Shown here: positions 1-64,000 of the stretch, piece after piece | Position numbering within the stretch: position 1 is the first letter of the stretch | Layout: every line of letters starts with the position of its first letter | Source of the DNA: a bacterium | GTDB taxonomy: Bacteria > Bacillota > DTU030 > DUMP01 | DNA: 64,000 nucleotides | Direction: 5' to 3' | Assembly (NCBI GenBank): GCA_050951365.1 | Contig: JBMNIX010000011.1 | Location: forward strand, 8,845-72,844 | Notes under the pieces: generated by a model | Told to the model about the DNA's origin: nothing | Database searches by the model: none | The model's input: the letters and a program-made list of their open reading frames with translations, nothing else | Program-made: the position numbers and the translations under genes

Positions 1-303
1 GGAGACCAGCCAGGGCCCGCGCCGCCTCATGACCACCGCCGTGCCGGTGAAAGCCGCCGACGGCTCCGTCCTGGCGGTGACGAGCGGGCGGCGCTCCTCG
101 GCGCCCTGGCCCGCTCGGGGGGCAACGTGACGCGCGCCGCCCGGGAGCTCGGCATCGGCCGCACCACGTTCTACGACAAGCTTCGTAAGCATAACTTGAA
201 CCAGAGCCGGGGCCGCTGTTCGGATTCCCGTTCACTGTCCGGATATCCGACAGACGGGCGTACCGATTGCGATCACAACCGGGGATCCGCCGCCCGACCG
301 TAG
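1..303 (+). CDS. sigma-54-dependent transcriptional activator (NtrC/Fis-type enhancer-binding protein), C-terminal end; 5' part lies outside the window
   Basis: Frame +1 is open from base 1 to TAG 301-303. It reads ...ERAALLGALARSGGNVTRAARELGIGRTTFYDKLRKHNL..., the Fis-type HTH that ends enhancer-binding proteins. A -24/-12 promoter follows 44 nt downstream. Confidence 0.7.
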   Translation, partial: GDQPGPAPPHDHRRAGESRRRLRPGGDERAALLGALARSGGNVTRAARELGIGRTTFYDKLRKHNLNQSRGRCSDSRSLSGYPTDGRTDCDHNRGSAARP

Positions 304-346
304 GTACACATCCCTGCCGCACGCGCTTTCCTAAACCGCCCGCCGC

Positions 347-362
347 TGGCACACGGTTTGCT
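347..362 (+). promoter_or_regulatory. sigma-54 (-24/-12) promoter upstream of the AOR gene
   Basis: TGGCAC-acggt-TTGCT at 347-362 matches the TGGCAC-N5-TTGC consensus. It sits about 60 nt upstream of the AOR ATG (425) and directly after an EBP gene. Confidence 0.7.
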
Positions 363-424
363 GTGATGGATATGGGTTGCTGCTGCCGCAGAGCCCAGTA
401 AACGCACGGAAGGAGGAGCAGAGT

Positions 425-2278
425 ATGGGCAACGGGTACTGGGGCAAGGTCTTACGCGTAAACCTGACCGACCGCACCTTTCGGGAAGAACCAGTGGGTG
501 AGGACGTTTGGCGCAGGCTCCTGGGTGGGGCTGGCTACGGGGCCAAGGTGCTGCTCGAGGAGACACCGGCCAAGGTGGACCCGCTGGGACCGGAGAACAA
601 GATCATCTTCGGCATCGGCTGCCTGCAGAGCGTCCCGGCGCCGGGGAGCGCCAAGTGGAGCGTGGTCACCAAGTCACCCTTAACCCGCACGTACCTGGAT
701 TCCGCCGGGGCGGGCACCTAGGCGCCCATCTTCAAGCGCACCGGGTACGACTCGCTCGTCATCGAAGGCAAGGCCAGCGAACCGCTCTACCTCTACATTA
801 CCGACGGCAGGGTGGAGTTCCGCCCCGCCGGGCACCTCTGGGGCAAGACAACCGGCGAAACCACCGGCACCTTAAAGGATGAACTAGGCAAGAACGCCAG
901 TGTGCTCAGTATCGGTCCGGCCGGTGAGCGCCTGGTTCCCATCGCCTGCATCGCCTCCGACGGCATCAGCTTCGCCGGTCGCGGCGGTGCCGGCGCCGTA
1001 ATGGGCTCGAAGAACCTCAAGGCCATCGCCGCCTATGGGACCCAGGAGTGCCCCGTGGCCGACCGCGAAACGGCCTACCGGCTCAGCCGGGAAATGATGA
1101 GGGAACTGGCCGAGCGCGGCGCCGGCTTCAGCGAGAACGGTACACCCGCCGTTATCGTACCGTTTGAGGAGATGGGCGACACCCCCATCAAATACTGGAC
1201 GGGGGACGTGTGGCACGAGGGCGCGCGCCTGCTGGGGACGCCGCACTATAACGAGGTCCTAAACACGAAACCGCTGCACTGTCTGCACTGCCCGGTGGGC
1301 TGCCACCGCCGCGTGCGGGTGGACGGTCCGCCGGAGTTCGCCATGGAGGGTAACGGCCCGGAGTACGAGACCATCGCCATGTTAGGCTCCAACCTCCTCA
1401 TCGACGACTTGGCCCCCGTCACCAAGGCCAACGAGCTCTGCAACATGCTGGGGATCGACACCATCTCGGCCGGCGCCTGGATCGGTTTCCTGATGGAGTG
1501 CTACGAGAAGGGGCTCCTCACCGACGCCGAGCTGGGCGGCCCGGTGCGTTGGGGCGACGGCCACCGGATGGTGGAGCTCGTCGAGCAGATCGCCCGGGGT
1601 GAAGGCGTGAGCCGCTTCTTTAAGGAAGGCATTGTGGGCGCAGCGAAAATGGTCGGGAAAGGCGCCGAAGAGCTCATCGTCCACGTGAAGAACCTGGACT
1701 TCCCCGCCCACGACCCGCGCGCCGTTTTCGGCCTGGGCGTGAACTACGCCACCTGCCCCATCGGCGCCTCCCACGAGCGCGGCGACCCGCAGGCCACCGC
1801 CCTGGGCCTCTGCTACCCCGAGCTCGGCTGGGATGAACCGCCGGAGCGCTTCGACATCGACCGCGCCGCCGAGGTGGCTTACGTCATCACCAATGCCAGC
1901 CTGATGTACAACTCCCTGACGTTCTGTAAGTTCATCGTCAAAGGCGCCGGGATGACCCTTACCGAGCTCATCGACATCTTTAACGCCGTGACGGGCTGGA
2001 ACTGGACCCCGGCCGAGCTGGCCGACGTAGGTAAACGGGTCATTACGGTGCAGCGTCTCGTCAACGTGCGCGACGGCATCGGCCGCAAGGACGACGTGCT
2101 CCCGCCTAAGATGTACATCACGGCCAAGGAAGGCGGCCGCGTGGGCAAGACCCCGGCCACAGAGCACGAGCGCGTCCTCTCCGAGTACTACGCCCGGCGC
2201 GGCTGGGACGAAAACGGCGTGCCCACGCGCGAAACGGTGGAGAAACTGGCGTTGGGCGAGCTCCTTAAGTACGTGTAG
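425..2278 (+). pseudogene. aor: tungsten-type aldehyde:ferredoxin oxidoreductase (AOR family), reading frame interrupted by one in-frame TAG at 719-721
   Basis: ORF-track pieces 377..721 and 812..2278 are in the same frame. Read-through gives a continuous AOR N-domain (MGNGYWGKVLRVNLTDR...KSPLTRTYLDSAGAGT*APIFKRTGYDSLVIEGKASEPLYLYI...) followed by the catalytic domains. RBS GGAAGGAGG precedes ATG 425. Confidence 0.85.
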
Positions 2279-2341
2279 CAGGTAAGGGGCGCGCTGCGGC
2301 GCGCCCCTGGCGCGGACAGTGCCCCGCAGGGAGTGAAGAGT

Positions 2342-2575
2342 ATGCAAGTTAGGGTTAAGCCTGTTTCTTACTTAAAAAAATACCTGCCGGAAGGCGAAAA
2401 GGTTATGGTCAAGGAGCTGACCGCACCGGTTACGGTGGCCGAACTGCTCGCGCTCTGCGGCTTTCCGGAAGAACTCCAGCCCCTCGTTACAGTGAACGGC
2501 CACCGCAAAAAGCTGGACTACCGGGTGGCTGATGGCGACGAGATCCTCATCGCGCCGCCGGCAGCCGGCGGTTGA
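2342..2575 (+). CDS. MoaD/ThiS-family ubiquitin-like sulfur-carrier protein (C-terminal Gly-Gly)
   Basis: 77 aa ending ...DGDEILIAPPAAGG-stop. Size and the GG terminus are typical of MoaD/ThiS. RBS GGGAGTGA lies before ATG 2342, immediately downstream of AOR. Confidence 0.7.
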   Translation: MQVRVKPVSYLKKYLPEGEKVMVKELTAPVTVAELLALCGFPEELQPLVTVNGHRKKLDYRVADGDEILIAPPAAGG

Positions 2576-2674
2576 AGGGGTAGTGCGCGGGGAAAGAAGG
2601 CGGTGCCGTGGAAGTCGCCGCCCAGCGCGTCACACTGCCCCCGGCTCATTCCACCTGCCGTATCTGGGCGGGGC

Positions 2675-3631
2675 TCAAGCGAGGTCCCGCGCCGCCGGGA
2701 TGCCGGCCACGCCTTCGGCCGCCTGCACCGCCCGCAGGACGGCCTGGGCCGTCGCCTGCGCTGCGAGGGCGCCCACCTGATTGACATCGGCCTCCACCCG
2801 GCCGGTGGCCAAGCTGAAGATGGTGTCCCCGTCGAGCATGGTGTGCACCGGCCGGATGGCCCGGGCGTAACCGTCGTGGGCCATCTGGGCCACCTTGCCG
2901 GCCTGAGCCTTAGTGAGGCGCGCGTTGGTGGCCACGACGCCCAGGGTAGTATTACCCATGGCTCCAGTTGGGACGAAAGAAGTCTTGCGCAAGAACTCCT
3001 CGGCGTCTAGAAAGCCGCCTTTGTCTTCACTCAGGGTTCCGGCAACAATTCGTCCCGTGGCAGGATCTACCACATCACCCAGAGCGTTTACTGCCACCAA
3101 AGCACCCACCACCAGGTCTCCAACCTTCAGGCTGGCCGTACCGACGCCGCTTTTCATAGCCCGTTCGTGTCCCAGAAGCTTTCCTACCGTGGCACCACAA
3201 CCTGCCCCTACGTTCCCTTCTTCTACCGGCCCTGCCATCGCCTGCGCCGCAGCCTGGTAGCCCATGCTTCGATCGGGACGCACCCGGGGATCACCGATAC
3301 CCAGGTCAAACAGGCAAGCCGCAGCTACAATGGGCACGCGCGTAACACCCACATCAAAGCCATAGCCGTGTTCTTCCAGATAGGCCATTACCCCGCTTGC
3401 CGCGTCCAGGCCAAAGGCACTGCCCCCTGCCAGAACCACGGCGTGAGCCTTATCCACCAAGTTTGCAGGAGCCAAGGCATCCGTCTCTCTTGTGGCCGGG
3501 GCACTGCCCCGTACATCTACCCCGGCCACGGCACCCTCCGGGCACAGTATAGCAGTACACCCGGTGAGAGCTTCAGTGTTACTGACCTGGCCCACCCTAA
3601 TTCCGGGCACATCGGTAATGGCATCATACAT
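2675..3631 (-). CDS. P1/S58 (DmpA-like) aminopeptidase family protein
   Basis: The N-terminus MYDAITDVPGIRVGQVSNTEALTGCTAILCPEGAVAGVDVRGSAPATRETD... and the later GNTTLGVVATNA motif are characteristic of the DmpA/peptidase S58 family. Confidence 0.75.
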   Translation of the reverse strand: MYDAITDVPGIRVGQVSNTEALTGCTAILCPEGAVAGVDVRGSAPATRETDALAPANLVDKAHAVVLAGGSAFGLDAASGVMAYLEEHGYGFDVGVTRVPIVAAACLFDLGIGDPRVRPDRSMGYQAAAQAMAGPVEEGNVGAGCGATVGKLLGHERAMKSGVGTASLKVGDLVVGALVAVNALGDVVDPATGRIVAGTLSEDKGGFLDAEEFLRKTSFVPTGAMGNTTLGVVATNARLTKAQAGKVAQMAHDGYARAIRPVHTMLDGDTIFSLATGRVEADVNQVGALAAQATAQAVLRAVQAAEGVAGIPAARDLA

Positions 3632-3661
3632 CGCCAGCCCAACTCCTTTGCCCCATCTTCA

Positions 3662-5275
3662 TCACGCTCCGGTAAACACACGAGCGAGAGCAATGATAAC
3701 CCCTGTAACTCCCTCACCGCCTAAAAAGCCCGAGGAGACAAGCTGCCCCCGCTCACTTATCTGCGGCCAGTGCCTGTCCACCAGCCAGCGGCACAGTCCG
3801 CCTACGGCTGCAGCGGCAGAAATATACATGGGCAGATAAATCCCAATACCGATAGTCATGCCGGGGATGCCCAAGTAGTACAGCACAACACCCAGAGCAA
3901 AGCCTACCGCAAAAGCAGGAGCATGGGGTAAACCGCTCACCATAGTGGAGACGGCATATGCCTGGGGAGCAACCAGCTCGGTTCCAGGCCCCATAGCCCC
4001 AAAAGCACGGTGCATAACAAAGATCACAATCACAGAGACTGCTGCGCCTACAACACCACCAATCAGCTCGGCATAAACCTGGGCTCGCGGCATCGTGCCC
4101 AGCATGTAACCCGCCTTAAAATCCTGTAGATTATCCCCTGCTATTCCACAGGCCACCGCCACCACTGCCGCCACAAAGAAGGCGGCAGTGGTACCCGGCG
4201 TCACAACAAGCTTCACGGCTAGGAGCACCAAAATACCGAAAACCTCCATGGGGTCAATTCCTGTCTGGCCATCCAGAGTTGCGGCCATGGCAGTGGTTAT
4301 CCAAACACCCAGTATGGTAACAATGCTGGCCACGACTCCCATACCCGCAATGACAGTTAGACATACGGCTATTGCCGCCATAACGAACGGAGCCCAGCGC
4401 AGGTTTATATCACCGCGGCCGCCGAGCATAGGGCTAAAAACCTCGCGGGCTTTGGGCAAAACCCCCTTCAGAAGCACTCCCACCCCCGCCCCGACAATGA
4501 GGCCAATGCCAAAACTGTCTTTGATTGCTGTAGCTGTCTCCAGGCTGAGATAACCACCATTTACAGTCAAGGGAATGAATAGAAGATAACTGAGTACGGC
4601 ACCTAAGAACCAGGTTCCCATAAAAAGAGGGCCAATAAGGTACCCAATACCTGCCGCCATGGGTGACACCCAGACTCCGAACTGGATATTGCGCTGCCAG
4701 AGTGCTGCCGGCATCAAGGCGGCCGGAATCTTGCCCCATTGATCCCGCAGGGCAGTGATTACAGCGGCCACACCCAGGGAACCGAAGAGCCACTTGGCCT
4801 TTTGCCCGCCCTCATCACCAGCCAAGACGGTTTCCGCAGCCGCAATACCCATGGGAAAGGGAAGCTGCTCTACTTCAATGAAGTGGCGGCGCATGGCAGC
4901 CACAAAAATCACACCTAAGATGGTGCCACTCAGGGTCACAGCGAGCAAAGGCCAAAAACCTACCACCGCCTCAGGATCCAGCATCCAAATTCCTGGAACG
5001 GTGAAGGCAACACCGCCCGCCACCATGGCTCCAGCGGACATGGCTGTGTGGGCAACGTTTATCTCATTGAGATTCGTACGTCCACAAGCCTTAAGTACAG
5101 TAAGGGATAAGATAGCCACAAAGATCGTCGGCCAAGGCAGTGCCCCCATGCGCAAGGCCACATACATAGAACTGGTAGTTATGATTATCGATCCTATGAT
5201 ACCAAGTACGATCGCCCGGAGGGTAAATTGCTCCTCAAAGGACGAAGCATACCCCACTCGGTTCTGTTCCTCCAT
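3662..5275 (-). CDS. OPT-family oligopeptide transporter
   Basis: 537-aa polytopic membrane protein. The N-terminus ...EEQFTLRAIVLGIIGSIIITTSSMYVALRMGALPWPTIF... resembles bacterial OPT transporters. It lies 30 nt upstream of the DmpA-like peptidase gene on the same strand. Confidence 0.7.
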   Translation of the reverse strand: MEEQNRVGYASSFEEQFTLRAIVLGIIGSIIITTSSMYVALRMGALPWPTIFVAILSLTVLKACGRTNLNEINVAHTAMSAGAMVAGGVAFTVPGIWMLDPEAVVGFWPLLAVTLSGTILGVIFVAAMRRHFIEVEQLPFPMGIAAAETVLAGDEGGQKAKWLFGSLGVAAVITALRDQWGKIPAALMPAALWQRNIQFGVWVSPMAAGIGYLIGPLFMGTWFLGAVLSYLLFIPLTVNGGYLSLETATAIKDSFGIGLIVGAGVGVLLKGVLPKAREVFSPMLGGRGDINLRWAPFVMAAIAVCLTVIAGMGVVASIVTILGVWITTAMAATLDGQTGIDPMEVFGILVLLAVKLVVTPGTTAAFFVAAVVAVACGIAGDNLQDFKAGYMLGTMPRAQVYAELIGGVVGAAVSVIVIFVMHRAFGAMGPGTELVAPQAYAVSTMVSGLPHAPAFAVGFALGVVLYYLGIPGMTIGIGIYLPMYISAAAAVGGLCRWLVDRHWPQISERGQLVSSGFLGGEGVTGVIIALARVFTGA

Positions 5276-5347
5276 CTTGTTGTCCTCCCTTCTACTAGAG
5301 CGAAAACCCAGCCTTGACAGCGCAACTGGGAACGCAAAACTTAGAAG

Positions 5348-6757
5348 TTAGAAACTCTGCGTTATAATAAAGTCTATCAGTTTTTCAGTTTCCCGCCAGG
5401 TAAAACCTGGAATACTTGGCGATAATCCGGACTGCCGCGCAGCAGCAACGTCACCAAATACAGCCACGAGCCTTCCCGTCATACGGGTAATAGGTTCGGA
5501 AACGCCACGACGAAAAACGGCAATCTTGGGAAAGGGACCGCTCTTCAGTCCCTCCAGCAAGACAATATCTAGCGGACCGAACCAGTCTCGTAGCCGCTCG
5601 ACTGCAGCTTCCGCCCCAAGCTCATAAAACAAGGTGGCCCGCTTGGGCGTGAGCAGAGCTGCCGCTTCGGCCCCCGCCTGAGCAAAGCGCCAGGTGTCTT
5701 TGCCAGCAGTATCCGTCTCAACATCTTCGTGAGTGTGTTTCACAGCAGCTACCTTCACCCCGCGGCGAACTAGCCCTTGAATTAGCTCCATAAGGAGGGT
5801 GGTTTTCCCACTACCCGAGGTACCTACAAAGCTGATAACGGTCGGGGAGGGCCGCTGCGCCGCCGCCCCGTCATTAGCTGTCTTACCTGTCTGGCCTAGC
5901 GGCAGGGAATGCATCTGGCCACTGGCAGAGTCTATATAGAAAAGGCGGCACCGTAAGGGTTCTCCCACCCCAGTCAAGATCTTGATCACCTCCTGTACCT
6001 CTAAGGAGGCAACTAAGGCGGCAGTAGCAGCCAGGTTGCCTGTTTCCACCTCAATGCCACGCTCGCGGCCGGTGACGGAACCATAAATCTCTGCCAGCCC
6101 TGGATCACCAGGAAAAATGGTTAGTACTTGACCTAGGAAACCAGCAATTGCACCATGTACAAGGGGAATGTTTGATGCCCGTGCTGCTGCTTCTAAAGCA
6201 AAACGGGCGGGCAGGTTATCTAAGGCATCTACCACAAGGTCTGCACCCTGCAGCAAGGCTCTGGCGTTCTCAGGAGTCAACCGTTCCTGGAAGTAGGTCA
6301 CCTCTGTGGCCGGATTAATGGCCCAGACCCGTTCTCGTGCTACCTCTACCTTAGGCCGGCCCAGGTCCGCCTCCCGGGCAAGTATCTGCCGGTTAAGATT
6401 ATTGTCGCTGAAAACGTCGTTATCTATCAGGATGAGTCTCCCCACTCCCATGCGAGCCAGAAGCTCCACCACAAGCCCACCCAACCCACCGCAGCCTACC
6501 ACCGCCACCGTTGCACGAACCAGACACAGCTGCCCCTCTTTGCCAATAGTACCGATATTCCTCAGGTAGCGGCCAGGTACTATGCCCCCTTCTAAGGCAA
6601 TAAGTTCTACCTCCCTCCGAGATACGTCACAAGTACGCGCAATCTCGCCACAGGCTGTGAGCGAGAGAACCCGCTCTGTCTTCTTGCCCACCTGCGCCGG
6701 TTCCGCCGCCTCCTGAACCATATTCTTGATGGCTTGAGCCTTGGCCGCCGCATCCAT
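5348..6757 (-). CDS. ThiF/MoeB-type E1-like adenylyltransferase fused to a C-terminal MobB-like P-loop domain
   Basis: The Rossmann motif VAVVGCGGLGGLVVELLARMGVGRLILIDND and NLNRQ are ThiF/MoeB hallmarks. The C-terminal VISFVGTSGSGKTTLLMELIQGLVRRGVKVAAVKHTHED matches the MobB Walker A region. ATG 6757 has RBS AAGGAAGGTGA; the TTG at 6790 is a less likely start. Confidence 0.75.
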   Translation of the reverse strand: MDAAAKAQAIKNMVQEAAEPAQVGKKTERVLSLTACGEIARTCDVSRREVELIALEGGIVPGRYLRNIGTIGKEGQLCLVRATVAVVGCGGLGGLVVELLARMGVGRLILIDNDVFSDNNLNRQILAREADLGRPKVEVARERVWAINPATEVTYFQERLTPENARALLQGADLVVDALDNLPARFALEAAARASNIPLVHGAIAGFLGQVLTIFPGDPGLAEIYGSVTGRERGIEVETGNLAATAALVASLEVQEVIKILTGVGEPLRCRLFYIDSASGQMHSLPLGQTGKTANDGAAAQRPSPTVISFVGTSGSGKTTLLMELIQGLVRRGVKVAAVKHTHEDVETDTAGKDTWRFAQAGAEAAALLTPKRATLFYELGAEAAVERLRDWFGPLDIVLLEGLKSGPFPKIAVFRRGVSEPITRMTGRLVAVFGDVAAARQSGLSPSIPGFTWRETEKLIDFIITQSF

Positions 6758-6998
6758 TTTATTCACCTTCCTTGCTTCGTTTTTCGCCAACTACCCAGGT
6801 AAACCCTGCTAACCAAGAACACACTTTACTAGAACTTTTGTTCCCTTTATGAACTTTATGTACTTAATGCCCCAGCTGCCTGATAGGGCAGGTATTTCTC
6901 ACCTGAATGTAGAACTTAATATATATTATGGTCACACAATTCACTCTTATAGTACAAGGGGCCCTTTAGTTAATTTCTAGACGGGGAGGACGAGGTAT

Positions 6999-7721
6999 AT
7001 GCAAGTCAAGGAGGAACTCTGTGTCGGTTGCGGCCGCTGTGTGCTCTACTGTCCGGTTCAGGCTATCAGTCTCAGCGCAGACAGGAAACTGGCCGTTATT
7101 GACCAGGATGAGTGTGTCGAGTGCGGCGCCTGCCTCAGGAGTCCTGCATGCAAGACTGGTGCCCTTTATCAGCCAGAGCTAACCTGGCCCCGTGCTGTCC
7201 GCAGTCTTTTGAGCGATCCCCTTACTATCGCTCCTGAAAGCGGCATTAGCGGTCGCGGTACGGAAGAAATGAAGACCAACGATGTTACTGCGCGCTTCAA
7301 GCGCGGCTATGCTGGAGTAGCCGTGGAGGTGGGTCGGCCCCTCCTGGGCGCGCGCCTTAGGGATGTAGAAAAAGTGGCACAAGCCATCGCACGTTTTGGT
7401 GTTGAATTTGAAAAGATTAACCCCACCACCAGCCTTATGGCAGATCCCAAGACAGGCAAGTTCAAGGACGATCTCCTAGACGAAAAGGTGCTCTCGGCCA
7501 TTATTGAGTTTGCAGTGCCTATCGAGAAGCTACCTGACGTTCTTTACACTCTGGAACGAGTCTCCCACGAGATAGACACCATCTTTACTGTGGATGTATG
7601 CTCGCGCTGCAATCCAGACGGCTCCATTCCCCATGAGGAACTCCTGGCCCGCGGTAACTGGTGGTATTCCATTAACGTCAAGACCAACGTGGGCTTGGGC
7701 CGACCCCTAGCAGCAGAGTAG
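6999..7721 (+). CDS. 2x[4Fe-4S] ferredoxin domain fused to an uncharacterised ~170-aa domain (module copy 1, subunit A)
   Basis: Cys motifs CVGCGRCVLYCP and CVECGACLRSPAC, followed by a conserved domain (GRGTEEMKTNDVT, FGVEFE, KVLSAIIEF, KTNVGLGRP). A paralog lies at 24717..25427. RBS GGGGAGGACGAGG precedes the ATG. Confidence 0.8.
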   Translation: MQVKEELCVGCGRCVLYCPVQAISLSADRKLAVIDQDECVECGACLRSPACKTGALYQPELTWPRAVRSLLSDPLTIAPESGISGRGTEEMKTNDVTARFKRGYAGVAVEVGRPLLGARLRDVEKVAQAIARFGVEFEKINPTTSLMADPKTGKFKDDLLDEKVLSAIIEFAVPIEKLPDVLYTLERVSHEIDTIFTVDVCSRCNPDGSIPHEELLARGNWWYSINVKTNVGLGRPLAAE

Positions 7722-7754
7722 CAGGGAAATAAGCTAGGCTGAGGAGGTAACGAA

Positions 7755-8384
7755 ATGACACATACGCTGCACCGCATCGGCAGCTATAACGACTTGACCG
7801 AGGATTACGTGTTTCTCATGATGCCGTCCAAAGGGATCAACGTAGAAGGATCCGGTGAAAAACTGCGCACCTTTTTGGAAATGGCCTTGAGGCATAATCC
7901 GGTCATTATCGGTGACGCCCGCAAAGGCAACGCCTACCACCAGGGTGGCATTGACAACCTGCTGGCCAATATTGAAGATCAAGCAGTAGTGCAAGCGGTG
8001 TTTGACAATAAGGAAACGGTTGTTACCCTACTTAAAGAACTGAAAGAAGCTGACCTGGGCATGTCAGTGGTGGTTTCTGGCATCGCCACTGAGGTGCACG
8101 AGGCATGTAGGCAGGCGGGATTGGAGCGCCACACCGTAGAACACTCCCTGGGCCGCTGGGGCCGCACCGACAAACTACCGCCGCGGCAAATTCTGGAAAT
8201 AACCAACATGTGTGGACACTCCATGGTCCCGGCCCAACTGGTCTACAACATGCTGGCTGACATAAGAACAGGGCGCAGAACAGCCGAAAATGCGGCAGGA
8301 GAGCTGGCTAAGCCCTGTATGTGCGGTATCTTTAATACAAAACGGGCAGCCCGGCTCTTGGCTGCACTGGCAGAAGCTTTCTAG
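7755..8384 (+). CDS. uncharacterised Cys-containing protein, N-terminus MTHTLHR (module copy 1, subunit B)
   Basis: 209 aa, 33 nt after subunit A, with RBS GAGGAGG. Blocks shared with paralog 25440..26063: MTHTLHR, GSGEKL, HNPV.IGD, VVSG, EIT.MCGH, GRRTAE.A..ELA..C.CGIFN.KRA. I recognise no characterised family. Confidence 0.8.
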   Translation: MTHTLHRIGSYNDLTEDYVFLMMPSKGINVEGSGEKLRTFLEMALRHNPVIIGDARKGNAYHQGGIDNLLANIEDQAVVQAVFDNKETVVTLLKELKEADLGMSVVVSGIATEVHEACRQAGLERHTVEHSLGRWGRTDKLPPRQILEITNMCGHSMVPAQLVYNMLADIRTGRRTAENAAGELAKPCMCGIFNTKRAARLLAALAEAF

Positions 8385-8471
8385 AATAGGAACCTAACCA
8401 GAAAGAAGGTGGGAGTAACTAAGAAATCATTTTGCACCAGAAAAAGAAAGATAGATAGGAGGGGCATTCAC

Positions 8472-9464
8472 ATGCGGAAACGCACACTGGTATTAGTAGC
8501 CAGCCTCCTGGCACTAACACTTCTCGCCGGGTGTTCAGGGGGCCAACAACAGACCTCGCCTGGCGCTAATTATCCGGAAAAACCCATTAACTACGTGATC
8601 CCTTGGAGTCCAGGCGGTGGCAGCGACGTCATGGGGCGCATGGTGGCGGATATCATACAACAGAATAAGTTCCTGCCCCAACCCCTGGTAGTTGTAAACA
8701 AGCCAGGCGGTAGCGGCGCCGTGGGTATGAACGAAGTGGCACAGAAAAAGGGTGATCCCTACACCATTATCGGCGTAGTGTCAGGACAAATCAGTACACC
8801 CATCACCACTGGCGCTGAGGTCAAGGCCTCCACCTTTAAACCCATTGCAGCTTTAGCCCTGGATGAATTCTTTCTCTTGGTAAAACCCGAATCCGAGTTC
8901 CAAACGCTGCAGGACGTCATCGACTATGCCAAGGCCAACCCTGGTAAACTCACCATGGGCGGCACCGGTACCGGCTCTGAAGACCACATGTGCGCCGGCC
9001 TGTTGATGGACGCCGCCGGTATTCAAGTAGAGTATATCCCCTTTGATGGCGGCGGTGAGGTCATGAGCGCCCTCCTAGGCGGGCACGTACAGGTGGCCTG
9101 GGCCAATCCTTCAGAGTGTGCCTCTCAGCTAAAGGGAGGGCTGGTCAGGGTTCTGGGCGTCATGGCACCGGAGCGGACAAAAACCTATCCCGACATCCCA
9201 ACCTTTAAGGAACAGGGTGTAGATGCTGTCTTCCAGCAGATCCGCGCCATCTCTGGTTCGCCTGACATGCCCGACTACGCGGTAGAAGTAATAGGCGAAG
9301 CCCTTAAGAAGGTAAGTGAATCCGAACGCTGGCAGAAAGAATACATTGAGAAGAACGCCCTCACCTCCCGTTACCTTGGCCCGGAGGAGTACGGTCAGGC
9401 TATCGCAGAGGCTGAGAAACAGTACACTGAGATTCTCACTAACCTTGGTTTGGTCAAGAAGTAG
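8472..9464 (+). CDS. tctC: tripartite tricarboxylate transporter (TTT) substrate-binding protein, lipoprotein
   Basis: The signal peptide with lipobox LLAGCSG follows ATG 8472 (RBS GGAGGGG). The motif YPEKPINYVIPWSPGGGSDV is typical of the TctC/Bug family. Confidence 0.8.
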   Translation: MRKRTLVLVASLLALTLLAGCSGGQQQTSPGANYPEKPINYVIPWSPGGGSDVMGRMVADIIQQNKFLPQPLVVVNKPGGSGAVGMNEVAQKKGDPYTIIGVVSGQISTPITTGAEVKASTFKPIAALALDEFFLLVKPESEFQTLQDVIDYAKANPGKLTMGGTGTGSEDHMCAGLLMDAAGIQVEYIPFDGGGEVMSALLGGHVQVAWANPSECASQLKGGLVRVLGVMAPERTKTYPDIPTFKEQGVDAVFQQIRAISGSPDMPDYAVEVIGEALKKVSESERWQKEYIEKNALTSRYLGPEEYGQAIAEAEKQYTEILTNLGLVKK

Positions 9465-9566
9465 GAGCAAGATTAGCCGGTAGAGAGAAAGGAGTGGCTG
9501 CTGGCTTTTGATACACCACCGCCACAGCCCTCCTTTCACACACATCACCAACTGGAGGTTACAGCG

Positions 9567-10004
9567 ATGTCAGGCGACCGTATAGCGGGTTTATTAGGAA
9601 TGATCTGTGGACTATATTGGGGTGTGATGGGCTACAACTACGGCATCTGGGGCCAAACCGGACCAGCCAGCGGCTTCATTCCGGTGATCTTTGGTTCGCT
9701 TACTTTTGTTCTCAGTACTATACTCATCGGGCAAACATTTACGCGGGGCGGAATTAAGCTTAGCATCGGAGAGATACGAACTGTAGTCCTTATCTCTGTT
9801 TTTACGGGTACAGCCATCTTTCTCCTGAATAAACTGGGCACTATGCCTACTCTGGGGCTACTCATTCTTCTCTGGTTGCGCTTCCTCGAGCGTTATCCCT
9901 GGGCCGCAGTCATTAAAATCAGTGTGGGCACCATCGCAGTTGCCTATTTCGTGTTCGTGGTTTGGCTGCAAGTACCATTTCCTACAGGCTGGCTGGGCTT
10001 CTAA
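9567..10004 (+). CDS. tctB: TTT small membrane subunit
   Basis: 145-aa protein with 4 predicted TM segments, lying between the tctC-like and tctA-like genes. Confidence 0.6.
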   Translation: MSGDRIAGLLGMICGLYWGVMGYNYGIWGQTGPASGFIPVIFGSLTFVLSTILIGQTFTRGGIKLSIGEIRTVVLISVFTGTAIFLLNKLGTMPTLGLLILLWLRFLERYPWAAVIKISVGTIAVAYFVFVVWLQVPFPTGWLGF

Positions 10005-10022
10005 GGAAAGGCAGGGTCTAAC

Positions 10023-11546
10023 ATGGATATTCTCTCTAACCTAGTTACAGGTTTTGGCCAAGCACTGCTTCCTGTGAATATCTTCTTCGCCCTGGCAGGA
10101 GGAGTCATGGGGGTCATTGTCGGGGCTTTGCCCGGCCTTGGTTCCATTGCCGGTGTGGCACTCTTGCTCCCGCTCACCTTCAAACTCAATCCTACCTCAG
10201 CCATTATTATGCTGGCAGGCATCTACTATGGCAACATGTTTGGCGGCTCCATCAGTGCCATCCTCATTAATATCCCTGGGGATTCCCCGGCTGTCATGAC
10301 TGCCCTGGATGGTAACCAACTGGCTAAGCAGGGCCGCGCCGGGCAAGCCCTTTTTATGGCCTTTTCCGCCTCTTTCTTCGGTGGCCTCATCGGTATCATT
10401 ATTCTCACTGTTCTCGGTCCATTCTTGGCCTTTGTCGGCCTAAAGTTTGGCCCCCCTGAATTTGCTGCCCTTATCGTCCTGGCTTTAACCAGTATCGGTT
10501 GGCTCCTGGGGGACAACCCTATCAAAGGGGTCTTGGCCGGAGCAGTCGGACTTCTTATTGCCACCATCGGCGTCGATATGATCGAAGGTTTACCCCGCTT
10601 CACCTTTGGGTTAGTAGGCCTCTCATCCGGGGTACCCTTTATTCCCTTTGTCATTGGTCTCTTTGGGCTGGCACAGGTAGTACTCATGTTGGCCCATCCG
10701 GAAGAATTCAGGGCCGACGAAACGCAACCTTCTACCAGACTCTCCCTACGGAGCAGCCTGCCCAGTGTTAAAGATTGGGCCGCCAGTGCCTGGACCATCC
10801 TCAGAAGCGCTGTGTTAGGCTTTTACATCGGTCTACTACCAGGCTCTGGTGCTACCACCGCCGCCTTTTTATCTTATGTGGCCGAAAAGCGCTTAAGCAA
10901 GCACCCGGAACGCCTGGGCCAAGGTGCCATCGAGGGTGTAGCTGCTTCAGAGGCTGCTAATAATGCCGCTAGCATGGGTGCCTTCGCACCGCTCTTGTCT
11001 CTAGGCATTCCTGGTTCTGGGACCACCGCTATCCTTCTCGGTGGCCTCATGATGTGGGGCCTTACCCCTGGCCCGCTGCTCTTTAGAGAAGCGCCGGAGT
11101 TTGTCTGGGGTCTCATCGCCAGTATGTACGTGGGCAATCTCCTCGTGGCCATCACCTGTATTGTAGCTATTCCTGTCTTGGTTTATGTCCTGCGCGTTCC
11201 CCGCGCCGTGATGGCCCCGGTCATTGTTGTAATCTGTATCCTCGGTGCCTACAGTGTGAATAACAGCATCTTTGATCTTTGGGTGATGCTCTTCTCAGGT
11301 GTCCTCGGTTACTTCCTCAACCGGCTAAAATTTCCCATCCCAGCTATGGTGCTGTCCGTTGTCCTCGGGCCACGGCTCATGACTTCTATCCGACAGTCCT
11401 TTATGATGTCCCACGGTGCAGCCAGTATCTTCATCACACGCCCCATTTCCCTCACCCTGCTCCTACTGGCTGTCCTGCTTACCGCTGGCCCCGCTATTGC
11501 TGGCGTAATCAGGAAGCGTCGGGCCGCTTCGGCAACCGCAGAATAG
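10023..11546 (+). CDS. tctA: TTT large permease subunit
   Basis: 507-aa polytopic protein. The motifs GALPGLG, GGSISAILINIPG and LPGSGATTAAFLSY are typical of TctA. Confidence 0.8.
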   Translation: MDILSNLVTGFGQALLPVNIFFALAGGVMGVIVGALPGLGSIAGVALLLPLTFKLNPTSAIIMLAGIYYGNMFGGSISAILINIPGDSPAVMTALDGNQLAKQGRAGQALFMAFSASFFGGLIGIIILTVLGPFLAFVGLKFGPPEFAALIVLALTSIGWLLGDNPIKGVLAGAVGLLIATIGVDMIEGLPRFTFGLVGLSSGVPFIPFVIGLFGLAQVVLMLAHPEEFRADETQPSTRLSLRSSLPSVKDWAASAWTILRSAVLGFYIGLLPGSGATTAAFLSYVAEKRLSKHPERLGQGAIEGVAASEAANNAASMGAFAPLLSLGIPGSGTTAILLGGLMMWGLTPGPLLFREAPEFVWGLIASMYVGNLLVAITCIVAIPVLVYVLRVPRAVMAPVIVVICILGAYSVNNSIFDLWVMLFSGVLGYFLNRLKFPIPAMVLSVVLGPRLMTSIRQSFMMSHGAASIFITRPISLTLLLLAVLLTAGPAIAGVIRKRRAASATAE

Positions 11547-11567
11547 AGAAAGGGAGGAGGGGACAAA

Positions 11568-12446
11568 GTGCGCCTGGTACAATTCTTTCTAGACACCAAT
11601 GCCCTTAGGGTGGGACTGTGGCAGGAGGACGGCATACGCGACATAACGCTGCCTGATCAGGGACTTACCAACACCAACGCTTATCTCGGGAGAGCAGTGG
11701 ATCAGAAAAAGAGCCTGGCTCACGTCGTGGCCGAGGCTTGCCAGGGCGAAAACCTGCCGCTACTGGCCCGGGAGTCTGTACGGCTAACACTCCCCTTTTT
11801 CCCGGACGAGGTGTGGGGCTGCGGAGTCACCTATAAGAAAAGCATGGAGTTTAGGGCTGAGGAGCTCAGCGAACCAGAGAACATCTATGAACGTGTCTAC
11901 AAAGCGGAGCGACCTGAGACTTTTTTTAAGGCCACGACTGCGCGCTGCGTTGGGCCAGGCGAAGCCATTGGCAAACGGGCCGATTCCATCTTCACTGCGC
12001 CGGAGCCAGAGCTGGCCGCGGTAGTGGGACCAACAGGTGAGGTTTTGGGCTACACCCTGGCCAACGACGTTTCCGCCTGGGATATAGAGCGCGCTAATGC
12101 CCTCTACCTGCCCCAGAGCAAGATCTACGCCAAGTGCTGTGCCTTAGGGCCATTTCTTGTAAGTGCTGATGCAGTCCGGGATCCTTACACCATCACCATG
12201 TCCTGCCGCATCATAAGGCAGGGAAAGGTCCTCTTTACAGGCGAAGCCACCACCGCTAACCTCAAGCGCACTATACCAGAACTTATCGCTGCTGTGCAGC
12301 GCTCTAATGTGCTGCCTACCGTCACAGTTATCCTCACCGGCACAGGTATCATTGTCCCAGAGGATGCAGCCCTGGCAGTGGGAGACGTGGTGGAGATCAC
12401 GGCTAATGGTTTGGGTACTTTGATCAATACGGTGGAAGAAGTCTAG
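11568..12446 (+). CDS. fumarylacetoacetate hydrolase (FAH) family protein
   Basis: 292 aa. The C-terminal catalytic region (...GCGVTYKKS..., ...ELAAVVGPTGE..., LTGTGIIVP) resembles FAH/2-keto-4-pentenoate hydratase-type folds. GTG start with RBS GGGAGGAGGGG. Confidence 0.65.
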   Translation: MRLVQFFLDTNALRVGLWQEDGIRDITLPDQGLTNTNAYLGRAVDQKKSLAHVVAEACQGENLPLLARESVRLTLPFFPDEVWGCGVTYKKSMEFRAEELSEPENIYERVYKAERPETFFKATTARCVGPGEAIGKRADSIFTAPEPELAAVVGPTGEVLGYTLANDVSAWDIERANALYLPQSKIYAKCCALGPFLVSADAVRDPYTITMSCRIIRQGKVLFTGEATTANLKRTIPELIAAVQRSNVLPTVTVILTGTGIIVPEDAALAVGDVVEITANGLGTLINTVEEV

Positions 12447-12588
12447 CAGGGGGCGGGTCCATGGCCCGCCCCCTAGGGCGTTTTAGCTGCCCGTATTGGC
12501 TATTCAACTGGTAGGGCATAGACCTTATACATGTCCCAGCTTCAGATTCAGACCATCACAAGGCTTACCTCCACACTAACTGGCCTCG

Positions 12589-13563
12589 CTAGTATTGGTT
12601 GAACAACTCGGTCATCTCCTCATGATCTAGCCCTGCCCCGAGGCCAATCATCAAGAGCAGGCGAGCCTGGGGTCCAGAGAGGGCCCCACCGAAGATGACC
12701 CCTTCGCGAACCAAGGATGCTCCACCGCCAAGATAGCCATAGCGCGGGGCAACCCGCCCGTCCGGACTGCGAGAAACCATAACCACTACCAGGCCAGCGT
12801 CCCGGGCCTTTTTTATTCCCCAGTAAAACTCCTCGTTCACATTGCCCATCCCCACGCCAGAGACTACTATTCCCGCGGCACCAGTGGCTATAGAGGCCTC
12901 GATGTGGCGGGCATCCATGCCGGCGGTAAATACCACCAGATCTACCGGTTCTGTGATCCGGCTGACGGGGAGCCTTCTCAGGGGCGGCAGGTCACGCCAA
13001 TAGTGCACCCCGCTGCTGTCCACGGTACCCAAGAGCCCAGCCTCGCCCGAGGCAAAGGCCCGTAGGCTTGTAGTGTGTACCTTGCGCACACTGCGTGCAG
13101 GGTGGACCTCACCTGCAAAAGTTACCAGCGTTCCCCGCTCCCGGCTCTCCGGTGCTGCTGCTACTTGAAGGGCCGCTGCCAAGTTGGCCGGGCCATCCGG
13201 CCAGGGCTCTGACGCTGCCCGCTGGGCACCAGTTAAGACTACAGGCTTAGCTCCAGGCACTGTGACATCGAGAAAGAAGGCTGTCTCCTCCAGGGTTGAG
13301 GTACCATGGGTGACCACAACACCGTCCACCTTTTCTTCCGCCAGGATTTGGCGGAGGGAAAGTGATAGCGCCAGCATGTCTTGGGGCCGAAGGTAGGTAC
13401 TGTTGATCCGGGCAAAGTCCTCCACCTCAACCTCTACTCCAGGCGGAGGTTCCACCAGCACGTCCTCACCGCTCAAACCCGCGGCTAAACCGCCTAATTC
13501 TGGTTTGTACACCGTGGCAATGGTACCCCCGGTGGCTATGAGTTTGATCCTACGTCTTGTCAT
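12589..13563 (-). CDS. L-asparaginase (type I/II family)
   Basis: IKLIATGGTIATV (active-site Thr motif) and VVTHGTSTLEETAFFL are asparaginase signatures. ATG 13563 has RBS AAGGAGGG; the longer ORF-track N-terminus is unlikely to be real. Confidence 0.8.
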   Translation of the reverse strand: MTRRRIKLIATGGTIATVYKPELGGLAAGLSGEDVLVEPPPGVEVEVEDFARINSTYLRPQDMLALSLSLRQILAEEKVDGVVVTHGTSTLEETAFFLDVTVPGAKPVVLTGAQRAASEPWPDGPANLAAALQVAAAPESRERGTLVTFAGEVHPARSVRKVHTTSLRAFASGEAGLLGTVDSSGVHYWRDLPPLRRLPVSRITEPVDLVVFTAGMDARHIEASIATGAAGIVVSGVGMGNVNEEFYWGIKKARDAGLVVVMVSRSPDGRVAPRYGYLGGGASLVREGVIFGGALSGPQARLLLMIGLGAGLDHEEMTELFNQY

Positions 13564-13786
13564 GCTTGCGAACCCTCCTTGTGCCCTTCTGACAAATAAG
13601 AACGTTGAGTCCTTTTTCTTGATAAGAAGCCAACTTCCTGCTACCCTGTGTTGCACGTGGCAAGTCTTTTTCAAGTTGCTTCTTAGTCTCAGTAGCAAGA
13701 AGGAGTTCATTTCCGCTAAGTCAAATAAGGCTAGAGACATGATGGTTATTTCGACCAGAGGTTAGAACTAGAAAGGAGGATCCTAA

Positions 13787-15166
13787 GTGGCAGATCTAGC
13801 TGTAAGAAATGCTCGGGTTGTTACAGAGGAGGGGGTTTTTCTCGGGGGTATCGCCGTTCAAGAAGGTATGATTGTGGCTCTGGGGACAAATGAGAGCTTA
13901 CCTAGCGCAGAGACAGTTGTAGACGCAGAGAGGAACTATCTCCTCCCTGGTGGCGTGGATCCGCACGTTCATATCCGCTACCCCGGCGGGCCCCATCGGG
14001 AGACCTTTAGCACCGGAACAGCGGCCGCAGCCGCCGGTGGCATCACCACCATCATCGAGCATCCCATCTCCGCACCGCCTCCGTTCTCCAAAGAGATTCT
14101 CCTGAACAGAGTAGCCGCAGTCACAGAGCAGGCACTGGTAGACGTGGCCTTCTTCGGGGCGGCAGGCTATGACAAAGCAGCCTCTATCGGCGAACTGGCC
14201 TCGGCGGGTATTGTGGCTTACAAGACTTTCCTCCAGGCCGCACCAGAAGGACGGGAAAATGAATTCATTGGGCTCACCATGAAGGATAGTCACGAGCTCT
14301 ACGCAGGCCTCCGAGCAGTGGCTCCCACCGGACTCCCTCTGGCCGCCCACGCGGAAGACAACGACCTGGTTTCTGGCCTGGTGCAAGAATTTCGTGCCGC
14401 CGGTAAGGTCTCTCCACTGGACCATGCCCGTACGCGCCCGCCTGTCGCCGAGGTGCTATCGGTTGAGAGACTCATTCGCCTCGCCCGGGAGACAGGAGCT
14501 ACCTTATACCTGGTCCACATCTCCACCCCTGAGGCCGTAATGCTGGCCGACCAAGCCCGCAAGGCCGGACAACGCATCTTTATCGAGACCTGCCCCCAGT
14601 ACCTCTATCTCAGCGAGGAGGCTTTAATCCAACACGGTCCCTACGCCAAGTGTAACCCGCCACTTAGGACCAGGGCCGAAGTTGACGCCATGTGGCGCTT
14701 TGTCCAGGATGGCACCGTGGACACCATTGGCAGCGATCACAGCCCCTTTACCGCAGAGGAGAAGGAGAAGGGGCTAGAGAACATCTTTAACGCCCCCTCA
14801 GGCTTCCCCGGCCTTGAAACACGCCTTCCCCTTATGTTGACAGCCATAAAGGAAGGACGTATCTCCCTAGCACAGGCGGTGAATCTTCTTAGCACCAACC
14901 CCAGCCGCATCTTTGGCCTTTACCCGAGAAAAGGCACCATCAAAATTGGTGCCGATGCCGATCTCGCACTAGTCAACCTGGACGAACCCTTCACCCTTCA
15001 CCACAGTAATATGCTCACCAAGTCCCGTGACGCCAGCCGCGTGTACGATGGTTGGAAACTGTATGGCCGGGTTCTCAAGACCTTTGTACGTGGAAAACTC
15101 GTCTTCGACGAAGGCCGGATAGTCGCTGAGCCTGGCTGGGGCCAGTGGGTCACACCTGGCGAGTAA
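13787..15166 (+). CDS. cyclic amidohydrolase (allantoinase/hydantoinase/dihydroorotase superfamily)
   Basis: The metal motif GGVDPHVHIRYPG, then GTAAAAAGGITTIIEHP and a late GSDHSPF. Its 459-aa size is typical of allantoinase or dihydropyrimidinase. GTG start with RBS AAAGGAGGA. Confidence 0.75.
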   Translation: MADLAVRNARVVTEEGVFLGGIAVQEGMIVALGTNESLPSAETVVDAERNYLLPGGVDPHVHIRYPGGPHRETFSTGTAAAAAGGITTIIEHPISAPPPFSKEILLNRVAAVTEQALVDVAFFGAAGYDKAASIGELASAGIVAYKTFLQAAPEGRENEFIGLTMKDSHELYAGLRAVAPTGLPLAAHAEDNDLVSGLVQEFRAAGKVSPLDHARTRPPVAEVLSVERLIRLARETGATLYLVHISTPEAVMLADQARKAGQRIFIETCPQYLYLSEEALIQHGPYAKCNPPLRTRAEVDAMWRFVQDGTVDTIGSDHSPFTAEEKEKGLENIFNAPSGFPGLETRLPLMLTAIKEGRISLAQAVNLLSTNPSRIFGLYPRKGTIKIGADADLALVNLDEPFTLHHSNMLTKSRDASRVYDGWKLYGRVLKTFVRGKLVFDEGRIVAEPGWGQWVTPGE

Positions 15167-15175
15167 TTACGGAAA

Positions 15176-15217
15176 TAAAAAAAGGCGGACCGCCACAAAC
15201 GGTCTCGCCTTTTTTTG
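15176..15217. terminator. bidirectional rho-independent terminator
   Basis: An A-tract, then stem AGGCGGACCG / CGGTCtCGCCT, then a T7 tract. It lies between converging genes 13787..15166 (+) and 15218..15991 (-). Confidence 0.7.
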
Positions 15218-15991
15218 CTAGCCTTTAATAAAATCCTCTATGAACTCAACAATGCGTTCTAGTGCAGTATCGTTTATCTTCTTACCTTTCTCAGGACTGG
15301 CTGCACGGGCATCACCCATAGCCCCGTTGTTGGTAAGGTCTTTCCAGCGGTAAGGGTAACCCACACGGAATTGTCCGTACAGATCTGTATACTTGAAGGG
15401 ATAGGCACCCTCTCCACCCTTACTTAAAGCATCCGGCCGCACCAATTCGGGTGCCAAGAACCAAGCGTCCGAAACCTCCCATTCGCCTGAGTGTTCGATT
15501 CTGCCTGAGGTAACAACCTCCTTGGTCACATCAGCGGTCATTACCTTGTAATTAACATAGGGCACCCTCAAGCCAAACTGGGCTCGGATAGCCTCGACAG
15601 CCACTGCCAAAGTACCCTCGTTACCACCATGGGCGTTGATAATAAGGAAACGCTGGAACCCATGCTGCCGCAAACTGGCCACATAATCAACAATGGTGTC
15701 CACCAAGGTTTGCGGCCTCAAGGTGATAGTGCCGGGGAAATCAAGATGGTGCGGGGAAATCCCCACCGGAATACCCGGTGCAACAAGCACACGGGGATAA
15801 AGGGCGCGAGCTACGCGCAGGGAGAACTTGTAAGCACGCGTAGCATCAGTCGCCAGGCAAAGATGTGGCCCGTGTTGCTCAGTTGATCCCACCGGGATTA
15901 TCACCAGCTGTACCTTGTCTTTGCGCTCCTCGATTTCCATCCAGGTAAGATCGCCAATGGCGACGCGCTTTTCCGTCTCGGCCTCTGGCAT
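15218..15991 (-). CDS. creatininase (creatinine amidohydrolase) family protein
   Basis: VIIPVGSTEQHGPHL and FLIINAHGGN motifs; 257 aa. Confidence 0.8.
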   Translation of the reverse strand: MPEAETEKRVAIGDLTWMEIEERKDKVQLVIIPVGSTEQHGPHLCLATDATRAYKFSLRVARALYPRVLVAPGIPVGISPHHLDFPGTITLRPQTLVDTIVDYVASLRQHGFQRFLIINAHGGNEGTLAVAVEAIRAQFGLRVPYVNYKVMTADVTKEVVTSGRIEHSGEWEVSDAWFLAPELVRPDALSKGGEGAYPFKYTDLYGQFRVGYPYRWKDLTNNGAMGDARAASPEKGKKINDTALERIVEFIEDFIKG

Positions 15992-16040
15992 GTCTTTACC
16001 CCCTTTTTTTGCCGCTTACTGCTGTATCCTCGATCTTAGA

Positions 16041-16816
16041 CTAGACGTTCTTTACAAAGTCCCGGATAAAGACACCAAGGCGTTCGACCACTTTGTCGAC
16101 GATCTCTTTGCCCAACTCTTTACTTGTTCCCTCCGGATTGCCAAAGGCCCCATTATCGGTAATCTCATGGGTGTACCAGGGATAGTCCACTTTCCACATA
16201 TCGTGGCGCGAACCAATCATTGTGTAGGGCCAGTGCTCATCGCCCTTCTCCAACCGATCCATGTGAACAAGATCCTCGTCCAGGTATAGCGCCACGGCCA
16301 AACCTGGATCAGAGCCGTGTCCGCGCTTTTCTACCGGGATCTTGGCTGCAACATCGCGCACGAGATCAATGTAGAGGGTGTGGGCCACCTCAACTCCCTA
16401 GCTTCTCCTTTGAGCTCCATGGCCACCACGTTGCAGGCGTGGCGGTTGCCGCCATGGGTGTCAATGAGGAGGAACTTCTTAAAGCCGAAACGATGCATAC
16501 TGGTGACTATATCCTCAATAACAGCCATAAAGGTGGATTGTCTTAAAGTCACTGTACCGGGGAAACGCATGTGGTGGTAAGAAACACCCATCATTACCGG
16601 CGGGGTCACCACCGCCAGCGGGTGTACCTCCTTGGCAACCAGTTTCGCCATGTCGTACGCCTGCTGCCCATCCACCTTGAGCTTAATTCCAGGACCGTGC
16701 TGCTCATTGGAACCCACCGGAATGATGGCCAGCTTAGCAACTTTATACGCTTCCTCTGCTTCCTTCCAGGTCATCTCAGGAAGTAGATAAATACCATCTA
16801 CCTGCATTTTTTTCAC
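16041..16816 (-). pseudogene. creatininase-family paralog split by a frameshift near 16385-16395
   Basis: ORF 16331..16816 carries the N-half (AIIPVGSNEQHGPG, FLLIDTHGGN). ORF 16041..16388 carries the C-half (...DPGLAVALYLDEDLVHM..., ITDNGAFGNPEG...). Together they equal one ~255-aa creatininase like its neighbour. Confidence 0.7.
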
Positions 16817-16831
16817 CCTTTCTTCGTTTCA

Positions 16832-17779
16832 CTACAACAGGTGACAAGCCACACGGTGGCCGGGAGCTACTTCTCTCAAGACCGGCTCTTCTTTGCTGCA
16901 CCGCTCCTCTGCGCGCCAGCAGCGCTTAGCAAAACGGCAGCCTGGCGCTGGATTGATGGGGCTGGGAACATCACCTTTTAAGATAATCCGCTCGCGCTGC
17001 TTCCCAATCTTGGGCACAGGTATCGCCGAAAGCAACGCCTGCGAATAAGGATGCAACGGTTGTTGGAACAATTCTTCCGAGGTTGCCTCTTCCACAATCC
17101 GCCCCAGGTACATCACCATAATGCGCTGGGAGATATGCTTTACTACGCTGAGGTCATGAGAGATAAACAGGTAGGTGAGACCCATCTTCTCTTGCAGATC
17201 CTGGAGCAAATTCAAGATCTGGGCTTGAATGGAAACATCCAAGGCAGAGACAGGCTCATCGCAAACAATAAACTCAGGGTTAAGGGCTAGGGCCCGGGTA
17301 ATGCCAACCCGCTGGCGGCGACCTCCGTCTAGCTCGTGAGGGAACTTATCCGCCATCTCGGCAGTAACACCAGTGGCCGCCATCAGCTCTTCCACTTTTT
17401 GCCACAGTGCCCTGCCTTTGTACAGCTTTTGTACAAGCAACGGTTCGGCGATGATTTGGCGTACGGTCTTTCTTGGATCTAGGCAGGAGTAAGGGTCCTG
17501 AAAGATCATTTGCATTTTCCGCCTGAGCACCTTCAGCTGTGCCGGTTTAGCAGCGAGGACATCCTCCCCTCTGTATATCACCTGCCCACCCGTTGCCGGG
17601 ATAAGCCTCAATAGGACCCGACCGGTGGTAGACTTACCACAGCCGCTTTCGCCCACCAGTCCTAAAGTCTCACCCTCTTTGATATCAAAACTAAGATCAT
17701 CCACCGCATGAAGCTTACCGCGGTCCTTTACATCAAAGTATTTCTTGAGGTTCTTAACGCTGATAATTGTCTCGCTCAC
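16832..17779 (-). CDS. oligopeptide/dipeptide ABC transporter ATP-binding protein (DppF/OppF-like)
   Basis: Walker A GESGCGKST, signature LDGGRRQRV, and the C-terminal oligopeptide-type extension. GTG 17779 overlaps the upstream stop (GTGA) and follows RBS GGGGAGGTG. Confidence 0.85.
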   Translation of the reverse strand: MSETIISVKNLKKYFDVKDRGKLHAVDDLSFDIKEGETLGLVGESGCGKSTTGRVLLRLIPATGGQVIYRGEDVLAAKPAQLKVLRRKMQMIFQDPYSCLDPRKTVRQIIAEPLLVQKLYKGRALWQKVEELMAATGVTAEMADKFPHELDGGRRQRVGITRALALNPEFIVCDEPVSALDVSIQAQILNLLQDLQEKMGLTYLFISHDLSVVKHISQRIMVMYLGRIVEEATSEELFQQPLHPYSQALLSAIPVPKIGKQRERIILKGDVPSPINPAPGCRFAKRCWRAEERCSKEEPVLREVAPGHRVACHLL

Positions 17780-18753
17780 TGGGACACCTCCCCAGGTCCG
17801 GCCTGCAGACAGCAGACCATGTGGTCCTCTCCCAGCTTGATCGGAGCCGGTTTCTTGGCCGCACAAGCAGCCGTGGCCTCAGGGCAACGTGGATGAAAAG
17901 GACAACCGCTGGGTAAGCGCAGCGGGTCTGGCATCATCCCTTCTACCGGCTGCAACCGCTCTACTTTGGATTCAAGGTCGGGCATGGAGCCAAAGAGGCC
18001 GCGGGTATATGGGTGCATTGGTGCACTAAAGACGGCTTGCACCGAACCATGTTCTACAATGCTACCAGCGTACATGACGGCTACCTGATCGCAGATTTCA
18101 GCTACGATTCCCAGGTTATGCGTGATCATTATCAAAGACATTTTGAACTTCTGTTTAAGCTCGTTCATAAGGGCGAGCACCTGGGCCTGAATGGTCACAT
18201 CAAGAGCGGTGGTGGGCTCGTCGGCGATCAAAAGCTCTGGCCTGCAGGCCAAAGCCATGGCAATGCCAACACGCTGTCGCATTCCGCCGCTGAACTGATG
18301 TGGGTACTCACTGGCCCTGTAGGACGGAATACCTACCAGTTCTAGCATCTTGCCTGCCTGTTTAAGCGCTTCTTTATCAGATAGACGCTGGTGCTGCTTG
18401 ATAACTCCAGCGATTTGTTCCCCAATGGTATACACCGGGTTTAGCGACGTCATGGGATTTTGAAAGATCATGGAGATCTTATTACCCCGGATTTTGCGCA
18501 GCTCAACCTCAGGAGCTGTTAACAGCTCCCTATCTTTAAACTTAATACTGCCACTAACGATGCGGCCCACTGGTCTAGGCAGTAACCTCAAAATAGATAG
18601 GGCAGTGGTTGTCTTGCCGGCTCCTGTCTCCCCTACCAGACCCAGGCTCTCTCCTTCTCCAATTTCTAGGTCTAGGTTGTTCACTGCCCGCGCCTTACCA
18701 TCGAAGGTGTGATATTCCACCGACAGATTTTGGATCTTGAGCACACTTTGCAA
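17776..18753 (-). CDS. oligopeptide/dipeptide ABC transporter ATP-binding protein (DppD/OppD-like)
   Basis: Walker [10 protein letters not shown], signature FSGGMRQRV, Walker [13 protein letters not shown]. Confidence 0.85.
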
Positions 18754-18779
18754 CTCATCACCTCCCTGTGCTACGAGAT

Positions 18780-19682
18780 CTACTCCTTAAGCTTTGGATC
18801 CAGAATATCGCGAAGTCCGTCGCCCAGTAGGTTTAATCCCAATGCGAGCACCAGTATTGCCAGCCCAGTGTACGTGGTCAGATGCGGCGCCACCAGGATG
18901 TACTCGCGGCCCTTGGCCAACATAGTCCCCCACTCTGGCGAAGGCGGTTGAGCGCCCAGACCCAGAAAACCCAAGCCAGCTGCGGTGAGAATAGCTGAGC
19001 TAACGTTAAGGGTGCTCCAAACGATCAGAGGTGAGATGATGTTGGGTAAAATGTGCCACGTTATGATCCAAGTATCGTTAGCTCCCATGGCTCTAGCCGC
19101 CTCAATATACTCTTGGTTCTTGATTCCCAAAACCTCACCTCGGGCCAAACGCGCAAAAGCTGGGATAGTAAATACAGCAACAGCTATGACAGCATTCTGC
19201 AGATTGGGTCCCAGGATACTCACGATCACAATAGCCAAGAGAATACTGGGAAAAGCCATCAAAACATCAATGGCACGCATTAGTAAATTATCAAGTGTGC
19301 CGCCGTAGTAGCCTGCTATGATGCCGAGAGGTACACCAATGAGGGCAGCCAGGGCCACAGTTACCAATCCGACCATGAGTGAGATACGCGACCCGTAAAG
19401 AATTCGGCTGAAGATATCGCGCCCCAGCTCATCTGTACCCAGGAGGTGATCCCCACCCGGCTTCGCCAGGATAGCGCTGAAGTCTGGGGTGTAAGGGTCA
19501 TAGGGTGCAAGCCACGGCGTCAAAATCGCCACAATTATGCAGCTCAGCACAATAACGAGCCCGGCCACGGCAACAGGTCGCTTTTTAAAGCGATACCACT
19601 GCCGTGACAGTTCCCGGCGGGTGGCAGGGCTTAACCAAGCACGCCTCGCCGTGGGCTGCTGAGATGTCTGTACTTGAGGCAT
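18780..19682 (-). CDS. ABC peptide transporter permease (DppC/OppC-like)
   Basis: 300-aa permease with the N-terminal OppC-type region and the EAA-loop motif YIEAARAMGA. Confidence 0.8.
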   Translation of the reverse strand: MPQVQTSQQPTARRAWLSPATRRELSRQWYRFKKRPVAVAGLVIVLSCIIVAILTPWLAPYDPYTPDFSAILAKPGGDHLLGTDELGRDIFSRILYGSRISLMVGLVTVALAALIGVPLGIIAGYYGGTLDNLLMRAIDVLMAFPSILLAIVIVSILGPNLQNAVIAVAVFTIPAFARLARGEVLGIKNQEYIEAARAMGANDTWIITWHILPNIISPLIVWSTLNVSSAILTAAGLGFLGLGAQPPSPEWGTMLAKGREYILVAPHLTTYTGLAILVLALGLNLLGDGLRDILDPKLKE

Positions 19683-19703
19683 CAGAGTCTCCCCCTTTAT
19701 CCT

Positions 19704-20624
19704 CTAACTGTAACGAATCCGCGGGTTGACATACGCGTAAAGGAGGTCAACCAGTAGATTGATGATAACAAAGGATGCCGCTACCACTAAGATGGCTGCC
19801 TGCACTGTAGGAAAATCCCGTGCCTTTATGCTTTCCACCGCCAAGCGACCGATGCCCGGTAGAGCAAAAACCGTCTCAGTGATTACGGCACCGCCCAATT
19901 GATGGCCAAACTGGACACCAATAACTGTGATGACAGTGTTCATGGCGTTGCGCAGGGCGTGCTTAAAGATGATAACGCGCTCTGGCAGCCCCTGCGCTCT
20001 GGCCGTCAGAATATAATCCTGCCCCATCACTTCAAGCATACTGGACCGGGTCATACGCGCGATCATGGCCAAGGGCCGCGCAGCCAAGGTTAGTGCTGGC
20101 AAAACAATACCTGTCCAGGATTCAAGGCCCATCAGGGGGAACCACCCTAACCGTACCGAAAAGAAGAGCATCAACATAAGGCCCAGATAAAAGGGCGTGA
20201 TGGAGATACCGATCAAGGCTATCACCATCGTAGCATTGTCGTAAATGGAGTAGCGCCTGGTAGCGGAAATTATGCCGGACGTCAAACCTATAATGGTAGC
20301 AATAACAATCGATATTACGCTCAGTCTTATGGTGTTTAGAAACCGGAAACCAATCTCCGTGGACACTGGCCGCCCGGTACGGATGGACGTCCCAAAATCA
20401 CCTCTAAGGGCTTTACTGGCCCAAGCTATATACTGTTCATGCAGCGGTCTATCAAGTCCAAGGCTACGCCGTACGTTCTCGATATCCTCCGGTTGTGCTC
20501 CTTCGCCGGCAATGACCTCTGCAGGATCACCGGGCATCATATGGATCATGGAAAAGATGAGGATTGATACCACCAGGAGCAGTGGTATCAGCATGAGGAG
20601 ACGGCGGAGGGCATATTTGAGCAT
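19704..20624 (-). CDS. ABC peptide transporter permease (DppB/OppB-like)
   Basis: MLKYALRRLLMLIPLLLVVSILIF... is the canonical DppB/OppB N-terminus; 306 aa. Confidence 0.8.
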   Translation of the reverse strand: MLKYALRRLLMLIPLLLVVSILIFSMIHMMPGDPAEVIAGEGAQPEDIENVRRSLGLDRPLHEQYIAWASKALRGDFGTSIRTGRPVSTEIGFRFLNTIRLSVISIVIATIIGLTSGIISATRRYSIYDNATMVIALIGISITPFYLGLMLMLFFSVRLGWFPLMGLESWTGIVLPALTLAARPLAMIARMTRSSMLEVMGQDYILTARAQGLPERVIIFKHALRNAMNTVITVIGVQFGHQLGGAVITETVFALPGIGRLAVESIKARDFPTVQAAILVVAASFVIINLLVDLLYAYVNPRIRYS

Positions 20625-20720
20625 ACTGTCACCCTCTTTGAGATATTTGAGAAAGGGGCCCCTGGCTGTATTGCAATGCGGCCAGGGGCCATATATACAT
20701 TTTGCAGGAGCTTGATCTAG

Positions 20721-22292
20721 CTACTGCTTCTTGGCATAGCGCAGGTCAACAAACTCGTTGGGCCAGATAAACTCTCCGCTGACGCTCTTATTCTTAGCGA
20801 CAATCTGTTTTTCGTAGTACAGAGAAGCCCACGGCAACTGTTCTTGTATCTTCTCCTGCATCTTCTGCAACACTTCAAGTCGCTTCTCCTGGTCCACTGT
20901 GCGCCGCTGCTCGGCCACCAGCGCATCAATCTCTGGATCGGACATGAAAGAGTAGTTGAGAGAACCACCTGTCACCCAACAAATCTGTGCAGTAAAGTCG
21001 AGATCGCCAGCAGGGGAACCTTTACCCACCATGAAGAGCTGAGTTTCCTCACCCTTCTTAAGCATGTCAGAGTAAATTGACCAGTCTAAAGTCTGCAGAT
21101 CAGCCTTGATACCAACCTGTGCCAGTTGGGCCTGAATAGCCTCTGCCACCTGTTTGTCCATGTTGTATCGGCCAAATGGCGCGTGGAACTTGATCTCAAG
21201 ACCGTTGGGATAACCGGCTTCGGCCAGGAGCTGTTTCGCTTTCTCAGGGTCATAGTCGTAGGTGGGAAGATCCTTGGATGCACCAGGGATGCTGGTCGCC
21301 TCAGGGCCAATTGCTATCTCAGCCGTTCCGAGGAGAATGTTGTCGATAATGGCCTGACGATCAATGGCATGATTCAAGGCCTGCCGCACCCGGACATCGT
21401 CAAAGGGTTTATTCTTGAAGTTCATTCCAAGATAGATGGTACGGAAACCAGGAATAAGGTCAACCTGCAGATTGGGGGCCTTTTCTAATTGCTCAATCTG
21501 GAAGGGCGGCACGTTACTGATAATATCCACCTCGCCCGTCTGCAGGGCCATGACACGAGTGGTGTTTTCCGGGATTACCTTGAAGACGATGGTCTTGGTA
21601 GGCGGCTTTTCGCCCCAGTAGTCCTCGAAACGTTCAAACACCATCTTCTCACCCGGCAGCCAATCCTTTAACACATAGGGGCCAGTACCGGCTGGATGCG
21701 TTGCATAGTCCTTGCCGTACTCGTCAATGGCCTTGGGGCTGAGAATCGCGGCATTGTAAGTGGCCAACTGCGAAAGGAACGGCCCAAAGGGTTCTTCTGT
21801 TGTAAGGGCAATAGTGTAGGGATCCACTATCTCCATATCAGTGATCATTGACAGGATGGAGCGACGCGGTGAACCTAAGTCTGGGTCCAGAATCCGTTCG
21901 AAAGATTTCTTCACTGCCTCGGCATTGAAGTCCGCACCATCATGGAACTTAATGCCTTCTCTGAGCTTGAAGGTCCAGGTTTTTCCATCAGGAGAGGTCT
22001 CCCAGCTCTCGGCTAATCTGCCGACAATGTCCATGTTCTTATCCCAGGTCACCAAGGTCTCATGAACGTGCATGACAGCATTGGCGGTGGGGACGTTATC
22101 CACCATCTGTGGATCCATTGTCCGCGCATCGACACCAACACCGTAAGTCAAGGTATCACTGACTGTGCCTGCTGCAACGCCACCACCTGGCTGATCAGCA
22201 GGAGTTTGCTGCTGGCCACCACCGGAGGAACACCCGGCAAGCAGTAGGATCATAACCATGGCTAAGGCAAACCACTTAGCAGCATGTTTCAT
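20721..22292 (-). CDS. ABC peptide transporter substrate-binding lipoprotein (family 5 SBP)
   Basis: ATG 22292 (RBS GAGGAGGG) gives MKHAAKWFALAMVMILLLAGCSS, which contains a lipobox. The body resembles DppA/OppA family 5 binding proteins. Confidence 0.8.
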   Translation of the reverse strand: MKHAAKWFALAMVMILLLAGCSSGGGQQQTPADQPGGGVAAGTVSDTLTYGVGVDARTMDPQMVDNVPTANAVMHVHETLVTWDKNMDIVGRLAESWETSPDGKTWTFKLREGIKFHDGADFNAEAVKKSFERILDPDLGSPRRSILSMITDMEIVDPYTIALTTEEPFGPFLSQLATYNAAILSPKAIDEYGKDYATHPAGTGPYVLKDWLPGEKMVFERFEDYWGEKPPTKTIVFKVIPENTTRVMALQTGEVDIISNVPPFQIEQLEKAPNLQVDLIPGFRTIYLGMNFKNKPFDDVRVRQALNHAIDRQAIIDNILLGTAEIAIGPEATSIPGASKDLPTYDYDPEKAKQLLAEAGYPNGLEIKFHAPFGRYNMDKQVAEAIQAQLAQVGIKADLQTLDWSIYSDMLKKGEETQLFMVGKGSPAGDLDFTAQICWVTGGSLNYSFMSDPEIDALVAEQRRTVDQEKRLEVLQKMQEKIQEQLPWASLYYEKQIVAKNKSVSGEFIWPNEFVDLRYAKKQ

Positions 22293-22335
22293 TTTGGCTG
22301 TTACCCTCCTCGAAAATGTTACTTGTGTATCGCGG

Positions 22336-23106
22336 TCACTCTTCGGCTCCGGCCGCAATTTCTGCCTGCCGATTCACCTCCTTTCGTTTCGCACCTACTT
22401 TCAAATCGCTCAACTCTTGACTACGTTTCGTATCGAGACGTAGATTTGCAAGGTGGGCCTCTAGTCTCTGCACCGCTAGCTCGGGGTCACGGGCAGCAAT
22501 GGCTTCATATATCTTTTTGTGTTCATGGATGGACTGCTGGCGTTGCTCTTCCGTTCTGGGCACATTACGATAGAGTTCGTTGATGAGCTGGGTTAGGGCC
22601 TCGAAAAGAGGAGTCGCAAAGGTATTATGGGCGCATATCGCCACACCGAGATGAAAGTTTGCCCCAGACTGAACCAATTCTTCTACCGTTCCTGAATGGG
22701 CAACCTTTTCCACCAGCTCGCGCAGCATTTCCAAATCTTTTTCATCCGCACGTAGTGCCGCAAGGCGCACCAAACCACGTTCTATAATCAGCCTCAGCTC
22801 GGTGAGCGCTTCAAGAGGCCTTTCTTCAAAATTGAACAAGAACTCGAGCTGCGCCTTTATGCCACGCTGGAGATCGTTGCAGACAAAACAACCCTTCCCC
22901 TGCACAACCTCAATGATTCCTTTTTCTTCTAAAGCCCGCAGCGCCTCCCGGACAGATGATCGTCCCACACCTAGTTGCTCAGCTAGCTCTTTTTCAGTAG
23001 GAAGTCGACTACCTGGTTCCAAGTTGCCGCCTATTATCAGTTGTTCGATCTCGTTTCTTACCAACTGGGCAAGACCAGTGGGTCGACCAACTGGCTTTAG
23101 GCGCAT
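22336..23106 (-). CDS. GntR-family (FadR-subfamily) transcriptional regulator
   Basis: The winged-HTH LPTEKELAEQLGVGRSSVREALRALEEKGII is followed by an all-helical FCD-like C-domain. It is the first gene of the minus-strand transporter operon and is divergent from 23332..27105. Confidence 0.8.
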   Translation of the reverse strand: MRLKPVGRPTGLAQLVRNEIEQLIIGGNLEPGSRLPTEKELAEQLGVGRSSVREALRALEEKGIIEVVQGKGCFVCNDLQRGIKAQLEFLFNFEERPLEALTELRLIIERGLVRLAALRADEKDLEMLRELVEKVAHSGTVEELVQSGANFHLGVAICAHNTFATPLFEALTQLINELYRNVPRTEEQRQQSIHEHKKIYEAIAARDPELAVQRLEAHLANLRLDTKRSQELSDLKVGAKRKEVNRQAEIAAGAEE

Positions 23107-23120
23107 ACACCAACCCCCCT

Positions 23121-23146
23121 ATCTGAATTCAGATCATCAGATATGC
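23121..23146. promoter_or_regulatory. candidate operator: 14-bp perfect palindrome ATCTGAATTCAGAT plus adjacent TCATCAGATATGC repeat
   Basis: Seen directly at 23121-23134 (palindrome) and 23134-23146. It lies 15 nt upstream of the GntR gene start, and the same 13-mer recurs at 23288-23300. Confidence 0.4.
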
Positions 23147-23287
23147 TCCCGAATTGAGAGTTATATTCGCCACGTGAGCTTAAATTCCCTCTCCAAAATC
23201 CAAAACAATTCCTATAAACTTTTTTTCTTTAGGCTAGTACCAGCAGGAAAACGGGACCCACTGGCCAATATATCACTTAAGATCATG

Positions 23288-23300
23288 TCATCAGATATGC
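23288..23300. promoter_or_regulatory. second copy of the TCATCAGATATGC motif, upstream of the M20 peptidase operon
   Basis: Exact 13-nt repeat of 23134-23146, about 30 nt upstream of ATG 23332. Confidence 0.4.
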
Positions 23301-23331
23301 CTAAAAGTTTCAAGCACTGAGGAGGGAACAC

Positions 23332-24699
23332 ATGAGTCTCGCTCACGTTTACAGTTACATTGATAGCCAGCGTGAAGTATTCCTGGAAGATCTTTTCCAA
23401 CTGCTACGGCAAAGGAGTATCAGCACACAGGACGATGGCGTCCAGGAATGTGCTGAGCTTCTTGCGCGCCAGATGCGTGAAGCTGGAATTGAAGCCACTG
23501 TCATGCCGACACCACGCCACCCAATAGTCTACGGCGAGGTTGGCCCCGACGGGGCACCAACCATCCTGATCTACGGCCATTACGACGTGCAGCCGCCTGA
23601 ACCGCTGGAACTCTGGGAGAGTGATCCGTTCAACCCGGTTATCCGCGACGGAAAGATTTTCGCTCGGGGCGCCTCCGACAACAAGGGGCAGCTCTTTGCC
23701 CACGTGAAGGCCGTTCAAGCCTACCTTAAGGTTTTGGGCAAGCTTCCTCTCAAGGTAAAGTTTATCTTTGAGGGTGAGGAAGAGATTTCCAGCCCTAGCT
23801 TGGAACCCTTTGTGGCCAGTCACAAAGACTTGCTCAAGACAGACGTCTGTATCTTTTCCGATAGTCACGTCCAGGAAAATGGTCGTCCTTTAGTGGTGCT
23901 AGGACTTAAAGGTATGCTCTACGTACAGATCACACTTAAAGGTGCCAACCGCGACCTACACTCCATGCGAGCCGCTGCAGTTCCGAGCCCGGTCTGGCGG
24001 CTGATCCATCTCCTATCTACTCTTCGTGGCGAGGACGGCCTTGTACGCATCCCTGGATTCTACGATGATGTTCGCCCCCTCCTGCCTGAGGAAATCGCCG
24101 CCGTTGAGGCCATACCCTGCGATAAGGACGCTCTGTGCGCTGATCTTGGCATCCCAGCTCTGCTGCAAAATCGCAATGGCGACGATTACTACAAGAACAT
24201 GATTTTTGAGCCCACCTGCAATATCGCTGGCCTTAAGGCAGGTTACCAGGGAGTTGGTGCTAAGACTGTGCTCCCCTGCACCGCCACAGCCAAACTGGAC
24301 CTGCGCCTGGTGCCAGACCAGAAACCTGAACGGATACTAGAGTTACTAAAAGACCACCTGGCTAAGAACGGTTACGCCGACGCCGAGATCGAACCACTTG
24401 GCTTCTTGACACCATCACGCACCCCAATCACCCATCCACTTGTGGAGGTAGCACGGGACGCGGTGGCCGACGCCTACGGTGTAGACCCATACATTTATCC
24501 TGGTATCGGCGGTGCTGGCCCGAACTACATCTTTGAGAAACACCTCGGCGTGCCCTGCATAACCATCCCCTTCGCTGCTGCTGACCAGAACAATCACGCC
24601 CCCAACGAAAGTATGATCGTGGACGGCTATTTCAACGGTATTAAGACCGGAGCCTCCCTTATCCACCAGATTGCCGCCTTCTACGCCGCGAAAAAATAA
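23332..24699 (+). CDS. M20-family metallopeptidase (dipeptidase-like)
   Basis: ILIYGHYDVQPPEPLELWESDPF...RGASDNKGQL...FEGEEEISSPSL are M20A dipeptidase motifs; 455 aa. Confidence 0.8.
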   Translation: MSLAHVYSYIDSQREVFLEDLFQLLRQRSISTQDDGVQECAELLARQMREAGIEATVMPTPRHPIVYGEVGPDGAPTILIYGHYDVQPPEPLELWESDPFNPVIRDGKIFARGASDNKGQLFAHVKAVQAYLKVLGKLPLKVKFIFEGEEEISSPSLEPFVASHKDLLKTDVCIFSDSHVQENGRPLVVLGLKGMLYVQITLKGANRDLHSMRAAAVPSPVWRLIHLLSTLRGEDGLVRIPGFYDDVRPLLPEEIAAVEAIPCDKDALCADLGIPALLQNRNGDDYYKNMIFEPTCNIAGLKAGYQGVGAKTVLPCTATAKLDLRLVPDQKPERILELLKDHLAKNGYADAEIEPLGFLTPSRTPITHPLVEVARDAVADAYGVDPYIYPGIGGAGPNYIFEKHLGVPCITIPFAAADQNNHAPNESMIVDGYFNGIKTGASLIHQIAAFYAAKK

Positions 24700-24716
24700 A
24701 TTCGAGGTGAAAAAAG

Positions 24717-25427
24717 ATGTTAGTTGATGAAACAAAATGTGTGGCCTGTGGTAATTGTATTGATTACTGCCCTATGAATGCCATCTCTTTGACCGCAGAG
24801 TGTGCCGCTGTGGATCAAGCAGAGTGCGTGGAATGTGGCGTCTGCCTTCGCTCGGAGTGCTGCCCCACCGGAGCCCTCTACCGTCCAGAGCTTAACTACC
24901 CGCGGGACATCGCCTGCTTCTTCTCGGACCCAGAGGCTACACACCCCTCTACTGATGTGCCTGGACGTGGCACGGAAGAGATGAAAACTAACGAGGTAAC
25001 TGGACGCTTCCCGCCTGGCATGGCCGCGATCGCAATTGAACTGGGGCGACCTGGCATTGGAACGCGCTTCACTGATGTGGAAAAGGTAGCACGCGCCATG
25101 GCTGAGTTCGGCGTGGAGTTCGAGCCACAAAACCCCGTCACCGCTCTCATGATAGACAAGCGAGCAGGTACACTCCCTGATGATCTAAAGCCTGTTAAGG
25201 TTCTCTCGGCCATTGTTGAGTTTGGTGCACCACTGGAAAAGGTGCCAGCCATTCTTCAGCGTCTGAAAGAGGTAGAAGGAGAACTGGAAACCGTTTTTAG
25301 CCTGGATCTGGCTGCCCGTGTTCCGGAGGATGGTTCTCTCCCCTTTGCGGGGCTAGAACTCCCCTACCCGCTTTCCATCAACGGCAAGACCAACGTCGGC
25401 CTGGGTAAACCACGCTTTCGGGAGTAG
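24717..25427 (+). CDS. 2x[4Fe-4S] ferredoxin domain fused to an uncharacterised domain (module copy 2, subunit A)
   Basis: CVACGNCIDYCP and CVECGVCLRSECC, then GRGTEEMKTNEVT, FGVEFE, KVLSAIVEF, KTNVGLGKP. Collinear paralog of 6999..7721. Confidence 0.8.
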   Translation: MLVDETKCVACGNCIDYCPMNAISLTAECAAVDQAECVECGVCLRSECCPTGALYRPELNYPRDIACFFSDPEATHPSTDVPGRGTEEMKTNEVTGRFPPGMAAIAIELGRPGIGTRFTDVEKVARAMAEFGVEFEPQNPVTALMIDKRAGTLPDDLKPVKVLSAIVEFGAPLEKVPAILQRLKEVEGELETVFSLDLAARVPEDGSLPFAGLELPYPLSINGKTNVGLGKPRFRE

Positions 25428-25439
25428 GAGGTTACAGCC

Positions 25440-26063
25440 ATGACACACACACTACACCGTCAAGGGACTGCAGAAAACCTTGCCCATGACTTTTGCGTCC
25501 TGGCCATTTCCGCTCAAGGGATCAACAGCGCCGGTTCAGGCGAAAAGCTGCAGGCAATAAAAGAAATCTTTTTAAAGCACAACCCTGTAAACATCGGTGA
25601 CATTAAGCGCGGCAATATGTACAACCCTAGCACGGAGCACGTAATGGCCGCAACCCAAGACGGTACCGTGGTTCATGCCGTCTACCGTGACCGGGAGACC
25701 TTGATTGCAGTGCTGCGAGACTTAAAAGACGCCGACACCGGCATCTCCATTGTCGTCTCGGGACTTTTCGATCACGTAGGAGAATGTTGCCAGCAGGCGG
25801 GACTAAAACCCCACACCATTGAGTACTCACTAGGGGTTCACGGTGCCGTGGAGCGCCTGCCGGAGCGAAGCATTACTGAAATAACCACCATGTGCGGCCA
25901 CGGGCAGGTCTCCTTTAACCTAGTCCGGCGGATGGTACGAGAAATCGAAGCTGGCCGGAGAACAGCTGAGGACGCCGGAAAAGAACTCGCCCGCCAGTGC
26001 ATCTGCGGTATCTTTAACCCGAAGCGGGCGGAAGAACTACTACTGAAACTAGCTTCAAAGTAA
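25440..26063 (+). CDS. uncharacterised Cys-containing MTHTLHR protein (module copy 2, subunit B)
   Basis: 207 aa, 12 nt after subunit A. Collinear paralog of 7755..8384, with conserved EITTMCGH and CICGIFNPKRA. Confidence 0.8.
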   Translation: MTHTLHRQGTAENLAHDFCVLAISAQGINSAGSGEKLQAIKEIFLKHNPVNIGDIKRGNMYNPSTEHVMAATQDGTVVHAVYRDRETLIAVLRDLKDADTGISIVVSGLFDHVGECCQQAGLKPHTIEYSLGVHGAVERLPERSITEITTMCGHGQVSFNLVRRMVREIEAGRRTAEDAGKELARQCICGIFNPKRAEELLLKLASK

Positions 26064-26118
26064 CCTTTTAGGACAGCCATGATCAAGCGTAGAAACTCGG
26101 TGCAAAGGAGTGAGGCAA

Positions 26119-27105
26119 GTGACTGTGGTAACCAAGGCGGCGGTTCTCAAGGGCCCATATGACATCGAGCTTACCGAGCGGGAACTTGTCTGCGGCGAAA
26201 CCGAGGTCATCGTGAAGAATCACCTAGTTGGCATCTGTGGTTCCGACAAGAACTTTTACCGTGGCCAGTTGCCCCCCAAGACAGCTGAGTTCCGCCAAGA
26301 ACCTGGCTTCCCTTTCCTCCTAGGCCATGAAAGTGGCGGCACCGTGGTAGAGGTGGGTTCTCGTGTCCACGAATACAAGGTTGGCGACAAGGTCATGGCC
26401 TTTGGCTGGAACAACAACCTGGCTGAGTACTTTAAGGCTCCGGTTGAGGAGGTACAACTTGTCCCGGAAGGCCTGGACATGGACCTGGCCAGCCTGGGTG
26501 AACCCATCGGCTGTGCAATGTTTGCAGGCTTAGAAGCAGGAGTAAAGTTGGGTGACACGGTGGCCGTGTTCGGCGCTGGTTTCGCCGGGCAGGTGATCGC
26601 CCAGTGTGCTCGGGCCGCTGGAGCCTATCGCGTAGTGGTTATCGACGTTTGCACTGGCAAGCTTCAGCTGGCCAAGCAATTGGGAGCTCACGTGGCGGTT
26701 AACGCGGCAACTGACGATCCTGTCCAAGTGATAAAGGATCTCACTCACGGACACGGTGCCGACATCGTGGTGGAGGCAGCAGGCACAGAAACAGCCATCA
26801 ACCAGGCCACTCAGGCCCTATGCCACGGCGGAAAGTTTGTTTTCTACAGCTGGGTGACCACCCCAGTACGGCTGGACATTTCACGCTGGCATGACGATGG
26901 CTTTACCTTTGTGAACGCCTGCCTGGTGCACCACAGCCGTGAAGAACGCCAGGTGTGGGCCCCGCGGGCCCTGCGTCCTGTGATCCAAGGGCTGGTTAAG
27001 ATCCATCCTCTCATCACCCACGAGTTCAAGGTGGAAGAGATTAAAGAAGCCTTCGCTTTCGTCGCCCAGGACGAGACGGCGGTGAAGGTAGTCTTAAGAC
27101 CCTAG
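26119..27105 (+). CDS. Zn-dependent medium-chain alcohol/polyol dehydrogenase
   Basis: GICGSD, GHESGGTVVEVG and GAGFAGQV (Rossmann) motifs. GTG 26119 is well spaced from RBS AAAGGAG; GTG 26110 is the alternative start. Confidence 0.8.
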   Translation: MTVVTKAAVLKGPYDIELTERELVCGETEVIVKNHLVGICGSDKNFYRGQLPPKTAEFRQEPGFPFLLGHESGGTVVEVGSRVHEYKVGDKVMAFGWNNNLAEYFKAPVEEVQLVPEGLDMDLASLGEPIGCAMFAGLEAGVKLGDTVAVFGAGFAGQVIAQCARAAGAYRVVVIDVCTGKLQLAKQLGAHVAVNAATDDPVQVIKDLTHGHGADIVVEAAGTETAINQATQALCHGGKFVFYSWVTTPVRLDISRWHDDGFTFVNACLVHHSREERQVWAPRALRPVIQGLVKIHPLITHEFKVEEIKEAFAFVAQDETAVKVVLRP

Positions 27106-27106
27106 G

Positions 27107-27166
27107 TAAAAAAAGAGGATCCCGGCTACGTTGTGCTGCAAGGCACTCGCAGTCGGGATTTTTTTA
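27107..27166. terminator. bidirectional terminator between the ADH gene and the C_GCAxxG gene
   Basis: An A7 tract, then an imperfect hairpin ATCCCGGCT...AGTCGGGAT, then a T7 tract. Confidence 0.55.
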
Positions 27167-27613
27167 CGCCAGCAGCTTGGTTACTAGCACCGCCGCCGTC
27201 TCAACAAAACGCTGACACTTGATCCGGCGCTCGGGGTCGTCCTTGAATCTCTTCTCGCCCTCCGGGCTGCGCAGGTCATAGCCGGTAAGTTCCCGGCAGA
27301 GAAGTTTCCCGTGCTCCCCTTGAAAGCCAGCAATGAATTCCCTCATCTTGCTGCGTACACGGTCGTAGGCTTCCTTGTCCCCGGCCTGTTCACGTCCACC
27401 CCACAAGCCTACCAAGAGTGCAGCTCCGCTGATAACACCGCAGACCTCGCCTTGGCCGCCCACCCCACCGCCAAAAGATGTGGCCAGGGCTGAAGGTAGG
27501 TCTAACCCCATTTGCAGTGCCTCCCGGGCACCTAAGAAAACTGCTTCAGCTCAACTGTATCCGGCTATGAAATAGTCAGCTGCCACCTCTCTGGCCTGTT
27601 GACTTGGCTCCAT
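27164..27613 (-). CDS. C_GCAxxG_C_C-family putative redox protein with in-frame TGA (codon 21) at the first conserved Cys position: candidate selenoprotein
   Basis: ATG 27613 (RBS GAGGAGG) gives MEPSQQAREVAADYFIAGYS-TGA-AEAVFLGAREALQMGLDLP..., in frame with ORF 27164..27511. That ORF carries GEVCGVISGA, LLCRELTG and IKCQRF. The family consensus here is GYNCAQAV. Confidence 0.6.
27516..27532 (-). other. candidate bacterial SECIS hairpin
   Basis: On the mRNA strand, GGUGCC-CGGGA-GGCACU forms 6 bp with a G-containing loop. It starts 18 nt after UGA (27553..27551). Confidence 0.4.
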
Positions 27614-27808
27614 ACTGCTGCCTCCTCAATTTTTAATAAAATTAACCTTCAATTCTGCGCCCAAAGTGGATTCTCCTACCTTGTCTAGGAATTATCCTTT
27701 TTAATGTTACATTTTTTTCTTAGGAAGAAAGCGCTCGTCTTTCCTATAGTTTATGCTCAAAAAAACTCAGCCGGTGGGAAAAATACTAGCAGGAGGTGCA
27801 CAGCAAAA

Positions 27809-28042
27809 ATGGCACGAGGAAGTTGGAACAAACGAGCACACGTGGTACCGGAAGCTCATCAGGTGATGGACAACTTTAAGTATGAGGTTGCCGCCGAGTT
27901 GGGTATACCGGTTTATCAGGGTTCGGAAGACTACTGGGGTGACATCCCCTCCCGGGATTGTGGTGCTGTTGGTGGCCATATGGTAAGGAAAATGATCCAA
28001 TATGCTGAACAGGCCTTTTTGCAAAACGGCGGTTTCAAGTAG
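27809..28042 (+). CDS. alpha/beta-type small acid-soluble spore protein
   Basis: MARGSWNKRAHVVPEAHQVMDNFKYEVAAELGIP...SRDCGAVGGHMVRKMIQYAEQ matches both conserved SASP blocks. RBS AGGAGGTG lies before ATG 27809. Confidence 0.85.
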   Translation: MARGSWNKRAHVVPEAHQVMDNFKYEVAAELGIPVYQGSEDYWGDIPSRDCGAVGGHMVRKMIQYAEQAFLQNGGFK

Positions 28043-28111
28043 AAAGGGCAGGTTACTCCTGCCCTCTCCTTACATTAGGAAGCAAAATTAAGTTTTGAAA
28101 GGAGAAACGGT

Positions 28112-28558
28112 GTGAAGCTGATCACGCTTGCCATTGCTGCAATTGCTGGCCTAATGATGGCCGTGCAGGGGTCACTTAACGCGGCACTGGGTAAGGTTAT
28201 CGGTCTCTGGGAAGCCACCCTGGTGGTCCACGGCATAGGCACGGTGGTAACCGGTGCGGCTGTTTTTTCATTTGCGGCAGGCAACGGTGCTTTGGGCAAT
28301 ATCACCTCTGCCCCCTGGTACACCCTGCTCGGCGGGGTACTGAGTGTGGTGATAATATACACCGTTGCAGTAAGCATCCCGCGTTTGGGTGTGGCTACAG
28401 CCACCACTGCCATCATCGTGGGACAGGTACTTACCGCTCTTTGCATTGACCATCTAGGGTGTTTCGGTCTGGACCGGGTGTCCTTCACTTGGTTTAAGCT
28501 CTTGGGGCTCGCTTTTTTGGCTGCGGGTGCCTGGCTGCTCCTGCAAAGGCCTAGTTAG
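28112..28558 (+). CDS. DMT-superfamily small membrane protein (DUF606/YdcZ-like)
   Basis: 148 aa with 4-5 TM segments. The N-terminus ...AGLMMAVQGSLNAALGKVIG... is typical of YdcZ-like proteins. Confidence 0.55.
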   Translation: MKLITLAIAAIAGLMMAVQGSLNAALGKVIGLWEATLVVHGIGTVVTGAAVFSFAAGNGALGNITSAPWYTLLGGVLSVVIIYTVAVSIPRLGVATATTAIIVGQVLTALCIDHLGCFGLDRVSFTWFKLLGLAFLAAGAWLLLQRPS

Positions 28559-29945
28559 ACTTGGTCCAGCGGCCCAGAATGTTCTTACCTGCGCTGAAGG
28601 CAATAGATAGGAAGTTCTTTTGGCGGCTCAGAATGTCGTCCAGGGCATTTAGGACGTAGTCAATATCATCCTTGCTAACAATAAGAGGTGGCTCAAGGCG
28701 GATTACGTTGGGATTATTAAGCGTGTAAGCCGTGATAACGTGGTGTTTGTTGAGAAGCTCACCGGCTACCAAAGCACCTTGGTACTCCTGGGCCAGGTTT
28801 TTCAACGTACCACCTGTGAGGGTGTTGAGCAACCCCTCCGGCTGGGCAAACTCAAGACCAATAAACAGTCCACGCCCTCGTACCTCCTTAAGCAGGGGGT
28901 ACTTCTTTTGTAACTCCCGCAGTCCCTTAAGGAAGTAGTCGCCCTTTTCCTTGGCCTGTTCCGGCAGCCGCTGACCCACTATTTCCGTAATACTGGCCAA
29001 AGCCGCGGCCATGGCCCTGGCGTTACCGCCAAAGGTGGAGGTGTGCAGCAAGGCCTTTTCCGTTGAACCATAGGCCCGCTGCCAAACCTCTTCGTCGGCC
29101 ACATAGGCGCTGACAGGCATAACACCGCCCCCCAAAGACTTGGCCAAACAGATGATATCCGGGGCGACGTTTTCATATTCGCACGCAAAAAGATAGCCGG
29201 TACGACCAAAGCCAGTCTGGATCTCGTCGGCGATAAAGAGGGCGCCGTACTTCTTGGTAAGCTCCCGCACACCCTTCAGGTAACCATCAGGCGGTACAAT
29301 AATCCCGCCCTCACCTAGAATGGGCTCTACGATAAAGGCAGCCACGTCACCACCCTTTAGTTTCGCCTCCAGGAGGTCAAGGTCGCCGTAAGGGACAGTC
29401 TCACACCCTGGTACCAAAGGTAAAAAAGGCTCCTGATATTTCTTGCGCCCGGTAACCGAGAGGGCACCCATGGTCTTGCCGTGAAAAGAGCCCTCACAAG
29501 AGATCAGCTTTTGTTTGTCAGTGGCAATGCGGGCCAGTTTCAGGGCACCTTCCACAGCCTCGGCACCGCTGTTACCAAAGAATGATCGTTTAAGCCCGCC
29601 GGGGGTAATTTGTGCCAGGTTATGGGCAAGAGCACCGGCTAGAAGATTCAATGAGGCCTGGAGCATGTTGGGCAGATCTCTAACCCGGTCCACAGCTGCC
29701 AACACTGCCGGGGGGTTATGGCCTAGGTTCAGTGCACCGTAGCTGCCGAGAAAATCACGGTATTCTGTTCCCTCAGCATCCCAAACACGGGTCCCCTCTG
29801 CCCGCACAAACTGCTTATCAAAACCAATTAAGCTCAGCATGGACGCCAGATTAGAATTTATATAATCACGGTTATTTCTTATCATCTCTTCCCGATTCTG
29901 AGCCAGGGCTGCTTCCAGAGTATAGAGATCCAGCTCATCTGTCAT
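28551..29945 (-). CDS. class III PLP-dependent aminotransferase
   Basis: NSGAEAVEGALKLAR, FIADEIQTGFGRTG and TFGGN motifs. ATG 29945 has RBS GGGAGG. Confidence 0.8.
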   Translation of the reverse strand: MTDELDLYTLEAALAQNREEMIRNNRDYINSNLASMLSLIGFDKQFVRAEGTRVWDAEGTEYRDFLGSYGALNLGHNPPAVLAAVDRVRDLPNMLQASLNLLAGALAHNLAQITPGGLKRSFFGNSGAEAVEGALKLARIATDKQKLISCEGSFHGKTMGALSVTGRKKYQEPFLPLVPGCETVPYGDLDLLEAKLKGGDVAAFIVEPILGEGGIIVPPDGYLKGVRELTKKYGALFIADEIQTGFGRTGYLFACEYENVAPDIICLAKSLGGGVMPVSAYVADEEVWQRAYGSTEKALLHTSTFGGNARAMAAALASITEIVGQRLPEQAKEKGDYFLKGLRELQKKYPLLKEVRGRGLFIGLEFAQPEGLLNTLTGGTLKNLAQEYQGALVAGELLNKHHVITAYTLNNPNVIRLEPPLIVSKDDIDYVLNALDDILSRQKNFLSIAFSAGKNILGRWTKSN

Positions 29946-30077
29946 ACCAATCGCCTCCCACACCTAATTAGCTTTTCCCATTTCTCCCCGGGTATTCGAC
30001 AGCTAGGGGCACACATCCTGCTCTCCGCATAGATTAAAAGACAGAGCGACCCCCACGACTCACAGGAGGTGATGACA

Positions 30078-30608
30078 GTGTATCGGATTATCGTTGACGT
30101 GCCGGGCCGCCAGCTCTACCTTTATGACGGTAGCCAACAGATAAGGGATTTCCCCATCGCCGTAGGAAAGCCCGAAACACCTACCCCAGCAGGTACCTAC
30201 ACCATCATTGAAAAGGTTCCATACCCCGGTGGTGCTTTTGGCAGCCGTTGGATGGGTCTTTCCCGGCGTTATTACGGCATCCACGGCACCAATGCACCCT
30301 GGCTTATAGGCCAGGCAGTTTCCAATGGCTGTATCCGTATGTACAATGCAGACGTGGAATACGTGTACGACCTGGTTGAGGTTGGCACAGAGGTACAAAT
30401 TCTTGATCAGGTTCAGGAGCAGGGCAACACTGGTAATCAAGGCACCTACGTGGTGGAACCAGGTGACTCTCTTTGGCTCATTGCCAACCGTTTTGGTACC
30501 ACAGTGGATACCCTAGCAGCCCTCAACCACATCAGCCCACCTTATATGATCTACCCCGGACAAAAACTCTACCTTCCCGGCAGCAACCCAGCAGCGGGAG
30601 GTTTATAG
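30078..30608 (+). CDS. L,D-transpeptidase (YkuD domain) with C-terminal LysM domain
   Basis: YGIHGTNAPWLIGQAVSNGCIRM is the catalytic HxxxxxxxxxSxGC motif. YVVEPGDSLWLIANRFGTTVDTLAALN is a LysM domain. The start is ambiguous (30069, 30072 or 30078). Confidence 0.8.
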   Translation: MYRIIVDVPGRQLYLYDGSQQIRDFPIAVGKPETPTPAGTYTIIEKVPYPGGAFGSRWMGLSRRYYGIHGTNAPWLIGQAVSNGCIRMYNADVEYVYDLVEVGTEVQILDQVQEQGNTGNQGTYVVEPGDSLWLIANRFGTTVDTLAALNHISPPYMIYPGQKLYLPGSNPAAGGL

Positions 30609-30626
30609 CAATTTGGAGGTGAAACC

Positions 30627-31028
30627 ATGGAGTTTGACCGGGAGATCTTCAAATACCCGGCAGTGGAATACATCCCCCTCTATCCTTACACATTAGGCTT
30701 GGAACCTAACTGGGCCTCCGGGCGGCCGGACCAGGTTACACTCTATGTCTTACAGGACCAAGCCGCCTTCGCCGAGGAACTGGCCCGCCTGGGCATAACC
30801 TACAGCGAGCCGGTGGATTTCTCCCGCTACCTGGTGCTCATTACCCTGGGTTATGAGATAACCGGCGCCTGGTACCGCGGCTATTTAACCATACTCTTAG
30901 GAAACCCCTTGCCTGGTGGCTACCACATCGCCCGCATTCCGCGCTGGTACTTTTATAAAGACCGCATCCACTTCGCCCTCTACAGCGATGAAGGTAAGAA
31001 GCTGACCTGGACAAACATTGGTCTTTAG
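30627..31028 (+). CDS. hypothetical protein
   Basis: 133-aa ORF with RBS GGAGGTGA, 18 nt after the L,D-transpeptidase gene. No family recognised. Confidence 0.5.
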   Translation: MEFDREIFKYPAVEYIPLYPYTLGLEPNWASGRPDQVTLYVLQDQAAFAEELARLGITYSEPVDFSRYLVLITLGYEITGAWYRGYLTILLGNPLPGGYHIARIPRWYFYKDRIHFALYSDEGKKLTWTNIGL

Positions 31029-31082
31029 GCTTTGCAGGTTTGGTCGACTAAAACGGTAATCCCTCGTCTAGAAGCGGAAAGA

Positions 31083-31282
31083 CTATACAATCTGCTGTAG
31101 CTCTTGTGCCAAACTGGCCAGGCCCTCCGCTGCTGCCGCTACCTCCTGGCTACTGGCGCTCTGTCTTGGCTGGTAGAGACCAGCTCTTCTGTGGCAGCAG
31201 CGTTCTCCTGGACCACCGCTGAGATAGCGTATACCTTCTCGCTAATACCCTGGCTCTGGGCTTCAATCCCTGACGCAGCCAT
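31083..31282 (-). pseudogene. relic of the 3' end of a methyl-accepting chemotaxis protein gene
   Basis: The minus-strand translation reads ...GIEAQSQGISEKVYAISAVVQENAAATEELVSTSQ. After a frameshift it continues ...SASSQEVAAAAEGLASLAQELQQIV-stop, the typical MCP C-terminal signalling tail. No upstream MCP body is present. Confidence 0.5.
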
Positions 31283-31350
31283 GAACAGTTACAATATCTC
31301 TTCTAGTAATGTTCGCTTGTCCAGGTACTTGCTTCCAATTACTCCGCGTG

Positions 31351-31383
31351 AAAATAATAAAACAGGGTGGACATTCCACCCTG
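31351..31383 (-). terminator. rho-independent terminator after the CAP-domain gene
   Basis: On the minus strand, CAGGGTGGAatgTCCACCCTG is followed by TTTTATTATTTT. Confidence 0.7.
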
Positions 31384-31406
31384 TCGAATAGGTATTTCAA
31401 GCCCAT

Positions 31407-32171
31407 CTAGCCCGCAAATTGCTGGGTAAACATCTTACCGTAGGGACCACCATCCACGATACCGATACCAATTCGGGTAAAGTTTGCACTTAGAATGTTA
31501 GCCCGGTGCCCAGGACTGTTCATAAGGCCGTTGTGCGCCTGTGCTACAGTAGGTGCCCCGGCGATATTCTCACCAGCGTAGCGGTAAGAGATACCAGCCG
31601 CGCTCATCTGATCAAAGGGCGAACCCAGCGTTTCCGAAATGTGGCCAAAGTAGTTGTTTTCGACCATATCACGGCTTTTGGCCCGGGCGGTCTCAACCAA
31701 CCCCTTATCCACTACGAAGGGCTTCAAACCTGCCTTTGCCCGCTCCTGATTGACCAGTTCCAACATTTGAGCCTCATCTTTAGTCAAGCCAGCTGGGGAC
31801 TCAGGGGGGACGGTAGGTTCCGGCTTTGGCGCAGGTGCAGGCTGCGGCTCGGGCACCGGCGTAGGTATAGGCTGGGGTGACGGCACCGGTTTCGGTGCAG
31901 GTGGCTGGGGTTTACTGTCTGGCCGCGGAATCTGAGGGACCGTCTTGTCAGTAAGGTTTAGCACCAACTGAGCTGTTAAACGCTGGGCCAGGCTTTCGAT
32001 AGTTTTCTGGCTCAGAAAACCTCCCAGCTGGCTTTGCAACTGCTCCAGTACCTGCCTATACACCGACTGGTAAAGACCTTCGGCAGTTACCGGTCTAGCC
32101 GGCGCGGCATGGGCAAGCAGGCTGAAGGCCAGCACCAACACAAGCGCCAAGCCCACGATCCGTTTACGCAT
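31407..32171 (-). CDS. secreted CAP/SCP-domain protein (YkwD-like) with a Pro-rich linker
   Basis: A signal peptide, then a PxP-rich linker (PQPPAPKPVPSPQPIPTPVPEPQPAPAPKPEP), then a CAP domain (NYFGHIS...GENIA...MNSPGHRANIL). Confidence 0.75.
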   Translation of the reverse strand: MRKRIVGLALVLVLAFSLLAHAAPARPVTAEGLYQSVYRQVLEQLQSQLGGFLSQKTIESLAQRLTAQLVLNLTDKTVPQIPRPDSKPQPPAPKPVPSPQPIPTPVPEPQPAPAPKPEPTVPPESPAGLTKDEAQMLELVNQERAKAGLKPFVVDKGLVETARAKSRDMVENNYFGHISETLGSPFDQMSAAGISYRYAGENIAGAPTVAQAHNGLMNSPGHRANILSANFTRIGIGIVDGGPYGKMFTQQFAG

Positions 32172-32430
32172 CTTTCCTCTCCTCCCTACAAGACATTGTC
32201 GAATCCCAAGTTGGCAGCCTAATTGTAACTCGAGAGTAAGATCCTGTGCAAAGTCCCATAAAGAGGCAGAGGGACAACTTTCTCCCAGGAGGGATCCTGG
32301 TATGACGTGGCTTGTCCTTAGCTGAGGCAGGCAGCCTTTCTGCCAGTTTAAGATGCTCCTGGGAACGATCTCCTAAGTAGCACGCCACCAAAAAACCACG
32401 GCCGGGCCGTGGTTTTTTGGTGGCCTTTTC

Positions 32431-34029
32431 TTAGCCCTGCCCAATTACCTTTGGCGGGATACAAACCTTTTGCCCGGGATAAACCAATTCTGGTTGCCGC
32501 AGAGCAGGGTTGGCAGCAAGAAGGGCTTCCAGGGTCACTCCGTACCGCTGGGCAATGCTCCAGAGGCTTTCACCCGGCTGTACTACATGAAAGCGCATGG
32601 TGGGACACTCCGCTATCGGTGTCGGCGGAGGGGCAGCAGCTTCGCGCACATCCACCACCACATTAAGCTGAACAGGTTCCGTAACCTTAACGAACGCCTC
32701 AACCACTACAGCCTGCTTTACTAAATTATCGTGCCGCAAAGTCCAGTCCACATCGCCGATAATATTGGTGCGGACGTGGACGTCCATGCCCTCTTCGGCT
32801 CCCGGTGTATCGAGGACAATACGGAAGGGCACATCCTCGCTATGATGCCGCAGCAGGTTACCCATATCCACAAAGAAGATCTGCTTGTGGATGGTACCAC
32901 GTACAATCACACTGTCTTTACGCACTGTAGCCGAGACATTACGCAGTTCGGCCATAATGGAAAAGATCTTCATGGCCTGCATCGGCAACGTTACTTCGCT
33001 TTCGATGGCCTCGCGTTCTGTCGCCTCAGTTACCACCTGATCCACCTTGAGCAAGCGCCGTTCAACTATGATGTTGGGTCCGGTTACATTGGTAACCACC
33101 TGGATCTGCAGAGGCTCTACCACTTTCACGAAGGCCTCAACAATCAAACTCTGGCTAAGCTCTTGACCGTGTCCCCTATGGTCATCGTGATCGTGATGGT
33201 GGTGGTCATGGTCCGGTGGGAAATGGTCATGGATGGGTCTATGCTTTAGCCTAAAGTCATCCACCATCACATTGACGTCAACATAAACGTCCATGTCTGG
33301 CTCAGCACCAGGGATGTCTACAGAGATTGAGAAGGGCACGTTTTCAGGGAAGTGGCGTACCAAATTGCCCTCATCCACGAAGAAAATCTGTTTGTGGATT
33401 ACGCCCTTGATGGTAACAAGATCTTCTTTTACGGTTGCGGTGACATTTCTCACCTCGGCCTTAACCTCAAAAATCTTCAGGGCTTTCATGGGCAACCGTA
33501 CAGTGCTTTCGATGGTTTCGCGGACCGTATCTTCACCAACAACACTCTCCACCCGCAGTAGCTCCCGGGTAACTGTGATGTCCGTGTTGGTAACGTCCGT
33601 TACAACCTCCATTTGCTCGACTTCTGTCACCTTTACGAAGGCCTGTATGGCCACATCCTGGACAACTTCTTTTCCATGTGCAGATAAGGTCCAGTCTACG
33701 TTAACAATCTTGGTGTGCGCCTGACAGGACATTCCGGGATCAGCGCCTTCCACATCAATAAAGAAATGGAACGGCACATCCTCGGGAACGTGGCGTACGA
33801 GATCACCCTGGTCTACGAAGTAAATCTGTTTGTGAATGATCCCCTGCACATAGACACCGTCGCGACGGATTTCGCAGCGCGTGTTTTTAAGCGTAGCCTG
33901 GACCTCGAAAACCTTGATCGCCTGCACAGGAAGTGTAATGGTTGCCTGCACAGTCTTGGTTTCAGTCGCCTCACCGATTACCCGCTGAACACGCAGCAGG
34001 CGACGACGTACTGTCAAATGAGGTGCCAT
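32431..34029 (-). CDS. three tandem DUF3794-like repeats, a His-rich insert and a C-terminal LysM domain (SipL-like spore morphogenetic protein candidate)
   Basis: The unit ...LLRV..V.GE.T....I...V.LP..A.KIF.....L.N......D.V...G.IHKQI(F/Y)FVD.G.L.RH..E.VPF....D.PGA... occurs 3 times. The insert is HRPIHDHFPPDHDHHHHDHDDHRGHG. The LysM domain is HVVQPGESLWSIAQRYGVTLEALLAAN. ATG 34029 has RBS AAGGAGGGA. Confidence 0.7.
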   Translation of the reverse strand: MAPHLTVRRRLLRVQRVIGEATETKTVQATITLPVQAIKVFEVQATLKNTRCEIRRDGVYVQGIIHKQIYFVDQGDLVRHVPEDVPFHFFIDVEGADPGMSCQAHTKIVNVDWTLSAHGKEVVQDVAIQAFVKVTEVEQMEVVTDVTNTDITVTRELLRVESVVGEDTVRETIESTVRLPMKALKIFEVKAEVRNVTATVKEDLVTIKGVIHKQIFFVDEGNLVRHFPENVPFSISVDIPGAEPDMDVYVDVNVMVDDFRLKHRPIHDHFPPDHDHHHHDHDDHRGHGQELSQSLIVEAFVKVVEPLQIQVVTNVTGPNIIVERRLLKVDQVVTEATEREAIESEVTLPMQAMKIFSIMAELRNVSATVRKDSVIVRGTIHKQIFFVDMGNLLRHHSEDVPFRIVLDTPGAEEGMDVHVRTNIIGDVDWTLRHDNLVKQAVVVEAFVKVTEPVQLNVVVDVREAAAPPPTPIAECPTMRFHVVQPGESLWSIAQRYGVTLEALLAANPALRQPELVYPGQKVCIPPKVIGQG

Positions 34030-34207
34030 GCTTTCTTCCCTCCTTGCCAAAATCTCAGTCTAAATATATGCACCGGGGGAGGGTTGTGTGCTTTTTTTGC
34101 ATCGGAAGAAAAAAACTGTCCCACCAGGGCTCTAGCAGGTATTCCGGGGCAAACCTTGCGCATAGCCAGAGGCCACGGGCGGATAATAAACACAAGGAGG
34201 TGGGAAA

Positions 34208-34429
34208 ATGGCTCCTGTAACCATGGCAACAGAACGAGAAAAACTGAACTTGGTGGATCAACTAACCGCTGAACAGCTGAAGCAAAAAAAATACGCCCTC
34301 TACGCTGCCGAGTGTGAGGACGAAGACCTGAGCAGACTCTTTAGTCGCCTAGCGAAAAGCAGCGCCCAGCATGAAGCGAAACTCCAAGAGATCATGCGCG
34401 AGACAGGGCTTAGCATTCAGCAGCATTAG
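34208..34429 (+). CDS. small hypothetical protein upstream of the CotF-like gene
   Basis: 73 aa with RBS AAGGAGGTG. It is helical and charged, and lies 11 nt upstream of the CotF-like gene. Confidence 0.5.
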   Translation: MAPVTMATEREKLNLVDQLTAEQLKQKKYALYAAECEDEDLSRLFSRLAKSSAQHEAKLQEIMRETGLSIQQH

Positions 34430-34440
34430 GAGGTGAAAAG

Positions 34441-34674
34441 ATGCACGGGACAAAGTTTACCGATCGCGATCGTCTAACAGACATGCTCCTTCTTACCAAC
34501 AGCCTCGCTGGCGGCTACCATAGCGCCGCCCTGGAGTCAGCCACACCGAAACTGCGGGCAGCCCTCGCTGAGCTTCATGCCGAGGAATTAAAAGACGCTG
34601 AGACTCTCTTTAACGCTATGGAAGAACGCGGCTGGTATCGACCTGAACCGGCCGGCCCTCCCAACATGCGGTGA
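34441..34674 (+). CDS. spore coat protein, Coat F (CotF-like) domain
   Basis: ...TDRDRLTDMLLLTNSLAGGYHSAALESATPKLRAALAELHAEE...MEERGWY matches the Coat_F pattern. RBS AGGAGGTGA. Confidence 0.7.
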   Translation: MHGTKFTDRDRLTDMLLLTNSLAGGYHSAALESATPKLRAALAELHAEELKDAETLFNAMEERGWYRPEPAGPPNMR

Positions 34675-34735
34675 TGTGTCCTGACAGCACCACCAACCGC
34701 ACCTCAGCATAGGCTGAGGTGGGAGGTGGTGTGCC

Positions 34736-34999
34736 TTGGATAAGACGCTCATTGTGGCTCTTATCATGGTTCTAGTAGAAGGTTTGAAACTGAAAGGGCT
34801 GGCCTCTGAATACGCGCCGCTGGTGGCAGTGGTCCTGGGAATCATGCTCAATCTCGGTAACATGGTTCTCTTCAGCAATCAAACCCTGGTTCAGGCCATC
34901 ATCCAAGGAATAATCATGGGACTATCCGCCATTGGCCTCTATCAAGCCAGCCATTCCGCCCGCATTCTTCTTCGCCGTATTCAAGTCAAACGTCGCTGA
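34736..34999 (+). CDS. small membrane protein, holin-like (2-3 TM segments, basic C-terminus)
   Basis: 87 aa with hydrophobic segments and a terminal RILLRRIQVKRR. The architecture resembles holins, but no motif-level proof is available. Confidence 0.3.
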   Translation: MDKTLIVALIMVLVEGLKLKGLASEYAPLVAVVLGIMLNLGNMVLFSNQTLVQAIIQGIIMGLSAIGLYQASHSARILLRRIQVKRR

Positions 35000-35074
35000 G
35001 AAAAAGAAGCCCCCTGGCTTAATGAATTGAACCGCAAGAAAAAGAGGTTCAGCTCATAATGCCAAGGGGGCTTT

Positions 35075-35341
35075 TTAACGACAGGCTATCTTGCGTTCCT
35101 CGCCCTCACACAGGCTGATCTCTACTGTCTTGGTAAGGACATCGGAGTAACTGTAGGATACCCTTTTCACAGGAGTGTCATCGTCCACTAACCGGACGGT
35201 AAAAACATTGGGATAGGTCTGTTCCAGAACCCCTTCCCGAACCACCACTTTCTGGCGGCCACGGTAGGCTTGAAGGCGTAGGCGCTGACCGCGGCAAGCT
35301 TCCAGCTTACTGCGGATCTCTGCCAGCGTGCCCTGACGCAT
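35075..35341 (-). CDS. veg: Veg protein (DUF1021)
   Basis: MRQGTLAEIRSKLEACRGQRLRLQAYRGRQKVVVREGVLEQTYPNVFTVRL...RVSYSYSDVLTKTVE aligns with B. subtilis Veg. ATG 35341 has RBS GGGAGG. It lies next to yabG, as in Bacillus. Confidence 0.85.
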   Translation of the reverse strand: MRQGTLAEIRSKLEACRGQRLRLQAYRGRQKVVVREGVLEQTYPNVFTVRLVDDDTPVKRVSYSYSDVLTKTVEISLCEGEERKIACR

Positions 35342-35522
35342 GGTATTCAACCTCCCTTGTCCGAAAGTTAGCGGGAAAAGCGCTCTTAATGTCCATATTT
35401 TATCACAATTAGTCCTGACTGTCAACCAAAATAATTTATTATACCGAAGGTCTCTATCATAGTCAAGGCCATGAAATAGAAAAAACCTGGGCCGATAGCT
35501 AAGCTACCGGCCCAGATGGGGA

Positions 35523-36395
35523 TCATCCTCCCTTAGGAAACCCAAGCCGGAATTTGCCACGGGTTTCTATACCACCAACACCCTTTTTCCCGGTGATGGT
35601 GCTGGACACCAGCTCCGGCAGATTCACCAACTTGTTAAAGGGTGTAAAAGCAACCTCTTCAGCGACGAAAACAGGATCTAGACAATGGATGAGAACCCGA
35701 CCCGGGGCACTGGCGTAGTTGGCACCAGCTGCAATGATAGCCTCAAAGTTCGACTGGCAGGCACCAGCAAAGATAACCAGCTCATCGCGCGCGGCTTGCA
35801 CTTGGCGCGCTTTCTTTACCGACTCAATGAAGTAACGCGTATTTCTGTAGCTCTGGGGATCATTGTAGTCACGGGCTCCCTTTATAAGGGCATCGTGCCC
35901 TGTAAGGACGAGAATATCCGGGGAGTGCTCCCGGATAAGATCAGCCACGTACTTGGGCTGCTCCTGCTCCGAAACATTGATCCCCACAGCGGTCATCCCA
36001 AGCTGTTTATAAGCGTTGAGGCAGAATTCTAGGTAATCGGGATCACCATCTAAGTGGAGCACAGTCCCCGGCAACTCAAAAAAATCCTGTGTGCCGTCGT
36101 TCCCGGCTGCCCCCTTCAACACCTGTTCTCGCACCAGGCTTTGGCGCTGGCTGATGTGACGAAAGCACTCAACATCCCTCTTGAGCAGTTTTTCCTTGAA
36201 CTCCCGCAGTTCCACGGACCCCACCTTACGAAGGTCTGTCAGTGGCGCATCAGCGATAAGACGAACATCTAGCCCCTTCAATATAGCCACTGCCCGGTCT
36301 CCTGCCCCCTCGAACAGTATCTCCATTACCTTGAAGAAGACATCCCCTTTATAAGAACGACGGGCGACTATGTCTCCCTGCTGGATATTCTCCAT
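35523..36395 (-). CDS. yabG: sporulation-specific protease YabG
   Basis: Collinear with B. subtilis YabG: GDIVARRSYKGDVFFKV..., LPGTVLHLDGDPDYL, ILVLTGHDA, VIFAGACQSNFEAIIAAGANYASAPGRVLIHCLDPV, GGIETRG. Confidence 0.9.
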   Translation of the reverse strand: MENIQQGDIVARRSYKGDVFFKVMEILFEGAGDRAVAILKGLDVRLIADAPLTDLRKVGSVELREFKEKLLKRDVECFRHISQRQSLVREQVLKGAAGNDGTQDFFELPGTVLHLDGDPDYLEFCLNAYKQLGMTAVGINVSEQEQPKYVADLIREHSPDILVLTGHDALIKGARDYNDPQSYRNTRYFIESVKKARQVQAARDELVIFAGACQSNFEAIIAAGANYASAPGRVLIHCLDPVFVAEEVAFTPFNKLVNLPELVSSTITGKKGVGGIETRGKFRLGFPKGG

Positions 36396-36531
36396 GCTTG
36401 CACACTCCCTCCACCCGTCCTACATCATGATATGAAGTACGGGAATAAAGGGTGTCAGGGGTGAAAGTAAGGTCAAGAACCAAAATACACCCGCCGCGGC
36501 GGGTGCTTTCTCTTCAGAGGGTGTTCTAAGA

Positions 36532-36738
36532 TCAATAACCGCTCAAGTCCAGCCAGTAAGGGATGTCGCCACCAGCGGTGTTGAAGGCAAATTCCGGCTC
36601 TGTCGCTTCTTTTGCACCCTCCACTCTCATTGTAGTACGGTGAGGTACAGGGCGGTTCATAAAGTGAGAAAGGCTGGAAAGGCGGGGGTTAGAAAGATTG
36701 CCGTGGTTACGGCCGAAGTTCGAACTGCTGTGCAGCAA
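36532..36738 (-). CDS. hypothetical small protein
   Basis: A 68-aa ORF from TTG 36738, placed 6 nt after a perfect AAGGAGGTG RBS. No family recognised. Confidence 0.3.
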   Translation of the reverse strand: MLHSSSNFGRNHGNLSNPRLSSLSHFMNRPVPHRTTMRVEGAKEATEPEFAFNTAGGDIPYWLDLSGY

Positions 36739-36812
36739 TACTAGCACCTCCTTGCGGTGTAGTATGCCCGCAAACACAGATAAGGTTTGCCTTACCCCAA
36801 AAACCGCTCTCC

Positions 36813-38480
36813 CTAGATCTCAATAATTATCGGCAGGATATTCGGCCTTCTGCCTGTGACCGCATCGAAGTACGCCCCCAGTGTCTCTTGGATCTTGAGC
36901 TTTATCACCGACCATTCAGTGATCTTCTTCTCCTCAATTTCCTTTAGTACCGCGCTGGCCTGCTTCTTGGCTGACTCCAAGAGGGCTTCAGACTCACGCA
37001 CATAGACAAAGCCACGGGTGATGATATCTGGTCCAGAGAGGAACTTCTCCCGCTGCTTATCCATCACCACCACTACAACAAGAACCCCATTGGTGGCCAG
37101 GGATAAACGATCCCGCAGCACAATATGGCCCACGTCCCCTATCCCAAGCCCGTCAATAAAAACAGAGCCGGATTGTACATGGCCGGTGATAGCCCCTTTT
37201 TCTCTGCTAACCTCGATCCTGTCTCCAATATCAGGAATAAGAACGTTCTCGCGCTTAATACCAAGTTCTTCTGCAATCTTGAGAAAGGCCGCTAGATGCC
37301 GGTACTCGCCATGGAAGGGCACTAGGTAGCGCGGGCGTACCATATTAATCATGAGCTTAATCTCTTCCCGGCTGGCGTGACCCGAGACGTGGACTTGCGC
37401 CACTCCCTTGTAGATCACCTCTGCCCCTAGGCGGAAGAGATTATCAATGGTACGACCCACCAGACTCTCGTTGCCTGGAATGGGGGTGGCAGAAATGACC
37501 ACTGTGTCACCACGCCGGATTTGTACCTGCCGGTGATCATTGGTGGCCATCCGCGTTAAGGCGGCCATGGGCTCACCCTGGCTGCCAGTGGTGAGGAGCA
37601 CTACTTTGTTATCTGGCAGGTGCCCTACCTCTTCCAGCTCCACCAAGGCTCCCTTGGGCACCCTGAGATAGCCCAACTCCTCTGAAACGGCGACATTCTC
37701 ACGCATACTGCGGCCGGCAATGGCCACCTTGCGTCCATAGCGCACCGCCACGTCTATAGCTTGTTGAATCCGGTGTATGTTTGAAGCAAAGGTAGCAATA
37801 AGAACGCGACCCTCTGCTTTCTCAAAAATGCGGTCGAAGGTCTCACCTACCACTTTCTCAGAGGAGGTATAGCCCGGACGCTCGGCGTTGGTGGCATCAC
37901 AGAAAAGGGCTAATACACCCTGGTCTCCCAGGGCCGAAAGGCGGCTCATATCCGTTTGGCGGCCATCCACCGGGGTAAGATCGATCTTAAAGTCCCCGGA
38001 ATGAACAATAACCCCTGCCGGTGTGTGAATTGCCAGGGCACAGCCATCGGGAATACTGTGATTTGTACGAATCCACTCCACGGTGATCTGGCCCAGCTTG
38101 GCCGGTGCCTCACCTGGAACCACAACGTTGAGCTTTGCCTGCTTGTTGAGACGGTGTTCCTCTAGTTTCTTGCGCACCAGCCCAATGGTAAGCTTCGTAC
38201 CATAAACAGGAACGCTTAGCCGCGGAAGTACGTAAGGCAGAGCACCAATGTGGTCTTCGTGCCCGTGGGTAAGGACGATACCGCGCACACGTTCCTGATT
38301 CTCCAGCAGGTAATCAATATCTGGAACAACCAGGTCGATGCCCAGCAGCTCTTCGTCGGGAAAGGCCACTCCTGCATCGATGATCACTATGTCATCCCCG
38401 TATTCCACCGCTGTCATGTTCTTGCCTATTTCCCGTGTTCCGCCCAAAGGAATCAGAGAGACAGTGGGTGCCGCAGTCAT
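36813..38480 (-). CDS. rnj: ribonuclease J
   Basis: LIPLGGTREIGKNMTAVEY, the metallo-beta-lactamase motif THGHEDHIGALPY, and beta-CASP plus C-terminal domains. ATG 38480 has RBS AAGGAGGG. Confidence 0.9.
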   Translation of the reverse strand: MTAAPTVSLIPLGGTREIGKNMTAVEYGDDIVIIDAGVAFPDEELLGIDLVVPDIDYLLENQERVRGIVLTHGHEDHIGALPYVLPRLSVPVYGTKLTIGLVRKKLEEHRLNKQAKLNVVVPGEAPAKLGQITVEWIRTNHSIPDGCALAIHTPAGVIVHSGDFKIDLTPVDGRQTDMSRLSALGDQGVLALFCDATNAERPGYTSSEKVVGETFDRIFEKAEGRVLIATFASNIHRIQQAIDVAVRYGRKVAIAGRSMRENVAVSEELGYLRVPKGALVELEEVGHLPDNKVVLLTTGSQGEPMAALTRMATNDHRQVQIRRGDTVVISATPIPGNESLVGRTIDNLFRLGAEVIYKGVAQVHVSGHASREEIKLMINMVRPRYLVPFHGEYRHLAAFLKIAEELGIKRENVLIPDIGDRIEVSREKGAITGHVQSGSVFIDGLGIGDVGHIVLRDRLSLATNGVLVVVVVMDKQREKFLSGPDIITRGFVYVRESEALLESAKKQASAVLKEIEEKKITEWSVIKLKIQETLGAYFDAVTGRRPNILPIIIEI

Positions 38481-38554
38481 GCCAACCCTCCTTCGCCGAA
38501 CCGGTCTCTTTCTCTTTGTCCTTTCCACTAAATTCCCCAACTTCCTTCATTTTC

Positions 38555-39745
38555 TCACGTAATTGAAATAATCTCAGCCTCCTGCACTGCTCGTTCCAGA
38601 AGTTCCGTTGCTATAAGGTCCTGCTCCGCCTTTTCCACTTTAGTCAAGATAGGCCGGGTCTGTGGATGACGCGGTACAAACACCGTACAACAGTCTTCAT
38701 AGGGCCGAATTGAGATGTCATAGGTGCCGATATGGATAGCCCGGGAAATGATCTCTTCTTTATCTAAGGCAACCAGGGGACGGAGTATCGGAAGTGTAAC
38801 CACCGCTCCCGTGGCCGCCAAGCTGGGTAGGGTTTGGCTTGCCACCTGACCCACGCTTTCTCCGGTTACCAGGGCAATAGCCTTCTCTTTCTGCGCTATC
38901 TGTTCAGCAATCCGCATCATCATCCGCCGCATGAGAATAGTAAGCAGCTCGTCTGGGCCGTCCTTGTGCAGCTTCTTTTGTATCTCAGTAAAAGGGATCA
39001 CATAAAGTTTGATTGAACCACTGTAACGGGCCAAAACCCGGCAGAGATCGACCACCTTCTCCTTTGCCCGGTCGCTGGTAAAAGGGAAGCTGTGGAAGTA
39101 AACTGGGATAACCTCCACGCCTCGCTTCATGGTCATCCAACCCGCTACAGGGCTATCAATCCCACCGGAAAGGAGCAAAACTACCCTGCCGCTAACGCCT
39201 ATCGGCAGCCCCCCCGGCCCGGGCAGGGAACGCCAGTAAATGTAGGCAGCCCGTTCCCTGATCTCAACCTGGAGCGTAACCTGCGGCTGGTGTACGTCTA
39301 CGCTCAAGCCGGAAACAGAGCGTAAGATGTGCGCTCCCAACTCCCTACTTACCTCGGGAGACTTTAGGAGGAAGGATTTGTTGGGTCTCCTGGTCTCCAC
39401 CTTGAAAGTAGTGTAACCCTCCTGACGGGCCTCTTTTAGGGCAACCACTGCGGCAGTCTTGATCTGGGGTAGGTTCAGGTCCGCGCTCAGCGTAGGACTT
39501 ACCCCTACCAAACCGAAGACGCGCGTCAATCTCTGGCAGGCCGCCTCCATATCTCCGTTCAAGTAGATATAAATACGGCCGTACTCGCGCTCAATCCGTT
39601 CTACAGCAAAGTCCGTCAAAGCCGCCTGCATGTTGAGAATCAGTTTTTCTTCAAAGGCCCGCCGGTTTCTACCTTTAAGGCCAATCTCTCCGTAGCGCGC
39701 TAGGATTAACTCTGGCACAACAATCACATCCTCACAAAAAAACAC
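38555..39745 (-). CDS. thiI: tRNA 4-thiouridine synthase ThiI
   Basis: ILARYGEIGLKGRNRRAFE (N-terminal ferredoxin-like/THUMP region) and the PP-loop LLLSGGIDSPVA. The exact start is uncertain (GTG 39745 or downstream GTGs). Confidence 0.85.
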   Translation of the reverse strand: MFFCEDVIVVPELILARYGEIGLKGRNRRAFEEKLILNMQAALTDFAVERIEREYGRIYIYLNGDMEAACQRLTRVFGLVGVSPTLSADLNLPQIKTAAVVALKEARQEGYTTFKVETRRPNKSFLLKSPEVSRELGAHILRSVSGLSVDVHQPQVTLQVEIRERAAYIYWRSLPGPGGLPIGVSGRVVLLLSGGIDSPVAGWMTMKRGVEVIPVYFHSFPFTSDRAKEKVVDLCRVLARYSGSIKLYVIPFTEIQKKLHKDGPDELLTILMRRMMMRIAEQIAQKEKAIALVTGESVGQVASQTLPSLAATGAVVTLPILRPLVALDKEEIISRAIHIGTYDISIRPYEDCCTVFVPRHPQTRPILTKVEKAEQDLIATELLERAVQEAEIISIT

Positions 39746-39772
39746 AAGAAACCGCTATCTCCATAAAGAAAG

Positions 39773-40960
39773 CTAACGCCTGCGCGTATACAGGCGCAGC
39801 TCAGGTACAATCTCCTTCAGGCACTCCACTGTGTAGTCTATTTCTTCCTCGGTATTTGTCGGTACGAAGCTGAAGCGTAGAGCTCCCTCGCATCGACTGG
39901 GCGCAAGGTTCATAGCCTCCAGCACGTGACTGACAGAAGCACCATGCGCGGAGCAGGCTGAACCGGTGGACACATAGACTCCCTTCTCCTCCAAGGCATG
40001 CAGGAGTACCTCGCCCCTGATGCCCAAGAAGGACAGGTTGAGGATGTGGGCTGCCCCCCGCTCGTCCTGGGGACCGTTGGCATAGGTGTCTGGAATCTCG
40101 GCTTGAACCCTCTCTCTCAACCGCGACTTTAGTTTACCCATGTGCGCCATTGCCTCAGTATGCTGGGCCCACATCAACCTGGCCGCAACCCCCAAGCCAA
40201 TAATCCCCGGTACGTTCTCGGTGCCGGATCGCAGACCTGCCTCTTGACCACCCCCTACCAACTGGGCCTCCAGGCGCAGCCCCCTACGGACAAAGAGGGC
40301 CCCCACTCCCTTTGGCCCCTGTAACTTGTGACCACTCAGGGAGACAAGGTCCACACCCAGGCGGTGAGGTACCAGGGGCAGGCGAGCAAAACCCTGCACC
40401 GCATCGATATGCCATGCGGGTCTCGGCTTTGCGCTGTCTAAGATGGCCTTGATGGCCTCCAAAGGGGCCACAGCCCCCATTTCGTTGTTGACATGCATAG
40501 TGCTCACCAATATGGTCTCGGGGCTAAGGGCTCGCTCTAACTCATGGAGCACCACCATGCCCTCTTCATCCACTGGCAGGTAGGTCACGTTGAAACCTTC
40601 CCGCTCCAGGCGGCGAAAAGCCTCCAATACCGACGGGTGTTCCGCTTGGGTAGTGATAAGGTGGCGACCCTGACGTACCCGCGCTCGGGCGAGGCCAAAA
40701 ATAGCCAGGTTGTTCGACTCGGTGCCACCTGAGGTAAAGCAGATCTCCTCAGGACCGGCAGCCAGCACCTGTGCCACGGCCGCACGGGCTTTTTTGAGCT
40801 CTTGTTCGGCGGCCTGGCCGCGCCGGTGCGCGGAGGAGGGGTTACCGTAATTCTTTTGGAACGCCTCTACCATAGCAGCCACTACTTCTTGACGCACCTT
40901 GGTAGTAGCACTATTATCGAGATAAATCTCCGGCACCTGGGCACCCCCTTGTATAATCAT
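39773..40960 (-). CDS. cysteine desulfurase (NifS/IscS class V aminotransferase), paired with thiI
   Basis: YLDNSATT, the PLP-Lys motif LSGHKLQGPKGVGAL, and the active-site loop STGSACSA. Confidence 0.85.
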   Translation of the reverse strand: MIIQGGAQVPEIYLDNSATTKVRQEVVAAMVEAFQKNYGNPSSAHRRGQAAEQELKKARAAVAQVLAAGPEEICFTSGGTESNNLAIFGLARARVRQGRHLITTQAEHPSVLEAFRRLEREGFNVTYLPVDEEGMVVLHELERALSPETILVSTMHVNNEMGAVAPLEAIKAILDSAKPRPAWHIDAVQGFARLPLVPHRLGVDLVSLSGHKLQGPKGVGALFVRRGLRLEAQLVGGGQEAGLRSGTENVPGIIGLGVAARLMWAQHTEAMAHMGKLKSRLRERVQAEIPDTYANGPQDERGAAHILNLSFLGIRGEVLLHALEEKGVYVSTGSACSAHGASVSHVLEAMNLAPSRCEGALRFSFVPTNTEEEIDYTVECLKEIVPELRLYTRRR

Positions 40961-41034
40961 TCCGCAAACGAGCTGGCATGTAGTATAATTGGTTGGTGAC
41001 CGGTCTGTCTTTCATCCCAAGGAGGGGTAATAGC

Positions 41035-41784
41035 GTGTCACCCGCAACTAGTACCTGGCTTGAAACTGCCACTCTCGTCCTTACACACTATGGTGTAAGC
41101 GGGCTCATTTTCACTGCTTTTACGGAAGCGTCCTTTTTCCCTCTGCCGCCTGACCTTATCCTGGTACCTCTTTGTCTGCTGCGGCCTGAGCTGGCCTGGT
41201 GGTATGCCCTTGTCACCACTCTGGCCTCTTCCGTGGGTGGTGTCTTTGGCGCCTTTATTGGCATTCGCTTCGGCCGCCCCCTGCTACAACGCCTAACCTC
41301 CGAACAGCGCATCGCGCAGGTGGAACATCTCTTTCAGCACTACGGCGGTTGGGCCGTAGCATTGGCGGCACTGACCCCGATACCCTATAAAGTATTTACC
41401 ATTGCAGCCGGGGTCTTTCGTGTAAACCCCTGGATTGTGCTTACTGCATCCCTGGGCGGGCGCGGCCTGCGTTTCTTTTTGGTAGCTTTCGCCATCTACC
41501 TGTGGGGCGATCACGCTACAGCTATTATCAGCACCTACCTGGGTCCCATTACCCTGGTATTAGGCCTGGTGCTTATCTTGGGCGCCTTGCTCTTTGAACG
41601 GCTGCCACGGGCACGCTACCGCCAATTGGTTTTGCCACTGATCCTTACTATTGTTATCGCTGTTGTCCTGGCACACGTTAGCCTCAGAACCAATTATTTT
41701 ACGGATCTGCAATTGGCTGCCCTGGGACTCATCCTAACCCTTACTTGTTTTCTCTTGGCTTACCTGCCGGGCAGACGGCGTTAG
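41035..41784 (+). CDS. DedA/YqaA-family membrane protein
   Basis: FTEASFFPLPPDLILVP and GRGLRFF are typical of the YqaA/DedA (SNARE-associated) family. GTG 41035 has RBS AAGGAGGGG. Confidence 0.65.
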   Translation: MSPATSTWLETATLVLTHYGVSGLIFTAFTEASFFPLPPDLILVPLCLLRPELAWWYALVTTLASSVGGVFGAFIGIRFGRPLLQRLTSEQRIAQVEHLFQHYGGWAVALAALTPIPYKVFTIAAGVFRVNPWIVLTASLGGRGLRFFLVAFAIYLWGDHATAIISTYLGPITLVLGLVLILGALLFERLPRARYRQLVLPLILTIVIAVVLAHVSLRTNYFTDLQLAALGLILTLTCFLLAYLPGRRR

Positions 41785-41794
41785 TACCTTCTGC

Positions 41795-42646
41795 CTAAAC
41801 TGTATAGAAAATAATCCCTGCCGCCCCAGGTCCCACGTGGTTTCCGACCACCGGTCCAAACTCAGAAGGAATTACCTTGGCCTGTGGCACTGCCTCTCGC
41901 AACAACTGCTGGAGGCGGCCACTGGTTTCTTTGTCATCGGCATCAACAACAGTGGCTGTCACCTTGTCCTTGCCGGCGCAAGCCTCCGCTGTGAGCTCCA
42001 CTATCCGTTCCAAGGCCTTTTTCTTGGTTCGCACCTTCTCGTGTACACTGATAACGCCCTCTTCATCTTTGAGGCCCAAGATAGGCTTTACCTGCAACAT
42101 TGAACCCACCAGAGTCTGAGCAGCACCAATACGCCCACCCTTGTACAAATAGCGGAGACTATCTACCATAAAAAAAGCCTTTAGGTCACGGATAATGGTC
42201 CGACAACGCTCCAGAACTGCCTCCAGAGGCGCGTTCTCAGCTGCTGCCCGGGCTGCCTCCAAGACAATGAAACCCAGCCCCATGCAGGTGAAGCGGCTGT
42301 CTAGTATGTGGATATCTAGGTCCGGCAACATACGTCGCGCTGTCTCAGCTGCAGCCACTGTACCGCTAAGGTCGCCGGAAATGTGGATAGAGACGATGCT
42401 GGCTCCCTGTCGGCCGAGCTCTTGATACAAAGCGGCAAACTCTCCCGCCGGTGGCTGGGAGGTGGTGGGCAGCGTCTTAGCTGTACGGAGTCGCCGGAAA
42501 AACTCAGCGTTGGTTATGTCCATCCCTTCGCGCAGTGATACCCCTTCCATGTTCACCCTGAGTGGCACCACATGTATACCGTGTTCCTGTATCAGTTCCA
42601 TCGGAAGATAGGCGGTGCTGTCTGTAACCACATGAATTTTTCCCAC
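41795..42646 (-). CDS. DegV-family fatty-acid-binding protein
   Basis: IHVVTDSTAYLP...VVPLRV...TSQPPAGEF...ISGDLSGT is the DegV signature. Confidence 0.85.
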   Translation of the reverse strand: MGKIHVVTDSTAYLPMELIQEHGIHVVPLRVNMEGVSLREGMDITNAEFFRRLRTAKTLPTTSQPPAGEFAALYQELGRQGASIVSIHISGDLSGTVAAAETARRMLPDLDIHILDSRFTCMGLGFIVLEAARAAAENAPLEAVLERCRTIIRDLKAFFMVDSLRYLYKGGRIGAAQTLVGSMLQVKPILGLKDEEGVISVHEKVRTKKKALERIVELTAEACAGKDKVTATVVDADDKETSGRLQQLLREAVPQAKVIPSEFGPVVGNHVGPGAAGIIFYTV

Positions 42647-42687
42647 TTATACTTCTCTCCCTACTGCCCCATGCCACACTGGAGGGG

Positions 42688-43032
42688 CTAGTCTAATTCG
42701 GCTTGTACGTCCTGCTCTCGGCGCTGTGCCTCTTCTAAGGCGTTAACCCGCTTCTCCAAGGCGGCAATACGCTTCTCCAGCACTCCTAGCTCGTCCCTGG
42801 ACACACCCTTAAGAGCCTTTAGGGTGCGCTCAGTTTGCTCCTGCGCCAAGCGTAGCACGTTGTCGCGCTCCCTCTGGCCCCGTTCCCAAAGGTCGCGGAG
42901 CATCTCCTTGGCCTCGTCTTGGGTTATCTCGCCTTTCTTTACCAGTTCATCAATTCCTTTTTCTAGGGTTTCCTTGGTCATGGTAAGGGCACCTAACCCA
43001 AGCAGCATGGCCTTTCTGAGAACGCTACTCAT
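42688..43032 (-). CDS. phasin-like coiled-coil protein (COG3937-like)
   Basis: MSSVLRKAMLLGLGALTMTKETLEKGIDELVKKGEITQDEAKEM... followed by a coiled coil. ATG 43032 has RBS AGGAGGT. Confidence 0.5.
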   Translation of the reverse strand: MSSVLRKAMLLGLGALTMTKETLEKGIDELVKKGEITQDEAKEMLRDLWERGQRERDNVLRLAQEQTERTLKALKGVSRDELGVLEKRIAALEKRVNALEEAQRREQDVQAELD

Positions 43033-43272
43033 GCCTCTTACCTCCTGCTGGATCTTAATTTCAGGATACCCGTAAAACCTGGCTCTCAACCCTTACATCA
43101 TATACTATTCACCTGGTGCTTCTTCAAAAGTTATCATATATATAGTGGAAGAGGTTGTCAATGACACCCAGCTTGCACCTTGGGAAGGATTTTCTCCCTC
43201 TGGAACGAAGAGTATAGCATAGTGCAGAGGCCAAATACACCACTGGATTTGTGTTGGAAAGGAGCCAATACC

Positions 43273-44682
43273 GTGAAGCTTAAGTACCGCGCCCTTTCTT
43301 TTTATCTATTGTTCTGCTTGGTAGCAGTAGCCCTGGTTCCCACAAGTGTTGCGGCTGCAGCCCCAATTCGTGTTTTCTTAAATGGACGTCAGCTCTCTTT
43401 TGATACCCCACCCATATTAGAAGCAGGTCGGACCCTGGTACCTTTCCGGGCTATCGGCGAGGCTATGGGCGTTGCTGTTCATTGGGATACAGCCAGAAGG
43501 GTTGTAAGGGCGCAGCAACAGGGAGTCATCGTTGAGCTGCCAGTGGGTGAGAAAACAGCCACGGTAAACGGTCAGTCCGTCATCCTTGACGTACCTGCCA
43601 CGATTCGCCAAAACCGTACTCTGGTGCCGCTGCGTTTCTTTAGCCAGGCCTTTGGAGCTCAGGTACACTGGAACAACGCTACCCGTACTGTTACCATTAG
43701 TACTGGACCTGCCTCAGCCTACATACTGGGCTACTATTACTCTAAGTCTTACCAGGACTTTATGGAAAACTACCAGAACCTCTCCGGCGTGGCCGCCATG
43801 TGGTACACCTTAGATAGCAACGGTCGCCTCACAGGCCAAGCCGCAGCACGTGGTATATCGGTGCCACAAGGATACGAGGAGCCGCTGGCCGTCGCAGCGG
43901 AGAACGGGATCGAAACCTATGCCCTGGTCTTTGAAAACACCGCAGACAAGATTCACCAGGTGCTGGCTGATCGCACCTTGGGAGACCAACTGATTAGCGA
44001 CATTGTGCAGCTATTGAAAGACGAGGGTTACACAGGCGTTAACATTGACTTTGAAATGGTACGAGAAAGCGACGGTGCAAACCTCACCACCTTCATCCAG
44101 CGTCTCGGAGAAGCAGTGCATGCCGCAGGAAAGAAACTGGCTCTCTCACTCCCGGCCCGGACAGAAACAGGTTGGCACCGCGCCTATGACTATGCAGCTT
44201 TAGGCCGGGTGGCCGATCAGGTTGCTATTATGGCCTACGATTACGCCCCAGGAACCGCCGGCCCCCAGGCCACTTTACCCTGGGTGCGCCAGGTAGTAGA
44301 CTACACCTTAGAGCGCATCCCTGCTCATAAGGTCCTGCTGGGACTGCCGCTCTATGGTTACGACTGGTCCACACAGGGTCGCCGTACCGTCCTCTTTACG
44401 GAAACCGGCCTCAACGTCCTTTACCTGGACGACCTTTTCGCACGCTACCGCCCGGAGCTCAAGTGGGACGAGAAGTCCAGCCAGCCATACTTCAACTATG
44501 TGGATGAAAACGGTATTAACCACAGCGTTTGGTATGAAAACGCTGCTAGCATCGGGGCTAAACTCGACCTGGTACAGGAAAAGGGCCTCGCCGGCGTAGC
44601 TATCTGGCGGTTAGGATACACTACCCCTTGGTTTTATGCCTTGCTGGGCCAACGCTGGGTAGCGGAAAGCAAGACTAGCTAA
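43273..44682 (+). CDS. secreted glycoside hydrolase family 18-like protein with an N-terminal copper-amine-oxidase-like (stalk) domain; spore/cell-wall hydrolase-like
   Basis: A signal peptide follows GTG 43273. The stalk-domain repeats are TLVPFRAIGEAMG and TLVPLRFFSQAFG. The GH18 motif is GVNIDFE. Confidence 0.7.
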   Translation: MKLKYRALSFYLLFCLVAVALVPTSVAAAAPIRVFLNGRQLSFDTPPILEAGRTLVPFRAIGEAMGVAVHWDTARRVVRAQQQGVIVELPVGEKTATVNGQSVILDVPATIRQNRTLVPLRFFSQAFGAQVHWNNATRTVTISTGPASAYILGYYYSKSYQDFMENYQNLSGVAAMWYTLDSNGRLTGQAAARGISVPQGYEEPLAVAAENGIETYALVFENTADKIHQVLADRTLGDQLISDIVQLLKDEGYTGVNIDFEMVRESDGANLTTFIQRLGEAVHAAGKKLALSLPARTETGWHRAYDYAALGRVADQVAIMAYDYAPGTAGPQATLPWVRQVVDYTLERIPAHKVLLGLPLYGYDWSTQGRRTVLFTETGLNVLYLDDLFARYRPELKWDEKSSQPYFNYVDENGINHSVWYENAASIGAKLDLVQEKGLAGVAIWRLGYTTPWFYALLGQRWVAESKTS

Positions 44683-44706
44683 CTAGCTTTAAAAGGAGCG
44701 GGTACG

Positions 44707-45417
44707 ATGCGCGTTTGCGTCTATCCACTACCAAACCTTGTTCCGCGGGACCTTACAGGTCCTGCGGTGGTAATCGATGTGCTCCGAGCCACCAGCGTAA
44801 TGGTGACAGCTCTTGCCAATGGCGCGCATTCTATCCGAACCGTGGCAGAGGTCGAGAGTGCACGCTCCCTCGCTGACTCCTATCCCCCAGGCACAGTACT
44901 CTTGGGGGGTGAGAGGCGGGCTCTGCCTATCCCAGGGTTTGACTTTGGCAACTCCCCTTTGGAGTATACGAAGAACACGGTTCAGGGTAAGACCATTATC
45001 CTCACCACCACCAACGGTACACGGGCACTGGAAACCCTCAAGGGAGTGCGCCCCCTCTTTATTGGAGCTTTTTTGAACGGAAGCGCAGTTGCCAAGGCCC
45101 TGGCCAGCCTAGGCCAGGATGCAACGCTGGTTTGTTCCGGCACGCGCGGGCACTTCTCTCTGGATGACGCCGCATGTGCCGGAATGGTGTCAGCCCGGCT
45201 GCAGGAGCTGGTGCCAGGGCTTGAGCTGGATGATATGGCTTACACAGTGCTCAGCCTCTACCAGCAGCACCAAAAAAACCTGCGGGAACTGATACACCAC
45301 GCAGCCCACTGCCAATACCTAACGAGTATCGGCCTGGAAAAAGACATTACCTACTGCCTCCAGGAAGACCTCTTTGACCTGGTGCCCCAACTGGTTAATG
45401 AAGAAGTAAAGATATAA
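44707..45417 (+). CDS. comB: 2-phosphosulfolactate phosphatase family protein
   Basis: VVIDVLRATSVMVTAL, GGERRALPIPGFDFGNSPLEY and TTTNGTRAL are ComB-family motifs. Confidence 0.8.
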   Translation: MRVCVYPLPNLVPRDLTGPAVVIDVLRATSVMVTALANGAHSIRTVAEVESARSLADSYPPGTVLLGGERRALPIPGFDFGNSPLEYTKNTVQGKTIILTTTNGTRALETLKGVRPLFIGAFLNGSAVAKALASLGQDATLVCSGTRGHFSLDDAACAGMVSARLQELVPGLELDDMAYTVLSLYQQHQKNLRELIHHAAHCQYLTSIGLEKDITYCLQEDLFDLVPQLVNEEVKI

Positions 45418-45420
45418 CAA

Positions 45421-45449
45421 AAAGCCCTGCCCACCAGCAGGGTTTTATT
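45421..45449. terminator. bidirectional terminator
   Basis: Stem CCCTGC / GCAGGG with loop ccacca, flanked by an A5 tract and TTTTATT. Confidence 0.6.
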
Positions 45450-45457
45450 AACATATT

Positions 45458-45533
45458 TGGTAGCCCTATGGGGACTCGAACCCCAGTTTCCGCCGTGAGA
45501 GGGCGGCGTCCTAGACCGCTAGACGATAGGGCC
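45458..45533 (-). tRNA. tRNA-Glu (anticodon CUC)
   Basis: The reverse complement GGCCCTATCGTCTAGCGGTCTAGGACGCCGCCCTCTCACGGCGGAAACTGGGGTTCGAGTCCCCATAGGGCTACCA folds as a cloverleaf. The anticodon loop is CT-CTC-AC, the T-loop is TTCGAGT, and CCA is encoded. Confidence 0.9.
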
Positions 45534-45586
45534 ACATCTTCTCGCCAGTTGACATTATAGCATCACCCCGATTCTTCGTCAACCCC

Positions 45587-46381
45587 TTAGGGGGCATACA
45601 AGTGTTGGTACCTGCGGACACTGGGTTTTTCTCCTACATAGATCCCGTAGCCAAGAAAAGCATAAATTTTAGGCACAAATCTTGTGGCCAGGAGGTAACG
45701 GCGAGACCCTGGGTTGGTGTAAAAGAGCTGTAGCTGCCGCCACGAAGAGCGAAAGACCTCCGGCCAGCCATAGCGCCGGACAATTTGTTTAAGTTCCTGT
45801 CTTAGGTTAACTCCATGGATGCGAATCTCCAGGGCTGTAAGACCTGCACCCTTTAGCAGCTCTTCCCATGCATCTGGCAGCAAGACCTCCGCCGCATCAC
45901 TCAAGACCCCTTCAACAAAGTGTACATAGCCAGGCGGCGGTGTCCTAAGCCACGTAGGTTCGTTAAGCCCGATGCGTGCGCCGCTCTTGGCCACCCGTAC
46001 ATACTCACCCAATGCCATGGCTTTTTCAGCGATGAACACCGTCACCGACTCGGCAATTACAGCGTCAAAGCTGCTATCCGGAAAGGGTAGTTCGCGCGCA
46101 TCCGCCTCCAAGAACTCCACCCTGTCCGCCACCCCCTCACGCTCGGCTCTGTGCCGGGCGTGCTCCAGCATGCCTGAGGATAAGTCAACACCCACCACAG
46201 TACAACCAAGGCGTTTTACCAACTGGCAGGCTGTTACGCCTACACCGCAACCCACATCCAAAACGCACATACCGTCTTTCAATGCACAAAGCTGAATCAA
46301 CTCTTCCGTGGCCTCAAGACCGCCCAGGTGCCTGGTAAAACCAATCCGCGTTTGTATGTCAAAAACGCTGGCTTGAGTCAT
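45587..46381 (-). CDS. class I SAM-dependent methyltransferase
   Basis: The SAM motif VLDVGCGVGV and FDAVIAESV. ATG 46381 has RBS AAGGAGGGTGA. Confidence 0.8.
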   Translation of the reverse strand: MTQASVFDIQTRIGFTRHLGGLEATEELIQLCALKDGMCVLDVGCGVGVTACQLVKRLGCTVVGVDLSSGMLEHARHRAEREGVADRVEFLEADARELPFPDSSFDAVIAESVTVFIAEKAMALGEYVRVAKSGARIGLNEPTWLRTPPPGYVHFVEGVLSDAAEVLLPDAWEELLKGAGLTALEIRIHGVNLRQELKQIVRRYGWPEVFRSSWRQLQLFYTNPGSRRYLLATRFVPKIYAFLGYGIYVGEKPSVRRYQHLYAP

Positions 46382-46563
46382 GCTTTCACCCTCCTTCAAG
46401 CTGGTTTCAGGGTCCTACTACTCAGCTAGCCTATGCCATAGGGTGATGCGCTGTGACCATTATTCACGGCCCGTGGCGCAAAAATCTGCTACAGCCCAAG
46501 CACACTGGCGAGGGCACCTGCATACTTTATGACAACTAAATCGAAGGAGGTCACGGTGGGACT

Positions 46564-46899
46564 ATGGAGAAAGACTTTGGTCAGTTGCCACACGACTTTC
46601 AGGCCTTCTTGAACCCCGAAAACATAGAAGCTGCCATAGCCCAAGCCCAAGAAACCTTGAACAACCCAGAGAAGATTCAGGAGGTGCTTGAAAAAAGCGG
46701 CATTCCCAGCGAAGCCATGGCCAATCCGGAACTGCTTCTTAAGATAACCCAGGACATGGTGAAAGCCCTGGACCCAGAAATCAAGAAGTCTCTTAGTAGT
46801 TTTGTCGATCAAGTGCTGGCTGGAGCGCCAACCCCACCACCCCAGGAGATACAAGGCTTCCTCCAAGACATCCTTGTCACAGAGGACGGAGACAAATAG
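46564..46899 (+). CDS. hypothetical acidic protein
   Basis: 111 aa with RBS GAAGGAGG. It is followed by a strong GC hairpin at 46917-46935. Confidence 0.5.
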   Translation: MEKDFGQLPHDFQAFLNPENIEAAIAQAQETLNNPEKIQEVLEKSGIPSEAMANPELLLKITQDMVKALDPEIKKSLSSFVDQVLAGAPTPPPQEIQGFLQDILVTEDGDK

Positions 46900-46911
46900 C
46901 AGGTTAATAAG

Positions 46912-46944
46912 AAAACCCCCGGCCCAAGGCCGGGGACTTTCTTT
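46912..46944. terminator. bidirectional terminator
   Basis: An 8-bp GC stem CCCCGGCC-caa-GGCCGGGG flanked by A- and T-rich runs. It lies between converging ORFs. Confidence 0.65.
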
Positions 46945-46949
46945 AGCTG

Positions 46950-47090
46950 TTAGATGCCACCGCCAAAGAAACCGAAGAAGAAGAAGAAAACAAACACAAT
47001 GATGATTGGAATGAACCACCACCACCAAGTGGTGAACCATCCGCCTGCAGTACCACCGCCACCGAACCACTGTTGTGCCTTATCGGTCAT
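46950..47090 (-). CDS. YjcZ-like small sporulation membrane peptide (46 aa; absent from the ORF track because it is under 60 aa)
   Basis: ATG 47090 (RBS AAGGGGGG) gives MTDKAQQWFGGGGTAGGWFTTWWWWFIPIIIVFVFFFFFGFFGGGI-stop. Gly-rich ends flanking one hydrophobic helix match the YjcZ family pattern. Confidence 0.55.
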   Translation of the reverse strand: MTDKAQQWFGGGGTAGGWFTTWWWWFIPIIIVFVFFFFFGFFGGGI

Positions 47091-47169
47091 CTTGGGCCCC
47101 CCTTGCCTTATTGTATAGAAAGCGGGGATGCTTTCTCAGGATCAATGTATGAACGGCAGGGAGAAATGG

Positions 47170-48966
47170 TTACATCCCTAAAATGGTGTCAACAAACTGG
47201 AAGTTAATGGTATCAACTAATCCTCGGTTTGTAATTCTTAGCTCTGGAATCACTGGCAGAGAAAGGAGCGCCATGGTCATGAAAGGCGAAACTAAATGGC
47301 AACCCAACGCCCGCCAGGCCTTCTCCAGGGCTAACACCTTTTCATTTACCTTTTCTACCCGTTCCGGTGACATAAGGCCAGCGATTGGCAGTGGGAGCAG
47401 GGCAAGCACCTGGCCGTCTCGCACCGCCACCATGCCACCACCGCACTGGGCCAGAGTGTTCCCGGCCAGGGCCATATCAGCCTCGTTGGTGCCAACGATG
47501 AGCAGGTTGTGGCTGTCATGGGCCACGGTGGAGGCAACTGCTCCAGCGGTAAAGCCAAAACCAGTGACAAAGCCAAGGCCCATGTTGCCAGGACCACCGT
47601 GGCGTTCCAGGCAGGCCACTTTGGCCACGTCCGACTTGGGATCTGGCCTGACTTGTCCGTCCCGTACTGCAAGTAGTACCTCTGTGTTTTGTGTCACAAC
47701 CTTGGCCTCAAAGATGCGCATAGCCCGAACCCGCAACTGGCCTGCGTCCACAGGGGCGGGAAGAGAGAAGTCATCTGCCGTAAGTTCCCGCTCTAAACGC
47801 ACCGACTGCATAGCCCACTCGGGGTAGGGATAAGCCGGAAGCTCCAGCAGCAATCTCCCGTCCTCGGCTACAATCTCGCCATCCACCATGACCTTGTCAG
47901 GCTTGAATTCCGCCAAGTCAGTAACAAAAAGTATATCCGCGCAGCGCCCAGGAGCTATGCTGCCCAGATCTCGGCTGACGCCAAAACACTCGGCGGTATT
48001 TATGGTGGCCATTTGAATTGCCCGGATAGGATTTAGCCCTTCCTCGATGGCACGGCGCACCACGTGGTTCAGGTGTCCCAGCTCAAGCAGAGTCGCTGGG
48101 TGGGTGTCGTCTGTGACCAATACCACCCGGCGCGTGTCAATATTCTCTTCAGTAACGCTCTTGATGGTGGCTTTAATATCGTGCCAGGCTGAACCCTCCC
48201 GCAGCTTGGCATACATGCCCAGGCGCAAGCGAGCCAAGGCGTCCTCCTTGCGCGTACCTTCGTGGCACGAGGCACAGCCAGCTGCAGCGTAGGCCTGAAG
48301 TCCAACCGCCGTCTCGGGGATGGAATAGTGACCGGTGATCACCTTGCCTGCCTCCAGGGTGGCCTTAAGCTCACCATGCACACCGGGATCACCGTTCAAA
48401 ACACCTGGGAAGTTCATCATTTCACCAAGACCGATGATACCATCCCAGGTCATGGCCTCGCGTACCTCCTCTGGCCCAATCACGGCACCAGCATCCTCAA
48501 AACCTGGTGCGGCTGGAACACACGATGGCATGGTGGTATAAACCTTGAGGGGCAGGTTACGCCCCTCGGCCATCATGAGCTCAATTCCTTTCATCCCGAG
48601 GACATTGGCTATCTCGTGGGGATCCATAAAGACAGTGGTTGTCCCGCTGGGAAGTACGGCCCGGGCAAACTCTGTGACACTCACCATGCTGCTCTCCACG
48701 TGGATATGACCGTCCAAGAGGCCGGGGGTAAGGTAATAGCCACTGGCATCTATCACCTTGGTTTCGGGGCCAATGGTGTGCTCCGCATTACCGATCAGTA
48801 CCACTCGTCCAGCTCGAATAGCCACATCCGCCGCCATTATCTCGGCTGTAAAAACATTGACAACCTTACCGCCTTTGATCACAGTATCGGCCTTAATCTG
48901 TCCCTGGGCGGCAGCAGTCAGTTCTGCTGTAAGCTCCGCCAGGGGCCGCCGTTTTACCCTGTACAT
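47170..48966 (-). CDS. ade: adenine deaminase
   Basis: 598 aa. LTPGLLDGHIHVESSMV, the amidohydrolase fold and the characteristic C-terminal domain. Confidence 0.85.
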   Translation of the reverse strand: MYRVKRRPLAELTAELTAAAQGQIKADTVIKGGKVVNVFTAEIMAADVAIRAGRVVLIGNAEHTIGPETKVIDASGYYLTPGLLDGHIHVESSMVSVTEFARAVLPSGTTTVFMDPHEIANVLGMKGIELMMAEGRNLPLKVYTTMPSCVPAAPGFEDAGAVIGPEEVREAMTWDGIIGLGEMMNFPGVLNGDPGVHGELKATLEAGKVITGHYSIPETAVGLQAYAAAGCASCHEGTRKEDALARLRLGMYAKLREGSAWHDIKATIKSVTEENIDTRRVVLVTDDTHPATLLELGHLNHVVRRAIEEGLNPIRAIQMATINTAECFGVSRDLGSIAPGRCADILFVTDLAEFKPDKVMVDGEIVAEDGRLLLELPAYPYPEWAMQSVRLERELTADDFSLPAPVDAGQLRVRAMRIFEAKVVTQNTEVLLAVRDGQVRPDPKSDVAKVACLERHGGPGNMGLGFVTGFGFTAGAVASTVAHDSHNLLIVGTNEADMALAGNTLAQCGGGMVAVRDGQVLALLPLPIAGLMSPERVEKVNEKVLALEKAWRALGCHLVSPFMTMALLSLPVIPELRITNRGLVDTINFQFVDTILGM

Positions 48967-48977
48967 ACCTCACCCTC

Positions 48978-50279
48978 CTACGCTACTGTATCCCGCTCAG
49001 GCTTAAACTGCTCGTATTCCTTGGTCACCATTATCTCCTTGAGGTGCTGTACCACCTGCCACACTTCGTGGAAACTGGTGTAAAGGGGTACCGGTGCCAG
49101 GCGAATCAGGTTGGGAGGACGAAAATCAGGAATCACCCCACGTCGTTTAAGGGCAGAGTTGATGCGTACGGCCTCTTTATGCTCCACCGCCACATGGCCG
49201 CCGCGCCGTTCTGGCTCTCGTGGAGTAACAATGGCGAAATTGTACGGAGGTGCTGCTAAGTTAGAGTCGATAAGGTGCATGAGATAAGAGGTCAAAGCCA
49301 GAGACTTGGCCCGTAGCCGCTCCATACCAGCAGCTTTGAAAAGCTCCAGCGACCCTGCCAGAGGAGCCATGCTGAGTATGTGCGCCGTTCCCACCTGCCA
49401 GGCACCAGCGCCGTGGGCAGGCTGGAACTCAGGATCCATGTCGAACTGTTTGTCCTTGCGGCAACCCCACCATCCGGCTAAACCAGGCAGGCGGTCAAAG
49501 TGCTGCTCATGAACGAAAAGACTGGCCACTGCCCCCGGCCCAGCGTTGAGGTATTTGTAGTTGCACCAGAAGGCAAAGTTCACGCCCCACTCATGCAGCC
49601 GGTGGGGCACCACCCCAGCCGAGTGACTAAGGTCAAAGCCAATCAGTATACCGCGCTCCTGGGCCGCATGGGTTAGAAGGTGTAGATCGAGGAGTTGTCC
49701 GCTGCGGTACAGTACTGAGGGCAGTATTGCCACCGCCACTTCATCTGTCATTGCAGCAATGATGTCCTTTTCCGCCAGGGTATGTCCGTCCCGGGAACGA
49801 ACCAGAATAAGATTTTGCTCTGGATCCAGTCTTAGGAGCCGCAGCTGGCTCTCCAGGGCGTACTTGTCTGAAGGGAAATTAAGCTCATCGGCCAGGATCT
49901 TGGTGCGTTTCCCGTGGGGACGGAAAAAACCCGCCATGAGGTTGTGCAGGTTCAGTGTGGTGGAGGCAGTAATAATCACCTCCTCTGGTTTTGCTCCCAC
50001 CAAAGGAGCTTCCTTCTTACCCAGCTCCTCGGCTAAGTAAAACCAGGGGTGCTCACCCTGGAGCCAACCATCTATCCCGTAGGTTTTCCACGCCTCCAGC
50101 ATTGTGAGAAGGGCCCCTTCTGCCTCCCGTGAAAGAAGCCCTAGAGAGTTTCCGTCCATGTAGATGGTGCCAGGCTTAAGGTAGAAGTGCTCCCTGAAAG
50201 AGGCCAACTCATCACTGCGATCAAGGTCCCTGGCAAACTCCTCCGTCAAGAATTCAGGCAGCATCTTCCCTTGTACCAT
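48978..50279 (-). CDS. kynU: kynureninase-family PLP enzyme
   Basis: [28 protein letters not shown]...YGIDGW...HPWF and [12 protein letters not shown] (PLP-Lys) match the kynureninase pattern. Confidence 0.75.
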
Positions 50280-50309
50280 TCCTGTTACCCCCTCCTATTC
50301 TTTTCTTGG

Positions 50310-51422
50310 CTACAGCCTTCTTTCCACCTGTGCTAAGCGCACCAGGAGCTCCTCCCCTCGGGCTGGAACCCTGAGCCGCACTGTTGCTGCCGTGAGCCCT
50401 GGAAAATCAGCTCCTGACTCCACTATCACGCCCTGGCGCAGAAAAGCATCGCGCAGGTCACAGGACGGATCTGGCGCCGTAAGGGCTACGATAGGGGTGG
50501 TGGGGTGTGTAATAGACGCCGAGAGAACCTTCAGGGCCGCCAGCAGCTCAGCCTTTACCTGGCCCACCCCGGTGCGAGAGTTCTCTACAAACTCTGTGTC
50601 TCGGGCAGACACACAGGCTGCTTTAATGGCTGCCTCAGCTACGCTAAAGGGAAGGTCTACCCGCTCGTAAAGGGAACGCAGCTCGCCGCTAAGCACAGCG
50701 TAACCCACCCGCAAACCCGCTAGTCCCAAACCCTTGGAAAAGGAACGTGTCACCACTAAATTAGGAAACTCGCGCACTAAGTGAATCGCCGAATTCTCAG
50801 GGCTGACAAAATCGCCGTAAGCCTCATCCACCACTACTGGCACCGAATGCTGCAGCGCCTGGGTCAAGACCACCCGCAATGCATCTAAGCTGATGAGCTG
50901 CCCTGTAGGGTTGTTGGGGTTATCCAGGTACACCAAGGTCAGCTCCGGTCCCAGATGAGCCAGGAACTCTGTCAGGGAAAACTCCAATCTGCGACCCTTG
51001 AGCTTTACCCCAGTGTAAACGGCCCCGTTAGCGCGGGCATCACTCACATACTCTGAAAATTGGGGAGCATAACCAAGAACACGGGCCCCAGGGAAAAGGA
51101 AAAGCTTGTTTAGCCTCTCCAGCAGCCCCATAGAACCAGGCCCTACCACAATCTCTTCCGGGGTGACACCGGCCGCTTCCCACACATGGGCAAGCACCTC
51201 CCGCAGCTTATCCGCCCAGGGGTCTGGGTAACGGGAAAAATCAACACTCACAGCAGCCAGGTAGGCCTCTCGGGCACTGGCAGGCGCACCAAAGGGGTTG
51301 GTTCCTAACGCACAGTCAATTGTCTCATCCGGTCTCCACCCGTAAGAGCGCAGCTTGTCTCCAACATCCACCACGTAACTATCCCGTTTAAGGGTGTACA
51401 AGTACTCATTGCGGCAAAGCAC
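50310..51422 (-). CDS. class I/II PLP aminotransferase (histidinol-phosphate aminotransferase-like)
   Basis: LDNPNNPTG, DEAYGDF and RSFSKGLGLAGLRVGY motifs. GTG 51422 has RBS AAGGAGG. Confidence 0.8.
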   Translation of the reverse strand: MLCRNEYLYTLKRDSYVVDVGDKLRSYGWRPDETIDCALGTNPFGAPASAREAYLAAVSVDFSRYPDPWADKLREVLAHVWEAAGVTPEEIVVGPGSMGLLERLNKLFLFPGARVLGYAPQFSEYVSDARANGAVYTGVKLKGRRLEFSLTEFLAHLGPELTLVYLDNPNNPTGQLISLDALRVVLTQALQHSVPVVVDEAYGDFVSPENSAIHLVREFPNLVVTRSFSKGLGLAGLRVGYAVLSGELRSLYERVDLPFSVAEAAIKAACVSARDTEFVENSRTGVGQVKAELLAALKVLSASITHPTTPIVALTAPDPSCDLRDAFLRQGVIVESGADFPGLTAATVRLRVPARGEELLVRLAQVERRL

Positions 51423-51714
51423 AGCCTCCGACCTCCTTTACTAAGGCTAGTTTACCATATCAGCCGCCACCAAGAAATGGTTTTCCCGCTGTCCACCCAC
51501 AGCATACAAGTGCCTACCGCGTCTCTGTATCAGCGGCGTATTTGTGTTGCTGGACGCGTATAAGGGTTAATCTATCACCCTGGATGAGCTCGTCTCGTTT
51601 CTGGTGTTTTCACAGCAACATGGCCAGCTTGAACTCGTAGTCTCCCTGATCTATAATCTGTCTATGTCGTGTGGATTAATGTTTTCTCAGCATGAACAAT
51701 AGGAGGCTGGCTTT

Positions 51715-53040
51715 ATGAACGGTGATGAACTCGCGCGCCTCAAGAAAGCGGTATGCGAAGGTATCGCTGCAGCCCGGACGGAAATTCAGACCGTGGCAGA
51801 GGATATTTTTGCTCACCCGGAACTGGGATTTAAGGAGACGCGCACTGCTGACCTGGTGGCAGCCAGGTTCCAGGAACTCGGGCTAGAAGTGGAAAGAGGT
51901 CTTGCCCTGACCGGCATCCGTGCAGTTGCCCGCGGCCGTAACCAAAAGGCCAAGGTTGCCATTGTCGGTGAGTTGGATGCCGTGGTCTCGCCACAACACC
52001 CTTTTGCCGACCCTCAAACCGGCGCCGCCCATGCCTGCGGTCATCATGCCCAGATCGCAGCCCTTTTGGGCTCAGCTATTGGCCTAGTCCGCTCCGGGGT
52101 CATGGCTGAATTAGATGGTAACGTAGTTTTTCTGGCTGTTCCGGCCGAAGAATTTGTGGAACTAGCCTACCGCCGTCGTCTCATGGATGAGGGCAAAATC
52201 CAGTTCTTTGGTGGCAAACAGGAGCTTATCCGGGCCGGTGTTTTCGATGACTTAGATGCCGTTATGATGGTCCACGCCGAGGCCCAGGTACCTGGGCGTA
52301 AGGCCTTTGTGGGGGGCTCCTGTAACGGCTTCGTGGGCAAAATAGTCACCTACTTAGGCAAAGCCGCCCACGCCGGAGCAGCACCACACGAAGGGATCAA
52401 CGCGCTAAATGCTGCCATGCTGGGCCAGATGGGTATCCACGCCCAGCGGGAAACCTTCCGAGACGAAGACTCAATTCGCGTTCATCCCATCATAACCAAG
52501 GGCGGTGACCTGGTAAACATTGTCCCTGCAGAGGTGACCATGGAAACCTACGTTCGCGGCCGCACCATGAAAGCGGTTTTAGACGCCAACAGGAAGGTTA
52601 ACCGGGCCCTCCAGGCAGGGGCGTATGCTGTCGGCGCAGAGTGCAAGATCGACGAGATTCCGGGCTACGTCCCATTGAACCAACATGAAAAACTAACCGA
52701 GCTCTTCGCCGCCAACATGGCCAGTATTATTGGCGCAGAGAATGTGGTTCCAGGACCACACAGCGCCGGTTCTTCCGACATCGGTGATGTCTCGCAGCTT
52801 GTTCCCACCATTCAACCTTTTCTCGGGGGTTTCAGCGGCGTCGCCCACAGCAAAGATTTTGGTGTTGCAGATCCAGAGATGGCCTATGTCATCCCTGGAC
52901 AGGCCTTGGCCATGACAGCGCTGGACCTTCTGGTGGATGGAGCAGCCAAGGCTCGCGCCATTAAGGACGCTTTTCAGGCCCCCTTGAACCGCGAAAGCTA
53001 CCTTAAGATGTGGTCAGATTTCAGAGCCGGTCGTAACTAA
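51715..53040 (+). CDS. M20D-family amidohydrolase (AbgB/aminoacylase-like)
   Basis: AHPELGFKETRTA, HACGHHAQ and VPAEE are typical of M20D amidohydrolases; 441 aa. Confidence 0.75.
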   Translation: MNGDELARLKKAVCEGIAAARTEIQTVAEDIFAHPELGFKETRTADLVAARFQELGLEVERGLALTGIRAVARGRNQKAKVAIVGELDAVVSPQHPFADPQTGAAHACGHHAQIAALLGSAIGLVRSGVMAELDGNVVFLAVPAEEFVELAYRRRLMDEGKIQFFGGKQELIRAGVFDDLDAVMMVHAEAQVPGRKAFVGGSCNGFVGKIVTYLGKAAHAGAAPHEGINALNAAMLGQMGIHAQRETFRDEDSIRVHPIITKGGDLVNIVPAEVTMETYVRGRTMKAVLDANRKVNRALQAGAYAVGAECKIDEIPGYVPLNQHEKLTELFAANMASIIGAENVVPGPHSAGSSDIGDVSQLVPTIQPFLGGFSGVAHSKDFGVADPEMAYVIPGQALAMTALDLLVDGAAKARAIKDAFQAPLNRESYLKMWSDFRAGRN

Positions 53041-53070
53041 AAGATTTCTTCATAAGGAGGCTGAATGTAG

Positions 53071-53890
53071 ATGAAAAAGCCGTCAGAATGGAAGGTCCAC
53101 GCTCTGGTCCTTGGAATGGTGATTGTTGCAGAATTGATCGGTCAGAAAAAAGTTTCAGGTGGGACCCGGCCAGGCAATTTTGCTACCCATGCTCTATGCC
53201 CTGGTGATGGGCCTATTCATGGGGCCCAAGTACCTTAAGTTGGTGACAATGGAAGAAATGAAGTTGGCCACACCTTTCATCAGCATATCGGTAATGCTGC
53301 TCATGGCTAAGTACGGAACCACCATCGGTCCCTCGGTTCCGCTACTTCTGAAGTCCGGCGCGGCTCTGATTCTACAAGAGCTCGGCAACCTGGGAACTAT
53401 CTTCTTCGCCTTCCCAGTAGCCCTGATGCTGGGTTTCAAACGGGAAATCATCGGCGCCGTACACTCCATCGCCCGCGAATCCAGCCTAGCTGTTGTCGCC
53501 GATATCTATGGCCTTGAGGGACCGGAAGGCCGCGGTGTCATGGGTGTTTACATTTGCGGCACCCTCTTCGGCGCTATTTTCTTCGGTATTATGGCTGGCA
53601 TCTTCGGCAGCCTAAACATCTTTCATCCCTACGCCTTGGCCATGGCCTGTGGCGTGGGCAGTGCTAGCATGATGGCCGCAAGCGCTGGCTCTCTCTCGGC
53701 CATGTTCCCCGAAATGGCTAGCGAAATCCAGGCCTTTGCCTCCGCCAGCAATCTTCTCACCGGTGCCGACGGTGTCTACGCTTCTCTATTCCTCGCCCTC
53801 CCAATAACTGAGTGGCTTTATAGGAAATTCGCCCGCGAGGATAAGTCCCAGACTCAAACCAAGCTGGCTGCTACGAAGGAGGTAAGATAG
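53071..53890 (+). pseudogene. DUF3100-like membrane protein with an apparent +1 frameshift at or near the A6 run 53146-53151
   Basis: ATG 53071 (RBS AAGGAGG) gives MKKPSEWKVHALVLGMVIVAELIGQKKVS..., which runs into a stop. ORF 53159..53890 continues in the next frame with ...GPGQAILLPMLYALVMG.... Removing one A restores a single ~272-aa ORF. Confidence 0.55.
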
Positions 53891-54337
53891 ATGAACTGGA
53901 AAGAAACCGTTAAGGTCCTACTCCTGACTGCTGGTTTTGTCCTTGTGGGCAATCTCATCGGTTTTAAGATTAACCCTATTGAGGCCCTGCCCGGCATGCT
54001 GTTTCTTCTCGCCATCGTTCTGGCTGGCCTAGCCCTGGCAAAGATTGTCCCCGTAAAGCTTCCCAGTATCGTCTATATCTCCGCCCTGGGAATCATGTTC
54101 ACTGTACCAGGTTTCCCTGGCGCAGAGTGGTTTACCGCACAAGCAAGCAAGGTACAGTTTCTAGCCCTCTGCACCCCGGTATTGGCTTATGCCGGTATCG
54201 CCTCGGGCAAAGACTTGGATGACTTCAAGAAGCTGGGTTGGCGCATCGTGGTAGTCTCCAGCCTGGTCTTTATCGGTACCTTTGTTGGCTCCGCTATCAT
54301 TGCCCAGGTTGTCCTCAAATTCACCGGTCAGATTTAG
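53891..54337 (+). CDS. small polytopic membrane protein, probably working with the DUF3100 protein
   Basis: 148 aa with about 4 TM segments. Its ATG directly abuts the upstream stop (TAGATG). Confidence 0.5.
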   Translation: MNWKETVKVLLLTAGFVLVGNLIGFKINPIEALPGMLFLLAIVLAGLALAKIVPVKLPSIVYISALGIMFTVPGFPGAEWFTAQASKVQFLALCTPVLAYAGIASGKDLDDFKKLGWRIVVVSSLVFIGTFVGSAIIAQVVLKFTGQI

Positions 54338-54340
54338 AAA

Positions 54341-54366
54341 AGTGCGGCCCTGCCGCACTTTTTTTG
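54341..54366. terminator. rho-independent terminator
   Basis: AGTGCGGC-cct-GCCGCACT followed by a T7 tract. Confidence 0.75.
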
Positions 54367-54404
54367 TCTTAAACACAATGCATTTGGCTGAGACACAAGA
54401 TTCC

Positions 54405-55709
54405 TCAGCCAATGACTCCTGTAATGAGCGGAGAGAGATCTCCTGGTTCGGGGCCGATGGCGTAGGCTGCGGTGAGAGCGGCAACCGCCTCTCGGCCCCG
54501 TCTTGCGTCATTGGCGTGCACCCATGCCAGAGTTTCATCTATTCTCACCGTATCGCCTACCTTTTTGTTCAATACCACCCCCACCGCCAAGTCGATATTA
54601 TCCTCTTTGCGCTGCCGGCCTGCACCTAGTGCCATGGCAGCGCGACCCACCTGGTCAGCACGTAGACTGATAATATGACCGCTTGCAGGGGCGGGCACAG
54701 CCAGTACCTGTTTTGCCTGCGGCAAAAGGCTTATGTTCTCCACTACTCTAGCGTCACCACCCTGCGCCAACACAAACTGACGGAACTTCTCCAGTGCAGC
54801 TCCGCTCCGAAGAAGCTCTCTTAAGAGTTCTTTTCCGGCACTGGCAGTTTGGGCTTTGTCCGCCAGAACCAGCATCTCAGCCCCTAACGCCAAAGAGAGT
54901 TCCGTAAGATCATCAGGACCCTCCCCTCGCAGGGTAGCGACGGCCTCTTTCACCTCCAGTGCATTTCCTACCGCCAAGCCCAGTGGCTGTTCCATGGCCG
55001 TGACCAAGGCGCGGGTCGTGCGACCCACTGCGGTGCCAATCGCCACCATGGTGCGTGCCAACTCTTCTGCCCCAGCCTGTGTGGGCATAAATGCACCAGA
55101 GCCAAACTTGACATCCAAGACGATAGCATCTGCCCCAGCCGCAATCTTCTTAGCCATGATGGAACTGGCGATGAGGGGCAGGCTGGCCGTAGTTGCAGTA
55201 ACATCGCGCAGGGCGTACAGCTTCTTGTCCGCTGGTGCCAAATTACCCGTTTGACCTGAAAGGGCCAGTCCAGAACGCCTTAAACAAGCCAAGAACTCCT
55301 CTTGGCCCAGCGCTGTGCGGAAGCCAGGGATAGCCTCCAGCTTGTCAATGGTGCCGCCGGTGTGACCCAAGCCCCGTCCAGACATCTTAGCCACTGGAAC
55401 ACCAGCGGCCGCCACTAAGGGAAGCACTACCAGGGTGGTCTTATCGCCGACGCCGCCAGTACTGTGTTTATCCACTTTCCGACCCGGGATGGAGCTCAGA
55501 TCCAGTTCCTCACCGGAGCGGGCCATGGCCATGGTGAGCTCTGCCGTCTCCCGCTCTGTCATACCACGGAGGTAAATGGCCATAAGCAAGGCGGCCATTT
55601 GGTAGTCCGGTATTTCACCTGCCACATAGCGGGAGATGACGAACCGGATCTCATTAGCAGTAAGCTCTTCTCCATCGCGCTTCTTGGCGATAATGCTCGT
55701 GGTACGCAT
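54405..55709 (-). CDS. pdp: pyrimidine-nucleoside (thymidine) phosphorylase
   Basis: [33 protein letters not shown] and [16 protein letters not shown] are canonical. Confidence 0.9.
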
Positions 55710-55742
55710 AGCTCCTCTCTCCTCTTCCCCGCATCCTTATGG

Positions 55743-56789
55743 CTAACTATAGCTACTCTTCTCTAGGGCAGCTCGTATAGAGTCTGTATATGGAGGCCTT
55801 AGCACCCCCACCTCAGTGATGATACCACTTAAATAGCATGCTGGGGTCACGTCAAAGGCAGGATTCCAAACCTTGACGCCTTTCGGCGCCATTCGTTTAC
55901 CCGCCAGTTGGGTGATTTCTTCCGGTCTTCTCTCTTCAATGGGAATACTCGCTCCACACGCAAGTTTACTATCAATGGTGGCCAGCGGCGCCGCTACATA
56001 GACCGGAATCCCGTGGGCATGGGCTAAAACGGCCACGCTGTAAGAACCGATCTTGTTGGCTGTATCACCATTAGCCGCTATCCGGTCAGCACCAAAGACA
56101 ACCCAGTTCACCAACCCCTGCTGCATGGCATACCCTGCCATGTTGTCACAGATCACTGTAACCGGAATGTTCTCTTCCTTAAGCTCATAGGCGGTTAGGC
56201 GCGCACCCTGCAGCAGTGGGCGAGTCTCATCAGCATACACCATCTCCACCTTGCCGGAGGCGTGCGCCGCCCGGATCACTCCTACTGCTGTACCATATCC
56301 TGCTGTGGCCAAGGCGCCAGCGTTACAGTGCGTGAGAATGCGCGCCCGGTCCGGGACCAACTCCGCACCGTAGGCACCGATGCGACGGCAGATCTCCATA
56401 TCCTCCACCCACATTGCATTGGCCTCTTCCACTAGCGCAGCCTGCACCGCCGGAACCCCTTTGGGTGCAGCTGCCACTGCCCGCTGCCAAGTAAGCTCCA
56501 GGGCCCAGAACAAGTTCACTGCTGTAGGTCGGGTGGCGGCTAAGAGTGCCTTCACTTCCTGTAAGTGCTGTAGCAGTGCACCAGCATCGTCACCGATAAA
56601 CTCCAACGCCCCCAACGCCATGCCGTAAGCGGCGGCAATACCAATGGCCGGCGCGCCGCGCACTGATAGGCGCATTATGGCCGCCGCCACTTCTTGGGGG
56701 GTCCTACACCTCAAGAACTCCGTCGTCTCGGGCAGCTTGGTCTGATCCAGCAAAACAAGGGTCCCATTGTCCCACCGTATGCTCCCCAC
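55743..56789 (-). CDS. mtnA: S-methyl-5-thioribose-1-phosphate isomerase
   Basis: LVLLDQTKLP...VRGAPAIGIAAAYG...THCNAGALAT...VYADETRPLLQGARLTAYEL. GTG start with RBS AAAGGCGGAG. Confidence 0.85.
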   Translation of the reverse strand: MGSIRWDNGTLVLLDQTKLPETTEFLRCRTPQEVAAAIMRLSVRGAPAIGIAAAYGMALGALEFIGDDAGALLQHLQEVKALLAATRPTAVNLFWALELTWQRAVAAAPKGVPAVQAALVEEANAMWVEDMEICRRIGAYGAELVPDRARILTHCNAGALATAGYGTAVGVIRAAHASGKVEMVYADETRPLLQGARLTAYELKEENIPVTVICDNMAGYAMQQGLVNWVVFGADRIAANGDTANKIGSYSVAVLAHAHGIPVYVAAPLATIDSKLACGASIPIEERRPEEITQLAGKRMAPKGVKVWNPAFDVTPACYLSGIITEVGVLRPPYTDSIRAALEKSSYS

Positions 56790-56908
56790 AAGCGCTCCGC
56801 CTTTCTTGGTCTTGGCAAGTATTTACTTCACCTTAAAGTATACCACAGGCTCGGGGTTCTTCTCTAATCCGCAAGCCACCACGGGTCAACTCTTTTTTTG
56901 CAAACTTG

Positions 56909-56946
56909 AAAAAAGGAGCCCCCAGGATTTGACTGGATTGGCTCCC
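56909..56946 (-). terminator. rho-independent terminator after the asparaginase II gene
   Basis: On the minus strand, GGAGCC..CCAG-loop-CTGG..GGCTCC is followed by a T6 tract. Confidence 0.65.
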
Positions 56947-56961
56947 TTTATCTACTGTAAT

Positions 56962-57966
56962 CTATTGTGCGAAATACTTCACGGGCTCAATCCGCCCTGC
57001 TACTACCCCACCGTAGGTCTTGATTTCCCTCACCTTGTAGCGCTGCAGTGCTGCTACCTGCGCGGGGGTCAGCACCGCAAGCTCCTCCAAGGTTTCCATC
57101 ACAGCCGGAGCCATAGCTCGGTCCGCCCCATCCTCAATCTTGAGAGCAATACCTAAGCCCGAAGATAGCACGCCTACGCCAAAGGAACTCTCACCACCGT
57201 CCTTGGCTACGAGACCTTGAGTTGCTTGGAGAAGTTCCGTGGTGAACCGCCCCGTCCCGGCGATGAGCTCTGGGTACTTGGCCATTGCCTGCTGGATAAG
57301 CTCTATTCCCTGACGCCGTTTACCGCTGAAGCTATCCGCTTGTGCCAGGCGGGAGTAGCCCAGGGCCATGTTCCGCAACGGAATAGCAAACACCGGCACC
57401 CCACAGGTGTCAATTCCGATCTTGATCGCTTCCACTGGAAACTCCATTAGCTCGGCAACTGTCTTAAGCATGAGCTGTTGCACTGGATGGTTAATCTCCA
57501 TATAAGAATCAAGGTCCCAACCCATATGGCATACAATGGCCAGCATACAGGCGTGCTTGCCTGAGCAGGCATTGCGCAGTGGACTAATTTTTCCCCCGGC
57601 CGCCTTCAGACGCTGAGCCGTGGGGCGATGGAAGGGTGGCTGGACACCACACTGCAGGAACTCCTCGGAAAGACCGATCTTGTTAAGTATTGACATCACT
57701 TGCTCCGCATGCATGTCCTCGCCACTATGGGAGCCCGCCATTACGGCAATCTCGGGCAGAGAAAACCCGTACCTTTCATAGGCCCCGGTCTCAAACAGCG
57801 GTAAAACTTGAAACGGTTTGGCCGCAGAGCGCAGAAATGTCATACGTTCAGGGTCACCATACGCTGCCAACATCTCTCCTGTTCGGTCCACCACCGCGAT
57901 GGATCCTGAGTGACGACTCTCAGGAAAATCTCCCCGATAGACTACTGTAACCACTTGCGACTTCAT
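56962..57966 (-). CDS. asparaginase II family protein (PF06089-like)
   Basis: VYRGDFPESRHSGSIAVVD..G.....GDPE..TFLRSAAKPFQVLPL and SGKHACML motifs. Confidence 0.75.
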   Translation of the reverse strand: MKSQVVTVVYRGDFPESRHSGSIAVVDRTGEMLAAYGDPERMTFLRSAAKPFQVLPLFETGAYERYGFSLPEIAVMAGSHSGEDMHAEQVMSILNKIGLSEEFLQCGVQPPFHRPTAQRLKAAGGKISPLRNACSGKHACMLAIVCHMGWDLDSYMEINHPVQQLMLKTVAELMEFPVEAIKIGIDTCGVPVFAIPLRNMALGYSRLAQADSFSGKRRQGIELIQQAMAKYPELIAGTGRFTTELLQATQGLVAKDGGESSFGVGVLSSGLGIALKIEDGADRAMAPAVMETLEELAVLTPAQVAALQRYKVREIKTYGGVVAGRIEPVKYFAQ

Positions 57967-58121
57967 AACACCAACTCCGTTTGGTAGTGTTCTACCGGGG
58001 TAATTCTCCCTTGCCGAACTTTTCTCCTCTAGGGAGCCACCTTTTCCGAAGGCAACAAGGCAATGACGGTCCTGTTCATCTATCAGTCATTTTCTCCAGT
58101 TTAAGGGGGCCGAAGGCCCCC

Positions 58122-58418
58122 TTAACTAAGCTGGTCCTCCAGTGTGTTCAAGAGCTGATTCAATTGTTTTAGCTTCTGAGCGGCGTCTTGTTCATTGCTA
58201 GCAAACCGATTGAGCTGGTTCGTGGCCTGGGCCTCACGAGCAGCGGTAGCTTGATAGTTAGGAGAATGGGCATTGGACAGGATCTGCTGGTTGGTCTGCT
58301 CATCTTTCGCCAATTGCTGGGCCATTCGCACGTTGCTTGTTTCAGCCTGTTCCAGTTGATTGATGATCTGGCGCATCTGGTTTAAAGTTTGCTTTGCCTG
58401 CTGTTTATTTGCGGGCAT
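58122..58418 (-). CDS. Gln/Asn-rich coiled-coil small protein, function unknown
   Basis: ATG 58418 (RBS GGAGGTGG) gives MPANKQQAKQTLNQMRQIINQLEQAETSN...; 98 aa. Confidence 0.45.
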   Translation of the reverse strand: MPANKQQAKQTLNQMRQIINQLEQAETSNVRMAQQLAKDEQTNQQILSNAHSPNYQATAAREAQATNQLNRFASNEQDAAQKLKQLNQLLNTLEDQLS

Positions 58419-58460
58419 GTAACCACCTCCATGCGTATTGTTCCCAGGAGACGAGATATA

Positions 58461-58490
58461 AAAAACAAAAACCCCGCGTGAGCGCGGGAT
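58461..58490 (-). terminator. rho-independent terminator ending the agr/HD-GYP operon
   Basis: On the minus strand, CCCGCGC-tcac-GCGGGG is followed by TTTTTGTTTTTT. Confidence 0.8.
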
Positions 58491-58505
58491 CAAAAACAAC
58501 ATTTT

Positions 58506-59090
58506 CTAGGTAAAACTTCGCATTGTGGATTTTTTTGTTTTAAAGAGTTGAACCAGTTCGGGATCAAAGGCTGTACCGGCATTCTCAACCAGTTGTTCTA
58601 TGGCGTCGGCATCACTCATGGCACCATGATAGGGACGATCGGTGGTCATGGCGTCGTAGCTGTCAACTATTCTTATGATGCGGGCGGCCAGCGGTATCTC
58701 CTCGCCTTTGAGCTGGTCAGGATAACCACTGCCATCATAGTTTTCGTGATGATGACGGATTATCCTAGCCGCGGGTTCCAAAGAAGGTATCGCCCCCACT
58801 ATCTCGCTTCCCCAATGAGGGTGTTGGCGGAATGTGTTTATTTCCTCTGGTGTCAAACGGCCAGGAGTGTTGAGAAGGTAACGATCGATTTCTATCTTAC
58901 CTATATCGTGCAAGAAGGCAGCGTAGCGCAGAAAACGCAGTTCATCACCTTCAAGCCCCAGCCAACTGGCGAATTCACTGGCATACTTTAACACGCGGAC
59001 AGAGTGACCGTAGGTGTACCTGTCCTTGACGTTGATGACCGCAATTAGGGTCTGTACTGAATTGACTAGCTCCCGTTCATCTTCAGCCAT
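58506..59090 (-). CDS. HD-GYP domain c-di-GMP phosphodiesterase (stand-alone catalytic domain)
   Basis: YTYGHSVRV, FLHDIGKIEI, HHENYDGSGYP and IVDSYDAMTTDRPY. ATG 59090 is chosen because the longer ORF-track N-terminus overlaps the agrD-like ORF. The start is uncertain. Confidence 0.8.
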   Translation of the reverse strand: MAEDERELVNSVQTLIAVINVKDRYTYGHSVRVLKYASEFASWLGLEGDELRFLRYAAFLHDIGKIEIDRYLLNTPGRLTPEEINTFRQHPHWGSEIVGAIPSLEPAARIIRHHHENYDGSGYPDQLKGEEIPLAARIIRIVDSYDAMTTDRPYHGAMSDADAIEQLVENAGTAFDPELVQLFKTKKSTMRSFT

Positions 59091-59158
59091 GTCATCAAAC
59101 ACCGAACAGTAGATGACTACCCGGTTCTTGTCTAGGACCTTATAAAGAAGAGTCTTGT

Positions 59159-59290
59159 CTATTTTTGTAACATTTTGGGAACAGTCGGTTGATAGTGGCC
59201 GAGGAAACAGGCTGAAGCCGAGGCAACATTGGCCACCATCATCAGCCCTACTACTGCTACACCCAACAACCAGTGTGCAAACCTTTTCAT
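59159..59290 (-). CDS. agrD: AgrD-like autoinducing-peptide precursor (43 aa; absent from the ORF track)
   Basis: Its ATG shares a base with the agrB stop (TGATG). The product is MKRFAHWLLGVAVVGLMMVANVASASACFLGHYQPTVPKMLQK. It has an amphipathic leader, a single Cys, and a tail resembling clostridial AgrD (C. perfringens ...TSACLWFTHQPEEPKSLRDE, from memory). Confidence 0.7.
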   Translation of the reverse strand: MKRFAHWLLGVAVVGLMMVANVASASACFLGHYQPTVPKMLQK

Positions 59291-59928
59291 CACACAACCT
59301 CCTCTCTTTCGTATTTTGCCACTCCAAGCATATCAATCCATCTGAACAGGTTGTGGCCTGACCTGGTTAGGATAAAGGCACTCCACAAAATAGCCAGAGA
59401 AATGCTTCCCCGTACTCCCAGGGGCAGCCACCCATTTGGAAGTATTAGGACAATAGCCCACAGCATTAAGGTTACCATGGCTCCTAACCTTAGCTTTTTT
59501 CTCCTTTGCAGGGATATTATGGGCGCTCCTGGAGAGTCCACAGGAGCCAGATAATATACAAGAGTAACCCCCGTTATTACACTTACGATTGTTAGCGTGT
59601 TCACTATCGTTGGTCCGAAATACGAGAACATTGCAGCTGTCGCAGCGATGGCAGGGAATAGCAAGACCGTCACCACTGTACAGCGCAAAGGTGAGTTACT
59701 GTGGGCGCCACCTGAGAAAAAGCGAACGGTGGACACAACAAGGAGCGCAGCTATAGTCTCCACAACCAGACCCAAAAGATAAGCACACAGGAGCGAAAGA
59801 ATAACATTGAGGAGGTTAAGGCTCAGAACTTCGATAGCATACGCCATTACTTCTTCCGTCTCCGCTGATGCATTAGCCTTAGAGGCCAAGAAACGAGCGG
59901 CTTTTCTGCTGTGGGGAAGATAAGCCAT
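59290..59928 (-). CDS. agrB: AgrB-family accessory gene regulator protein (AIP-processing membrane peptidase)
   Basis: A polytopic protein with the AgrB hallmark VRFFSGGAHS and a basic loop (RRKKLR). The start is ATG 59928 (50-nt overlap with the upstream ORF) or ATG 59847. Confidence 0.8.
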   Translation of the reverse strand: MAYLPHSRKAARFLASKANASAETEEVMAYAIEVLSLNLLNVILSLLCAYLLGLVVETIAALLVVSTVRFFSGGAHSNSPLRCTVVTVLLFPAIAATAAMFSYFGPTIVNTLTIVSVITGVTLVYYLAPVDSPGAPIISLQRRKKLRLGAMVTLMLWAIVLILPNGWLPLGVRGSISLAILWSAFILTRSGHNLFRWIDMLGVAKYEREEVV

Positions 59929-60394
59929 GATGCTCTGTTGTTCCTTTCCTTGCTCTAAAGTGCCACACGGTCAACGCCAGTATTATCATCGTCACCGCCT
60001 GCGGCAGGCCAACTAATGCCCAAAGCAGGGGATCTGTTGCAACGGTTTGCACATCTACCTCGAGAAGGGCAAAGGCCAAAGTGTGGAAACCAAACTCTAG
60101 TACAGCTATCAGAACTGCACTGGAAAAGGCAGCCAAGAAGCCTTTGGCCGAGGACACATTGCCTATTTTAATGACAATAATCATCAAAAAGAGCAGACCC
60201 AAGAGTGTATGTATCCCGAAAGGAAAGGGCAGGTATCGAATCGATTGGATCGCTAGCATAAGCCCGGCAGAATAACCCATAACCTGCCTAAGGCTAGGGG
60301 TTATACCCGCTATAACCAAGGCCATACTAAAGAGCCCTAAGATTTCCAAGTATGCTTGTAGGACCACTATGATAGATACATACACACTCCACAC
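59879..60394 (-). CDS. polytopic membrane protein (about 5 TM segments, no soluble domain), first gene of the agr-like cluster
   Basis: 171 aa from GTG 60394, hydrophobic throughout. It overlaps or abuts agrB. No kinase or other catalytic motif is seen. Confidence 0.55.
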   Translation of the reverse strand: MWSVYVSIIVVLQAYLEILGLFSMALVIAGITPSLRQVMGYSAGLMLAIQSIRYLPFPFGIHTLLGLLFLMIIVIKIGNVSSAKGFLAAFSSAVLIAVLEFGFHTLAFALLEVDVQTVATDPLLWALVGLPQAVTMIILALTVWHFRARKGTTEHHGLSSPQQKSRSFLGL

Positions 60395-60443
60395 CCCAGC
60401 CTACGTGATAATATGATTGATTATATAACTGTATATATGGTAC

Positions 60444-60465
60444 ATTATACCACCAGAGGAGTCAA
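60444..60465 (-). promoter_or_regulatory. candidate sigma-A extended -10 promoter (TGgTATAAT) for the agr-like operon
   Basis: The minus strand reads TTGACTcctctggTGGTATAAT about 50 nt upstream of GTG 60394. The TTGACT is too close (10 nt) to serve as a canonical -35 element. Confidence 0.35.
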
Positions 60466-60552
60466 TATCCAGATTGATTTGCGACAAATTTTTTCAAAAA
60501 CCCTCTATTCCGGACTCACTCACTTAACAGTGTTACCCATACAGACAGCAAA

Positions 60553-60574
60553 CTCCCGCTGACTTCAGCGGGAG
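60553..60574 (-). terminator. terminator-like hairpin after tRNA-Glu(UUC)
   Basis: A 9-bp stem CTCCCGCTG-actt-CAGCGGGAG followed by only a short U run (TTT) on the minus strand. Confidence 0.45.
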
Positions 60575-60588
60575 TGCTTGTTCTAAAT

Positions 60589-60664
60589 TGGTAGCCCCAA
60601 GGGGATTCGAACCCCTGTTGCCGCCGTGAAAGGGCGGTGTCCTAAACCACTAGACCATGGGGCC
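60589..60664 (-). tRNA. tRNA-Glu (anticodon UUC)
   Basis: The reverse complement GGCCCCATGGTCTAGTGGTTTAGGACACCGCCCTTTCACGGCGGCAACAGGGGTTCGAATCCCCTTGGGGCTACCA folds as a cloverleaf. The anticodon loop is CT-TTC-AC and CCA is encoded. Confidence 0.9.
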
Positions 60665-60755
60665 ACGGGTCTTCAGCGCTCAACATGAAAGAGTGTACTA
60701 TAAACCCGGGCCCCTGTCAATGGTGTCTTATAGGAAATTGTGGTGCACTGTTAAC

Positions 60756-61577
60756 TTAGATCCACTGACTTATCTTGGCATCAATGCTACTAATCACCGC
60801 ACGGGCATTGGCATAGGCATAGTCTGGCGGAAGTAAAGTACGAACCAGATACTCCTTGTTAGTTTCGTCGGGGTCAATGGCTGCTACCAAATCTGGGCGT
60901 AGTGATGTATCTGGATCGTTGAAGCGCAGGGGCAAGAGCCATTTGTAGCCCCCTGCCTCCGCATTTTTGTCCCGATACCACTGCGGCACGGCAACCTGAG
61001 CAGCAATCCGGTGGGCGGTTGTAACTGCACCGTAAAGAACCAAGAAGCGTTGGTAGGGTGTGAGGTTGGGCAGAATTTCTCTAATTCGTGACTCGTGGTC
61101 CCGGAGGTAATGGTCAAAATTAAACTGAAGCTTGTAGTCGCTCCGATACTTAGGATACTTGTATTTAGGAGCCTTGGGAGCCTTTTCCCTCACCGTGGTA
61201 GCGGAAGCAGAGCCCAAGGAAACCTCAAATGATTCACCCTTAAAAACAAACGTGGCTACAAAGGGTTGCCTGTTTTCTAAGCGATTCTTCATAAATAATA
61301 CCGTTATCGGCTGGCCATCGGTAGAAACTAGGTGTCCCACCCGCCAGAGGCAATAGGAATCGTCTTTAGCAAACTTGAGCAATCCCTGTTCTCTAGCAAT
61401 CTCAAAGTTATAATCCATATAAATAGATAAAACTTGCAGGTTGTCGCCCCAGTTCTCCCTTACAGCGAACTCGGCCACCTTTTGAATGATAGCATCGGGA
61501 ACATGGGCAAAGAGTCGCAACAATGTCGGGTAATCGTTTTCCGGCAATCTGTGTCCCTCCTTGTAATATGTAGGCAA
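60756..61577 (-). CDS. DUF3825-like hypothetical protein
   Basis: 273 aa. ...ENWGDNLQVLSIYMDYNFEIAREQGLL... and ...YKWLLPLRF...AYANARAV... resemble the DUF3825 pattern as I remember it. Confidence 0.45.
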   Translation of the reverse strand: MPTYYKEGHRLPENDYPTLLRLFAHVPDAIIQKVAEFAVRENWGDNLQVLSIYMDYNFEIAREQGLLKFAKDDSYCLWRVGHLVSTDGQPITVLFMKNRLENRQPFVATFVFKGESFEVSLGSASATTVREKAPKAPKYKYPKYRSDYKLQFNFDHYLRDHESRIREILPNLTPYQRFLVLYGAVTTAHRIAAQVAVPQWYRDKNAEAGGYKWLLPLRFNDPDTSLRPDLVAAIDPDETNKEYLVRTLLPPDYAYANARAVISSIDAKISQWI

Positions 61578-61591
61578 CTTCTCTGCACAAC

Positions 61592-62709
61592 CTAAGAGAA
61601 GTTGCTAGGCTTCTTGCCCGCTTTGCAACGGAGAACCTTTGATTTTGGGTTGTACTTAAAGCCTTGTTCCTCAAGCCTGTCTTTCTTTGTGCGATTAGGA
61701 ATGTAGGGTTTGATATTGCTTTCAACCAACTCCGTTCGAAAAGTGGAATCATCGTAACCCCTGTCAGCAGCCAGTCGGGATGCCTTCAACTCCCTTTCTT
61801 CCAAGGCCGCTATCATTTCCTTGGCGGGTTCAAGTTCCGCTTCGTTGCCTGGAGTAACCTCCGCAGCGGTGACAATGCCCGTCTCATCGCAAGCCGCATG
61901 AACTTTGTATCCCAAGAACGGTTCGTCTTTCTTCTTAAAGCCCCAGCGAGCCTCCGGATCACTGAAGCTGGCTACACCCTCACCGTTCAGAACGGCGGCA
62001 TAAAGAGCGCACTCTCTCCCCACAGACTCATCAGTAGTACAGTCTCCTACGGCTGCCAGGAATTTCTTGCCCTGCTCGATCTCGGCAGCGAGAAGCTCCG
62101 TGTGGGAGGAATAGTCGGCATCAGGCAGCGGAGCAGCTAGATTTTGCAGTTCTTCCGCCTTGGCAGCGTCGACGCGCGCCAGATTCCTAAGTACGCGCTT
62201 ACGGCCTTCCCGCACCAAACTCAGGGTATTCTTGACGGCAACGTGAGCTATCACCTTGGTCCCATCAATGATCGTCCAGTGGCCGCGAAGGCACTTCTTA
62301 GCTTTCGCTTCTGCAACGACCCGCTCGAAAAGCTCACGGAACTTCTCTTCTCCCAAGCGTTTGCGGAAGACCACCAGGGTAGTGTCGTCGGGAACTATCG
62401 TCGTCCCACCCAAAGTCGCAGAACCAGCGGTAGAGCACGTTGTACTTGAGCTCCCGGCACACCTGTACATCGGAAAGGCCCGCCCAAACTCTCCAAGAAG
62501 AGCACCCTGAACAGGGACTCCGGGGGATAGCTGGGTCGCCCGTTCACCGGGTCATATAAGTCCGCGACCACTCCCGTTACAAAGGAAAAATCGACATGCT
62601 TCTTAATTTGTACCAAAGGATGGAGTAGCTTCGACATTGTGCAGCCTTTACCCTGCCAAATACTACAAATCTCTCCCACCGACATGAGCAAGGATAAGTC
62701 ACCGCTCAA
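61592..62709 (-). mobile_element. decayed IS5/IS1182-like transposase gene (at least 2 frameshifts, 3' truncated)
   Basis: The N-terminal DUF772-like block ...DLYDPVNGRPSYPPESLFRVLFLE is in one frame. LSDVQVCRELKYNVLYRWFCDFGWDDD is in a second frame. The DDE body (IIDGTKV..., LAADRGYDD...) is in a third frame and ends shortly after ...RCKAGKKP, before the expected catalytic Glu region. Confidence 0.7.
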
Positions 62710-62824
62710 AGCAGCTGTCGCAGCCGCTCTAATTCACTTTTGGGGAGTGAGCCGATGGAATGTTTGAAAGATATAACAAAAACTCCGGGCCAATGCATGC
62801 TCGGAGTTATGCTCGTAAGAAAAC

Positions 62825-62898
62825 TGGCTGCGGGACTAGGATTCGAACCTAGGCAACATGATCCAGAGTCATGTGTGCTACCGCTACACCATCCCGCA
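62825..62898 (-). tRNA. tRNA-Gln (anticodon CUG)
   Basis: The reverse complement TGCGGGATGGTGTAGCGGTAGCACACATGACTCTGGATCATGTTGCCTAGGTTCGAATCCTAGTCCCGCAGCCA has a U1-A72 pair. The anticodon loop is CT-CTG-GA, the T-loop is TTCGAAT, and CCA is encoded. Confidence 0.9.
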
Positions 62899-62983
62899 AC
62901 ACTTTCACTTTCAACATAAGTTATCTTAGCACAAAGGCTATCCCAAGTCAAGAAACCGGAGCTGGAAGTGGCAACAAGTTTTG

Positions 62984-64000
62984 TCAACCTGGGACCTGCT
63001 CATCATACTGTTGGTTTCGTTTTACACTTGAGCAGGGGGTAGGACCTCCCTTGCTGAAAAAACGAAGGACCTCTACTAAACGGTCGATGTCGGCCCTATT
63101 GTTATAAAAGTGCACACCTACACGCATGGAAGTGGGCGAGGCAACATGAACTCGCACCCCATGGGCAGCCAGTACACGGTCCGTAAGTTCCCAAGAAGCC
63201 GGGAAGGTAAGGTAAGTAATACCGGAACGGTTGTCTTGCGGGAATGGTCCCACTACACCCACTCCAGGTACAGTTGTAACCCGTTGGTAGAGGTACTCGG
63301 TAAGGCCCAGGATGTAACTTTCTACATCCGCCTTACCTAAGGAGAGGTAGTTCTTGATGGCCGCCTCCATACCCCAAAGACCGGCCCAGTTGAGACCACC
63401 CAGCTCGAAGCGCCGGGCATCAGGGTGATAATAAACCTGATCCTTGGGAGAATTCATCCGGTTCGGGGTGCCTACCCAGCCAAAGTAACGAGGGGTTATA
63501 CGCTCCAGGAGCCTGGCACTGACATAACCGAAACCAATGCCAAACATGTTGCCCAGCCACTTGTAGCTAGAGGCAACCAGAAAGTCCACCTGCATACTCT
63601 GAACGTCTATCTGCATGGCTCCTATGCCCTGAGTGGCATCTACAGCGAGGAGTAATCCTCGTTTCCGGCAAAACTGACCCACCTCGTAGAGGTTGTGCCT
63701 AAAGCCAGAGGTATTTTCCACAAAGCAGAGAGAGATAGCAATGGTCCTATCGTCTACTAGCGCTGCTAAACGCTTCAGAGGCACCATCCCGTTCTCGGCC
63801 GGGGCGAGACGAACCTCTAGACCTCTTCGCGACTGGTTAAGCCAAGTGAGGGTGGTGGCAGGAAAGGCCAGGCTGGTAGAGACAATATTGGCGCCTGATT
63901 CCCAATCAATACCGCTGGAGAGAACATTGAGCGCGGAGGACGAATTGAAGTCATAGAAAATCTCGCCGGCCTGAGCGTTTATCATCTCCGCCACCAGCGA
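62984..64000 (-). CDS. class V PLP aminotransferase / cysteine desulfurase-like protein, N-terminus beyond the window edge
   Basis: AVDATQGIGA and SSYKWLGN (PLP-Lys) motifs. The frame stays open to base 64000. Confidence 0.7.
   Translation of the reverse strand, partial: SLVAEMINAQAGEIFYDFNSSSALNVLSSGIDWESGANIVSTSLAFPATTLTWLNQSRRGLEVRLAPAENGMVPLKRLAALVDDRTIAISLCFVENTSGFRHNLYEVGQFCRKRGLLLAVDATQGIGAMQIDVQSMQVDFLVASSYKWLGNMFGIGFGYVSARLLERITPRYFGWVGTPNRMNSPKDQVYYHPDARRFELGGLNWAGLWGMEAAIKNYLSLGKADVESYILGLTEYLYQRVTTVPGVGVVGPFPQDNRSGITYLTFPASWELTDRVLAAHGVRVHVASPTSMRVGVHFYNNRADIDRLVEVLRFFSKGGPTPCSSVKRNQQYDEQVPG

Follow-up and report, generated by a model that had tools for sequence, protein, structure and literature searches.

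A probable selenoprotein gene of the C_GCAxxG_C_C family with an in-frame UGA at the first conserved cysteine

Introduction

Two reviews, of 2022 and 2026 (PMC9312934; PMC13188914), count the C_GCAxxG_C_C family (PF09719) among the prokaryotic selenoproteins, and the second distinguishes two 'forms'. Form 1, which contains Sec, is the entry named 'Putative redox protein' from the Olavius delta1 symbiont, a deltaproteobacterium (Zhang and Gladyshev, 2007), and WP_012158890.1 represents form 2 (Zhang and Gladyshev, 2008). The 'Putative redox protein' was listed in 2007 (PMC1976440) and again by the same authors in 2008, and the listing of the family among the selenoproteins is based on computational evidence (PMC9312934, PMC13188914, PMC1976440). 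In the tabulated entries for forms 1 and 2, the Sec motif column reads '-', and the cysteine that is replaced is not stated there. The family is also provided for in the naming rule of NCBIfam, the product name of TIGR01909 being 'C-GCAxxG-C-C family (seleno)protein'. Its members, as defined here, are proteins of about 140–150 aa with the pattern C ... G-C-[AG]-x-x-G ... C ... C.

We describe here a gene of this family identified in the window, that is, the whole 64-kb stretch of bacterial DNA that was analysed. An earlier sequence-only reading had taken the gene for a candidate selenoprotein gene and had implied that the family was new in this respect; this implied novelty fails, the family having been listed since Zhang and Gladyshev (2007). 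The gene resembles forms 1 and 2 in its full-length domain, its four conserved positions, its length of about 150 aa, the Sec/Cys pairing, with abundant Cys homologs, and a hairpin similar to a bacterial SECIS (bSECIS), and its function is presumed to be redox, as for these forms. It differs from the other TGA forms in that, together with one ortholog (L001), it belongs to a separate group from Bacillota, with the hairpin located farther from the UGA (24 nt).

The N-terminal part of the HUGP/GUXX-star fusion selenoprotein (NF045501) is homologous to the window protein (E = 5e-17, positions 8–146 of 236), but the window protein is not a member of that family (62.2 bits against a cutoff of 325 bits), having neither the C-terminal extension nor the second Sec. 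Judging from its name, NF045501 would have an H-U-G-P Sec motif, which resembles GYH-U-AP in a distant TGA form (L019) and GYS-U-AE in the window. The SECIS of Escherichia coli fdhF is likewise a hairpin with a small apical loop lying inside the CDS just 3' of the UGA, but the window hairpin has no sequence similarity to it and its stem falls well short of the 40-nt fdhF structure. The G at position 2 of the window loop, followed by another G, is in keeping with the consensus bSECIS model (Zhang and Gladyshev, 2005).

Results

Gene structure and family membership

The mechanical ORF list for the window contained, at this locus, only a 115-aa ORF (27164..27511). The 115-residue form bears the product name "probable redox protein" in JGI/IMG, and the genes called in Logan and ENA are equally short. 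The complete frame on the minus strand reads MEPSQQAREVAADYFIAGYS, then TGA (27553..27551), then AEAVFLGAREALQ, followed by the M encoded by the internal ATG (27511..27509) and ending at TAA; the protein ends in ...TKLLA, and there is no second UGA. The sequence-only reading had placed the start at the ATG at 27613, behind a GAGGAGG ribosome-binding site, had joined the listed ORF to this frame through the TGA and had recognised the remaining family cysteines downstream. The start and its ribosome-binding site are found as described in the minus-strand sequence, and the translation bears out the in-frame junction and locates the cysteines as C58, C106 and C133. Two contigs of the same species (L002 and L016) have AAGGAGG at the position of the Shine-Dalgarno sequence of the window. 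The features of the locus are compiled in Table 1.

Table 1. Positions of the gene and its associated elements in the window (coordinates numbered from the first nucleotide of the window)
Feature	Coordinates	Strand	Remarks
Full CDS, C_GCAxxG_C_C (seleno)protein	27164..27613	-	149 codons including one in-frame UGA; from sequence and translation
Start codon ATG	27613..27611	-	Opens the 149-codon frame
Shine-Dalgarno sequence GAGGAGG	27621..27627	-	7-nt spacer to the ATG at 27613
In-frame UGA, codon 21	27551..27553	-	Proposed Sec codon, at the first conserved Cys of the family
Proposed bacterial SECIS core	27516..27532	-	6-bp stem GGUGCC/GGCACU, apical loop CGGGA; -7.9 kcal/mol
Alternative hairpin	27514..27544	-	13 bp, G-U rich, 3-nt loop UGC; excludes the fold at 27532..27516; RNAalifold consensus
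GGGAGG	27525..27520	-	8 nt upstream of the internal ATG, within the hairpin
Internal ATG, codon 35	27509..27511	-	Start used by gene callers for the 115-aa product
Second conserved Cys, C58	27440..27442	-	GEVCG motif; invariant column
Third conserved Cys, C106	27296..27298	-	LCRELTG motif; invariant column
Fourth conserved Cys, C133	27215..27217	-	Invariant column
Stop codon TAA	27166..27164	-	
Intrinsic terminator	27108..27159	-	Long hairpin and U-run, directly 3' of the stop codon

The terminator has a predicted folding energy of -22.1 kcal/mol (z = -3.1), and one of 200 shuffled sequences folded equally well. A/T runs flank it on both sides, so it is probably shared with a convergent zinc-dependent alcohol dehydrogenase (Zn-ADH) gene.

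With Cys put in place of the UGA, the product matched PF09719 (E = 3e-24, 85.8 bits against a cutoff of 27 bits) over profile positions 1–117 of 118, and TIGR01909 (71.9 bits, cutoff 47.4) over positions 1–118 of 120. The four family positions in the 149 aa are U21, C58 (GEVCGVISG), C106 and C133, the first being specified by UGA, not by a Cys codon. In alignments of 9 and 46 members, conservation of the four Cys columns was complete or at least 90%. A scan of the genome collection with a TGA-subgroup profile recovered 13 loci, all with identities of 42% or less; the TGA column is occupied by Cys in 12 of these 13, that is, in all those reaching the site, the thirteenth match stopping short of the region. 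Of the 38 other aligned homologs of the Cys form, 37 have Cys in the same column. The 20 codons upstream of the TGA encode the N-terminal motif of the family (YF..GY.) and can be aligned with the Cys homologs. The TGA thus aligns with the first conserved Cys of the family, exactly where the sequence-only reading had expected the first redox Cys.

The nearest relatives of the window gene and L001 are Cys forms (45–49% identity), not the other TGA forms, and these two genes apparently form a small group of their own, in an uncultured Bacillota lineage that forms spores. At least three TGA groups are nested among the Cys forms, a pattern that may reflect repeated gain or loss in Cys-to-Sec replacement.

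Conservation of the TGA and coding constraint

The TGA is kept in L002 and L016, which come from other samples, and the 90% cluster of the 115-aa product holds five sequence variants (contigs from JGI, Logan and ENA). Given its presence in independent assemblies, the TGA is not a read error. In L001, located on a 97-kb contig and 58% identical, the TGA, the frame and the N-terminal sequence YF..GYS-U-AE.VFLGAREAL are all kept; the codon corresponding to the internal ATG of the window is TTG, and the GGGAGG is also present. In the comparison of the window gene with L001, codons 22–34, i.e. the 13 codons from the TGA to the internal ATG, showed a pN of 0.108 and a pS of 0.794, the latter saturated (pN/pS of about 0.14), and the values for the remainder of the gene were 0.257 and 0.759, respectively. 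These 13 codons contain no in-frame start codon, and the strong purifying selection acting on them therefore indicates that they are translated in frame, through readthrough of the UGA.

Six distant homologs (L018–L023) are also shortened in gene calls, and all six, for which the DNA could be retrieved, have a TGA at the same Cys position. They share the same architecture, and their downstream starts differ. A metagenome scan with the degenerate DNA pattern G-Y-x-UGA-A-[EQ]-x-V-F-L-G returned one contig of the same species and one chance match.

Hairpin downstream of the UGA

The hairpin GGUGCC-CGGGA-GGCACU begins 18 nt after the TGA, and its loop begins 24 nt after it. The distance and the G residues in the loop are those noted in the sequence-only reading, and the spacing does lie, as had been claimed, within the range allowed for a bacterial SECIS (16–37 nt). 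The published bSECIS model (PMC13188914, Fig. 2A) requires a loop of 3–9 nt, a stem of 4–16 bp, a G in the first two loop positions, a spacing of 16–37 nt and a minimum free energy of -7.5 kcal/mol or lower. The window hairpin (5-nt loop, 6 bp, G at loop position 2 and 24 nt) lies inside all four structural constraints, and its energy falls narrowly below the limit (-7.9 against -7.5 kcal/mol). The folding energy is unremarkable with respect to shuffled sequences (z-scores of -0.1 to -0.9), so it provides no evidence on its own.

Five of the six base pairs are the same in L001, and the sixth shows a compensatory change from U-A to C-G, which results from two synonymous third-position changes; synonymous sites are otherwise saturated between these two genes. 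A SECIS-like hairpin, for which we set thresholds of at least 5 bp, -4 kcal/mol or lower, a G at loop position 1 or 2 and a loop starting 17–24 nt after the codon, was present in all eight TGA forms and in one of 12 Cys forms (Fisher p = 7e-5, for loci that are not phylogenetically independent). The loop starts 17–21 nt from the UGA in the other retrieved TGA forms, as against 24 nt in the window (loop CGGGA).

In the window, L001 and L002, every cell (100%) is paired for both the 6-bp hairpin and the longer, mutually exclusive 13-bp hairpin, but this comparison of three sequences is without statistical power, 165 of 500 shuffles scoring as well. The 13-bp hairpin has no counterpart in the distant TGA forms and is therefore less likely to be a functional element; the 6-bp hairpin is preferred only because the six distant TGA forms all have a short stem and a small G-containing loop. 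Rfam, at the gathering threshold on the window and in a permissive scan on the gene, gave nothing relevant.

Selenocysteine decoding machinery

No selA, selB, selD or tRNA-Sec gene was detected in the window or in the approximately 7 kb beyond its start (Pfam searches of about 50 ORFs and tRNA scans), and Pfam scans and an in-frame-TGA scan of the window yielded no other selenoprotein genes. One related TGA locus is adjoined by a split peroxiredoxin gene, of a kind that is typical of Sec-using genomes. We considered a genome-wide reassignment of UGA and rejected it, since TGA terminates eight of the 50 window genes and the ORFs of all 50 genes show no interruption when TGA is read as a stop.

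Discussion

Proposed decoding and alternative explanations

The comparative evidence supports the reading of the UGA as a replacement for Cys in a selenoprotein with a SECIS-like hairpin downstream, as initially proposed. We consider it likely, with good confidence, that 27613..27164 is a monocistronic gene for a 149-residue C_GCAxxG_C_C protein with UGA codon 21 decoded as Sec. Translation would start at the ATG at 27613, behind the Shine-Dalgarno sequence GAGGAGG, and the hairpin at 27532..27516 would act as a bacterial SECIS once the ribosome meets the UGA. It would recruit SelB-GTP-Sec-tRNA(Sec), such that Sec would be inserted and no termination would occur after 20 residues, and the product would have Sec and three Cys (C58, C106 and C133) at the four conserved positions of the family. 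SelB-dependent decoding, and with it the presence of the Sec machinery in the genome from which the window comes, is what we infer from this arrangement.

The gene callers for the JGI, Logan and ENA data place the start at the internal ATG, and the real gene could accordingly be the 115-aa ORF at 27511..27164, with the 20 codons ahead of the TGA, and the TGA itself, lying outside the protein or constituting at most a short leader peptide. The SD-like GGGAGG 8 nt before this ATG, which is also found before the TTG of L001, speaks for such a start. However, the GGGAGG is accounted for by the conserved codons for R-E-A, the start is not kept as ATG, and the product would be devoid of the first conserved Cys and first helix of the family. 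The 20 upstream codons bear the family motif and align with the Cys homologs, the 13 codons preceding the ATG are constrained at the amino-acid level without offering any start, and the six distant TGA forms share this architecture with different downstream starts. We therefore regard this explanation as quite improbable, although some translation from the internal ATG, giving a 115-aa product without the first Cys/Sec, may occur. A second possibility is that a Cys codon (TGC or TGT) has mutated to TGA, or has been misassembled as such, and that the gene is dead or dying. Such a change requires a single base, other genes in the same metagenome-assembled genome (MAG) are disrupted (an AFOR gene by TAG and a creatininase gene by a frameshift), and no Sec machinery was seen in the window and the adjacent 7 kb. 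Against this, the TGA recurs in independent assemblies from several samples and is shared with an ortholog at which synonymous sites are saturated; a nonsense mutation would not be expected to persist for so long while purifying selection acts on the entire frame, the stretch ahead of the internal start included. The SECIS-like hairpin, moreover, is specific to the TGA forms. The sequence-only reading had contrasted its proposal with the case of close relatives having TGC or TGT at this codon and no conserved hairpin, and the outcome was the opposite, both the TGA and the hairpin being retained in close relatives. The ortholog, the selection data, the distant TGA forms and the association with the hairpin thus appear to refute largely the pseudogene explanation, which we consider very improbable.

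Hairpins located 3' of stop codons can stimulate readthrough. The UGA could thus be read without Sec, in a programmed manner or by a near-cognate tRNA-Trp or tRNA-Cys, which would put Trp or Cys at position 21, with the hairpin serving as the stimulator. The selection data require translation of the full length and are silent on the amino acid inserted, and the Sec machinery was not found in the stretch searched. By contrast, the codon replaces a Cys conserved in the family, the classic Sec/Cys pair, and in eight lineages the hairpin conforms to the published bSECIS model in both the loop G and the spacing of 16–37 nt. Members of the family have been independently listed as selenoproteins, with SECIS predictions and in Sec-utilising organisms (PMC13188914, PMC1976440), and the split peroxiredoxin gene beside one related locus points in the same direction. 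There is, in our opinion, little chance that readthrough without Sec is the correct explanation; the gene very probably encodes a Sec-containing member of the C_GCAxxG_C_C family, which is itself already recognised.

Consequences for annotation and for the family

The correct product of the gene would be a predicted selenoprotein of 149 residues, and the 115-residue call loses the first helix and a residue that is probably key. The same shortening affects many members of the family in metagenomes, as illustrated by the TGA at the first Cys in each of the six shortened homologs with retrievable DNA. Since selenoproteins of the family have been published since 2007, the window gene constitutes a correct re-annotation and not a discovery, and it opens no new question, the selenoproteins of the family being already covered in the literature and in the NCBI naming rule. 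The gene also marks an uncultured spore-forming lineage of Bacillota as a likely user of Sec; this lineage probably comes from anaerobic digesters. The family, whose first recognised selenoprotein was that of a deltaproteobacterial symbiont, gains a separate Firmicute lineage in which the SECIS has a placement of its own. The position of the Sec points to the first Cys as a functionally critical residue of the family.

Predicted fold and possible metal centre

A structural model of a Cys form with 42% identity (P0008), used as a proxy for the window protein, had a pLDDT of 95.7, and its sole credible match in the PDB was the split-Soret cytochrome c 1H21 (Foldseek probability 1.00, TMq 0.59). 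There is also a weak sequence match to 1H21 over the first two Cys motifs (E = 0.034, range 0.03–0.3), in which the GGI..G.ICGA motif and a later Cys are aligned. The homology is remote: 1H21 is a dihaem cytochrome of 247 residues, whereas the window protein, a stand-alone domain of 149 aa, lacks the CXXCH motif for haem binding. The split-Soret model NF047622 did not match the window protein, and matched only L001 (18.8 bits against a cutoff of 400 bits). The 1H21 domain was reportedly described by Abreu et al. in 2003 as containing a 'novel iron centre', with the Cys residues that align with those of the family as the iron ligands. Since 1H21 is the only solved structure resembling this all-helical domain, comparison with it suggests that the most likely role of the four positions is to bind non-haem iron or an Fe-S centre, or else to form a redox-active Cys/Sec cluster. 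The Sec would then serve, as a ligand or as a redox residue, in a small protein acting as an electron-transfer partner.

Judging from the gene neighbours, the enzymes served by such a partner would be alcohol or aldehyde oxidoreductases. The Zn-ADH gene is convergent with the selenoprotein gene in the window, and the selenoprotein gene of L001 is flanked by genes for AFOR, a short-chain dehydrogenase/reductase (SDR) and an iron-dependent alcohol dehydrogenase (Fe-ADH). In Desulfococcus biacutus, a C_GCAxxG_C_C protein encoded near a Zn-dehydrogenase is induced by acetone (PMC4103992). We put forward, tentatively and as a rather unlikely combination, that the four positions hold an iron or Fe-S centre, which would be selenolate-ligated in the Sec forms, and that the family has switched repeatedly between Cys and Sec, the event in Bacillota being independent and having its own SECIS geometry. 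If this were true, the family would provide a natural series for the effect of selenium on the properties of a metal centre, the protein being small, soluble and tied to alcohol/aldehyde oxidoreductases.

Pseudogenes do occur in the MAG that contains the window: a creatininase gene is frameshifted, and an AFOR gene is interrupted by an in-frame TAG at the codon of a conserved Trp. Pyrrolysine was considered for the TAG of the AFOR gene and judged unlikely, as TAG is the commonest stop codon, terminating 30 of the 50 window genes.

Structure of the gene and identity of the TGA codon

The start ATG, GAGGAGG, TGA, open frame into the 115-aa ORF and downstream hairpin named in the sequence-only reading were all seen on the minus strand. 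The mechanical ORF list contained only the 115-aa ORF, opened by the internal ATG. A strong intrinsic terminator comes after the stop codon, and the C_GCAxxG_C_C gene is therefore a compact single-gene unit.

Features of the candidate selenoprotein gene and of other genes discussed (L024, JGI assembly record of the same contig)
Feature	Position	Strand	Remarks
GAGGAGG	27627..27621	-	7-nt spacer to start ATG; sequence reading
Start ATG	27613..27611	-	sequence reading
20 codons from start ATG, MEPSQQAREVAADYFIAGYS, then TGA	TGA 27553..27551	-	sequence reading
13 in-frame codons, AEAVFLGAREALQ, between TGA and internal ATG	ATG at 27511	-	sequence reading
Hairpin GGUGCC-CGGGA-GGCACU	27532..27516	-	start 18 nt, loop 24 nt past TGA
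Stop TAA	27166..27164	-	sequence reading
Intrinsic terminator	27159..27108	-	-22.1 kcal/mol, z = -3.1
AFOR gene	~425..2278	+	in-frame TAG 719..721
ThiS-like gene	2279..2674 (L024 11057..11290)		just downstream of AFOR
ThiF-MobB fusion gene	5348..6790	-	
Recurring ferredoxin gene pair	6999..8384, 24717..26063	+	
Third ferredoxin gene pair	L024 14058..15395		just beyond window start; adjoins AFOR gene
Creatininase, intact	15218..15991		
Creatininase, frameshifted	15995..16816	-	ORF 16331..16816
IS21-type element in DctP gene	L024 17489..19740		beyond window start
TctA, JGI call	L024 2084..3052		322 aa

Scored with Cys at the TGA, the 149-residue product matched PF09719 (C_GCAxxG_C_C; E = 3e-24, profile positions 1-117 of 118) and TIGR01909 (71.9 bits; cutoff 47.4). 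The TGA aligned to the first conserved Cys of the family (GYNCAQAV, GHNCAQSV and GCNCAEAV in Cys-containing homologs) and the remaining family Cys were present (C58, C106 and C133), in agreement with the proposal that TGA replaces the first redox Cys while the others are kept. A profile of the subgroup found 13 genome loci; in all 12 whose match reaches the equivalent position, the codon is TGC or TGT.

Conservation and selection across the UGA

The same TGA was present in near-identical contigs of the same species from other samples (L002 and L016), and the truncated product falls, at 90%, into a cluster with five sequence variants; these come from JGI, Logan and ENA assemblies, and each was given the same internal Met as its start. 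A read error is thereby ruled out. L001, an ortholog with 58% identity from an unrelated contig of 97 kb, retains the TGA, the frame and the N-terminal motif (…EYFSRGYS-TGA-AESVFLGAREAL…). The sequence-only reading had proposed a search for UGA- and Cys-containing homologs, and both exist; it had set TGC or TGT in close relatives against a selenoprotein, and L001, L002 and L016 have TGA instead.

Synonymous sites are saturated between the window gene and L001 (pS about 0.8), and pN is 0.108 for the 13 codons that separate the TGA from the internal start, as against 0.257 elsewhere in the gene. This stretch contains no in-frame ATG, GTG or TTG, and is therefore translatable only by ribosomes reading through the UGA. 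Four lines of comparative evidence, the fourth of them from more distant family members (next section), speak for the predicted decoding of the UGA.

UGA forms elsewhere in the family

In an exhaustive search of 1.84 billion representatives, the window subgroup was tiny (its own cluster alone at E <= 1e-30), and the next relatives were Cys forms, 45-49% identical. Many more distant members were suspiciously short, several starting a few residues past the first-Cys position, and all six truncated homologs with DNA (L018-L023) had an in-frame TGA exactly there (GFN-U-AES, GYH-U-APS, GYT-U-AES, HLN-U-AQV, HLN-U-AQT and GYS-U-SES). Reassignment of UGA in the window organism was rejected: 8 of 50 window genes end in TGA, and the ORFs of all 50, called with TGA as stop, are uninterrupted.

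One TGA subgroup (L019, L021 and two further places) has a conserved neighbourhood that differs from the ADH/AFOR surroundings of the window gene and its ortholog L001: a metallo-beta-lactamase-fold gene follows the C_GCAxxG_C_C gene in three of the four places, and HTH-cupin regulator and/or Nitro_FeMo-Co (dinitrogenase cofactor-binding-like) genes lie close by in three of four. In JGI 3300075153, an AhpC-TSA peroxiredoxin is called in two adjacent pieces (83 and 150 aa) upstream of a truncated C_GCAxxG_C_C gene. Such splitting usually marks a Sec-containing peroxiredoxin, and this organism therefore probably uses Sec.

The hairpin as a SECIS candidate

Fig. 2A of PMC13188914 quotes four constraints for the consensus bacterial SECIS model, and the window hairpin agrees with all of them: the stem has 6 bp, the 5-nt loop has G as its second base, the spacing is 24 nt and the energy, -7.9 kcal/mol, passes only narrowly. 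The spacing and loop G named in the sequence-only reading lie within that model. In the folding that this reading had called for, the energy of the hairpin on the window sequence alone was unremarkable (z between -0.1 and -0.9), and RNAalifold prefers a mutually exclusive, 13-bp G-U-rich fold (27544..27514), both folds pairing in 100% of cells in a set of three close sequences whose controls lack power. Two observations favour the 6-bp hairpin over the 13-bp fold. In L001, five of its six pairs are identical, and in the sixth two synonymous substitutions at third codon positions turn U-A into C-G. In each of the eight TGA-form loci, an unbroken stem of 5-9 bp carries a 3-5-nt loop that starts 17-24 nt past the UGA and has G at position 1 or 2 (CGGGA, CGGGA, GGA, AGUUA, GGUCA, CGUGA, CGUGA and CGUGC). 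Among the Cys-form loci, only 1/12 had a similar hairpin in the same place with an energy of -4 kcal/mol or lower (Fisher p = 7e-5, indicative only, since the loci are not all independent and we chose the thresholds).

Proposed decoding and role of selenocysteine

Standard bacterial Sec recoding is the best-supported mechanism for this candidate gene, and we consider it highly probable. Ribosomes would initiate at 27613; with the UGA in the A site, the 6-bp hairpin would recruit SelB-Sec-tRNA(Sec), Sec would be inserted at residue 21 and the 149-residue protein completed. It is possible that some internal initiation yields a 115-aa form, given the SD-like GGGAGG (27525..27520) inside the hairpin, 8 nt upstream of the internal ATG; however, conserved R-E-A codons also account for this motif, and the internal ATG is TTG in L001. 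No selA, selB, selD, tRNA-Sec or other selenoprotein gene was found in the 64-kb window or in the roughly 7 kb of sequence added beyond its start, and this chiefly limits our confidence in Sec recoding. The organism is an uncultured Bacillota MAG and a spore former, with SASP, SipL and YabG in the window.

The model of a 42%-identical Cys form was all-helical (pLDDT 95.7). Its only credible PDB match was the split-Soret cytochrome c 1H21 (Foldseek probability 1.00, TMq 0.59). In sequence, too, 1H21 was the sole match, a weak one (E = 0.034 and 0.33) that covers the Cys motifs; its iron centre is reportedly bound by four Cys. On these grounds we suggest, though with modest confidence, a metal or redox site made up of the four conserved positions, in which Sec may be a ligand or reactive residue. 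A bolder reading, in which Cys and Sec have repeatedly replaced each other at one ligand position of a natural iron or Fe-S centre with selenolate ligation, seems rather improbable. The genes nearby are consistent with a small electron-transfer partner for alcohol/aldehyde oxidoreductases: a Zn-ADH gene is convergent with the window gene, AFOR, SDR and Fe-ADH genes surround L001, and an acetone-induced family member near a Zn-dehydrogenase is described in a Desulfococcus biacutus study (PMC4103992).

Relationship to known selenoproteins

C_GCAxxG_C_C is an already established, computationally predicted selenoprotein family. Zhang & Gladyshev 2007 described three Sec genes for a 'Putative redox protein', together with a predicted SECIS, in the Olavius delta1 symbiont (PMC1976440), a 2022 review lists 'C-GCAxxG-C-C family protein, pfam09719, WP_012158890.1' (PMC9312934), and a 2026 review distinguishes two forms unlike in Sec position or motif (PMC13188914). 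NCBI names the TIGR01909 rule 'C-GCAxxG-C-C family (seleno)protein' and a related model 'HUGP/GUXX-star fusion selenoprotein'. The novelty hoped for at the family level is thus absent, whereas the proposed Sec form of a C_GCAxxG_C_C protein is right on the comparative evidence: the window gene looks like a genuine selenocysteine gene that was wrongly annotated, as a truncated ORF.

The window gene and L001 appear to represent a Bacillota lineage that forms a TGA group of its own, which may be of modest novelty. Its nearest relatives were Cys forms in a neighbour-joining tree of this short protein, drawn without support values, and its hairpin loop starts 24 nt past the UGA, compared with 17-21 nt in other TGA forms.

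Other genes in and next to the window

The AFOR (aldehyde:ferredoxin oxidoreductase) gene looks intact apart from an in-frame TAG, opposite which the AFOR of L001 has a conserved Trp (GGHWG); the JGI assembly likewise splits the gene (98 + 488 aa). A TGG-to-TAG nonsense change is likeliest, and pyrrolysine is unlikely, since more genes here end in TAG (30/50) than in any other stop codon. The ThiS-like gene (77 aa, weak PF02597 match) and the nearby ThiF-MobB fusion point to a sulfur-transfer set for a pterin or tungsten cofactor next to AFOR. A recurring gene pair encodes a 4Fe-4S ferredoxin-domain protein (~236-240 aa), then a ~205-209-aa protein with no Pfam match; AFOR-type enzymes may use these as electron-transfer subunits.

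The DctP gene is broken by an IS21-type element (transposase + IstB) in the JGI assembly, where TctA is also shorter than the 507 aa of the window; this is a sign that the records of this organism differ at the strain or assembly level. The second creatininase copy, directly upstream of the intact one, is frameshifted: its ORF matches the profile over positions 2-128 of 238, and the sequence for the C-terminal half goes on in another frame.

Follow-up and report, generated by a model that had tools for sequence, protein, structure and literature searches.

The agr system is the best-studied model of peptide quorum sensing in Gram-positive bacteria, and its known outputs are phosphorelays. In Staphylococcus aureus (agrBDCA), the peptidase AgrB, which has a catalytic His and Cys, and the short peptide precursor AgrD are accompanied by the HPK10-type kinase AgrC (HATPase_c_5) and the LytTR regulator AgrA. 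Orphan agrBD loci occur in clostridia, such as that of Clostridium perfringens, which is read by VirS/VirR, and agr1 of C. difficile. Quorum signals have also been connected with c-di-GMP in Burkholderia and Xanthomonas, by means of RpfR, a BDSF receptor with a PAS-GGDEF-EAL architecture, and of the DSF system RpfC/RpfG, which includes an HD-GYP response regulator. In Clostridioides difficile 027, agr signalling influences c-di-GMP turnover, since mutation of agrA lowers the expression of three GGDEF/EAL phosphodiesterase genes at other sites in the genome (PMC3754575). Finally, an integral membrane protease, MroQ, has been shown to remove the AgrD leader in S. aureus (PMC9388083).

The locus analysed here lies in a window of 64,000 nucleotides (the whole stretch of DNA under analysis) and is probably best explained, taken as a whole, as a conserved four-gene agr-type cassette in which a downstream sensor reads the peptide, the window carrying a receptor-deleted allele. 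All the cassette features with an orientation are on the minus strand. Upstream of the cassette there is a promoter-like site (60444..60471; TGGATA-16-TATAAT with an extended TG), which in a consensus scan from 60471 to 60444 has 10 of 12 matches, a consensus match only, and which is also present in the intact allele on contig L001. The first gene (59879..60394) codes for a 171-aa membrane protein with five transmembrane helices and overlaps the start of agrB by 50 nt. It is followed by agrB (59290..59928), coding for the 212-aa membrane peptidase that cleaves and cyclises AgrD (Pfam PF04647), and by agrD (59159..59290), coding for the 43-aa autoinducing-peptide precursor MKRFAHWLLGVAVVGLMMVANVASASACFLGHYQPTVPKMLQK (TIGR04223). 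A deletion junction (59138..59141) separates these genes from the 3' remnant of a receptor gene (58506..59141), which comprises codons 336-546 plus the stop and encodes HD-GYP. The cassette ends, as a reading of the window from sequence only had claimed, with an intrinsic-terminator-like hairpin (58470..58491), which read from 58491 to 58470 has a 9-bp stem with 6 G-C pairs, followed by TTTGTTTTTT; the same hairpin occupies the matching place in the intact allele (L001, 12486..12507), and no terminator is found between agrD and the HD-GYP frame in the window. The same reading had described the locus as an agr-like cassette lacking AgrC and AgrA, and indeed neither the HPK10 kinase (HATPase_c_5) nor the LytTR regulator is present in the window cassette or among the 20 window ORFs of fitting size, which include no two-component genes at all. 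Within and upstream of the cassette there is no c-di-GMP riboswitch or other Rfam element.

The two genes that define the locus as agr-type are well supported. The window AgrB scores 122 bits against PF04647 (cut-off 23; E 2.1e-35) and carries the motif GGAHSxSxxRC, whose H76 and C83 are invariant in an alignment of six cassette AgrBs (6/6); we take them to be the catalytic His and Cys, H77 and C84 in S. aureus numbering. An identical AgrB protein is encoded on nine public contigs. The ATG of agrD overlaps the agrB stop by 1 nt (TGATG), with an alternative GTG start one codon upstream that would yield 44 aa, and the peptide matches the model TIGR04223, 'AgrD family cyclic lactone autoinducer peptide', at 35.3 bits (E 9e-9; cut-off 19), in agreement with the proposal that this unannotated ORF encodes AgrD. 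Moreover, the small ORF is conserved next to agrB in relatives, with an orthologous peptide in 40 of the 41 complete related cassettes, a conservation far beyond chance. The orthologues share an invariant Cys, four hypervariable residues and then Y-Q-[PTS]-x-[VMIE]-P-x-x-L; in an alignment of 23 of them C28, Y33, P35, P38 and L41 are invariant and positions 29-32 hypervariable. The predicted thiolactone ring is C28-F-L-G-H32, the same five-residue CFLGH core put forward earlier, its boundary being predicted by alignment with S. aureus and C. perfringens AgrD sequences. The locus is thus a true cyclic-peptide signalling cassette of the agr type, and its unannotated AgrD is genuine. It resembles S. 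aureus agrBDCA in its AgrB peptidase with catalytic His and Cys, in the make-up of its short AgrD (amphipathic leader, one Cys, a ring of five residues and a recognition tail that is acidic or rich in Pro), and in the translational coupling of agrB and agrD. The clostridial orphan loci are similar in having agrBD without adjacent AgrCA, small hypothetical genes upstream of agrB and an AgrD tail of the form QPE(V/E)PxSL; the AgrD of one related cassette, L056 (ACVWFTYQPEEPKSLREE), is close to the C. perfringens type.

The sequence-only reading had regarded the last frame of the cassette as a stand-alone HD-GYP phosphodiesterase gene, a claim that is not borne out by comparison with near-identical DNA. 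The frame matches HD_5 (PF13487; 1.5e-41) and has HDIGK and HHENYDGSGYP. At the same position, however, a protein of 546 aa (P0001) is encoded on five metagenome contigs that share about 99.9% identity with the window; its domain order is six-helix membrane sensor, GGDEF (residues 185-341; PF00990, 6e-42, RYGGEEF) and HD-GYP (HD_5, 366-531; 4e-41). The window frame is collinear with residues 336-546 of this protein, at about 99.9% DNA identity to L001, and the window lacks 1,044 bp that are found in near-identical contigs, including L001 (10792..11835, absent from the window by blastn) and L003-L005. The junction, an AAGG microhomology, is visible both in a three-way alignment and by direct reading of the sequence. 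The deletion takes out the conserved hairpin after agrD, the ribosome-binding site, the native start codon and codons 1-335, which correspond to the sensor and nearly all of the GGDEF domain, and it leaves the last few GGDEF residues and the entire HD-GYP domain. The first in-frame ATG of the remnant (59090) has only a weak GGTG ahead of it, and the window frame is thus not a complete translatable gene. The ORF stretch upstream of the junction (59142..59336) is spurious; no conserved HD-GYP start overlaps the peptide ORF at 59336, and the extension to the TTG found there is an accident of the junction. The HD-GYP frame is best regarded not as a gene in its own right but as the 3' remnant of a receptor gene, that is, a pseudogene that should be annotated as such, whose product could at most be a weakly translated, unregulated phosphodiesterase. 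The window allele presumably still makes the peptide, its cognate receptor being lost.

The deletion might instead be an artefact of assembly or binning, either a chimeric join at AAGG or a collapsed minority variant, in an organism that has an intact receptor gene. A 40-mer across the junction is not found in the metagenome contigs, where no independent contig carries the deletion; the five intact contigs come from other samples, and the window's own contig is not among the collections searched. We nevertheless consider an artefact unlikely, if far from negligible, because the join is clean, with a 4-nt microhomology between otherwise collinear flanks of about 99.9% identity, as is typical of real deletions by replication slippage or illegitimate recombination. 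In addition, related cassettes decay independently, L139 having lost AgrB and the membrane protein and L051 lacking AgrD, and receptor-defective agr variants are common in staphylococci.

The four-gene cassette is present in 44 distinct loci of Desulfotomaculia, Syntrophomonadia and Moorella-type Bacillota, with unrelated flanks. A scan with an AgrB alignment yielded 40 genome loci, which have the membrane protein, AgrB and a gene with the same sensor wherever the contig extends. Reciprocally, nine of nine sampled receptor homologues, including those of Pelotomaculum thermopropionicum SI, Sporotomaculum syntrophicum, Moorella sulfitireducens and the complete 3.33-Mb genome GCA_900176005.1, have agrBD or its remnants directly upstream, again between unrelated flanks. 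As a negative control, 80 metagenome loci (444 kb) were taken from a scan with the full-length receptor alignment, 79 of which were unrelated loci matched by generic GGDEF motifs; AgrB occurs only in one, which also has the sensor. The fourth gene encodes sensor-GGDEF-HD-GYP in 24 of the 41 typed cassettes and the same sensor fused to a HisKA histidine kinase in the other 17. None of the 41 cassettes is flanked by a kinase or regulator pair, no response regulator adjoins the kinase-type receptors at the 18 loci examined (17 distinct cassettes), and no HPK10-type AgrC (HATPase_c_5) or LytTR AgrA occurs in or beside any cassette. In all intact loci a terminator-like hairpin stands between agrD and the receptor gene, which suggests attenuated read-through into the latter, and with it in between the two genes may not be fully co-transcribed. 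The family is conserved and apparently undescribed; the searchable literature yielded no paper connecting agrBD to these taxa or to an adjacent GGDEF or HD-GYP gene. The earlier suggestion that peptide signalling is linked to c-di-GMP turnover has the backing of gene context, and the link reaches further than was suggested, although the roles given to the proteins do not find support: the physical link with agrBD is conserved across families and recurs in 24 of the 41 typed cassettes with differing flanks, whereas the partner is a polytopic membrane protein with GGDEF and HD-GYP domains and not a soluble stand-alone enzyme.

The sensor is the element common to both kinds of receptor. In the intact receptor six predicted helices precede GGDEF and HD_5, and an HMM built solely from GGDEF-type sensors detects, in 17 cassettes, the N-terminal part of the protein encoded downstream, with E-values from 1e-22 to 1e-45. 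Ten kinase-type proteins scanned with Pfam contain HisKA and HATPase_c, with or without PAS, and the remaining seven were classed by their histidine-kinase H-box motif. The alignment of the GGDEF type versus the kinase type diverges exactly after a GWFxGGxxDxExxHRxxL helix. Because the same sensor is fused to GGDEF-HD-GYP or to a HisKA kinase in sister cassettes, it is likely the peptide receptor, and c-di-GMP would be one of two interchangeable outputs of the cassette. Among 120 receptor homologues GG[DE]EF is present in at least 98 and HD[IV]GK and HHExx[DN]GxGYP in 119 each; none of the 102 homologues that allowed a check has the RxxD I-site. In 15 of 18 close pairs conservation is lower in the sensor than in the output domain, a difference to be read with the faster drift of membrane domains in general, and together with the hypervariable AgrD ring this resembles the specificity divergence of staphylococcal agr, where the sensor likewise diverges faster than the output. 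The putative receptor is also similar to that of S. aureus in being polytopic, with about six helices, and encoded next to agrD. It differs in its output, GGDEF plus HD-GYP or a HisKA kinase, in the absence of HPK10-type AgrC and LytTR AgrA, and in a gene order of membrane protein, B, D and receptor. The clostridial orphan agrBD loci differ in another respect, given that the cassette always encodes a receptor candidate, which is a c-di-GMP enzyme in about 60% of cases (24/41 typed). PDB sequence and fold searches with the sensor revealed no similarity to an annotated peptide receptor, the sequence searches returning designed transmembrane proteins or noise only. Its best PDB match, a weak one, is ImcA of Pseudomonas aeruginosa (8wcn; E 0.07, TM-score 0.49, 17% identity), a membrane diguanylate cyclase that similarly has a helical membrane module N-terminal to GGDEF but no known link to peptides or agr.

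The membrane protein encoded ahead of agrB, an extra conserved gene with respect to S. aureus agrBDCA, is predicted by AlphaFold2 with a pLDDT of 91.7 to be membrane-embedded throughout, with five helices. It has no Pfam or NCBIfam match, and an exhaustive phmmer search of 1.84 billion representative proteins gave homologues in only 93 clusters at E<=1e-3, each of about 140-200 aa and stand-alone throughout, which points to a small unnamed family. In this family E17 and E100 are invariant and Q13, G60, H62 and G129 nearly so; no Pfam match at E<=1 is common to more than three of 61 members, a PDB sequence search with the family profile gave designed transmembrane proteins or noise only, and the predicted fold has no PDB match (best E 0.66). 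Homology to the sensor was considered and rejected (BLASTP E>10; hhalign probability 0.2%), as was membership of the CPBP/Abi (MroQ-like) intramembrane proteases, which are marked by EExxxR, FxxxH and HxxxB motifs, on the lack of a match to that Pfam family or to a PDB fold. Wherever the contig extends far enough, a gene of this type lies ahead of agrB. The sequence-only reading was right that this is an all-membrane protein with no kinase domain, but its suggested role as a receptor is not supported; the sensor of the downstream protein is the better candidate, and the 171-aa protein has no output domain and accompanies both GGDEF-HD-GYP and kinase receptors. It might be, with low confidence, a dedicated partner of about 155-170 aa in peptide maturation or export. 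MroQ would then be a possible functional analogue, as a small polytopic membrane protein needed besides AgrB; the family also has invariant Glu residues and a near-invariant His within helices, although it shows no sequence or fold similarity to CPBP/Abi proteins. To our knowledge, MroQ is not encoded in the agr operon.

Three other readings of the cassette have been weighed against the one preferred here. It seems highly unlikely that agrBD are co-expressed with a functional phosphodiesterase consisting of the stand-alone HD-GYP protein, which the 171-aa protein, as a peptide receptor, would control by contact. The HD-GYP domain is intact with all its catalytic motifs, an in-frame ATG (59090) lies behind the weak GGTG, no terminator separates the frame from agrD in the window, and the 171-aa protein is strictly conserved with the cassette. 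Nonetheless, this form exists in the window only, all relatives, including the contigs about 99.9% identical to it, having the 546-aa membrane protein; the ribosome-binding site and native start are deleted; and the 171-aa protein has no cytoplasmic domain of note and is not tied to HD-GYP, because it accompanies kinase-type receptors equally.

The idea that the downstream sensor is merely a conserved neighbour for some other cue, membrane or metabolic, which controls agrBD or responds in parallel while an unlinked AgrC-like kinase reads the peptide, is improbable but carries more weight. Receptor function has been deduced from gene context, what follows the conserved hairpin behind agrD might be transcribed separately, and distant kinases do read orphan agrBD loci, VirS/VirR in C. 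perfringens being an example. This is difficult to reconcile with a linkage that holds both ways practically without exception, in divergent taxa and between differing flanks, with the retention of sensor and position while the output domain is swapped, and with the lack of an adjoining kinase or regulator pair at all 41 cassettes. A small membrane protein without known function and a hypervariable ring would also suit a secreted bioactive cyclic peptide, for example an antimicrobial, with the 171-aa protein in immunity or export and the sensor enzyme reporting self-damage. We give this very little credence, because the precursor matches the AgrD family model and tail motif, all characterised AgrB/AgrD products that we know of are signals, and the cassette itself holds a dedicated sensor with regulatory outputs.

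Under the preferred reading, that of a four-gene cassette with its own peptide sensor, family membership and alignment suggest that AgrB would cut AgrD after His32 and close the five-residue thiolactone CFLGH. The peptide would be sensed by the six-helix membrane domain of the downstream protein, as the strict gene linkage and the swap of output domains indicate. In the lineage of the window this sensor would drive a tandem GGDEF (GGEEF, no I-site) plus HD-GYP module, so that binding of the peptide would act directly, with no intervening phosphorelay, on the relative rates of c-di-GMP synthesis and hydrolysis; in sister cassettes its output would be a HisKA histidine kinase. The window allele would have lost sensor, cyclase domain and translation start to the 1,044-bp microhomology deletion. 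The scheme resembles RpfR and RpfC/RpfG in that at most one step separates a quorum signal from a change in c-di-GMP, which is made by a GGDEF, EAL or HD-GYP enzyme linked to the receptor. Those systems, however, use fatty-acid signals and a cytoplasmic PAS domain or hybrid kinase in Proteobacteria, whereas the cassette would use a ribosomal cyclic peptide and membrane-domain sensing in Gram-positive anaerobes, and the sequence relationship is limited to the catalytic domains. In C. difficile 027, in turn, the link between agr and c-di-GMP is transcriptional, while here the enzyme is in the cassette and is the putative receptor.

A broader joint reading, which we offer tentatively and rate slightly below an even chance, is that a whole family of agr-like systems, spread among Bacillota that are syntrophs, sulfate reducers or acetogens, detects its cyclic peptide through a bifunctional membrane receptor able both to make and to hydrolyse c-di-GMP, and that on at least one occasion the sensor was transferred to a histidine kinase. 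The membrane protein of about 155 aa, with its invariant Glu/Glu/His, would be a new factor in AgrD maturation or export, the SD/anti-SD-like hairpin after agrD would set the signal:receptor ratio, and the window would hold a natural allele that produces the signal and does not sense it. The idea is directly testable, because several cultured and sequenced carriers exist, and the natural swap of GGDEF-HD-GYP and kinase on one sensor is a ready-made system for studying signal transmission by membrane peptide sensors. The unnamed partner may, for its part, fill a gap in AgrD leader removal outside staphylococci. If true, Gram-positive bacteria would here offer, as far as we know, their first case of a peptide-pheromone receptor whose output is a second messenger, and one protein would unite cell-density peptides with the second messenger of the sessile/motile switch. 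Aggregation with partners is ecologically central for the carriers, which are syntrophs and sulfate reducers (Pelotomaculum, Syntrophomonas, Sporotomaculum and Desulfotomaculum-type bacteria).

Four tightly packed minus-strand reading frames lie between a tRNA-Glu gene (60589..60664), the upstream boundary of the cassette, and a hairpin terminator (58491..58470), its downstream boundary, with a promoter-like site of the extended -10 type (60471..60444) upstream of the four genes. The first frame (60394..59879) codes for a 171-aa protein for which neither Pfam nor NCBIfam gave a match, and overlaps the second, agrB (59928..59290; PF04647, E 2e-35); the third, agrD (59290..59159), codes for 43 aa, and its ATG has one base in common with the agrB stop. 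The fourth contains a complete HD-GYP domain (PF13487, E 1.5e-41) with the motifs HDIGK and HHENYDGSGYP. A sequence-only reading had described the locus correctly at this level, and had taken the 43-aa peptide for an unannotated AgrD, as borne out by TIGR04223 (35.3 bits, cut-off 19). AgrB and AgrD mark the cassette as an agr system of a kind other than the canonical agrBDCA operon, since the AgrC/AgrA feature was tested for and found lacking, and none of the 20 size-fitting ORFs of the window is a kinase or response regulator.

The same reading had seen in the fourth frame a stand-alone HD-GYP gene. There is none: near-identical contigs identify the frame as codons 336-546 of a gene for a 546-aa putative receptor. 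The exact AgrB protein of the window occurs in nine public contigs, and in four of the six places shown (metagenome contigs L001, L003, L004, and L005, about 99.9% identical to the window) the product of the gene 3' of agrD is 546 aa long and has a GGDEF and an HD_5 domain; in L002 the same 546-aa-type gene runs off the contig end. By blastn, the window and L001 match in two collinear blocks (~99.9% identity), between which the 1,044 bp of L001 10792..11835 have no counterpart in the window, and a three-way alignment places the join at an AAGG common to both sides (window 59141..59138). Along with a hairpin, the missing segment carries the translation start (GAGGTG ribosome-binding site and ATG) and codons 1-335, which encode the entire membrane domain and the GGDEF domain except its last residues (Pfam GGDEF: residues 185-341); codons 336-546 remain in the window. 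It is the join that opens the frame across agrD as far as a TTG at 59336, and the first in-frame ATG of the remnant is at 59090, with a weak GGTG nine bases upstream. A 1,044-bp deletion has thus taken the receptor from the window copy, or the loss is only apparent if the assembly is at fault. The deletion is without independent sighting because the junction-spanning 40-mer does not occur in the metagenome contig collection and the window's own contig is not among the contigs and genomes retrieved. It is clean and plausible, and a real event is the probable explanation. Decay has been found in other genomes as well: one locus (L139 2552..3000) keeps the receptor with only a C-terminal fragment of AgrB, a shortened AgrD leader, and no membrane-protein gene, and in a kinase-type locus (L051 6627..6697) agrB is followed by the kinase without an AgrD in between. 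Together with the receptor deletion of the window, these cases suggest frequent loss-of-function variants, as also seen in staphylococcal agr.

A DUF3825 protein gene (60756..61577, minus strand; 273 aa as listed, TTG start; PF12873, 1.6e-18) immediately precedes the tRNA-Glu and the cassette. It is kept in the near-identical contigs L001-L003, and in other species it does not belong to the cassette. Degenerate transposase remnants (DDE_Tnp_1, DUF772) occupy 61592..62709 (minus strand), between tRNA-Gln and the DUF3825 gene; here only patches of the window align with L001, at ~92% identity (elsewhere ~99.9%), so that the two strains differ in this stretch as well. Immediately 3' of the cassette terminator, 58122..58502 (minus strand) codes for a small Gln/Asn-rich, coiled-coil-like protein (126 aa as the longest ORF, with a later start at MPANKQQAK probable), for which precomputed annotations give only a weak YxeD match.

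Homologues of the 546-aa protein (~560 aa) all have a membrane domain, GGDEF, and HD-GYP, and come from Syntrophomonadaceae, Desulfotomaculaceae, Pelotomaculum, Sporotomaculum, Desulfallas, Moorella, and relatives. For nine of them (37-100% identity), looked up in their contigs, agrB and a 41-44-aa agrD, or remnants, are always immediately upstream, and a 150-170-aa membrane protein gene precedes agrB in eight; the surrounding genes differ in each locus. A scan for AgrB with a four-sequence alignment against one genome per GTDB species returned 40 loci from the same lineages, with the single exception of a MAG labelled Deltaproteobacteria. The closest of them to the window AgrB has 44% identity, and the window's species was therefore not retrieved from the species representatives. 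HMMs were built for the membrane protein and AgrB (from their alignments) and for ten receptors, in full length and as their first 185 residues, and run on all ORFs of the fetched loci. The order membrane protein, AgrB, small ORF, and a protein whose N-terminus matches the sensor HMM was found in every locus with a long enough contig. Among 80 control loci (444 kb) fetched from metagenomes via generic GGDEF motifs, AgrB occurred once, in the sole locus with the sensor. In the complete reference genome of Pelotomaculum thermopropionicum SI (AP009389.1), the returned gene table calls no gene for AgrB (209 aa; L009 4154..4783) or AgrD (43 aa, 4804..4935, ring CAGAW), which are located at ~2.2366-2.2375 Mb between a called 155-aa gene and PTH_2130. 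The anatomy of the cassette and its conservation can be stated with high confidence.

Some genomes contain duplicated cassette parts (L028 6827..8167 and 8483..9793; L041 1814..2323 and 2472..2918; L138 931..1443 and 1664..2188; L047 2963..3460, minus strand). The small membrane-protein gene is present twice in several loci, Pelotomaculum propionicicum MGP carries a tandem pair of kinase-type receptors, and the MAG SRP263991_co4_160 has two separate cassettes (L038 and L041). A whole cassette is also present in a 27-kb record labelled 'Klebsiella pneumoniae strain LZK001 plasmid unnamed3' (L136; NZ_CP061968.1 18309..27033), with frameshifted membrane-protein and AgrB genes, an AgrD ending in ...KPACFTWFYQPEIPRALKK, and a 564-aa receptor; this record, which lacks annotation and has 55.7% G+C in the 8.7-kb stretch fetched, is most likely a misassigned Bacillota contig.

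The output of the receptor is exchangeable. The fourth gene is of the GGDEF-HD-GYP type in 24 of 44 distinct cassettes and of a histidine kinase type in 17, the contig ending before it in the other three. In the kinase-type proteins, a sensor HMM built from GGDEF-type proteins only matches the N-terminus (1e-22 to 1e-45) and leaves the remainder without match. All ten scanned with Pfam have HisKA and HATPase_c, often preceded by PAS, and the other seven were classed by the H-box motif of histidine kinases. Sensors of the two types can be aligned from end to end (~190 residues) and share the motifs ER…YE[YH]…TTH at the N-terminus, LLLPV[IL]xTAS…GK, and a final helix GWFxGGxxDxExxHRxxL, exactly after which one type continues into TDxLTGLxNxRYF, where GGDEF starts, and the other into a coiled coil. 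In neighbour joining of AgrB, most of the kinase-type cassettes (15 of 17) form one clade nested in the GGDEF-type diversity and two fall elsewhere, the number of swaps being uncertain because the tree is without bootstrap support. The kinase parts resemble AtoS, ZraS, and KinD-like kinases with scores far under the family cut-offs, and no response regulator was found adjoining these receptors. The enzyme motifs of 120 receptor homologues are nearly always preserved, and none of the 102 that could be checked has an inhibitory RxxD site; both GGDEF and HD-GYP activities are thus plausible. The sensor model (pLDDT 84) has as best fold match the membrane diguanylate cyclase ImcA (8wcn; E 0.07, TM-score 0.49), and no sequence match was found for this domain. 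In 15 of 18 closely related pairs, conservation is lower in the sensor than in the output domain (e.g., 59% vs 81% in a pair with rings CGSYQ and CMGGH), which is compatible with co-diversification of peptide and sensor and not specific evidence for it. The strongest argument here that the sensor would read the peptide is its retention behind agrD while the output is exchanged; that it reads the peptide and sets c-di-GMP is somewhat favoured.

An AgrD-like ORF is present in 40 of the 41 complete cassettes. Cys28, Tyr33, Pro35, Pro38, and Leu41 are invariant in the 23 distinct peptides aligned, and the four positions that follow the Cys vary nearly throughout (FLGH, FLMH, AGAW, FAWH, VVGH, LIST, GSYH, etc.). 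Alignment with the precursors of Staphylococcus aureus (…C-DFIM/DEVEVPKEL) and Clostridium perfringens (…C-LWFT/HQPEEPKSL) would put the scissile bond after residue 32 and give a five-residue ring, CFLGH in the window, in agreement with the ring already proposed from its sequence. Between agrD and the receptor gene, a strong local stem-loop begins 0-11 nt after the agrD stop in the 32 cassettes folded (L001 10788..10809), with the consensus AAAGAGGTGG-loop-CCACCTCTTT in 27 aligned regions, followed in many by T-rich sequence. For six of the nine pairs that RNAalifold predicts, compensatory substitutions maintain the pairing, and the receptor gene's own ribosome-binding site, GAGGTGA, comes ~20-30 nt later. 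This hairpin looks like an intrinsic terminator or attenuator, which would yield more agrBD message than receptor message. Alternatively, a translational switch sequestering a Shine-Dalgarno sequence is conceivable, since the 5' arm resembles such a sequence and the 3' arm its complement. In the window its place would be just 3' of 59141 (minus strand); the deletion starts at its first base and has removed it.

The 171-aa protein had been proposed as a possible receptor, a role for which the downstream sensor domain is better placed; a comparison ruled out any relationship between the two. Its family is small: an exhaustive phmmer search of 1.84 billion representatives returned 93 clusters (E<=1e-3), all of ~140-200 aa and none fused to another domain, with Glu17 and Glu100 invariant and Gln13, Gly60, His62, and Gly129 nearly so. 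AlphaFold2 predicts a confident five-helix bundle (pLDDT 91.7) with no fold match (best E 0.66) or sequence match in the PDB, and Pfam gave no consistent signal on 61 members. Because its gene overlaps agrB and the family accompanies both receptor types, the protein may act in signal production, where our guess would be a leader peptidase or a partner in export, analogous to MroQ, which performs the second AgrD cleavage in S. aureus (PMC9388083). By every membership test it falls outside the CPBP family, and confidence in any specific role is low.

Fatty-acid quorum signals are known to change c-di-GMP through RpfR and RpfC/RpfG. The logic of these systems is similar to that of the cassette, although they are unrelated to it except in their catalytic domains. 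In Clostridioides difficile, the link from agr to c-di-GMP is transcriptional and involves distant genes (PMC3754575). A full-text literature search found neither agrBD beside GGDEF or HD-GYP genes nor agr loci in the taxa of the cassette; its scope did not extend to the comparative survey of Wuster & Babu (2008), where an earlier mention is possible. The sequence-only reading was wrong in its specifics for the window, both in the separate phosphodiesterase gene and in the 171-aa protein as receptor candidate. The unusual link it proposed between agrBD and c-di-GMP is stronger and wider than it had supposed, since this link characterises a family of conserved cassettes whose outputs are interchangeable.
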